Assembly (NCBI GenBank): GCA_049967655.1
Contig: JBMFSH010000033.1
Span: forward strand, 1 to 28,257
Source of the DNA: Acidobacteriota bacterium
GTDB lineage: Bacteria; Acidobacteriota; UBA4820; DSQY01
Reading direction: 5' to 3'
Length of the DNA stretch: 28,257 nucleotides
Shown here: positions 1 to 28,257 of the stretch, one piece after another
Layout: every line of letters starts with the position of its first letter
How positions within the stretch are numbered: position 1 is the stretch's first letter
Made by a program: the position numbers and the translations under genes
Notes under the pieces: model-generated
Told to the model about the DNA's origin: nothing
Database searches by the model: none
Seen by the model: the letters and a program-made list of their open reading frames with translations, nothing else

Positions 1-55
1 GGGCAATCTCCCGAACCGGCGGGCTAAGCTCGCGGTTCGGGGGGGGGAAGGCCAT

Positions 56-143
56 GGCCCTCCCCGTCCAGGCGACAACGCCTTTCCCCCGTGAACTGGA
101 GCGGTAGCCAAAGGCACCCGCGCTTTCATCGCGGAATTTGGGG
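56..143 (-). repeat. Partial copy of a dispersed repeat/MITE-like element with terminus CCCCAAATTCCGCGAT; inverted relative to the copy at 28170-28257
   Basis: Manual gap-free alignment with the reverse complement of 28170-28257 gives 78/88 identity. The same terminal motif bounds the element at 5786-6337. Confidence 0.85.
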
Positions 144-529
144 GGGCGTAACTCAAGAATCACCACGAAGGCGCGAACGCACCAAGTAAAGTGGGTTCTG
201 GAAAGGAAAGGGGAACCTCCCGGCGCGAGGGGCGCGGCGGGCGGAGCGACTGATCCGCGGGGGAAGTGCCGCGCCGCGCCTGACTGGCCCTTCCTCGCAT
301 CTATCGTCCAGCGTTTCGCGTCTCACGCCTCGACTCTCGCCTCACCCCGCCGGCGGGGGAAAAAGGTCCCGGCCAGGCGCTGCGGTCGGGGCGGAAAGTC
401 CGGGATGCCGGACAGGGGGAGTCGCCTCCTCGCTCGCCGGTTTGACCGCGTGCCAAGGTGACCTAACTCCTTGCAAAGCTGGCATGCTATCTGGGCGTGC
501 ACTATATTATTTCCGGTTCCGTCGGCGGT

Positions 530-545
530 CGGCATGGTGATTGCA
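530..545 (+). promoter_or_regulatory. Sigma-54 (-24/-12) promoter upstream of the DUF3300 gene
   Basis: CGGCATGGTGATTGCA has exact GG-N10-GC spacing and closely matches TGGCACG-N4-TTGCW. Predicted +1 near 556, followed by an AGGAG RBS and ATG at 600. Confidence 0.75.
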
Positions 546-599
546 TACTCCGCACCGAGGCCTAACGCGTGAGAGGGTGGCCGGAAAGGAGAACCAAAG

Positions 600-2096
600 A
601 TGAGAACCTTAAGATTTTTGCTTTCGCCCCTGGTTGCCTGTGCCATTCTGGCAGGGGGGCTGTCGCTCCACGCGCAGGGGAGCTTGTATTCGCCAGACCA
701 GATCAACCAGATGGTGGCCCCCATTGCGCTCTACCCCGACGCGCTCATGAGCCAAGTCCTGATGGCCGCCACCTTCCCGGATCAGGTCACGCAGGCTGAT
801 CAGTGGCTCCAGGCCAACCCCAACCTGACGGGCAGCGAGCTGGATGACGCCCTGGCGACGGCCACCTGGGACCCCAGTGTCATCGCGCTGTGCAAGTTCC
901 CCAGCGTCCTGCACAGAATGGCCCAGAACATCACGTGGACCACCGACCTGGGCAACGCCTTCCTGAACCAGAGGACCGACGTGATGAACGCCGTGCAGAC
1001 CTTGCGCGCCGCGGCCTACCGAAACGGCTATCTTCAAACCACGCCCCAGCAGCGGGTTGTGGTTGAGGGCCCGGACATCGTGATCCAGCCCTACACGCCC
1101 GACGTGATCTACGTCCCGGCCTATCAGCCGGCGGTGGTCTACGGACCCCTCTGGAGCTACCCCACCTACTACTACCCGGACGTGTGGGCCCCGTGGCCCG
1201 GCTATTCGTTCGTCAACGGCTTCGCCTGGGGCCTCGGCTTCGCCGTGGGCAACGTTCTCTTCGGCGGGTGCGACTGGAATGACCACACCGTTTACGTGAA
1301 CAACACGGTGATCGTGAACAATGCGATCTACCACAACACCCCCTACTACCGCGGCGGATACTGGCACGGTCGCCTCGGTCCCCAGACCTGGTCTCCCCAG
1401 GTGGCGAGGGCGAGTTACGTCCGGGGTGGAATCGGCGCCCCATACGGGGGGAGGGCCTACGGACGGATCCATGGGATCAGCGCCCGGCCCGGCGGCTATC
1501 AGCCGCGCACCATGGAGCGAGCCGGCGTGAACGGCCCCCGGAGCTTGGAGGGGCGCGGCACACACCTTCCCGCGGTACATGGACCCACGGGTTTTGCGGC
1601 GCGCGGCGCCAGCCGACCCGGGGTGCGCGGCCCGACGGGCTACCCGAAACGCACCATGAACCGGGCCGGAGTCCACGGTCCCACGGGCTATACGGCTCGC
1701 GGTTCCAACCTTCCCGCGGTGCACGGTCCGACTGGCTACAACGCGGGGCGTACCTACACCCGTCCGGCGGTACATGGCCCCACGGGCTACACGACGCGCG
1801 GCTACAACCGTCCGGCTGTGCACGGACCTGAGGGCTACACGCGGCCCGCTTACAACCGGCCGGCGTACCACCCGCCCACGAGCTATTCGCGGCCACAGTA
1901 CAGCCGTCCGAGCTACCGGGCCCCGGCCTACCGGGCGCCGTCCTACCGAGCCCCGGCGTATCGCGCCCCGGCCTACCGTCCCCCGGCGAACTACGCGCGG
2001 CCCAGTTACCACCCCGCCTACGCTCCTCGCGCCGGTGCCGTGGGACACGCACCAGCCGCACCCCATGGAGGCCATGTGCCGCACAAGCGCGGCTGA
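600..2096 (+). CDS. DUF3300 domain-containing exported protein with a long repetitive Arg/Gly/Tyr/Pro-rich C-terminal tail
   Basis: Signal peptide (MRTLRFLL...LHA|QG). DUF3300-type motifs APIALYPD, WDPSV, WTTDLGNAFL, VMNAVQTLR, IYVPAYQP. RBS upstream and terminator downstream. Confidence 0.88.
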   Translation: MRTLRFLLSPLVACAILAGGLSLHAQGSLYSPDQINQMVAPIALYPDALMSQVLMAATFPDQVTQADQWLQANPNLTGSELDDALATATWDPSVIALCKFPSVLHRMAQNITWTTDLGNAFLNQRTDVMNAVQTLRAAAYRNGYLQTTPQQRVVVEGPDIVIQPYTPDVIYVPAYQPAVVYGPLWSYPTYYYPDVWAPWPGYSFVNGFAWGLGFAVGNVLFGGCDWNDHTVYVNNTVIVNNAIYHNTPYYRGGYWHGRLGPQTWSPQVARASYVRGGIGAPYGGRAYGRIHGISARPGGYQPRTMERAGVNGPRSLEGRGTHLPAVHGPTGFAARGASRPGVRGPTGYPKRTMNRAGVHGPTGYTARGSNLPAVHGPTGYNAGRTYTRPAVHGPTGYTTRGYNRPAVHGPEGYTRPAYNRPAYHPPTSYSRPQYSRPSYRAPAYRAPSYRAPAYRAPAYRPPANYARPSYHPAYAPRAGAVGHAPAAPHGGHVPHKRG

Positions 2097-2124
2097 CGGG
2101 CTTCATCCAGCGTCGGCATGAGTG

Positions 2125-2158
2125 ACCTGGGCGCGGCACACCGCGCCCAGGTTTTTTT
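2125..2158 (+). terminator. Intrinsic terminator after the DUF3300 gene
   Basis: 12-bp stem ACCTGGGCGCGG/CCGCGCCCAGGT with CACA loop, followed by a T7 tract. Confidence 0.9.
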
Positions 2159-2298
2159 AGGGGACAGGGGACAGGGGGGAAGTTGGGGGAAGCTGGGAAG
2201 GGGGAGTGGCAACCCGGCAATGGCCTATCCCTCGGCCTACTCAGCGCCCCCGCTTCTTGATCGGTGTCTATCCATACATCGAACGGTTCGCGGTGGTG

Positions 2299-3048
2299 TC
2301 ACACCTCGATCTTGGCGAAGAGGTAGGCGCCGAGGGCCAGGAGGAGGGCTGCGAGGCCCGCCAGAACGGCCAGGTCGGTGGCGGCGCCGAAGTGACAGGC
2401 CGTACCCGCCAGGGCCCCGCGCAGGCCGTCCACCCCGTAGGAGAGCGGGTCCAGGGCGGCCAGCACCCGCAAGGGGCGCGGGGCGTCCGCCAGGGGGAAG
2501 AGGGCGCCCGAAAGGAAGAAGAGCGGCATCACCAGAAAGTTCATGATGAGCTGGAAGCCCTGGAAGTCCGAGAGCAGGGAGGCGATGGCCGTTCCCAGTG
2601 CCGTGAACAGGACTCCGATGAGCGCCATGTAGAGCAACGCGTAGGGGAGAGCCGCAGGGCCCGAGACACGAACGCCAGCCACCAGGCAGATGGCTGCCAC
2701 GATGAGTCCCTGAAGGATCGCCACGGTGGCGCCGCCGGCCGTCCTTCCCAGCATGATCGTCAGCCGAGACACGGGCGCCACGAGGGTCTCCTTCAGAAAG
2801 CCGAACTGCCTGTCCCAGATCAGCTCGATGCCCGAGAAGACGGCGGTGAAGAGGATAGTCATGGCGATCACCCCTGGCGCCAGGAACTGCAGGTAGCTCC
2901 CCTGGCCGGCCTTGCGGAAGATGGGGCCGAAGCCGAAGCCGAGGGCCAGCAGGAAGAGGAGGGGCTGCCCCAGGGAGCCGATGATGCGCGTGCGCGAGCG
3001 CAGGTAGCGCTTGATCTGTCGGAGCCAGAGGATATAGATGGCGCTCAT
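2299..3048 (-). CDS. ABC-2 type transporter permease (DrrB-like)
   Basis: About 6 hydrophobic segments and motifs DRQFGFLKETLVAPVSR, FFLSGALFP, PLSYGVDGLR. Start MSAIY (3048) overlaps the ATPase stop (ATGA). Confidence 0.9.
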   Translation of the reverse strand: MSAIYILWLRQIKRYLRSRTRIIGSLGQPLLFLLALGFGFGPIFRKAGQGSYLQFLAPGVIAMTILFTAVFSGIELIWDRQFGFLKETLVAPVSRLTIMLGRTAGGATVAILQGLIVAAICLVAGVRVSGPAALPYALLYMALIGVLFTALGTAIASLLSDFQGFQLIMNFLVMPLFFLSGALFPLADAPRPLRVLAALDPLSYGVDGLRGALAGTACHFGAATDLAVLAGLAALLLALGAYLFAKIEV

Positions 3049-3839
3049 GCCCGTCTCCCGCGCCACAGGCGCGACATTCGGCGCATCTGGTCGAGGCCCG
3101 TGGCCTCCTCCTCCCGGATGGTCTCTCCCGTGAGAGCGAGGAAGGCCTCTTCGAGGGTCTGGCTCCCCGTGCTCGTCTTGATCTCGGCCGGCGAGCCCTG
3201 GGCCACGATGCGGCCGTGGTCGATGACCGCCACGCGGTGCGCCACGCGGTCAGCCTCCTCCATGATGTGGGTGGTCAGGAAGACCGTCACGCGCTCCGTC
3301 TCGTTGAGGTGCCGTACGTGCGTCCAGATCTGGTTGCGCGCCTGGGGGTCGAGGCCGAGGGTGGGCTCGTCCAGGAAGAGGATCTTGGGGGTGTGCAGGA
3401 GCCCCCGCGCGATCTCCAGGCGCCGCCGCATGCCACCGGAGAAGTGCTTCACAGGCGAGTCCCGCCGCTCCCACAGGTCGAAGAGCTTGAGAAGCCTCTC
3501 GATCCTCTCGGCGCGCACCTTGCGGGGGACCTGGTAGAGCACGCCGTGGAAATCCAGGTTCTCGTAAGCCGTCAGCTCATCGTCCACGCTCGGGTCCTGG
3601 AAGACGATGCCGAAGCGCTTGCGCGCCTTGTTGGGGCTGGCCTCCGGGTCCAGGCCGTCGAGCTCGACGGAACCCGAGGTGGGCCTCAGCAGGGTCGTGA
3701 GCATCTTGATGGTGGTGGTTTTCCCGGCGCCGTTGGGGCCGAGGAAGGCGAAGATCTCCCCCTCCCGCACCTCGAAGGAGATGCCGCGCACGGCCACGAA
3801 GGTGCCGAAGCTCTTCACGAGGTTCCGGACCGTAATCAT
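3045..3839 (-). CDS. ABC transporter ATP-binding protein (DrrA-like)
   Basis: Walker A GPNGAGKT, signature FSGGM, Walker B ILFLDEPT, H-loop TTH. Start placed at MITVRNL because the upstream ORF extension lies in repeat DNA. Confidence 0.92.
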   Translation of the reverse strand: MITVRNLVKSFGTFVAVRGISFEVREGEIFAFLGPNGAGKTTTIKMLTTLLRPTSGSVELDGLDPEASPNKARKRFGIVFQDPSVDDELTAYENLDFHGVLYQVPRKVRAERIERLLKLFDLWERRDSPVKHFSGGMRRRLEIARGLLHTPKILFLDEPTLGLDPQARNQIWTHVRHLNETERVTVFLTTHIMEEADRVAHRVAVIDHGRIVAQGSPAEIKTSTGSQTLEEAFLALTGETIREEEATGLDQMRRMSRLWRGRRA

Positions 3840-3842
3840 GGA

Positions 3843-4045
3843 GTCGCTCGCTGGCGCTCGCTCTCCAAGAGGGAGGCTCCGCCCCCCTCTTGGCGCTGCG
3901 CTCGCCGGGGGCTCGCTCCGCTGAACTCCTCGGGGAGAGGTTGCGTTGCAGCCGACGTGAAGTCGGCTTCGCGCGTGGTCGCTCGCTGTCGCTCGCTCTC
4001 CAAGCAAGAGCTCCTGCGCCTCATCGCGGGTGGCACCTTCCGCCA
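3843..4045 (-). repeat. Two tandem units of a structured intergenic repeat, each ending in TGGAGAGCGAGC-N4-GCGAGCGAC on the minus strand
   Basis: 3843-3869 and 3978-4004 are 26/27 identical. A 13-bp hairpin lies at 3865-3893. The same end motif occurs at 9393-9414 and 9646-9671. Confidence 0.8.
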
Positions 4046-4064
4046 GTCTGATGTCTTGCCGGAC

Positions 4065-5693
4065 TCAATAGCTCTTCGGGCTCTCGCTGTTGCTCTGGGG
4101 AGGTAGCTTAAACTCATCGGGCCGCTCCTTGACGACCTCGCGCAGCCACTCCTCGGGGTAGCCCAGCTCCTGCGGCTCGCCCTTCTCATCCTGCACGTAG
4201 CCGTCGTTGTACTTGGTGAAGAGGTCCGCCGCCAGCTCCTGCCAGCGCGCGAAGACCTCCTCGCCGGCGCCCACGCTGTAGTCCGTGAGGAACCGCTTGG
4301 CCCGCGCGGGGTCGCTCTTCATCATGTCCAGCGCCGTCTTCTCGACGGCCGGCTGGAGGGCCAGGAAGTTTCCCTCCAGCTCCCGCTGGACCTTCACGAT
4401 GTCCTTCACCATATAGCTGTATTTGAGTTGGGCGTAGTTGGCCACCAGGTTGAAGACCCACCACGCCGAGTCCCACGAGAAGCGGCGCAGGTTGCCTCGC
4501 CCGAAGGCGGGCGGCACTTCCGAGATGCCCGCGTAGAGAGGGAAGTAGCAGCTCGTGTAGGTGTCGTCCACGCCGTACCACAGCACGCCGCCCACCGGGT
4601 CGGGCAGGAAGGAGCGCATCTGGGCCACGTAGGAACAGCCCGTCTGCTGGGTCGAGATGGGTCGCTCCCAGGCGTAGGTCTGCCCGTCCAGCGTGAAGGT
4701 GATGGGCCGGTCCCTCAGGGGCGAGCCGAAGGGCCCCGCGTCGATCCCCTTGGTCATGTCCAGCGGCGTCCCCTCGTAGTGGTCGCGCATGAGCGCCATC
4801 ACGTCCTTCACCGAGAGCTTCTGGTCGGCCTTGATCCAGAGCGGGTAGGGCTTAGCCCCGGCCACCCCGCGGTTGCGGTCCATGGAGAGGTGAAGCGAGG
4901 GCGCGGCGCGCCGGAAGATGGACCAGACGCGCGTGGAGGTGTAGCGCAGCTTCTCCGGCGTTGAGGGGCAGTAGGCGTGGCAGAAGCGGAAGGGGCCGTC
5001 GGTCTTGGGGTTGTAGTAACCGTGCGCGATGGCGAAGGAGATGACGTCGGTGGAGTAGAGGCAGTTCGCGGGGTCGTGCAGGGGAAAGCTGTCGATGCGC
5101 GACTTGTTGGCGTGGGCGCAGATCATCCCGTCGGGCACCCGCTCCGCGACCCAGAGCGCGCCCTTCACCCCGTCGCCGCGGCCGATCATCTCCAAAATCC
5201 ACGCCTCCTTCGGGTCGGCGATGGAGAAGGTTTCGCCCGTGGAGCCGTAGCCGTACTGGGCCACGAGCTCCGTCATGACGGCGATCGCCTCGCGCGCCGT
5301 CTTGGCGCGCTCCAGCGCGATCTCCATGAGCGGCCAGTAGGGGATGCCCTCGCGCTTGTCCTGGAGCTCCAGGCGGCCGTCGAAGGTGGTCTCGCCGATG
5401 GCGAGCTGGTGCTCGTTCATGATCCCGCACACGGCGTAGGTGTGGGGCACCTGGGGAATGGTCGCCCGGAGGCGGCCGTGCCAGTCCCTGATCTCCAGCA
5501 TCTCGCCCGGCTTGTGGTCCGCCGCCGGAATGGAGCGAAGGATCGGGTGGAACTCGCCGTCCACCGAGTAGGTGATGATCGTGGAGCCGTCCTTCGAGGC
5601 TCCCTTTGTCACGAGGATGTTCGTGCAGCCGGAAGCCGGCCTCGCGACGCACGCCGCCAGCAGCACCCACAGGAGCAGCATTCCCTTCCGCAT
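4065..5693 (-). CDS. Secreted dipeptidase, peptidase family C69 (Ntn-hydrolase)
   Basis: Signal peptide followed by the N-terminal nucleophile Cys (ASG|CTNILVTKGASKDGS). Motifs MNEHQLAIGETT, ALERAKTAREAI, RDHYEGT, WERPIS. Confidence 0.9.
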   Translation of the reverse strand: MRKGMLLLWVLLAACVARPASGCTNILVTKGASKDGSTIITYSVDGEFHPILRSIPAADHKPGEMLEIRDWHGRLRATIPQVPHTYAVCGIMNEHQLAIGETTFDGRLELQDKREGIPYWPLMEIALERAKTAREAIAVMTELVAQYGYGSTGETFSIADPKEAWILEMIGRGDGVKGALWVAERVPDGMICAHANKSRIDSFPLHDPANCLYSTDVISFAIAHGYYNPKTDGPFRFCHAYCPSTPEKLRYTSTRVWSIFRRAAPSLHLSMDRNRGVAGAKPYPLWIKADQKLSVKDVMALMRDHYEGTPLDMTKGIDAGPFGSPLRDRPITFTLDGQTYAWERPISTQQTGCSYVAQMRSFLPDPVGGVLWYGVDDTYTSCYFPLYAGISEVPPAFGRGNLRRFSWDSAWWVFNLVANYAQLKYSYMVKDIVKVQRELEGNFLALQPAVEKTALDMMKSDPARAKRFLTDYSVGAGEEVFARWQELAADLFTKYNDGYVQDEKGEPQELGYPEEWLREVVKERPDEFKLPPQSNSESPKSY

Positions 5694-5822
5694 CGTCTCA
5701 CCCCATCGTCAAGGCGGCGGCGCCTCCCGCCCGCCGAGTGGCCATCCTAGCACGGGCGGAAAAGAAGGAAGCAGGGAAGGTAGTGCCCCAGATTCCGCGA
5801 TGGAGGTATAACGCTTTTCATG

Positions 5823-6204
5823 CCTGTCCAAAATAGAGCGCCTTGCCGGCTCCGAGCCACGGCTGGGTCTAGGCCGCGCCATTGGCGCGGCGCTGGGGGC
5901 CAGGTCCGGGCGCGTCCACGCTCGCGTGGACGCGCTCCGGCCGCAGGCCCTCCGCCGCCCTTCGGGCGCCAGCCCCAGTTGCCTGGTGGTTGCGGTCCCC
6001 CCACCCTCCAAGGGTGCGCCGGCGGCGACGGACCTCCTGCTTCGTCAGCTTTCGGCGTCCGCATCCTCAGCGTACAGGAAGTACGCTTGCGGTGCGGCCG
6101 CCTCACCTTCCTCTCATGAGGCCCATCGGCGCCGGAACGCGCCTTCCTCCGCTTCGCTCCGGAAGGCAAGCCCCGCAAGTGCGAGTTAGTTTTATTTTGA
6201 CAGC
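5823..6204. mobile_element. Second MITE-like element nested inside the first
   Basis: Ends CCTGTCCAAAATA ... TATTTTGACAGC form an imperfect inverted repeat, flanked by CATG on both sides (5819-5822, 6205-6208). The interior is hairpin-rich. A related end (19/22) lies at 28150-28171. Confidence 0.5.
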
Positions 6205-6217
6205 CATGAACGCCTTT

Positions 6218-6309
6218 GTAGGAGCGGCGCCTCGCCGCGACCTCGGGTGAGCGCAAGGCTCTGGGGAGATTGCCCGGAACGGCCGCTCGCGCCGGGGCGG
6301 CGCTTCTGC
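6218..6309. repeat. GTAG-type REP doublet (REPIN-like)
   Basis: GTAGGAGCGGCGCCTCGCCGCGA (6218-6240) and inverted partner GCAGAAGCGCCGCCCCGGCGCGA (6287-6309, minus strand). Both have 6-bp palindromic stems with a compensatory swap. Confidence 0.65.
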
Positions 6310-6414
6310 GCGCGAAATGGCGATCGCGGAATTGGGGAGTGCAGATTGAAGAACGCAGAGAAGTTCGAAGGCAGGCTTTCGTCGCGGTCCTCCTTCGACG
6401 GTCTCCCCCCCGTC

Positions 6415-6454
6415 TTACTCGCCTAATTGCTTAATCGCCTACTCACCTATTCGC
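6415..6454. repeat. Degenerate 8-bp tandem repeat (5 units, YTAATCGC-like)
   Basis: TTACTCGC CTAATTGC TTAATCGC CTACTCAC CTATTCGC. Same family as the arrays at 11253-11514. Confidence 0.7.
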
Positions 6455-6470
6455 CTGACCCCTCGCCCCC

Positions 6471-8372
6471 TCACTCCTTCTTCGGCTTCAGCCCGTACTT
6501 CTTGAGCTTCAGGTAGAGGTTGGGCCGGGTCATGCGGATCTCGCGGGCCAGGCTGGCCACGGAGCCGCGGTGGCCTTCCATCCGCCGGCGGAAGTACTCC
6601 TCCTCGAACCGCTCGCAGGCCTCCGACCAGGGAAGCTGCCACAGGCCGAAGTCCCGCTGGCCGCTCCCCGGGTGGTAGCGCTCCAGCGCCGCGGCCACCA
6701 TCTCCTCGGTGACGACGGGCCCTTCGCCCATGAGGACCATCTGCTTCACCACGGCCTGGAGCTGACGGACGTTGCCGGGCCAGGGGTAGCTTCGCAGCGT
6801 CTGCACGGCCTCCTCCTCGAAGCCCCTCAACGCCTTGCCGAACTCGCGGTTGGCCACGTGCAGGAAGTAGTTGGCGAGCAACAGGATGTCCCCGCCCCGC
6901 TCGCACAGGGGAGGGATGCGGATGACCGTTCCCGCCAGCCGGAAGTAGAGGTCCTCCCGGAAGCGGCCGGTGCGGATCAGCTCCGAGGGGTCCTGGTTGG
7001 TGGCGGCGATGAACCGCACGTCCACGGGGCGGCTGCGGCTGCTGCCCAGGGGAGCCACGTGCTTCTCCTCCAGCACCCTCAGAAGCTTGGGCTGAAGCCC
7101 CACGGGTAGGTCGGCGATCTCATCGAGGAACAGGGTGCCCCCGCTGGCCTTCTCGAACAGGCCCGCGCGGCTCCGGTCGGCCCCCGTATAGGCGCCTCGC
7201 TCCACGCCGAAGAGCTCGCTCTCCAGCAGGGTCTCGGGGATGGAGGCGCAGTTGATGGGCACGAAGGGCCCCGCCGACCGCTTGGAGAGCCGGTGGGTCC
7301 TCCTGGCGAGGAGCTCCTTGCCCGAGCCGGTGGGCCCCAGGAGCAGGACCGGCACCTCCGTCGGGGCCACCTGGCCGACGGTGCGGATCTCTTTCAGCAG
7401 GGCCGGGCACTGTCCTACGATGGGCTCGGCCGAGTCGGGGTCGGCCGCCAGACCCGCCTCGATGGCCCGAATGTGGTCCGCCAGCTCGCCCACGCGCCGC
7501 TCGCGCCGCCCCAGCTCTTCGGCCCAGCGCAGCACCAGCCGGCAGAGGACGTAGAGCACGGGCAACCCCTCCTGATGGCGCAGCATCGGGTCCCCGTCCA
7601 CCTCCGCGACGCCGAGGAAGACGGCGCGCTTGTCGCCGAAGGGGATGGGCAGGACCGCCACGCCCAGGCGGTCTTTGGCCTGCGCCAGCTCCACGGCGGC
7701 CATCCGGGGCAACGCGGCCAGTTGCTGGGCCCTCTCCGGCGTGATCTCGCTCTCCGGAAAGGGGCCCTCCTCTCCCTTCAGCGTGAGGCGGCTGCCCTGC
7801 CACAGGTAGCACCGGACGGCCCGGCAGACGAGCGCCTCGCGCAGGAGCCGGCAGAGCATGGTCCACTCCTGCCCCGACTTCTCCTCGGCGAGGAAGGTCC
7901 CCACCAGGCGGGCCACCTCCTCCACGCTGTAGTGGCGGCGGTGGGGATCCTCGCCCGCCGCCGTCGGACCCGTCAGGCACAGGTTCACCGTGCTCAGGAG
8001 GCGGAACCCCGGAGGGGCCTCCGCGGCGGGCTCGGACTCGGTGGCCGTATTCGCCAGCCGGAGCAGCGCCTCGCCGACCCGCAGGGCCGCCCCGTCCACC
8101 ATCACCCCTTCCCGCAGCCTCTCGTCGTTCAGGAAGGTGCCGTTCGTCGAGCCCAGGTCGCGGAAGCGCAGCCAGCTCGCGTCCGGCCATAACTCCACGT
8201 GCCGCCGCGAAACGTATCTTCCCCTCAGCGGGATTTCGCACTCCAGGCTCGATCCGACCACCCATGGCCCTGGCCCCGAGAGGTAGAGGTCGAAGCCAAG
8301 GCGCGAGGGGAGCAGGATGTTCAGGCGAAACGGTCTGCCGTACTCCCCTTGTCTGTCCAAGCGGTACCCCAA
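6471..8372 (-). CDS. Sigma-54-dependent transcriptional activator (bEBP): N-terminal FHA domain, AAA+ domain and Fis-type HTH
   Basis: FHA motifs VSRRH and DLGSTNGT. Walker A GPTGSGKE, ESELFG, GAYTGA loop, Walker B FLDEI, FREDLYFRL, WPGNVRQL, C-terminal HTH. Start uncertain (TTG 8372 or TTG 8360). Confidence 0.92.
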   Translation of the reverse strand: MGYRLDRQGEYGRPFRLNILLPSRLGFDLYLSGPGPWVVGSSLECEIPLRGRYVSRRHVELWPDASWLRFRDLGSTNGTFLNDERLREGVMVDGAALRVGEALLRLANTATESEPAAEAPPGFRLLSTVNLCLTGPTAAGEDPHRRHYSVEEVARLVGTFLAEEKSGQEWTMLCRLLREALVCRAVRCYLWQGSRLTLKGEEGPFPESEITPERAQQLAALPRMAAVELAQAKDRLGVAVLPIPFGDKRAVFLGVAEVDGDPMLRHQEGLPVLYVLCRLVLRWAEELGRRERRVGELADHIRAIEAGLAADPDSAEPIVGQCPALLKEIRTVGQVAPTEVPVLLLGPTGSGKELLARRTHRLSKRSAGPFVPINCASIPETLLESELFGVERGAYTGADRSRAGLFEKASGGTLFLDEIADLPVGLQPKLLRVLEEKHVAPLGSSRSRPVDVRFIAATNQDPSELIRTGRFREDLYFRLAGTVIRIPPLCERGGDILLLANYFLHVANREFGKALRGFEEEAVQTLRSYPWPGNVRQLQAVVKQMVLMGEGPVVTEEMVAAALERYHPGSGQRDFGLWQLPWSEACERFEEEYFRRRMEGHRGSVASLAREIRMTRPNLYLKLKKYGLKPKKE

Positions 8373-8402
8373 TCCTTCGCCACGAGTGCGTTGCCGCCAC
8401 CA

Positions 8403-8411
8403 ATTATATCA
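8403..8411 (-). promoter_or_regulatory. Extended -10 (TGnTATAAT) promoter for the activator gene
   Basis: Minus strand reads TGATATAAT about 30 nt upstream of the start. No clear -35. Confidence 0.5.
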
Positions 8412-8445
8412 TAGGCGACATGAAAGGCCCCAGGCAAGGACCGGC

Positions 8446-8484
8446 TGTATCGTGGACGGCACAGCCTGTAACGAGATCAGGACG
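8446..8484. promoter_or_regulatory. Candidate tandem enhancer (UAS) sites for a bEBP
   Basis: TGT-N12-ACA (8446-8463, within a GGCTGT...ACAGCC inverted repeat) and TGT-N12-ACG (8467-8484). They are 21 bp apart and 110-150 bp upstream of a sigma-54 motif. Confidence 0.45.
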
Positions 8485-8593
8485 GCTTCGGGCTCGGTCG
8501 TCACCATGCCTGATTTTGATCCAGTGCACGTGAGCCTCACCGGGCGCCGAGAAACGACGGGTGAAGCACGGATGAGCGTGGACGAACCAGTCT

Positions 8594-8610
8594 TGGCATG
8601 GGCCGTGCAA
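8594..8610 (+). promoter_or_regulatory. Sigma-54 (-24/-12) promoter divergent from the activator
   Basis: TGGCATGGGCCGTGCAA has exact GG-N10-GC spacing. Predicted +1 near 8620. Confidence 0.65.
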
Positions 8611-8825
8611 ATGTTGTCTGGCTAAAGGCGCGAAGGACAGCCTGCCGTCCTTGGGCAGTACCTGAATTCGCCGAGGGTGGGTTTCGCCTTTGCGGACAGC
8701 CGAAGGGTGCCTCATGAGGGCAGCTGGGCCCAGGGAGGTTGCGGAGAGCGAGGTCGATTCTGGTGGTTCAATGGCATTGGGATGAAGAGAATCGCGCGCC
8801 GTCAGTGCACTGGTCGTAGAAAAGG

Positions 8826-9059
8826 GTGAATGCCTTGGAAAGAGACGCGAGAGATCAAAGAGCCGCGGGAGCACCGAGTCCGCTGGGGGCGCTCCTGTGG
8901 CCTCCGGATGGGTTCTACAGGGGCGTCCCGTGCACCTGCACGGGAGAGGAGCCCTGCAAGGGGGTTCTCTGCAACGGCGAGTGCGGCTGCCAGGCCTGCG
9001 CCGCGGCCGCCGCCGACAACAGCCGCGTGGTGGGGGTTGGGCAAGGCGCCGGAGCCTGA
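8826..9059 (+). CDS. Small cysteine-rich protein (CxC-x5-C-x4-C-x3-CxC-x2-C), putative metal-binding mini-protein
   Basis: 77-aa ORF with 7 clustered Cys, all encoded by TGC, and GC-ending codons through the core. Lies downstream of the sigma-54 motif. Start uncertain (GTG 8826 or TTG 8835). Confidence 0.6.
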   Translation: MNALERDARDQRAAGAPSPLGALLWPPDGFYRGVPCTCTGEEPCKGVLCNGECGCQACAAAAADNSRVVGVGQGAGA

Positions 9060-9319
9060 AGGCCGGGCCTCTTCAAACGTCAGCGGCACGGCCTGTGCCC
9101 TGCCGGAGCATGGTGCCCACGGCAGGCTGGCCCGGCTCCTTTCGAGAAGGGTCCAATGAGATCACCGGCTCTCTGGCCGGTCAGGCGGGGTTTGACTGGC
9201 TGCGCACTCCAGCAGGGTTGAGCATCCTCGGGTATCGGTCCAAAGTCTGCGGAAGGCCAGCGTTGGGTTGAAGTTCACCGCCTGGCCTGGGCACCGCCTG
9301 CCGCCATGCCCTCGCCCGC

Positions 9320-9810
9320 TGCGCGGGGCTCGCTGCTCCTCTCCGCCCTTGCGCGGGAAGACCTCTGAGCGGGGGAGCCTCCCCGCTCCCCCTCGCTCGC
9401 AAGCTCGCTCTCCAGAAGGGACCTCGGCCGGTCCCTTCCGGCGGATGCTTCGCATCCTGCTTGCCCTTGCCCTTGCGTAAGGAAGCCTCTGGCTGGGGGA
9501 ACTCCCCTTCCCCCAGCTCCCCTCGCCGCGCCGCTTCGCGGCATGCCCCTTCGCCCTGCCACGCCCTGTCTATCCGTGGATGGCGCGCTTATCGACGTTC
9601 AGTGCGGCCTCCTTGAGGACTTCGCTCAAGGTGGGATGGGCGTGGGTCGCTCGCGCTGCTCGCTCCCCAAGGAGGGGCTCGGCCGCCCCTCCTCGGCGTG
9701 CCCCCGGCTGTCGCCAGGGGCCCTGCTCTTCCCTGCCCTCTCGCGGGTGGCCCTCTGGCGGGGGAGCCTCCCCGCTCCCCCGCGCCCCCTTCGCCTTGCC
9801 ACGCCCGCTC
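9320..9810 (-). repeat. Three tandem units of the structured repeat family downstream of lpdA
   Basis: Identical 24-mer GCGGGGGAGCCTCCCCGCTCCCCC at 9369-9392 and 9758-9781, with a degenerate third copy near 9494-9514. 30-nt hairpins with identical loops at 9412-9441 and 9667-9696. End motifs at 9393-9414 and 9646-9671. Confidence 0.85.
9570..9645 (-). pseudogene. Displaced duplicate of the lpdA 3' end ([24 protein letters not shown])
   Basis: 66/76 identical to 9811-9886. 42 bp are perfectly identical (9604-9645 vs 9845-9886) and all 10 differences are synonymous. No start codon. Confidence 0.93.
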
Positions 9811-11208
9811 TTAGCCGTGGATCGCCCTTTTGTCGACGTTTAAGGCGGCCTCCTTGAGGACTTCGCTCAAGGTGGGATGGGCGTGGCAGGTTCTGGCGAT
9901 GTCTTCGGCGCTGCCACCGAACTCCATGACGGCGACGGCTTCGGCGATCATGTCGGAGGCGCGCGGCCCCACGATGTGGACGCCCAACACCTTGTCGGTC
10001 TCGGCGTGGGCGATGACCTTGGTCATGCCCTCCTCGCTCCCGAGGCTCTTGGCGCGGCCGTTGGCCTTGAAGTAGAACTTGCCGCTCCTCACGGGGATGC
10101 CCTGCTGTTTGCACTGCTCCTCGGTGAGGCCGACGCAGGCCAGCTCGGGATGGGTGTAGACCACGTTGGGGATGGCGCCGTAGTTGACGCGGCCGGGCTT
10201 GCCAGCCAGCAGCTCGGCGAGGGCCACCCCCTCCTCCATGGCCTTGTGGGCGAGCATGGGGCCACGGATGAGGTCGCCGATGGCGTAGACGCCGGGCAGG
10301 TTCGTGCGATAGCCAGCGTCCACCTTGACGCGGCCCGCCTCCTCCAGCTCCACGCCGGCCTCGCGGATACCGGCGGCGGCACTGTTGGGCCTGCGTCCGA
10401 CGGCCACGAGGAGACGGTCGCAGGTCAGGCTCTCGGCCTCGCCCTTGTCGTTCTGGAAGCTCACGGTGACCTTCTCGCCCTCGATGGCGGCGCCGCTCAC
10501 CTTGCAGTTGAGCTTGAAGACCATGCCCTGGGCCTTGAGGGCGCGCTCTAGGAGCGTGGACATCTGGGCGTCGGCGAAGGGGGCCACGCGGGGGAGGAGC
10601 TCCACCACCGTGACCTTGGCGCCGAGGCGGTTCCAGACGCTGCCCATCTCCAGGCCGATGGCGCCGGCTCCGATGACCACGAGGCCCTGGGGCACCTGGT
10701 CGAAGGCGAGGGCCTCGGTGGAGGTGACCACGCGCACCCCATCGAAGGGGAGGAAGGGGAGCTGCACCGGCGCGCTGCCCGTGGCCAGCACCACCGCCTT
10801 GGCGGCCATCTCCCTCTCGCCCTCACCGTCCTGCACCTGAACGCGGTCCGGCGCCTTGAGGGTGGCCGTCCCCTTGATCACCGCCACCTTGTTCTTCTTC
10901 ATCAGGATGGCGATGCCGTCGGTGAGTTCCTTCACGATGGAGCCCTTGCGGGCCATCATCTGGGGGAGGTTGAGCTTCACCGAGGCGGGCTCGATGCCGT
11001 GCACGGCGAGGCCGTGGCGCGCCTGGTGGAAGAGCTCGCTCGATTCGAGCAGGGCCTTGGAGGGGATACAGCCCACGTTCAGGCAGGTGCCGCCCAGGGC
11101 GGCGTCCTTCTCCACCAGGGCCGTCTTGAGGCCGAGCTGGGCCGCGCGGATGGCGCAGACGTATCCCCCCGGCCCCGCTCCGATGATGATCACGTCATAG
11201 GATTCCAT
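9811..11208 (-). CDS. lpdA: Dihydrolipoyl dehydrogenase (E3)
   Basis: GAGPGGY FAD motif, [13 protein letters not shown] redox disulfide, GAGAIG NAD motif, C-terminal HPTLSE. RBS GGAGG before ATG 11208. Confidence 0.97.
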
Positions 11209-11252
11209 GAATGGCCCTCCTTCAAATGAGGTGTGCGAAGTCATGAGGGGAA

Positions 11253-11514
11253 GCTATTGGGCGATGAGGCTATTAAGCTATGAAGCGATTAAGCTATGAA
11301 GCGATTAAGCTATTAGGCGATGAAGCTATTAAGAAAAGATGAAGCGAGAAGGCGATCGGGGGAACAGTGCGGCGACGGCACGGGCGGGAGCGGGCCGGAC
11401 TGGCCTGCTCGCCCGTGAACCCGTGATCCGTTCTCGCCTCGCTTTTTCGTGTCATCGCTCAATCGCCCAATTGCTCAATCGCTCAATTGCTCAATCGCCC
11501 AATCGCTCAATCGC
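11253..11514. repeat. Two inverted arrays of 8-bp tandem repeats between sucB and lpdA
   Basis: 10 units of GCKATKRR (11253-11332) and 8 units of the reverse-complement type TCAATCGC (11451-11514). Confidence 0.9.
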
Positions 11515-11533
11515 GCCTCGCCCATTCGCGTCT

Positions 11534-12955
11534 CTATATCTCCAGCATCAGCCGTTCGGGGTTCTCGATGCACTGGACGACCCGCTTGAGGAATGAAACG
11601 GCCTCGCGGCCGTCCACGATGCGGTGATCGTAGGAGACGGCCAGGTACATCATGGGCCGGATGACGATGGCGTCGTCCACCACGACGGGCCGCTTCTTGA
11701 TGGCGTGCATGCCTAGGATCGCGCTCTGGGGCGGGTTGAGAATGGGGGTGGAGAGCAGGTTCCCGTAGATGCCGCCGTTGGAGACGGTGAAGACGCCGCC
11801 GGAGAGCTCACCCAGGGTGATGGTCCGCTCGCGCACCCGCTTGGCCAGGGCGGCGATGGCCAGCTCCACCTCGGCGAAGCTGAGCCGGTCGGCGTCGCGC
11901 ACCACGGGCACCACCAGCCCCTTCTCCGAGCTGACGGCCACGCCGATGTCGTAGTAGTGGTTCTGGACGATCTCGTCCCCCTGGATCTGGGCGTTGACCT
12001 GGGGCACGGCCTTGAGTGCGTCCACCGCCGCCTTCACGAAGAAGGACATGAAGCCCAGGGGGATGCCGTATTTTGCCTGGAAGACCTCCTTGTAGCGCTC
12101 GCGCAGGGCCATGACCTGGGTCATGTCCGCCTCGTTGAAGGTGGTCAGCATGGCCGTCTGGTTCTTGACGAGGACGAGGCGCTCGGCGATGCGGGCGCGC
12201 AGGGGACTCATGCGGGTGCGAGTCTGGCGCGAGGCCACTTCCGCCTCCGAGCGGTCCGCTAGGGCGGCGGCAGGCGGGGGCGCCTGCCCCACAACAGCCC
12301 CCGGCTGTGGCTGGAGCGCAGTCGGCTGTGGCGCGGCCGCCCCCGGCCGCGAACCACTCAGATATTTCTGGACATCCTCCTTGGTGATCCGGCCCTCCTT
12401 GCCCGTCCCCGGAATGGCCGCCGGGTCGAGCTTGAACTCCTCCACCATGCGGCGCACGGCGGGGGAGAGGGTGCCGAATTCGCTCTGGGCGGTGATCTTC
12501 TCTCGAAACTGAGCCAGCCCCGCCGGGGTGACCATGGGGGCGCCGGTTGTCTGAGGCACCGGGAAAGAGGCAGACGAGGGCGTTCCGGCGGGCGAGGGCG
12601 CCCGCCCCGCCGGGCTCTCTGCGGGCGGCGGCAGGGCCGCCCCCGGCCGCGATTCGGCCAGGGCCTCGGGCGCGGGGGGCGCCTGGGGGCGCGCCGGGGC
12701 GGGGGGCGCCTCGCCCGCGGCCTTCTCGTCGAGCGAGCCCACCTCCTGGCCGATCTTCACCGTCTCGCCCGCCTGGACGGCGATCTTGAGGCGGCCGGCG
12801 GCGGCGGCGTTGATGGTCATGGTCACCTTGTCGGTCTCGAGAACGAAGAGAGGCTCGTCCGCCTGCACGGCCTCTCCGTCGGCCTTCAGCCACTCCGTCA
12901 GGATTCCCTCCGTGATGGATTCACCGACGGCCGGTACGGTCACTGGCGTGCTCAT
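11534..12955 (-). CDS. sucB: 2-oxoglutarate dehydrogenase E2, dihydrolipoyllysine succinyltransferase
   Basis: Lipoyl motif ETDKV, E3-binding LSPAVRR...GTGKEGRITKEDV, MLTTFNE, catalytic DHRIVDG. RBS AAGGAG. Confidence 0.97.
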   Translation of the reverse strand: MSTPVTVPAVGESITEGILTEWLKADGEAVQADEPLFVLETDKVTMTINAAAAGRLKIAVQAGETVKIGQEVGSLDEKAAGEAPPAPARPQAPPAPEALAESRPGAALPPPAESPAGRAPSPAGTPSSASFPVPQTTGAPMVTPAGLAQFREKITAQSEFGTLSPAVRRMVEEFKLDPAAIPGTGKEGRITKEDVQKYLSGSRPGAAAPQPTALQPQPGAVVGQAPPPAAALADRSEAEVASRQTRTRMSPLRARIAERLVLVKNQTAMLTTFNEADMTQVMALRERYKEVFQAKYGIPLGFMSFFVKAAVDALKAVPQVNAQIQGDEIVQNHYYDIGVAVSSEKGLVVPVVRDADRLSFAEVELAIAALAKRVRERTITLGELSGGVFTVSNGGIYGNLLSTPILNPPQSAILGMHAIKKRPVVVDDAIVIRPMMYLAVSYDHRIVDGREAVSFLKRVVQCIENPERLMLEI

Positions 12956-12978
12956 GCGCGATCGCTCCTTCTAAGACG

Positions 12979-13078
12979 GTGGAGGGTGGAGGGTGGAGAG
13001 TGGAGAAAGGCCGTGGAACCTGCGCCGGCCATGGTTCTTCTCCTTCCCCCTCCACCCTACACTCTCCACTCTCCACTC
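12979..13078. repeat. Two inverted arrays of 7-bp tandem repeats between sucA and sucB
   Basis: (GTGGAGR)x4 at 12979-13006 and (TCCACYC-like)x4 at 13051-13078, the second abutting the sucA stop. Confidence 0.88.
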
Positions 13079-15859
<2,781 letters not shown>

Positions 15860-15979
15860 GGTGCTCGTCTCCTTCTTGGCTCTTCGCCGCCGGGGCCTCC
15901 GGCGGTCCCGCGCCGGCACGGGCCACGCGCCACGGGGACCAGAGGCCCGCGCCTTCAAGAACCCAACGCCTTCCCCCTG

Positions 15980-16008
15980 AGTTTATTCGTCTTCGAGCGC
16001 GCTGTAAA
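15980..16008 (-). promoter_or_regulatory. Sigma-70-type promoter for sucA-sucB-lpdA
   Basis: Minus strand TTTACA-N17-TAAACT about 120 nt upstream of sucA. Confidence 0.6.
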
Positions 16009-16072
16009 CGGCGGTCCCGGGCCGCAGCCGGGACGGCCTTTGGAGGGCCTCCTGCGAGGGTGGGAAATGGTT

Positions 16073-16096
16073 GTAGGAGCGCTCTCCAGAGCGCGA
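16073..16096 (+). repeat. GTAG-type REP sequence
   Basis: GTAGGAGCGCTCTCCAGAGCGCGA has the same GTAGGA-GCG...CGC-GA frame as 6218-6240 with a different palindromic core. A degenerate inverted partner lies at about 16034-16055. Confidence 0.6.
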
Positions 16097-16271
16097 CGGG
16101 TGGAGAGAGAAGGCGTGGGGAGATGCGCAAGACGAGCCGAACGCCGGTGGCCTGCCCACGGTGAGGGGCCGCCTTTTTCACGCCCAATTTCTCTCTGTCT
16201 CTGTGCCTCTGTGGTAATTCTTTTTTCGAATCGGCTTTAGCGCCCTAGCCCGGAGCGCGGGGAGGCCGTCT

Positions 16272-17213
16272 CTACAGGAAGAGGGAGGAGACGGAGGCCT
16301 CGTCGTGGATGCGGCGAATGGCCTCGGCGAGGAGCGGCGCCACGGTGAGGACGTCGATCTTCTTGCAGCGCTTGTCCTTGTCGCCGATGGGGATGGTGTC
16401 GGTGACGAAGAGCTTGCTGATTTTGGACTTGTTGAGGCGGTCCACGGCCGGGCCCGAGAGGACGGGGTGGGTGCAGGCGGCGTAGACGCGCTTGGCGCCG
16501 TATTCGAGGAGGGCGTTGACCGTCTCGCAGAGGGTGCCCGCTGTGTCGATGATATCGTCCACGATGACGCAGTTGCGCTTGCGCACGTCGCCGATGACGT
16601 TCATGACCTGGGCCACGTTGGCCACCTCGCGCCGCTTGTCTACGATGGCGAGCTGGGCGTCCAGTCGCTTGGCGTAGGCCCTCGCGCGCTCCACGCCTCC
16701 GGCGTCGGGCGAGACCACGGTCAGGTTCTTGAGGTTCAGCTTGGCGATGTGGTTCACCAGGACAGGCATGGCGAAGAGGTGGTCCACCGGCACGTTGAAG
16801 AAGCCCTGGATCTGGGCGGCGTGGACGTCCACGCAGAGGAGGCGGTCGGTGCCGGCGGCCTCCAGGAGGTCCGCCACGAGGCGGGAGGTGATGGGCACGC
16901 GGGGCTTGTCCTTGCGGTCCTGCCGGGCGTAGCCGTAGTAGGGGATGACGGCGTTGACCCGCTGGGCGGAGGCGCGCTTGAGGGCGTCGAGGATGATCAG
17001 GAGCTCCATGAGGTTGTCGTTGACCGGCTGGCAGGTGGGCTGGATGACGAAGACGTCCCGGCCCCGGACGTTCTCCAGGATCTGGCAGTAGTTCTCGCCG
17101 TCCGAGAAGTTCATGAGTTTGATGGAACCGAGCCGGATCCCCAGACAGTCGGCGATCTTGGCCGCCAGATCCAGGTTCCCCCTCCCCGACAGTACCACCG
17201 TCCGTCCGTCCAT
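16272..17213 (-). CDS. prs: Ribose-phosphate pyrophosphokinase
   Basis: FSDGE, PYYGYARQDRK, VVSPDAGG, PRPP-binding VDDIIDTAGT. Start MDGRT directly after the tRNA. Confidence 0.97.
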   Translation of the reverse strand: MDGRTVVLSGRGNLDLAAKIADCLGIRLGSIKLMNFSDGENYCQILENVRGRDVFVIQPTCQPVNDNLMELLIILDALKRASAQRVNAVIPYYGYARQDRKDKPRVPITSRLVADLLEAAGTDRLLCVDVHAAQIQGFFNVPVDHLFAMPVLVNHIAKLNLKNLTVVSPDAGGVERARAYAKRLDAQLAIVDKRREVANVAQVMNVIGDVRKRNCVIVDDIIDTAGTLCETVNALLEYGAKRVYAACTHPVLSGPAVDRLNKSKISKLFVTDTIPIGDKDKRCKKIDVLTVAPLLAEAIRRIHDEASVSSLFL

Positions 17214-17243
17214 GGCCTCACACCCTCTTTCAGAAGCGAAGAA

Positions 17244-17318
17244 TGGCTGGGGAGGGTGGATTCGAACCACCGTATGCCGGTTCCAAAGACCGGTGCCTTA
17301 CCGCTTGGCGACTCCCCA
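17244..17318 (-). tRNA. tRNA-Gln (anticodon UUG), CCA encoded
   Basis: TGGGGAG acceptor stem, D-arm GCCAAGCGGTAAGGC, anticodon arm CCGGT-CT-TTG-GA-ACCGG, T-loop GTTCGAATC, 3' CCA. Classic position between ispE and prs. Confidence 0.98.
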
Positions 17319-17349
17319 GGGTACCCGCGGAAACCTCCTCCGCGCCGCC

Positions 17350-17378
17350 AGGATAGCAAGTCGCCGCGGCGGGAGCAA
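17350..17378 (-). promoter_or_regulatory. Promoter for tRNA-Gln/prs
   Basis: Minus strand TTGCTC-N17-TATCCT with a TG extension and a GC-rich discriminator, about 30 nt before the tRNA. Confidence 0.55.
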
Positions 17379-17405
17379 GGCGAGGATGGGGGGGGAGGAA
17401 AAGAG

Positions 17406-17553
17406 CCACCACCACGACACCAAGGCACCAAGGGCTGGAGGAAGGCGGAAGGAGGAAAGCACACCACAGAGGCGCAGAGGCACGGAGGATTTGGGATTTG
17501 GGAAAACCCCACTCTCCACCCTCCACTCTCCACTCTTCACCCTCCACCCTCCA
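17406..17553. repeat. Patchwork of short 7-8-bp tandem repeats
   Basis: CACGACACCAAGGCACCAAGG, GGAGGAA/GGCGGAA x3, CACCACAGAGGCGCAGAGGCACGGAGG, GATTTGG x2, (TCCACYC-like)x6 at 17508-17553. Confidence 0.75.
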
Positions 17554-17589
17554 ACGAACCAAACGGGCGGGGCCAAAGCCCCGCCCGTT
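17554..17589 (-). terminator. Probable terminator after spoVG
   Basis: 12-bp perfect stem AACGGGCGGGGC/GCCCCGCCCGTT (17562-17589). The U-tract on the minus strand is weak (TTTGGTT). Confidence 0.6.
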
Positions 17590-17613
17590 GTGATCCGCAA
17601 GCAGGACAAAAAC

Positions 17614-18018
17614 TCAGAAAGTGCCCCCCAGCAGGCGGTCGGAGGAGGAGGGAGCGGGCTCGGCGGCGGCCTCCTGTTCGGCCGCGGGAAGGGCGGGCGA
17701 GGGCTCCTCGCCGGGAGAGTCCGGCGCGGCGGCGAGGGACACCTCTCCCGCCGCCTCGGAGGGGTGGTGCTCCTGCTCCTTGTAGGCGGAGATCACCGCG
17801 TCCTCCAACATTTTTCGTGTCTCGCTGTTGAGCGGGTGGGCGATGTCCTTGAAGGTGCCGTCACGGCGCTTCTTGCTGGGCATGGAGAGGAAGAGCCCGT
17901 TGTTTCCCTCGATGATCTTGATGTCGCTGATGATGAAGCAGTGGTCGAAGATGATCGACACGAACGCCTTCAGCTTCGGCTCGTCCACCGGGAAAATCCG
18001 GATGTCGGTGATCTTCAT
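17614..18018 (-). CDS. spoVG: SpoVG family nucleic-acid-binding protein with an Ala/Pro/Glu-rich C-terminal extension
   Basis: MKITDIRI, LKAFVSI, IKIIEGNNGLFLSMPS, FKDIAHP. ATGA overlap with ispE. Confidence 0.95.
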   Translation of the reverse strand: MKITDIRIFPVDEPKLKAFVSIIFDHCFIISDIKIIEGNNGLFLSMPSKKRRDGTFKDIAHPLNSETRKMLEDAVISAYKEQEHHPSEAAGEVSLAAAPDSPGEEPSPALPAAEQEAAAEPAPSSSDRLLGGTF

Positions 18019-18926
18019 GGCAGGGTCTCCTTACCCATTCGTGGAACGGTGAGCTCCCAGTAGTCCCTTCGCGTCAGCGTGCCCGTCAGGATCGCGCTGA
18101 TTCCCCGGTGCGATAGGTCACGGTACGCCTCTTGAGCCTGGCTTCGGTCCGGGAAGATTCCTATCCAGGAGGAGCCCGATCCGGCTAAGAGCATCCGCCC
18201 GGCTCCACGGAGCGGAGCTGCCCGACGGCCACTCGAACCCTCGTCCCCTTGCTGTTTGAACACCTCCTCAAAACGGTTGAAAAAGTGCCGCTCCGACAAC
18301 GTTCCCTCGACGATCCCTTGGACTAACGCCTCTATTCTATGGGGCGTTCTGGCCCCTGTCAACCTCTCGTCCAGCAGGCGGTAGGCCTCGCCCGTGGGGG
18401 TCCCGGCCGTTCCCGGGAGAACGAGCAGGTGCATGGGGGGTGCGTCGGGCAGGGCGTAGACCTCCTCGCCCCTTCCGGCCCCCAGGGCCGTGCCCCCGAC
18501 GAGAAAGAAGGGGACGTCGCTGCCGAGTCCCCGGGCGAGGTCGGGGAGCAGCTCCGGCGCGGGAGCCAGCCGCCAGAGCCGGCAGAGCCCCAGGAGGGTC
18601 GCGGCGGCGTCGCTGCTGCCCCCTCCCAGGCCCGCCTGCATGGGGATGCGCTTGGCGAGATGGATGCGGGCGCCCTTTCCGCAGCCCGTCGCCTCTTGAA
18701 GGGCCCTGGCCGCCCTGAGGACGAGATTGTCCTCGCCGGTACTCAGGGCTGGATCGCTGCACGTGAGGGCCACCGTGCTGGCGGCGGGGTGGAATTCGAG
18801 CGTGTCGCAGAGCCCGATGGACTGGTACACGGTGCGGACCTCGTGGTAGCCGTCCGGGCGGGGGCCGAGGACCTCCAGCCCCAGGTTGATCTTGGCGTGG
18901 GCCCGGTATCGGATCGGCGCGCTCAT
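18015..18926 (-). CDS. ispE: 4-diphosphocytidyl-2-C-methyl-D-erythritol kinase
   Basis: AKINLGL, DGYHE, NLVLRAA, KRIPMQAGLGGGSSDAA, LGSDVPFF, GSGS. Start 18926 overlaps the upstream stop (ATGA). Confidence 0.95.
   Translation of the reverse strand: MSAPIRYRAHAKINLGLEVLGPRPDGYHEVRTVYQSIGLCDTLEFHPAASTVALTCSDPALSTGEDNLVLRAARALQEATGCGKGARIHLAKRIPMQAGLGGGSSDAAATLLGLCRLWRLAPAPELLPDLARGLGSDVPFFLVGGTALGAGRGEEVYALPDAPPMHLLVLPGTAGTPTGEAYRLLDERLTGARTPHRIEALVQGIVEGTLSERHFFNRFEEVFKQQGDEGSSGRRAAPLRGAGRMLLAGSGSSWIGIFPDRSQAQEAYRDLSHRGISAILTGTLTRRDYWELTVPRMGKETLP
18334..18362 (-). promoter_or_regulatory. Near-consensus sigma-70 promoter inside ispE
   Basis: Minus strand TTGACA-N17-TAGAAT, pointing towards spoVG. 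Confidence 0.75.
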
Positions 18927-19663
18927 GGCTGGACCTCCTCTAGGATCTGGGCCGGATCGGCGGACCGGAGTTCGATCCCCTGCGGGACTTGAAAGATGGC
19001 CGGGCTGAAGGAGCCGCCGCGGGCCGAGGTCATCTTCAGCGTGAGAAGGGTGTGGCCGGGGCCCCGGAGCTCGGCGCGGAGGAAGGGGCACGGCCCCGCG
19101 GGCGAGGGGACCAACTCGGCCCTGCAGCGGCCCAGCCCGTTTCTCCAGACGGCCCGTAGACTTCCACCCGGCCGCACGGTCAGGCCGCCCCGCCCTGGAG
19201 GTGGCCCGCCCTCCAGCAGGAAGAGCAGGTCAGCCGGGGCCCACGGCATGCTACGCGTGGCCTGATTCCATCGGTAGACGAGGCCCGCGGAGGGCGCCAC
19301 GAGGGTGCCTTCCGCCGGGGTCAGCAGGAGGAGCACCTGGGTGGCGCCGAAGGGGTCGCGCAATTCGATGCGCGCCCCCTCTCCGGGGACGACGGCGCAG
19401 CCGCCGAAGGCGGCCAGGGTCCTCCCGCCAAGCCGCAGAGTGGCGGAAAGGGAGGCCGCGTAGGGCACGGCGGAGGGCACGGTGGAGAGCGTGAGGGGCG
19501 GCTTCTGGGTGGCGCAGGCGATGAGGAGGACGGGAAGCAGGAGCAGGAGGGCTTTGGACAATGGATGGTGGATGGACGGCGGAGGGATCCGCCCATCGTA
19601 CCGACACCGCTCCCCGCCAGCCTTTTCAGGAGGCAGCCCGCTACCCCCCTTGCGCCCACTCAA
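18923..19663 (-). CDS. Predicted lipoprotein in the lolB position (possibly LolB/LolA-like fold)
   Basis: Hydrophobic stretch plus lipobox LLIA|C and a beta-rich pattern (RIELRDPFGATQVLLL). Coupled to ispE by ATGA. Start uncertain (TTG 19663 or TTG 19561, the latter giving MSKALLLLLPVLLIAC). Confidence 0.65.
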   Translation of the reverse strand: MSGRKGGSGLPPEKAGGERCRYDGRIPPPSIHHPLSKALLLLLPVLLIACATQKPPLTLSTVPSAVPYAASLSATLRLGGRTLAAFGGCAVVPGEGARIELRDPFGATQVLLLLTPAEGTLVAPSAGLVYRWNQATRSMPWAPADLLFLLEGGPPPGRGGLTVRPGGSLRAVWRNGLGRCRAELVPSPAGPCPFLRAELRGPGHTLLTLKMTSARGGSFSPAIFQVPQGIELRSADPAQILEEVQP

Positions 19664-21356
19664 AGTGCAGCTCCTTGTTGAACTTGGTCATCACGATGGT
19701 GAGGTGGCGCTTCTCTCCGGTCGAGAAGGCGGCGGCCTCCGAGTGGGTCTCGGAGATATTCTGGACCTCCGTGTGGATCTTGAATGAGATGGTGTGCTGG
19801 CCCGGGGGGACGGAAAAAGTCCCGGTATAGGTCGCCGAGCGGAAGGTGAACTTGCGGTGAATGGTGACGGAGGCCACCGGCTTCCCGTCGACCAGGATCT
19901 CGAACTCGCCGCGGAGCACGCCGGAGGTGAAGCTGTAGGTCACCGTGCAGGGCTGGGGGGGCGGAGGAGGAGGCTGAACCGCCGCGGGCTTGACGACCGG
20001 TGCGGGCGGGGCCTGCTTCGGCGGGGCCTGAGGCCGGGGGCGGTAGATGGGCCTGCGGACGGGCTCCTTGGGGACCACCGTGGAGGGGGCGGAAGGGGCG
20101 GGCTGAGCTGGCTCGGCGGAGGAGGCCGCCTCGCCCGCCGGAACTTCCTGGGCGACTTTGGCGGTCAGGACCGCCGCCTGTTCCGAGGCGGTCCTGTGCC
20201 TGAGATAGAGAACCCCGCCCGCGGCCCCCAGCAGGAGCAGCACGGCGAGGAGGCCCCCGCCCGCGATCAGGAGGATCGGCGCCGACCTTCGCGAGGATGG
20301 ACGGGGGGCCGCCGGAACGCCGCCTCCCGCTGCCGCGGCGGGCGGGGACGGGACCGTCCCGGATGCTCCCGCGGCGGGCGCGGTAGGGGAAGCCGGCGAG
20401 GAGAGCTCCGGAGGAGCCTGGACCACCGTGGCTTCGAGGTGCTCCCGGCCGGATGGCGGAGAAAGGACGGCCGTCACCCCCGTCCCGGCGTGGGGCGGGG
20501 CGGAGCCCGCCATGTAGGCGTCGATGTCCTGGACCAGCAGATCGGCCGAGGCGTAGCGCCGCTCCGGATCCTTGGCCATGAGGTAGCGGACGATCTGGTC
20601 CACGTCGGGGGAGAGCTCGGGGCAGCAGGAGAGGACGGAGGGCGGCTCCTCGCTGAGGATCTGGAAGGTGACGGTGGCGATGTCCTCGCCGGGGAAGGGC
20701 TTCCGGCAGGTCAGCATCTCGTACAGGACGCAGCCGAGGGAGAAGAGGTCCGAGCGGCCGTCCACCCCGGGCCCCATGATCTGCTCGGGCGACATGTAGG
20801 CCGGCGTGCCCAGGAACTGCCCCTCGCGGGTGAGCTCCGAGGTGGGGACCTTGGCGATGCCGAAGTCCATGAGCTTGAGGTGGCCGTCCTGGGTCTGGAT
20901 GATGTTGGCCGGCTTGAGGTCCCGGTGGATGACGCCCGCTCTGTGGGCGTAGTTGAGCGCCGAGGCCAGCTCCCGGAAGAGGGGGAGGACCGTGTCCGGG
21001 TCGGCCTTGCGGCCCTGCCGCACCTTCAGGTTCCAGGGGATGCCCTCCACGTACTCCATGGCGATGAACGGCACCCCGCCCAGGGAGCCGTCGTCGGCCT
21101 CGTAGATCGTGACGATGCAGGGGTGGTTGAGCTTGCCGGCGGCCCGGGCCTCGCGGAGAAACCGCTGGCGGAACTCCCGCACCTTGGCCTCCTCAAGGCC
21201 GTCGGGCAGGGCGATGGTCTTGAGGGCGACGTAGCGGTCGATGGTGGGGTCCCGAGCGAGATAGACGAGGCCCATGGAGCCCCTTCCCAGCACCCTCTCG
21301 ATGACGTACTTGCCGATGCGCTCCGGCGTGGAGCCGGGGCGCGAAGGTTCTGTCAC
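19641..21356 (-). CDS. Membrane-anchored Hanks-type Ser/Thr protein kinase with a small C-terminal beta domain
   Basis: LGRGSMGLVY, VALK, HRDLKPANI, DFG, GTPAYMSPEQ, DLFSLG. One TM helix, Pro-rich linker, C-terminal PEGA-like segment. GTGA overlap with the upstream gene. Confidence 0.93.
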   Translation of the reverse strand: MTEPSRPGSTPERIGKYVIERVLGRGSMGLVYLARDPTIDRYVALKTIALPDGLEEAKVREFRQRFLREARAAGKLNHPCIVTIYEADDGSLGGVPFIAMEYVEGIPWNLKVRQGRKADPDTVLPLFRELASALNYAHRAGVIHRDLKPANIIQTQDGHLKLMDFGIAKVPTSELTREGQFLGTPAYMSPEQIMGPGVDGRSDLFSLGCVLYEMLTCRKPFPGEDIATVTFQILSEEPPSVLSCCPELSPDVDQIVRYLMAKDPERRYASADLLVQDIDAYMAGSAPPHAGTGVTAVLSPPSGREHLEATVVQAPPELSSPASPTAPAAGASGTVPSPPAAAAGGGVPAAPRPSSRRSAPILLIAGGGLLAVLLLLGAAGGVLYLRHRTASEQAAVLTAKVAQEVPAGEAASSAEPAQPAPSAPSTVVPKEPVRRPIYRPRPQAPPKQAPPAPVVKPAAVQPPPPPPQPCTVTYSFTSGVLRGEFEILVDGKPVASVTIHRKFTFRSATYTGTFSVPPGQHTISFKIHTEVQNISETHSEAAAFSTGEKRHLTIVMTKFNKELHFEWAQGG

Positions 21357-22309
21357 CGGACCACCTCTCGGAGGGGCAGCATGGTCACTCCCTTCTCGCG
21401 GTAGTAGGGGAGCCTCTCTGCCAGAACCTTGATGGTCTTGGGACGGAGGTGCCCGATGGCCACCATGACGCCCTCTTTCTTCGACCTCGCTACCAGGGAA
21501 TCCAACTGCTTCATGATAGCATCCTCGTCGTCCCGATCGTCAAGGAAGACGGAGCGGTACGCCGTCTTGACGCCCTGCGCCCGGGCGATGTCGTAGGCCA
21601 CCGTCTGGGCGCTCGTGCGGCTGTCCAGGAAATAGAGCCCTCGGCCCTTCAAGAACTCCATGACGGCGAGCATGAGGTCGGGATCGGAGGTGGCCAGGGA
21701 GCCCATATGGTTGTTGATCCCCTCGGCGTGGGGCACGCCCGTCAGGTCCATGGCCAGGATCCTGTCCACCTCGGGGGGCTTCATGCCGCAGAGGATCATG
21801 CCCGCGGTGCCCCTCCAGTGGTTGGCGCTTTCAGGCTCCATGGGCGCGTGGAGGATGACGGGAAAGCCGTGGGCGTGCAGGTATTCGGCGCTGGTCACCG
21901 ATTCGGGCAGGAAGGGAATGATGGCGAAGGTGACCGACTTGGGCAGCTCGGCGGCGGCCTCGTGAACCAGGTCCAGGCGGTATCCCACGTCGTCGATGAC
22001 GATGCAGATGGCGGGCGGTCCCCCGAGGGGAGCGGGGACGTGCGCGGTGCCGCTGGCGGGCGGCGTCTCCGCCCCCTTGGGCTGCGGCGGATAGGCAGGA
22101 GCTTTGAGGGGAGGATGCTCCGGACGCGCCTTGGCGGTGGGCGCCGGGGGAGGTGCGGGCGGCCTGGGTCCGGGCATCAGGAATCCCGGGGCCAGCCGGC
22201 GGAGGACCACGGCGCCCACCAGCGCCGCCGCTATCAGCAGGAGGATCCAGAAAGGGAGCTGGAGGCCGGCGCTCTTCCGGCTCCGGCCCTTAGCTCGCGG
22301 CGGCGCCAT
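21353..22309 (-). CDS. Divergent polysaccharide deacetylase family protein (YibQ-like)
   Basis: N-terminal TM helix and motifs IVIDDVG, LHAPMEP, GINNHMGS, FLDSRT, VFLD, AIGH. Confidence 0.92.
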   Translation of the reverse strand: MAPPRAKGRSRKSAGLQLPFWILLLIAAALVGAVVLRRLAPGFLMPGPRPPAPPPAPTAKARPEHPPLKAPAYPPQPKGAETPPASGTAHVPAPLGGPPAICIVIDDVGYRLDLVHEAAAELPKSVTFAIIPFLPESVTSAEYLHAHGFPVILHAPMEPESANHWRGTAGMILCGMKPPEVDRILAMDLTGVPHAEGINNHMGSLATSDPDLMLAVMEFLKGRGLYFLDSRTSAQTVAYDIARAQGVKTAYRSVFLDDRDDEDAIMKQLDSLVARSKKEGVMVAIGHLRPKTIKVLAERLPYYREKGVTMLPLREVVR

Positions 22310-23432
22310 GGGCCTTGCCCTGGGGTGCGGGGAGGGCCGCCTTGAGCACCTCCTGGTAGGTTTGGAGGTCCGTCTGCCCGGCCGCCGGCGTGAGGTGCAC
22401 GGCCGGTTGCAGGGGCCTGTTCTTCATCGGCTGGCCCTCGGGATCGAGGAAGTAGGCCGTGGTCAGCCTGAGGAGCCCGCCGTTGTCCAGGGGGAACTCC
22501 TCGAAGAGGGGGGCCCAGCCGAAGGTGGGCTCTCCCGCCAGTACCGCGCCCCTTTCCATCAGGGAGAGGGCCAGCACCTCACCGGCGCGGGCGGTGGTCC
22601 CGTTCACCAGGACCCGAAGGGGCCGTCCCGCCAGGTATCCCGGCCCCGCCAACCGCTCCTGGCGGCTGCCCTTGGGGCCCTTGAGGGTGGGTCCGGGGCC
22701 AGGTCCCACCAGCAGGCCGGCCCACCGCAGAGCATCCTGCGTGTCGGCGGGCGCGCAACCCCGCAGGTCCACCACGACCGTCCCTCGGGACCCCTTGAGG
22801 GACTTCACCAGGGCGTCGGAGGGCGAGCTGTCCAGCGCCGCCAGGACCAGGGCCCCTCCGGCGCCCGGAAGGGCTACCCAGCGGGGCTGCGGCGGCGCCT
22901 GCCGCACGAGGGTGACGCTGTAGGATTGCCAGCTGTCCGACTTCATGAAGACGCACGGGACCTTGTCCCCGGCCTTGCCGCGCATGGCCTCCTGGATCTG
23001 GGCGTAGTTCATGTCGTAGGTGGAGCGGTCCCCGATGAAGCGGAGGGCGTCCAGGGGGCGGATGGAGGGGTCCTGTCCGGGAAAGACCGCGAGCACGCGG
23101 GCGAAATCCTGATCCTTCGTGACGTAGAGGGGAAGGACCGGGTCGTCCGGGCGCATGGCCTTGTAGCCGGCCACGTCGGAGGGGGGGATGTAGACGCATT
23201 CGGGCCCCACGCTGGAGGCGGCCCCCTGGAGGGCCCCCTTGATGACGGTTTCGGGCGACTTGGGGTCCACGTAGTCCTTGAGGACCATCCCGAAGACCTT
23301 CTCGAAGAGGCTGAGGGATTCGGGGGACAGCGGGGCGGCGGGCTCTTTCCCCTGGGCCGCGGCGGCCGCCGGCAGGGCGGCCAGCAGCACGAGGACGAGG
23401 AGCCTGCGGAGGGCGTCAGCGCGAAGCGCCAT
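22290..23432 (-). CDS. S41/CtpA-like protein, predicted catalytically inactive
   Basis: Signal peptide, CtpA-like N-terminus (DYVD...GALQG), degenerate PDZ-like region, VVDLRG, LVNGTTARAGE, GEPTFGWA, LRLTTAYFLDP. Lies between envC and the yibQ-like gene. Confidence 0.85.
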   Translation of the reverse strand: MALRADALRRLLVLVLLAALPAAAAAQGKEPAAPLSPESLSLFEKVFGMVLKDYVDPKSPETVIKGALQGAASSVGPECVYIPPSDVAGYKAMRPDDPVLPLYVTKDQDFARVLAVFPGQDPSIRPLDALRFIGDRSTYDMNYAQIQEAMRGKAGDKVPCVFMKSDSWQSYSVTLVRQAPPQPRWVALPGAGGALVLAALDSSPSDALVKSLKGSRGTVVVDLRGCAPADTQDALRWAGLLVGPGPGPTLKGPKGSRQERLAGPGYLAGRPLRVLVNGTTARAGEVLALSLMERGAVLAGEPTFGWAPLFEEFPLDNGGLLRLTTAYFLDPEGQPMKNRPLQPAVHLTPAAGQTDLQTYQEVLKAALPAPQGKAHGAAAS

Positions 23433-24564
23433 GGTGGTCTCCTTTCAGCCAGGGCGCCGGGTCTATGGCCCGCCCCCCCTGGCGAAGTTCGAAATAGAGA
23501 GCGGGTTTCTCGGTAGTGGCGCTCTCGCCCACGGTCCCAAGCTGCGCTCCCTGGGTGAGGGTCTGGCCCTTCTGGACCGTGATCGAATCCAGGTGGGCGT
23601 AGATGGTGAAGAAGCCTCCGGGGTGGCTCAGAATCACGGTGTAGCCGTAACCGGTGAGCCAGTCCGCGTATTCCACGATCCCGTCGAAGACCGCGCGCAC
23701 GGGGCTGCCGAGAGCCGAGGCGATGTCCAGCCCAGGATGCGGCACCCGCGTCTGGAAGCGCGGGTTGATGGTGTCTCCGAAGGGGCGGACCACCACGCCG
23801 CGGCAGGGGAAGGGGAGGCTGCCTTCGGCCAGCGCCATGTTCTTGGAGTAGAGGTCGATGCGCTTGCGGAAGCTGAGGTCGTTCATGTAGCGGTCCATGG
23901 AGCGGGCCGCGGCAAGCCTCTCGTCCAGGGCCTTCTGGGCCGTGGCGCGCTCCAGGCTCAGGTCCCGGAGCATGGCCGAGAGCTGGCCCTGCTCCCCGAG
24001 GAGCGTCTTCCGCTCGGCCTCGGCCTGGCCGGCCTCCTGCTCTAGACTCGCCTTTAGTTGGGTGAGCTCGGCGCGGTTGGCCTCCTGCTCCCGGCGGAGG
24101 CTCACCAGGCTCCTGAGGCTCTCGGCGTCCCTCTGGGCGAGGGCCTGCAGGTAGAGGCCGGCGCTCCGCAGGTCCTGCGTGGACTGGACGGCGAAGTAGA
24201 CGCGGTACTGCTGAAGCACGCCGAGCTCGTACTGCTCCCGCATTCTGAGGATGAGGTAGCGCCGGACCTCGGCCTCCTTCGAAGCCAGGGTCTGGGCCTG
24301 GGCGTCGGCCGCCTGCAGGGCCTCCTGGCTCTCTTCCTGCTTCTGGGCGATGCGCCGAAGCATGGTTTCGTCGAGGCGCACCCGGCGTCGCAGCAGCTCC
24401 AACCGGTCCAGAATGCCCGACTGCTTCGCGGCGATGTCCGCCACCTGGCTGGCCAGCCTGTGCACCTCCTCCTCCAGGGCCCCGGGCTGACCGGTCGGCG
24501 CCGCGGCGAGGGCCGGGAGCAGGAGCAGCAGCAGGGTCCCCGCGGCGAGAGCCCCGGGCTTCAT
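23416..24564 (-). CDS. envC: Murein hydrolase activator EnvC-like protein (coiled coil plus degenerate M23/LytM domain)
   Basis: Signal peptide, long coiled coil, HPGLDI, GYG, YAHL. The final HxH is replaced (ALYFELR), as expected for EnvC. Start 24564 overlaps the upstream stop (ATGA). Confidence 0.85.
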   Translation of the reverse strand: MKPGALAAGTLLLLLLPALAAAPTGQPGALEEEVHRLASQVADIAAKQSGILDRLELLRRRVRLDETMLRRIAQKQEESQEALQAADAQAQTLASKEAEVRRYLILRMREQYELGVLQQYRVYFAVQSTQDLRSAGLYLQALAQRDAESLRSLVSLRREQEANRAELTQLKASLEQEAGQAEAERKTLLGEQGQLSAMLRDLSLERATAQKALDERLAAARSMDRYMNDLSFRKRIDLYSKNMALAEGSLPFPCRGVVVRPFGDTINPRFQTRVPHPGLDIASALGSPVRAVFDGIVEYADWLTGYGYTVILSHPGGFFTIYAHLDSITVQKGQTLTQGAQLGTVGESATTEKPALYFELRQGGRAIDPAPWLKGDHHGASR

Positions 24565-26801
24565 ACGCCCCGCCCCTTCAGCACCGGCTGTCCCTCCAGG
24601 TCGCCTGGAACCGGAACCCCCAGCTGGTTGAGGATGGTGGGGGCCATGTCGATCATGTTCGGGGCCCGGCTCAGTTCCCGGTTGGAGAAAAAGATTCCGG
24701 GCACGAAGGAGGGGTCCAGCGAGCAGTGGTCGCCGCTCCACGCCTTGAGGTTGTCCTCGATGAGCGCCTCGGGCGCCCCGCCCAGGGAGGTCTGCCAGGA
24801 GACCCGGTAGGCGGGCGTGTTGGTCACGCGCAGGTCCGGCGTCAGGTCGGGATCGTACCGCTTGTAGAGCTCGTCGCGCGTGTAGACGGCGAAGACGGGA
24901 TGGGCGCCGTTCTCGGGGTCCACCATCTGGGGCAGCTCCCGCTTGAGCTCGGCGCAGAGCGCGTCGTACTCGGCGCCCGGCGTCACGATGCCGTGCTCCT
25001 CCCGCCCCTTGAGGTTGATGTAGACGTTGCCCAGCCCCAGGGCGTAGGCGCGGGTCTTGGACCAGTCCACGTTCTTGAAGAGCAGCCGGTCGTTGTCGAA
25101 GAGGTCTTCGAGCGACAGGACCCCCGTTCCCGATTGGAGGGTCATGTAGCCGTGGTCGATGAGCCACCGGTTGGTGTTCACGGCCCGGCGGAAGGAGGTG
25201 AAGCCGTGATCCGAGAGCACGATGAGGGTGGCGCCCTTGGGCATCTCGGCCATGGCCTCCCCCACGATGCGGTCCATGCGGATGTAGGCCTGGCGCATGG
25301 CCTCCTGGTACTTGGGCGCCTTGGCCGCGTCGTAGAGCGGGTGGCCGGGGTCCATGTAGCGCCAGAGGACGTGGGCGATGCGGTCGGTGAACTCGTAGAC
25401 CTGGACGTAGAGGTCCCAGTCCCCGTCCTTCAGCAGCCCGTTCATCATGCGCTCGTAGGCGTCCACCGTCTGGTTCATGTCGGAGAGGAACTGCTCCTCG
25501 TCGCACAGGCCGGAGGAGATGGTCCAGGTGTCGACGGCCCAGCCCATGGTCTTGTAGCAGCCGAACCGCTTCATCAGCCGCTCGGCGTAGTCGCGCGGAT
25601 AGGAGATGGGGATGCCCTCGTCATCGGGGTGGAAGTGGATGGGCGACATGTACAGCTTCAGTGACGGCGAGGCGTCCAGCAGGTAGAAGCGCGCCATCCC
25701 CTTGAGGTGGAGGAGCCGGTTGAAGGCGAAGTCCAGGACCACCCACTCGGACCACTGGCCCCTCCTGAGCGTGGCCCGCTGGCCCTGCACCTCGAAGGAG
25801 CAGGTGCCCGCCCCGGCGTCCCACGACACCTTCAGGGGCACGTCCACGGTGGGGCGGACGCCCTCCTTCTGGAGCTTGGCCTCGCACCTCTTCTTCAGCT
25901 CGGCGCGGACCGTGGGATCGGTCGCCCCCGCCCCCGCGTCCTGCACCGCGTACTCGTAGAAGGGCTTGTTGAAGGGGCCCTTGATGGAGACGGTGACGGG
26001 TTGGGCCGCCTGGGGCGGGACGGGCACGATCTCCACGGAGAACTCGTTGTCGCCCGCCGTCAGGGTGGGGTCGGTGGTAAAGATGGTGGGCGTCCCCACG
26101 CGGCCCCGCATGTCCGGGACGCCGAGGCCCGACAGGAGCCTTCCCGCGGGGAAGGGGCGGGCCGGGAAGGTGTCCGGAACGCGGAAGACCAGGCAGCGAT
26201 CTCCCGCCCCCGCCGCGGTCTTCCAAAAGGGCCTTCCCTTCAGGTGGTTGTAGGGCACCGGGAGGCGCGTGGGGAGGTAGGTCGAGATGAAGAGGAACAG
26301 CCCGGCCGCCAGGAGGGCGCCGAGGCCCGCCACCAAGAACAGCAGGGGCCTGGAGGGCCGCCGGAGGACCACCCTCAGGAGCACCACGACGCCCAGGACC
26401 AGGATCATCAGCAGGCCCGGGAAGACCCGCCGGTTCCACCGGCCCAGGAGGAACGGCCGGCTCACCTCCTCCATGAGCGCGAAGCGCGGCTTGTAGCCCT
26501 TGAGATCGCGCACCAGGAAGTCGAAGACCTGGTCCCGCCCCGGGTTCCATCCGGTCTGGAAGGTGCCCCACGATACGGGCGTCTGGGGAGGGTTGGTGAC
26601 CTGGAGGTCGTGGTAGGAGCCCTCTCGGGCCAGGGCGGCCAGGTGCGGGAGGTCTCCCTCGGCCATGTAGCGGCGCACGAGGGTGGGGTCCGCTCCATCA
26701 AAACCCAGCACCACCACCTTGGGCTTGGGAGCGGCGTCAAGAGAGACGAGGGCCGCCGCCGCGAGAAGCAGGGCCGTCAGGGCCGCGCGGAGGCGGTTCA
26801 T
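24561..26801 (-). CDS. Alkaline phosphatase superfamily protein (type I phosphodiesterase/nucleotide pyrophosphatase-like) with an internal two-helix membrane anchor
   Basis: Signal peptide, GFDGAD, PPQTPVSW (nucleophile), DRIAH, SDHG, SGDH. Start 26801 overlaps the purA stop (ATGA). Confidence 0.88.
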   Translation of the reverse strand: MNRLRAALTALLLAAAALVSLDAAPKPKVVVLGFDGADPTLVRRYMAEGDLPHLAALAREGSYHDLQVTNPPQTPVSWGTFQTGWNPGRDQVFDFLVRDLKGYKPRFALMEEVSRPFLLGRWNRRVFPGLLMILVLGVVVLLRVVLRRPSRPLLFLVAGLGALLAAGLFLFISTYLPTRLPVPYNHLKGRPFWKTAAGAGDRCLVFRVPDTFPARPFPAGRLLSGLGVPDMRGRVGTPTIFTTDPTLTAGDNEFSVEIVPVPPQAAQPVTVSIKGPFNKPFYEYAVQDAGAGATDPTVRAELKKRCEAKLQKEGVRPTVDVPLKVSWDAGAGTCSFEVQGQRATLRRGQWSEWVVLDFAFNRLLHLKGMARFYLLDASPSLKLYMSPIHFHPDDEGIPISYPRDYAERLMKRFGCYKTMGWAVDTWTISSGLCDEEQFLSDMNQTVDAYERMMNGLLKDGDWDLYVQVYEFTDRIAHVLWRYMDPGHPLYDAAKAPKYQEAMRQAYIRMDRIVGEAMAEMPKGATLIVLSDHGFTSFRRAVNTNRWLIDHGYMTLQSGTGVLSLEDLFDNDRLLFKNVDWSKTRAYALGLGNVYINLKGREEHGIVTPGAEYDALCAELKRELPQMVDPENGAHPVFAVYTRDELYKRYDPDLTPDLRVTNTPAYRVSWQTSLGGAPEALIEDNLKAWSGDHCSLDPSFVPGIFFSNRELSRAPNMIDMAPTILNQLGVPVPGDLEGQPVLKGRGV

Positions 26802-28102
26802 TGGCCGAGAAGGCCCCTGAGGCCGGCGTCTCTCACGATGGTGTGGGCGCGGTCGGGGCCGGTGGAGAGGATGGCCACCGGAACGCCCGTCAGCGCCTCC
26901 AACCGGTGGACGTAGGACTTGGCGTTGGAGGGCAGAGCGTCCCAGTCGGTGGTGCCGTAGATTTCCCGGCGCCAGCCGGGAAGCGTCTCGTAGACGGGGA
27001 TAGCGGTCTCCAGGATCCAAGGCGCTGCCGGGAAGTCGGTCAGGCGCTCGCCATTGACGTCGTAGGCCACGCAGACCTTCACCTCGTCGAAAGCGTCCAG
27101 CACGTCGAGGAGCGTGAGGGCGATCCCCTCCATGCCGTTGAGGCGCACCGAATAGCGGGCGGCCACCGCGTCGAACCAGCCGCAGCGCCTCGGCCGGCCC
27201 GTGGTGGTTCCGTACTCGTGGCCCCGCTCCCGGATGAGGTCGCCCGTTTCGTTCTTCTGCTCCGTGACGAAGGGTCCCTCGCCCACCCTCGTGCAGTAGG
27301 CCTTGTAGACGCCGATGACCGTCCGGATGTCCGTGGGTGGGATGCCCAAGCCGGTGCAGGCCCCTCCCGCCGTGCTGTTGCTCGAGGTGACGAAGGGGTA
27401 GGTGCCGTGGTCCACGTCCAGCAGCGTCCCCTGGGCCCCCTCGCAGAGCACCCGCTTGCCCGACCGGATGGTCTCCTGAACCAGCGCCGCCGTGTCGGTC
27501 ACGAGGGGCTCGATCTCCGGGGCCATCTCCTCGAAACGCCGCACCACCTCCTCGGGAGCGATGCCGTCGTGGCCGAAGACCGCCTTGAGGTGGCGGTTCT
27601 TCGACTCAGAGAGGCGGACGAGCTCGGCCCTGAGCAGGTCGGGATTTTTTAGAAAGACGGCCCGCACGCCCTCCCGGTTGTACTTGCTCTCGTAACAGGG
27701 GCCGATGCCGCGCCCCGTGGTCCCGATCTTCTCCGAGCCCCGGCGTTGCTCCCGCAGTTGGTCCAGCAGGACGTGGTGGGGGAGGATGAAGTGGGCGCGG
27801 TCGGAGATGCGCAGCCCCCGGAGGTCAATGCCCGAAGCCTTCAGGCCTCGGATCTCCGTGACGAGGGCCTCCGGGTCGATGACGATCCCGTTCCCGATGA
27901 CGCAGGTCTTCCCCGCGGCGAGAATCCCCGAGGGCACCAGGTGCAGTGCGTAGCGGTTCCCCCCGATGGTCACCGTGTGACCGGCGTTGTGCCCGCCCTG
28001 GTAGCGGCCCACGAGGTCCGCGGCGTCCGAGAGAAGGTTCACGATCTTGCCCTTGCCCTCGTCTCCCCATTGTCCCCCAACGATGACCATCGGCATCTGC
28101 AT
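26798..28102 (-). CDS. purA: Adenylosuccinate synthetase
   Basis: GGQWGDEGKGK, GGHNAGHT, IGTTGRGIGP, EGAQG, GTYPFVTSS, GTTTGRPRRCGWFD. Confidence 0.98.
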   Translation of the reverse strand: MQMPMVIVGGQWGDEGKGKIVNLLSDAADLVGRYQGGHNAGHTVTIGGNRYALHLVPSGILAAGKTCVIGNGIVIDPEALVTEIRGLKASGIDLRGLRISDRAHFILPHHVLLDQLREQRRGSEKIGTTGRGIGPCYESKYNREGVRAVFLKNPDLLRAELVRLSESKNRHLKAVFGHDGIAPEEVVRRFEEMAPEIEPLVTDTAALVQETIRSGKRVLCEGAQGTLLDVDHGTYPFVTSSNSTAGGACTGLGIPPTDIRTVIGVYKAYCTRVGEGPFVTEQKNETGDLIRERGHEYGTTTGRPRRCGWFDAVAARYSVRLNGMEGIALTLLDVLDAFDEVKVCVAYDVNGERLTDFPAAPWILETAIPVYETLPGWRREIYGTTDWDALPSNAKSYVHRLEALTGVPVAILSTGPDRAHTIVRDAGLRGLLGQ

Positions 28103-28169
28103 GGTGCACCCCTCTGAAGTCCGCTCCAAGTATATACCCGCGACTAGCCGTCCAAAACAGACCGCCTGG

Positions 28170-28257
28170 CCCCAAATTCTGCGATGGAAACGCGGGTGCC
28201 TCCGACTACCGCTCGGGTTCACCGGGGAAAGGCGTTGTCTCCTGGACGGGGAGGGCC
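28170..28257 (+). repeat. Partial copy of the CCCCAAATTC-terminus repeat, truncated by the window end
   Basis: 78/88 identical to the reverse complement of 56-143. Confidence 0.85.

Follow-up and report, generated by a model that had tools for sequence, protein, structure and literature searches.

A repeat with a target-complementary arm between duplicated gene ends in one Acidobacteriota family looks like an undescribed, sequence-programmed DNA insertion that leaves genes unbroken

Several described systems resemble, each in part, the structure reported here, a folded noncoding body (E) that lies, preceded by a short arm, between two copies of the 3′ end of lpdA in a 28,257-nt stretch of an Acidobacteriota genome (the window). 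Closest are the insertion sequences of the IS200/IS605 family (IS608, ISDra2), whose Y1-HUH transposition involves subterminal hairpins, a base-paired choice of target by a guide 5′ of the hairpin and a single-stranded DNA (ssDNA) circle (PMC6006769, PMC5934647); E has hairpins and an arm, a putative guide. In IS608, however, a tetranucleotide guide pairs with bases upstream of the cut and nothing is duplicated, whereas the arm of E is ~10 nt long, pairs mainly 3′ of the junction and accompanies 25 to 130 nt of carried target. Furthermore, IS200/IS605 elements hold a Y1 TnpA gene, often with TnpB, between their ends and make no target duplication, while E has no open reading frame (ORF) inside or beside it and no linked TnpA or TnpB, and is flanked by a long duplicate in most assessable copies (87 of 125). 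IS608-type elements favor the lagging-strand template (PMC6006769), a bias that E does not share: 11 of 19 matches lie on the G-rich strand and, with a weak skew and a small sample, a replication-strand bias was set aside. The IS608 guide with engineered extensions of 8 to 13 nt provides a precedent for base-paired choice of an ssDNA target (PMC5934647).

Class 3 TnpA-Y1 (Quentin et al., PMC6006769), reported in Acidobacteria with high-copy atypical structures, shares with E the CnGA at the hairpin feet; neither tail duplication nor a guide is described there, which would set E apart. Insertions with long target duplication (Furuta et al., PMC2853133) resemble E in their long, variable direct repeats (>30 bp), in an insert without a mobility gene and in the position of some at gene ends or tRNAs. 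Those inserts are kilobase-sized restriction-modification genes, however, whereas E is noncoding, and they have no shared noncoding body, fixed end motif or complementary arm. At lpdA as well, the repeat exceeds 30 bp and occurs once in the empty allele. The Ssn/NTS CGTC-type hairpins (PMC11893778) are dispersed folded ssDNA repeats like E, and Ssn genes in the Acidobacteriota family that harbors E are flanked by CGTC repeats of their own. The left module of E (G-tract, 3-nt linker, G/C hairpin) is laid out as a purine-motif triplex would be, like the TMECO/BoxC/PIT motifs (PMC4666352), although in TMECO the blocks stand in the opposite order, the stems measure 9 nt and a target copy is not reported.

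Integrative elements that target tRNA or other genes, with a replacement 3′ end on attP, also keep the gene whole and leave the displaced end downstream, with an identical core followed by divergence. E likewise brings a 3′ end that restores the target gene, but it does so in ~240 bp, with no integrase between attL and attR, with many unrelated targets per body and with its specificity apparently in the arm. The GTAG or CGTC foot and the cognate nuclease gene flanked by the repeat that mark REP/RAYT and Ssn/NTS are not found with E, and its alignment reveals neither the terminal inverted repeats nor the short fixed-length duplication of a MITE. In a diversity-generating retroelement, differences are confined to template adenines and a reverse transcriptase (RT) lies nearby; at lpdA, 2 of the 10 differences fall on adenines of the displaced copy (sense strand; GCA, GGA), all are silent, and no RT lies beside the copies. 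E. coli tRNA-linked repeats are a possible further comparison. No description of this architecture was found in the open-access literature, and within that coverage we regard it as undescribed and new in its anatomy.

The gene concerned closes a sucA-sucB-lpdA run (ORF list, Pfam), and the features around its end are given in Table 1. As the first-pass annotation of the window had noticed, the lpdA tail is doubled, with a period of 241 bp; the 75-nt copies, 9885-9811 and 9644-9570 on the minus strand, have an identical 24-residue translation. Identity begins one base before the codons, at 9886 and 9645, and holds for 42 nt, beyond which 10 substitutions in exactly the codon pairs listed earlier are spread across eight codons, every one of them silent; were the changes neutral, the chance of this would be 4e-7 (5e-6 with transition weighting). 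The displaced tail directly follows the end motif GCGAGCGAC (9654-9646), again as annotated. Two further observations stood in part. The common 21-mer described after each stop is present, but it is offset by one, the post-stop spacers being 4 nt (in-use tail) and 3 nt (displaced tail), and it represents the start of the element itself, made up of the 10 nt that reverse-complement the junction together with the conserved G-tract. Similarly, of the repeat unit placed after each stop, bodies were indeed found, but what lies downstream of the displaced tail is a start remnant followed by two tail-less bodies; such remnants also follow the lpdA stop in three relatives (G002, G003, G014).

Table 1. 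Features at the 3′ end of lpdA (window positions)
Feature	Position	Strand	Basis or remark
lpdA (dihydrolipoamide dehydrogenase), target gene	9811..11208	-	ORF; Pyr_redox_2 and Pyr_redox_dim Pfam matches
Target junction, putatively read by guide	9879..9888	-	first 8 nt of duplicate and the 2 nt upstream of it (9888-9887)
In-use tail (D'), 24 codons and stop	9811..9886	-	5′ part of proposed mobile unit
4-nt spacer, stop to guide	9807..9810	-	sequence
Guide arm	9797..9806	-	exact 10-nt reverse complement of 9888-9879
Left module: purine tract, 3-nt linker, G/C hairpin	9758..9792	-	intrastrand-triplex-like layout, triplex putative
Variable middle hairpin	9697..9726	-	alignment, fold
Right covarying hairpin, GnCnGA loop	9667..9696	-	covariation
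End segment	9646..9666	-	closes in GCGAC at fixed element|tail junction
Displaced tail (D), synonymous variant, noncoding	9570..9645	-	sequence comparison
Second guide arm and G-tract start	9546..9566	-	remnant of earlier occupant, same site
Second body E, divergent subfamily, without tail	9395..9542	-	profile match E 7e-20; near-complete
Third body E, 3′-truncated, without tail	9315..9394	-	profile match E 1e-15

A chimera assembled from two strains is contradicted by four other genomes and by metagenome contig L194, in which tail, element and tail follow one another at this very codon; in addition, a contig from a separate sequencing run covers 9570-9690 (element end and displaced tail) and joins to 9259, none of the contigs listed spanning the whole stretch. 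A comparison of lpdA 3′ regions among relatives, proposed with the annotation, revealed occupied, partial and empty sites among 20 loci. Tail-element-tail was found in the genome of the window (G000) and in G016, G017, G018 and G020, four genera in all; cut-off or partial bodies remain in G005 and G010 and a start remnant in G014, the body is absent in nine loci, and the tail lies outside the locus in three. An integrase-bearing island between the tails occurs in none of the 20. In G018, the displaced tail continues into sequence that is found after the stop in the empty G006, which argues that the displaced copy is resident at its far end and that the element-side segment travels with the element.

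Both lpdA tails are of allelic origin. The AAA-AGG-GCG block of the in-use copy is the working tail of congener G002 and the AAG-CGC-GCC block of the displaced copy that of congener G001, in support of the earlier proposal that both evolved as functional lpdA; among four congeners, the last 24 codons carry 7 to 9 silent codon differences in five of six pairs, and in each of those five pairs the tail window has the highest or joint-highest divergence of the gene. The in-use tail had also been taken as the incoming one, on account of atypical codons, an argument that finds no support here: both tails hold codons that are rare in the lpdA body (TTA 0, AAA 1 and AGG 3 for the in-use tail; GCA 0, GAT 1 and GGA 4 for the displaced one), and the closest congener has the in-use block. 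Both hold rare codons and the G002 tail resembles a recombinant of both G000 haplotypes, so that either tail may be the incoming one. Across sites, 31 tail pairs (one further pair was skipped, and three rows were misframed or had an indel) showed 67 silent versus 21 replacement differences, with a dN/dS of ~0.10; 15 pairs were identical, and some displaced tails showed 5′ decay (L008, L113). By the silent excess, the identical pairs and the decay, displaced tails are young, nonfunctional copies of coding alleles.

The body itself measures ~150 nt and contains two hairpins that covary strongly: of 22 pairs predicted, 15 show two-sided changes. In the stems, the paired cells amount to 99% and 96%, with many two-sided changes, against 0 of 500 shuffles. 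G-U intermediates are few. Of 98 middle loops, 42 are C(GNA)G and 11 GNRA, with no UNCG, and since GNA triloops mark stable ssDNA hairpins, the loops of E look like those of ssDNA. In a tree of 62 bodies with the arms removed (30 changes, versus a minimum of 20 and 48 when shuffled; short alignment, 16 of 58 branches open), bodies cluster by site within a genus, while at the lpdA, radical SAM, CCG and thiolase sites the clade of the body varies from genus to genus, which makes bodies and arms modular.

E is a dispersed element of one Acidobacteriota family. Where a single tail-carrying mini-element had been read at lpdA, the unit belongs to a large family whose targets are many and unrelated (at least 20, with no common core beyond a GC-rich start). 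An iterated profile of the body gave 19 matches on 12 contigs of the genome, 7 of which are flanked by a direct repeat that begins at the element's last base (scores of 58 to 198; 10 of 1000 random pairs reach 40). The targets in this genome are the ends of lpdA, thiolase, asd, aldo-keto reductase and radical-SAM genes and of a tRNA and, in antisense, the start of the CCA-adding enzyme gene. With loci from relatives and metagenomes added, the distinct near-full copies number 139, 14 of them at contig edges; the duplicates of the 87 among 125 assessable copies, a count that takes in orthologues, tandem copies and one own-genome row of element-element likeness, are copies of the local gene or tRNA end, and 38 copies have no long duplicate, 16 of these lying inside another repeat family whose junction their arm also matches. 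Nearly all units are sense-oriented and lie just past a stop or a tRNA end. In most copies the unit spans 186 to 280 nt, with duplicates of 24 to >130 nt, which bears out the suggested unit of ~240 bp (gene tail plus structured repeat) without an attached integrase. With a covariance model, matches were obtained in 8 of 10 further family genomes and in none of 140 genomes from elsewhere in the phylum; scanning GTDB with a pattern yielded 30 loci, each titled as an Acidobacteriota-type metagenome-assembled genome, and metagenomes gave 41 loci, 3 of them chance matches without a body. The left-hairpin pattern had 0 matches in viral contigs.

Each copy also carries a target-specific complementary arm, which the first-pass annotation had missed; specificity seems to reside in the element's own sequence and not in an att core. 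At the head of every copy stand ~10 nt that reverse-complement the junction where that copy lies (about -2 to +9), in a fixed register two bases before a conserved G[GT]C-GA[AG]GGGG. Complementary runs of at least 6 nt occur in 48 of 63 units, versus 15% of 3658 cross-site pairs, and runs of at least 8 nt in 36 of 63, versus 4.6%, figures for which the register was picked by best fit within a few bases on GC-rich targets (null match at +1/+2 of 0.7 to 0.8) and which, like all guide counts here, are overstated by the nonindependence of orthologous and tandem copies. Among held-out metagenome units, 10 of 16 reached at least 7 nt, versus 0.9% of 226 cross pairs (±1 slack), and 6 of 16 failed; under a strictly fixed register, runs of at least 5 nt were found in 8 of 19 only, because one-base slips and tRNA registers break it. 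The match is limited to about -2 to +9, with background beyond +10 (15 protein-gene sites, selected on +1 to +4). Among 27 distinct cases, it takes in the last upstream base in 22 (10.8 on average under permutation) and both upstream bases in 15 (3.1), or 14/15 and 10/15, respectively, with one row per site; since these bases lie outside the duplicate, the arm reads the target and is more than a stem within the unit. In 28 cases the two tails are unlike within their first 10 nt; the guide is the better fit to the in-use junction in 20 of them and to the displaced one in 2, with 6 ties. Guide and target covary: two silent lpdA changes in G016 are mirrored in its guide, and arms change with their targets between genera at lpdA (G016), radical SAM and thiolase. 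Where a guide match occurs twice in one tail, element ends are joined to either site (L059/L115/L191; L172). In tRNA units, the arm is longer (up to 19 nt) and in another register, spans the T arm and covers bases that are absent from the displaced copy.

Two further bodies occur besides E, giving three unrelated or sister bodies (E, T and F) in this family. Body T, found in 23 of 24 family genomes and 0 of 5 outside, has, like E, a tRNA-arm-body-tRNA-end arrangement at Leu, Lys, Trp and other tRNAs. It is unrelated in sequence to E; in the genome of the window it lies at C2:81750-81935, C4:67140-67325, C5:29264-29601 and C39:19502-19690 (tRNA-Lys, -Trp, -Leu), and tandem arrays of up to four occur in congeners. 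Body F, in 18 of 24 family genomes and 1 of 5 outside, has E's right hairpin and, among the matches listed, is often reversed right after CCA or the stop, before the arm; the fullest form reads tail, reversed F, inverted copy, body, tail. A copy of F at window positions 3847-4070 (minus strand), with a C69-type peptidase-like ORF on one side and the start of an ABC transporter on the other, has two GCGAGCGAC ends and lacks a duplicated tail, and another (G000:C1:86690-86981) lies between exact 74-nt repeats of a gene end.

The window holds other repeats as well. A ~390-nt repeat 'B' (5816-6210), with ~16-nt terminal inverted repeats and many copies in the genome (67 BLAST rows), is itself targeted by the guide element in G000, G001, G003 and metagenomes. 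A ~140-nt MITE-like repeat occupies both contig ends (1-143 and 28170-28257; 66 to 67 BLAST rows genome-wide), inverted pairs of 7- to 8-nt tandem arrays are found between genes (11250-11337 and 11438-11522; also 6410-6454, 12975-13093 and 17514-17557), and a secreted ORF (600-2096), which we take to be DUF3300-like, ends in a 16-residue (48-nt) repeat present in six copies.

No mobility gene was found beside E copies among 96 ORFs compared with Pfam (95 of 118 clusters plus lpdA, leaving out own-genome singletons and a few short ones) and 110 ORFs compared with NCBIfam (100 out of another 141 clusters, with 10 earlier unknowns) at 1e-12, with the exceptions of an IS481 about 1 kb away (L197) and a XerD (L200); the search that the annotation had suggested, for an HUH, tyrosine recombinase or RT gene, did not yield a mover. 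A GTPase, the conserved neighbor of the tRNA-Gly units, was set aside among the flanking genes. The genome contains no autonomous form (E start, ORF, E end), no match to PF01385 (TnpB) and no class 3 TnpA motif pattern as tabulated in the paper on that class. RAYT-like Y1 genes are present in 23 of 25 family genomes, and no E ends were found in 32 Y1 loci, nor at small GIY-YIG (Ssn) genes, of which 13 loci carry their own CGTC repeats. In congeners, Ssn-like GIY-YIG genes are flanked by 120- to 170-nt CGTC-type structured repeats (L263, L265, L266, L287, L288), and orphan copies of these repeats occur in the genome of the window, where the gene is absent. Neither the two IS110 genes nor the five tyrosine recombinases (an integron integrase, XerC/D and two others) showed linkage to E; the integron integrase scores above the TIGR02249 cutoff and lies at a contig end (G000:C37, L157:1045-2220). 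Two group II RT fragments are present, and in G000:C14:1-1601 (L151) a group II intron 3′ end has inserted immediately upstream of a RAYT-like Y1 gene. Passage between strains could be by way of a ComEC gene. A 10.5-bp phasing of unit lengths, suggested by the first dozen, vanished on 44 units (Rayleigh p ~0.5). A cleave-and-rescue scheme, in which a recoded tail would be immune to its own guide, was rejected: it is the in-use junction that the arm matches, and in 15 of 31 pairs the two tails do not differ at all. Rfam gave two chance matches far under the gathering score.

We propose, with a probability of about 50%, that the lpdA duplicate is a non-autonomous, guide-directed ssDNA element, consisting of tail, guide and body and moved in trans. 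The unit would comprise the replacement tail D', a spacer, the ~10-nt guide and the ~150-nt folded body; as ssDNA, the guide would pair with the junction, i.e., the last ~2 nt of the upstream gene part and the first 8 to 9 nt of the tail. Acting in trans, an enzyme that is most likely of the HUH type would bind the folded body and cut and rejoin at both guide-pairable places, one in the gene at its junction and one at GCGAC|tail. Excision would restore the empty gene and free a circle, and insertion into the empty allele of another cell or strain would yield gene-D'-guide-E-D, the gene keeping a working end from one allele while the other allele's end is left behind. We infer the ssDNA state, the circle, the cleavage chemistry, the enzyme class and the direction of tail exchange; such a scheme would account for the silent-only differences, the tandem arrays and the fixed junction. 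By analogy, E most plausibly works like IS200/IS605. Against this guide-directed reading count the lack of a linked enzyme, the lack of the replication-strand bias known from IS608-type elements, the pairing mostly downstream of the junction (in IS608, with bases upstream of the cut), the different register of the tRNA units and the held-out misses; nor does a one-ended model predict the two-ended forms, with a reversed second element at the tail's right border.

These forms suit a template-switch or hairpin-capping insertion, a direct-inverted-direct triplication whose tails would be refreshed by homologous recombination and transformation, which we consider unlikely though still the most serious competitor. 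In one event, a target segment of 25 to 130 bp, capped on either side by structured single strands (reversed F on the right border, E or T on the left), would give D'-rcF-rc(D)-E-D, the palindrome eroding to a stub of ~10 nt, and the arm would be a scar or closing stem instead of a guide. Such triplications are a known mutational outcome; the fullest two-ended form is the best support for it, and reversed F lies just before E or T in several loci. Moreover, D'/D identity in L010 ends exactly where reversed F begins, L300 retains a degenerate inverted copy of an entire 23-nt tRNA end, and protein unit C27 keeps a 20/24 inverted match. Yet the arm's match stops sharply near +9 without fading and tracks lineage-specific target changes at sites common to several genera, most E units have no F, and body cores differ between genera at one site while the junction base stays the same. 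An RNA-mediated route, in which the unit would be excised from a transcript like a small intron, with the arm as internal guide sequence, and return in trans by reverse splicing or reverse transcription, seems to us quite improbable. Orientation does follow transcription and not replication, the sense bias and the position past stops or tRNA ends would fit, the RT fragments are there, and the element ends in GAC/GAT, as group II introns do. That bias is also predicted by selection for intact genes, however, and one site, at the CCA-adding enzyme gene, is antisense to a gene start; no group I/II catalytic core reached the Rfam gathering score, G-U intermediates are few, and the loops are of DNA type.

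The targeting of tRNA T arms and the replacement 3′ ends, the classic integrase pattern, together with the tyrosine recombinases of this genome, would speak for a miniature att-type element or for scars left at att sites by tyrosine-recombinase islands, a reading that takes in the use of folded ssDNA in the integron or Xer manner. We hold this rival, already weak, to be very improbable: the many targets have no common core, no island lies between the lpdA tails, unit lengths are not phased, and the element end lacks the GTT that is the attC crossover consensus. Least probable of all, in our judgment hardly credible, is a plain MITE- or REP-like repeat that landed after stops, with duplications produced by later host recombination alone or by assembly. 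The copies without a long duplicate would fit it, but nearly half of those sit in another repeat whose junction their arm matches, there are no terminal inverted repeats and no fixed short duplication, duplicates begin at the element's last base, the arm is site specific, and independent assemblies agree. The element is real, and it is neither an ordinary att scar nor an ordinary MITE.

On the guide-directed reading, one may go a step further and speculate, as we do with somewhat less than even confidence, that this is a natural programmable system in which an interchangeable folded ssDNA body, any arm of ~10 nt and a captured tail home base-exactly into any gene or tRNA, leave it undisrupted and swap gene-end alleles between strains. 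The sequence rule makes the mover searchable, and E may, once that mover is known, turn out to belong to the HUH world as a non-autonomous branch. Should the landing site be set by the arm, this would be a compact DNA-guided integration, directed by 10 nt, precise to a single base and leaving the target gene intact, something achieved to date only by engineering IS608 in vitro. A class of orphan "long target duplications" at the ends of genes and tRNAs would thereby be explained, and the element would drive allele exchange locally.
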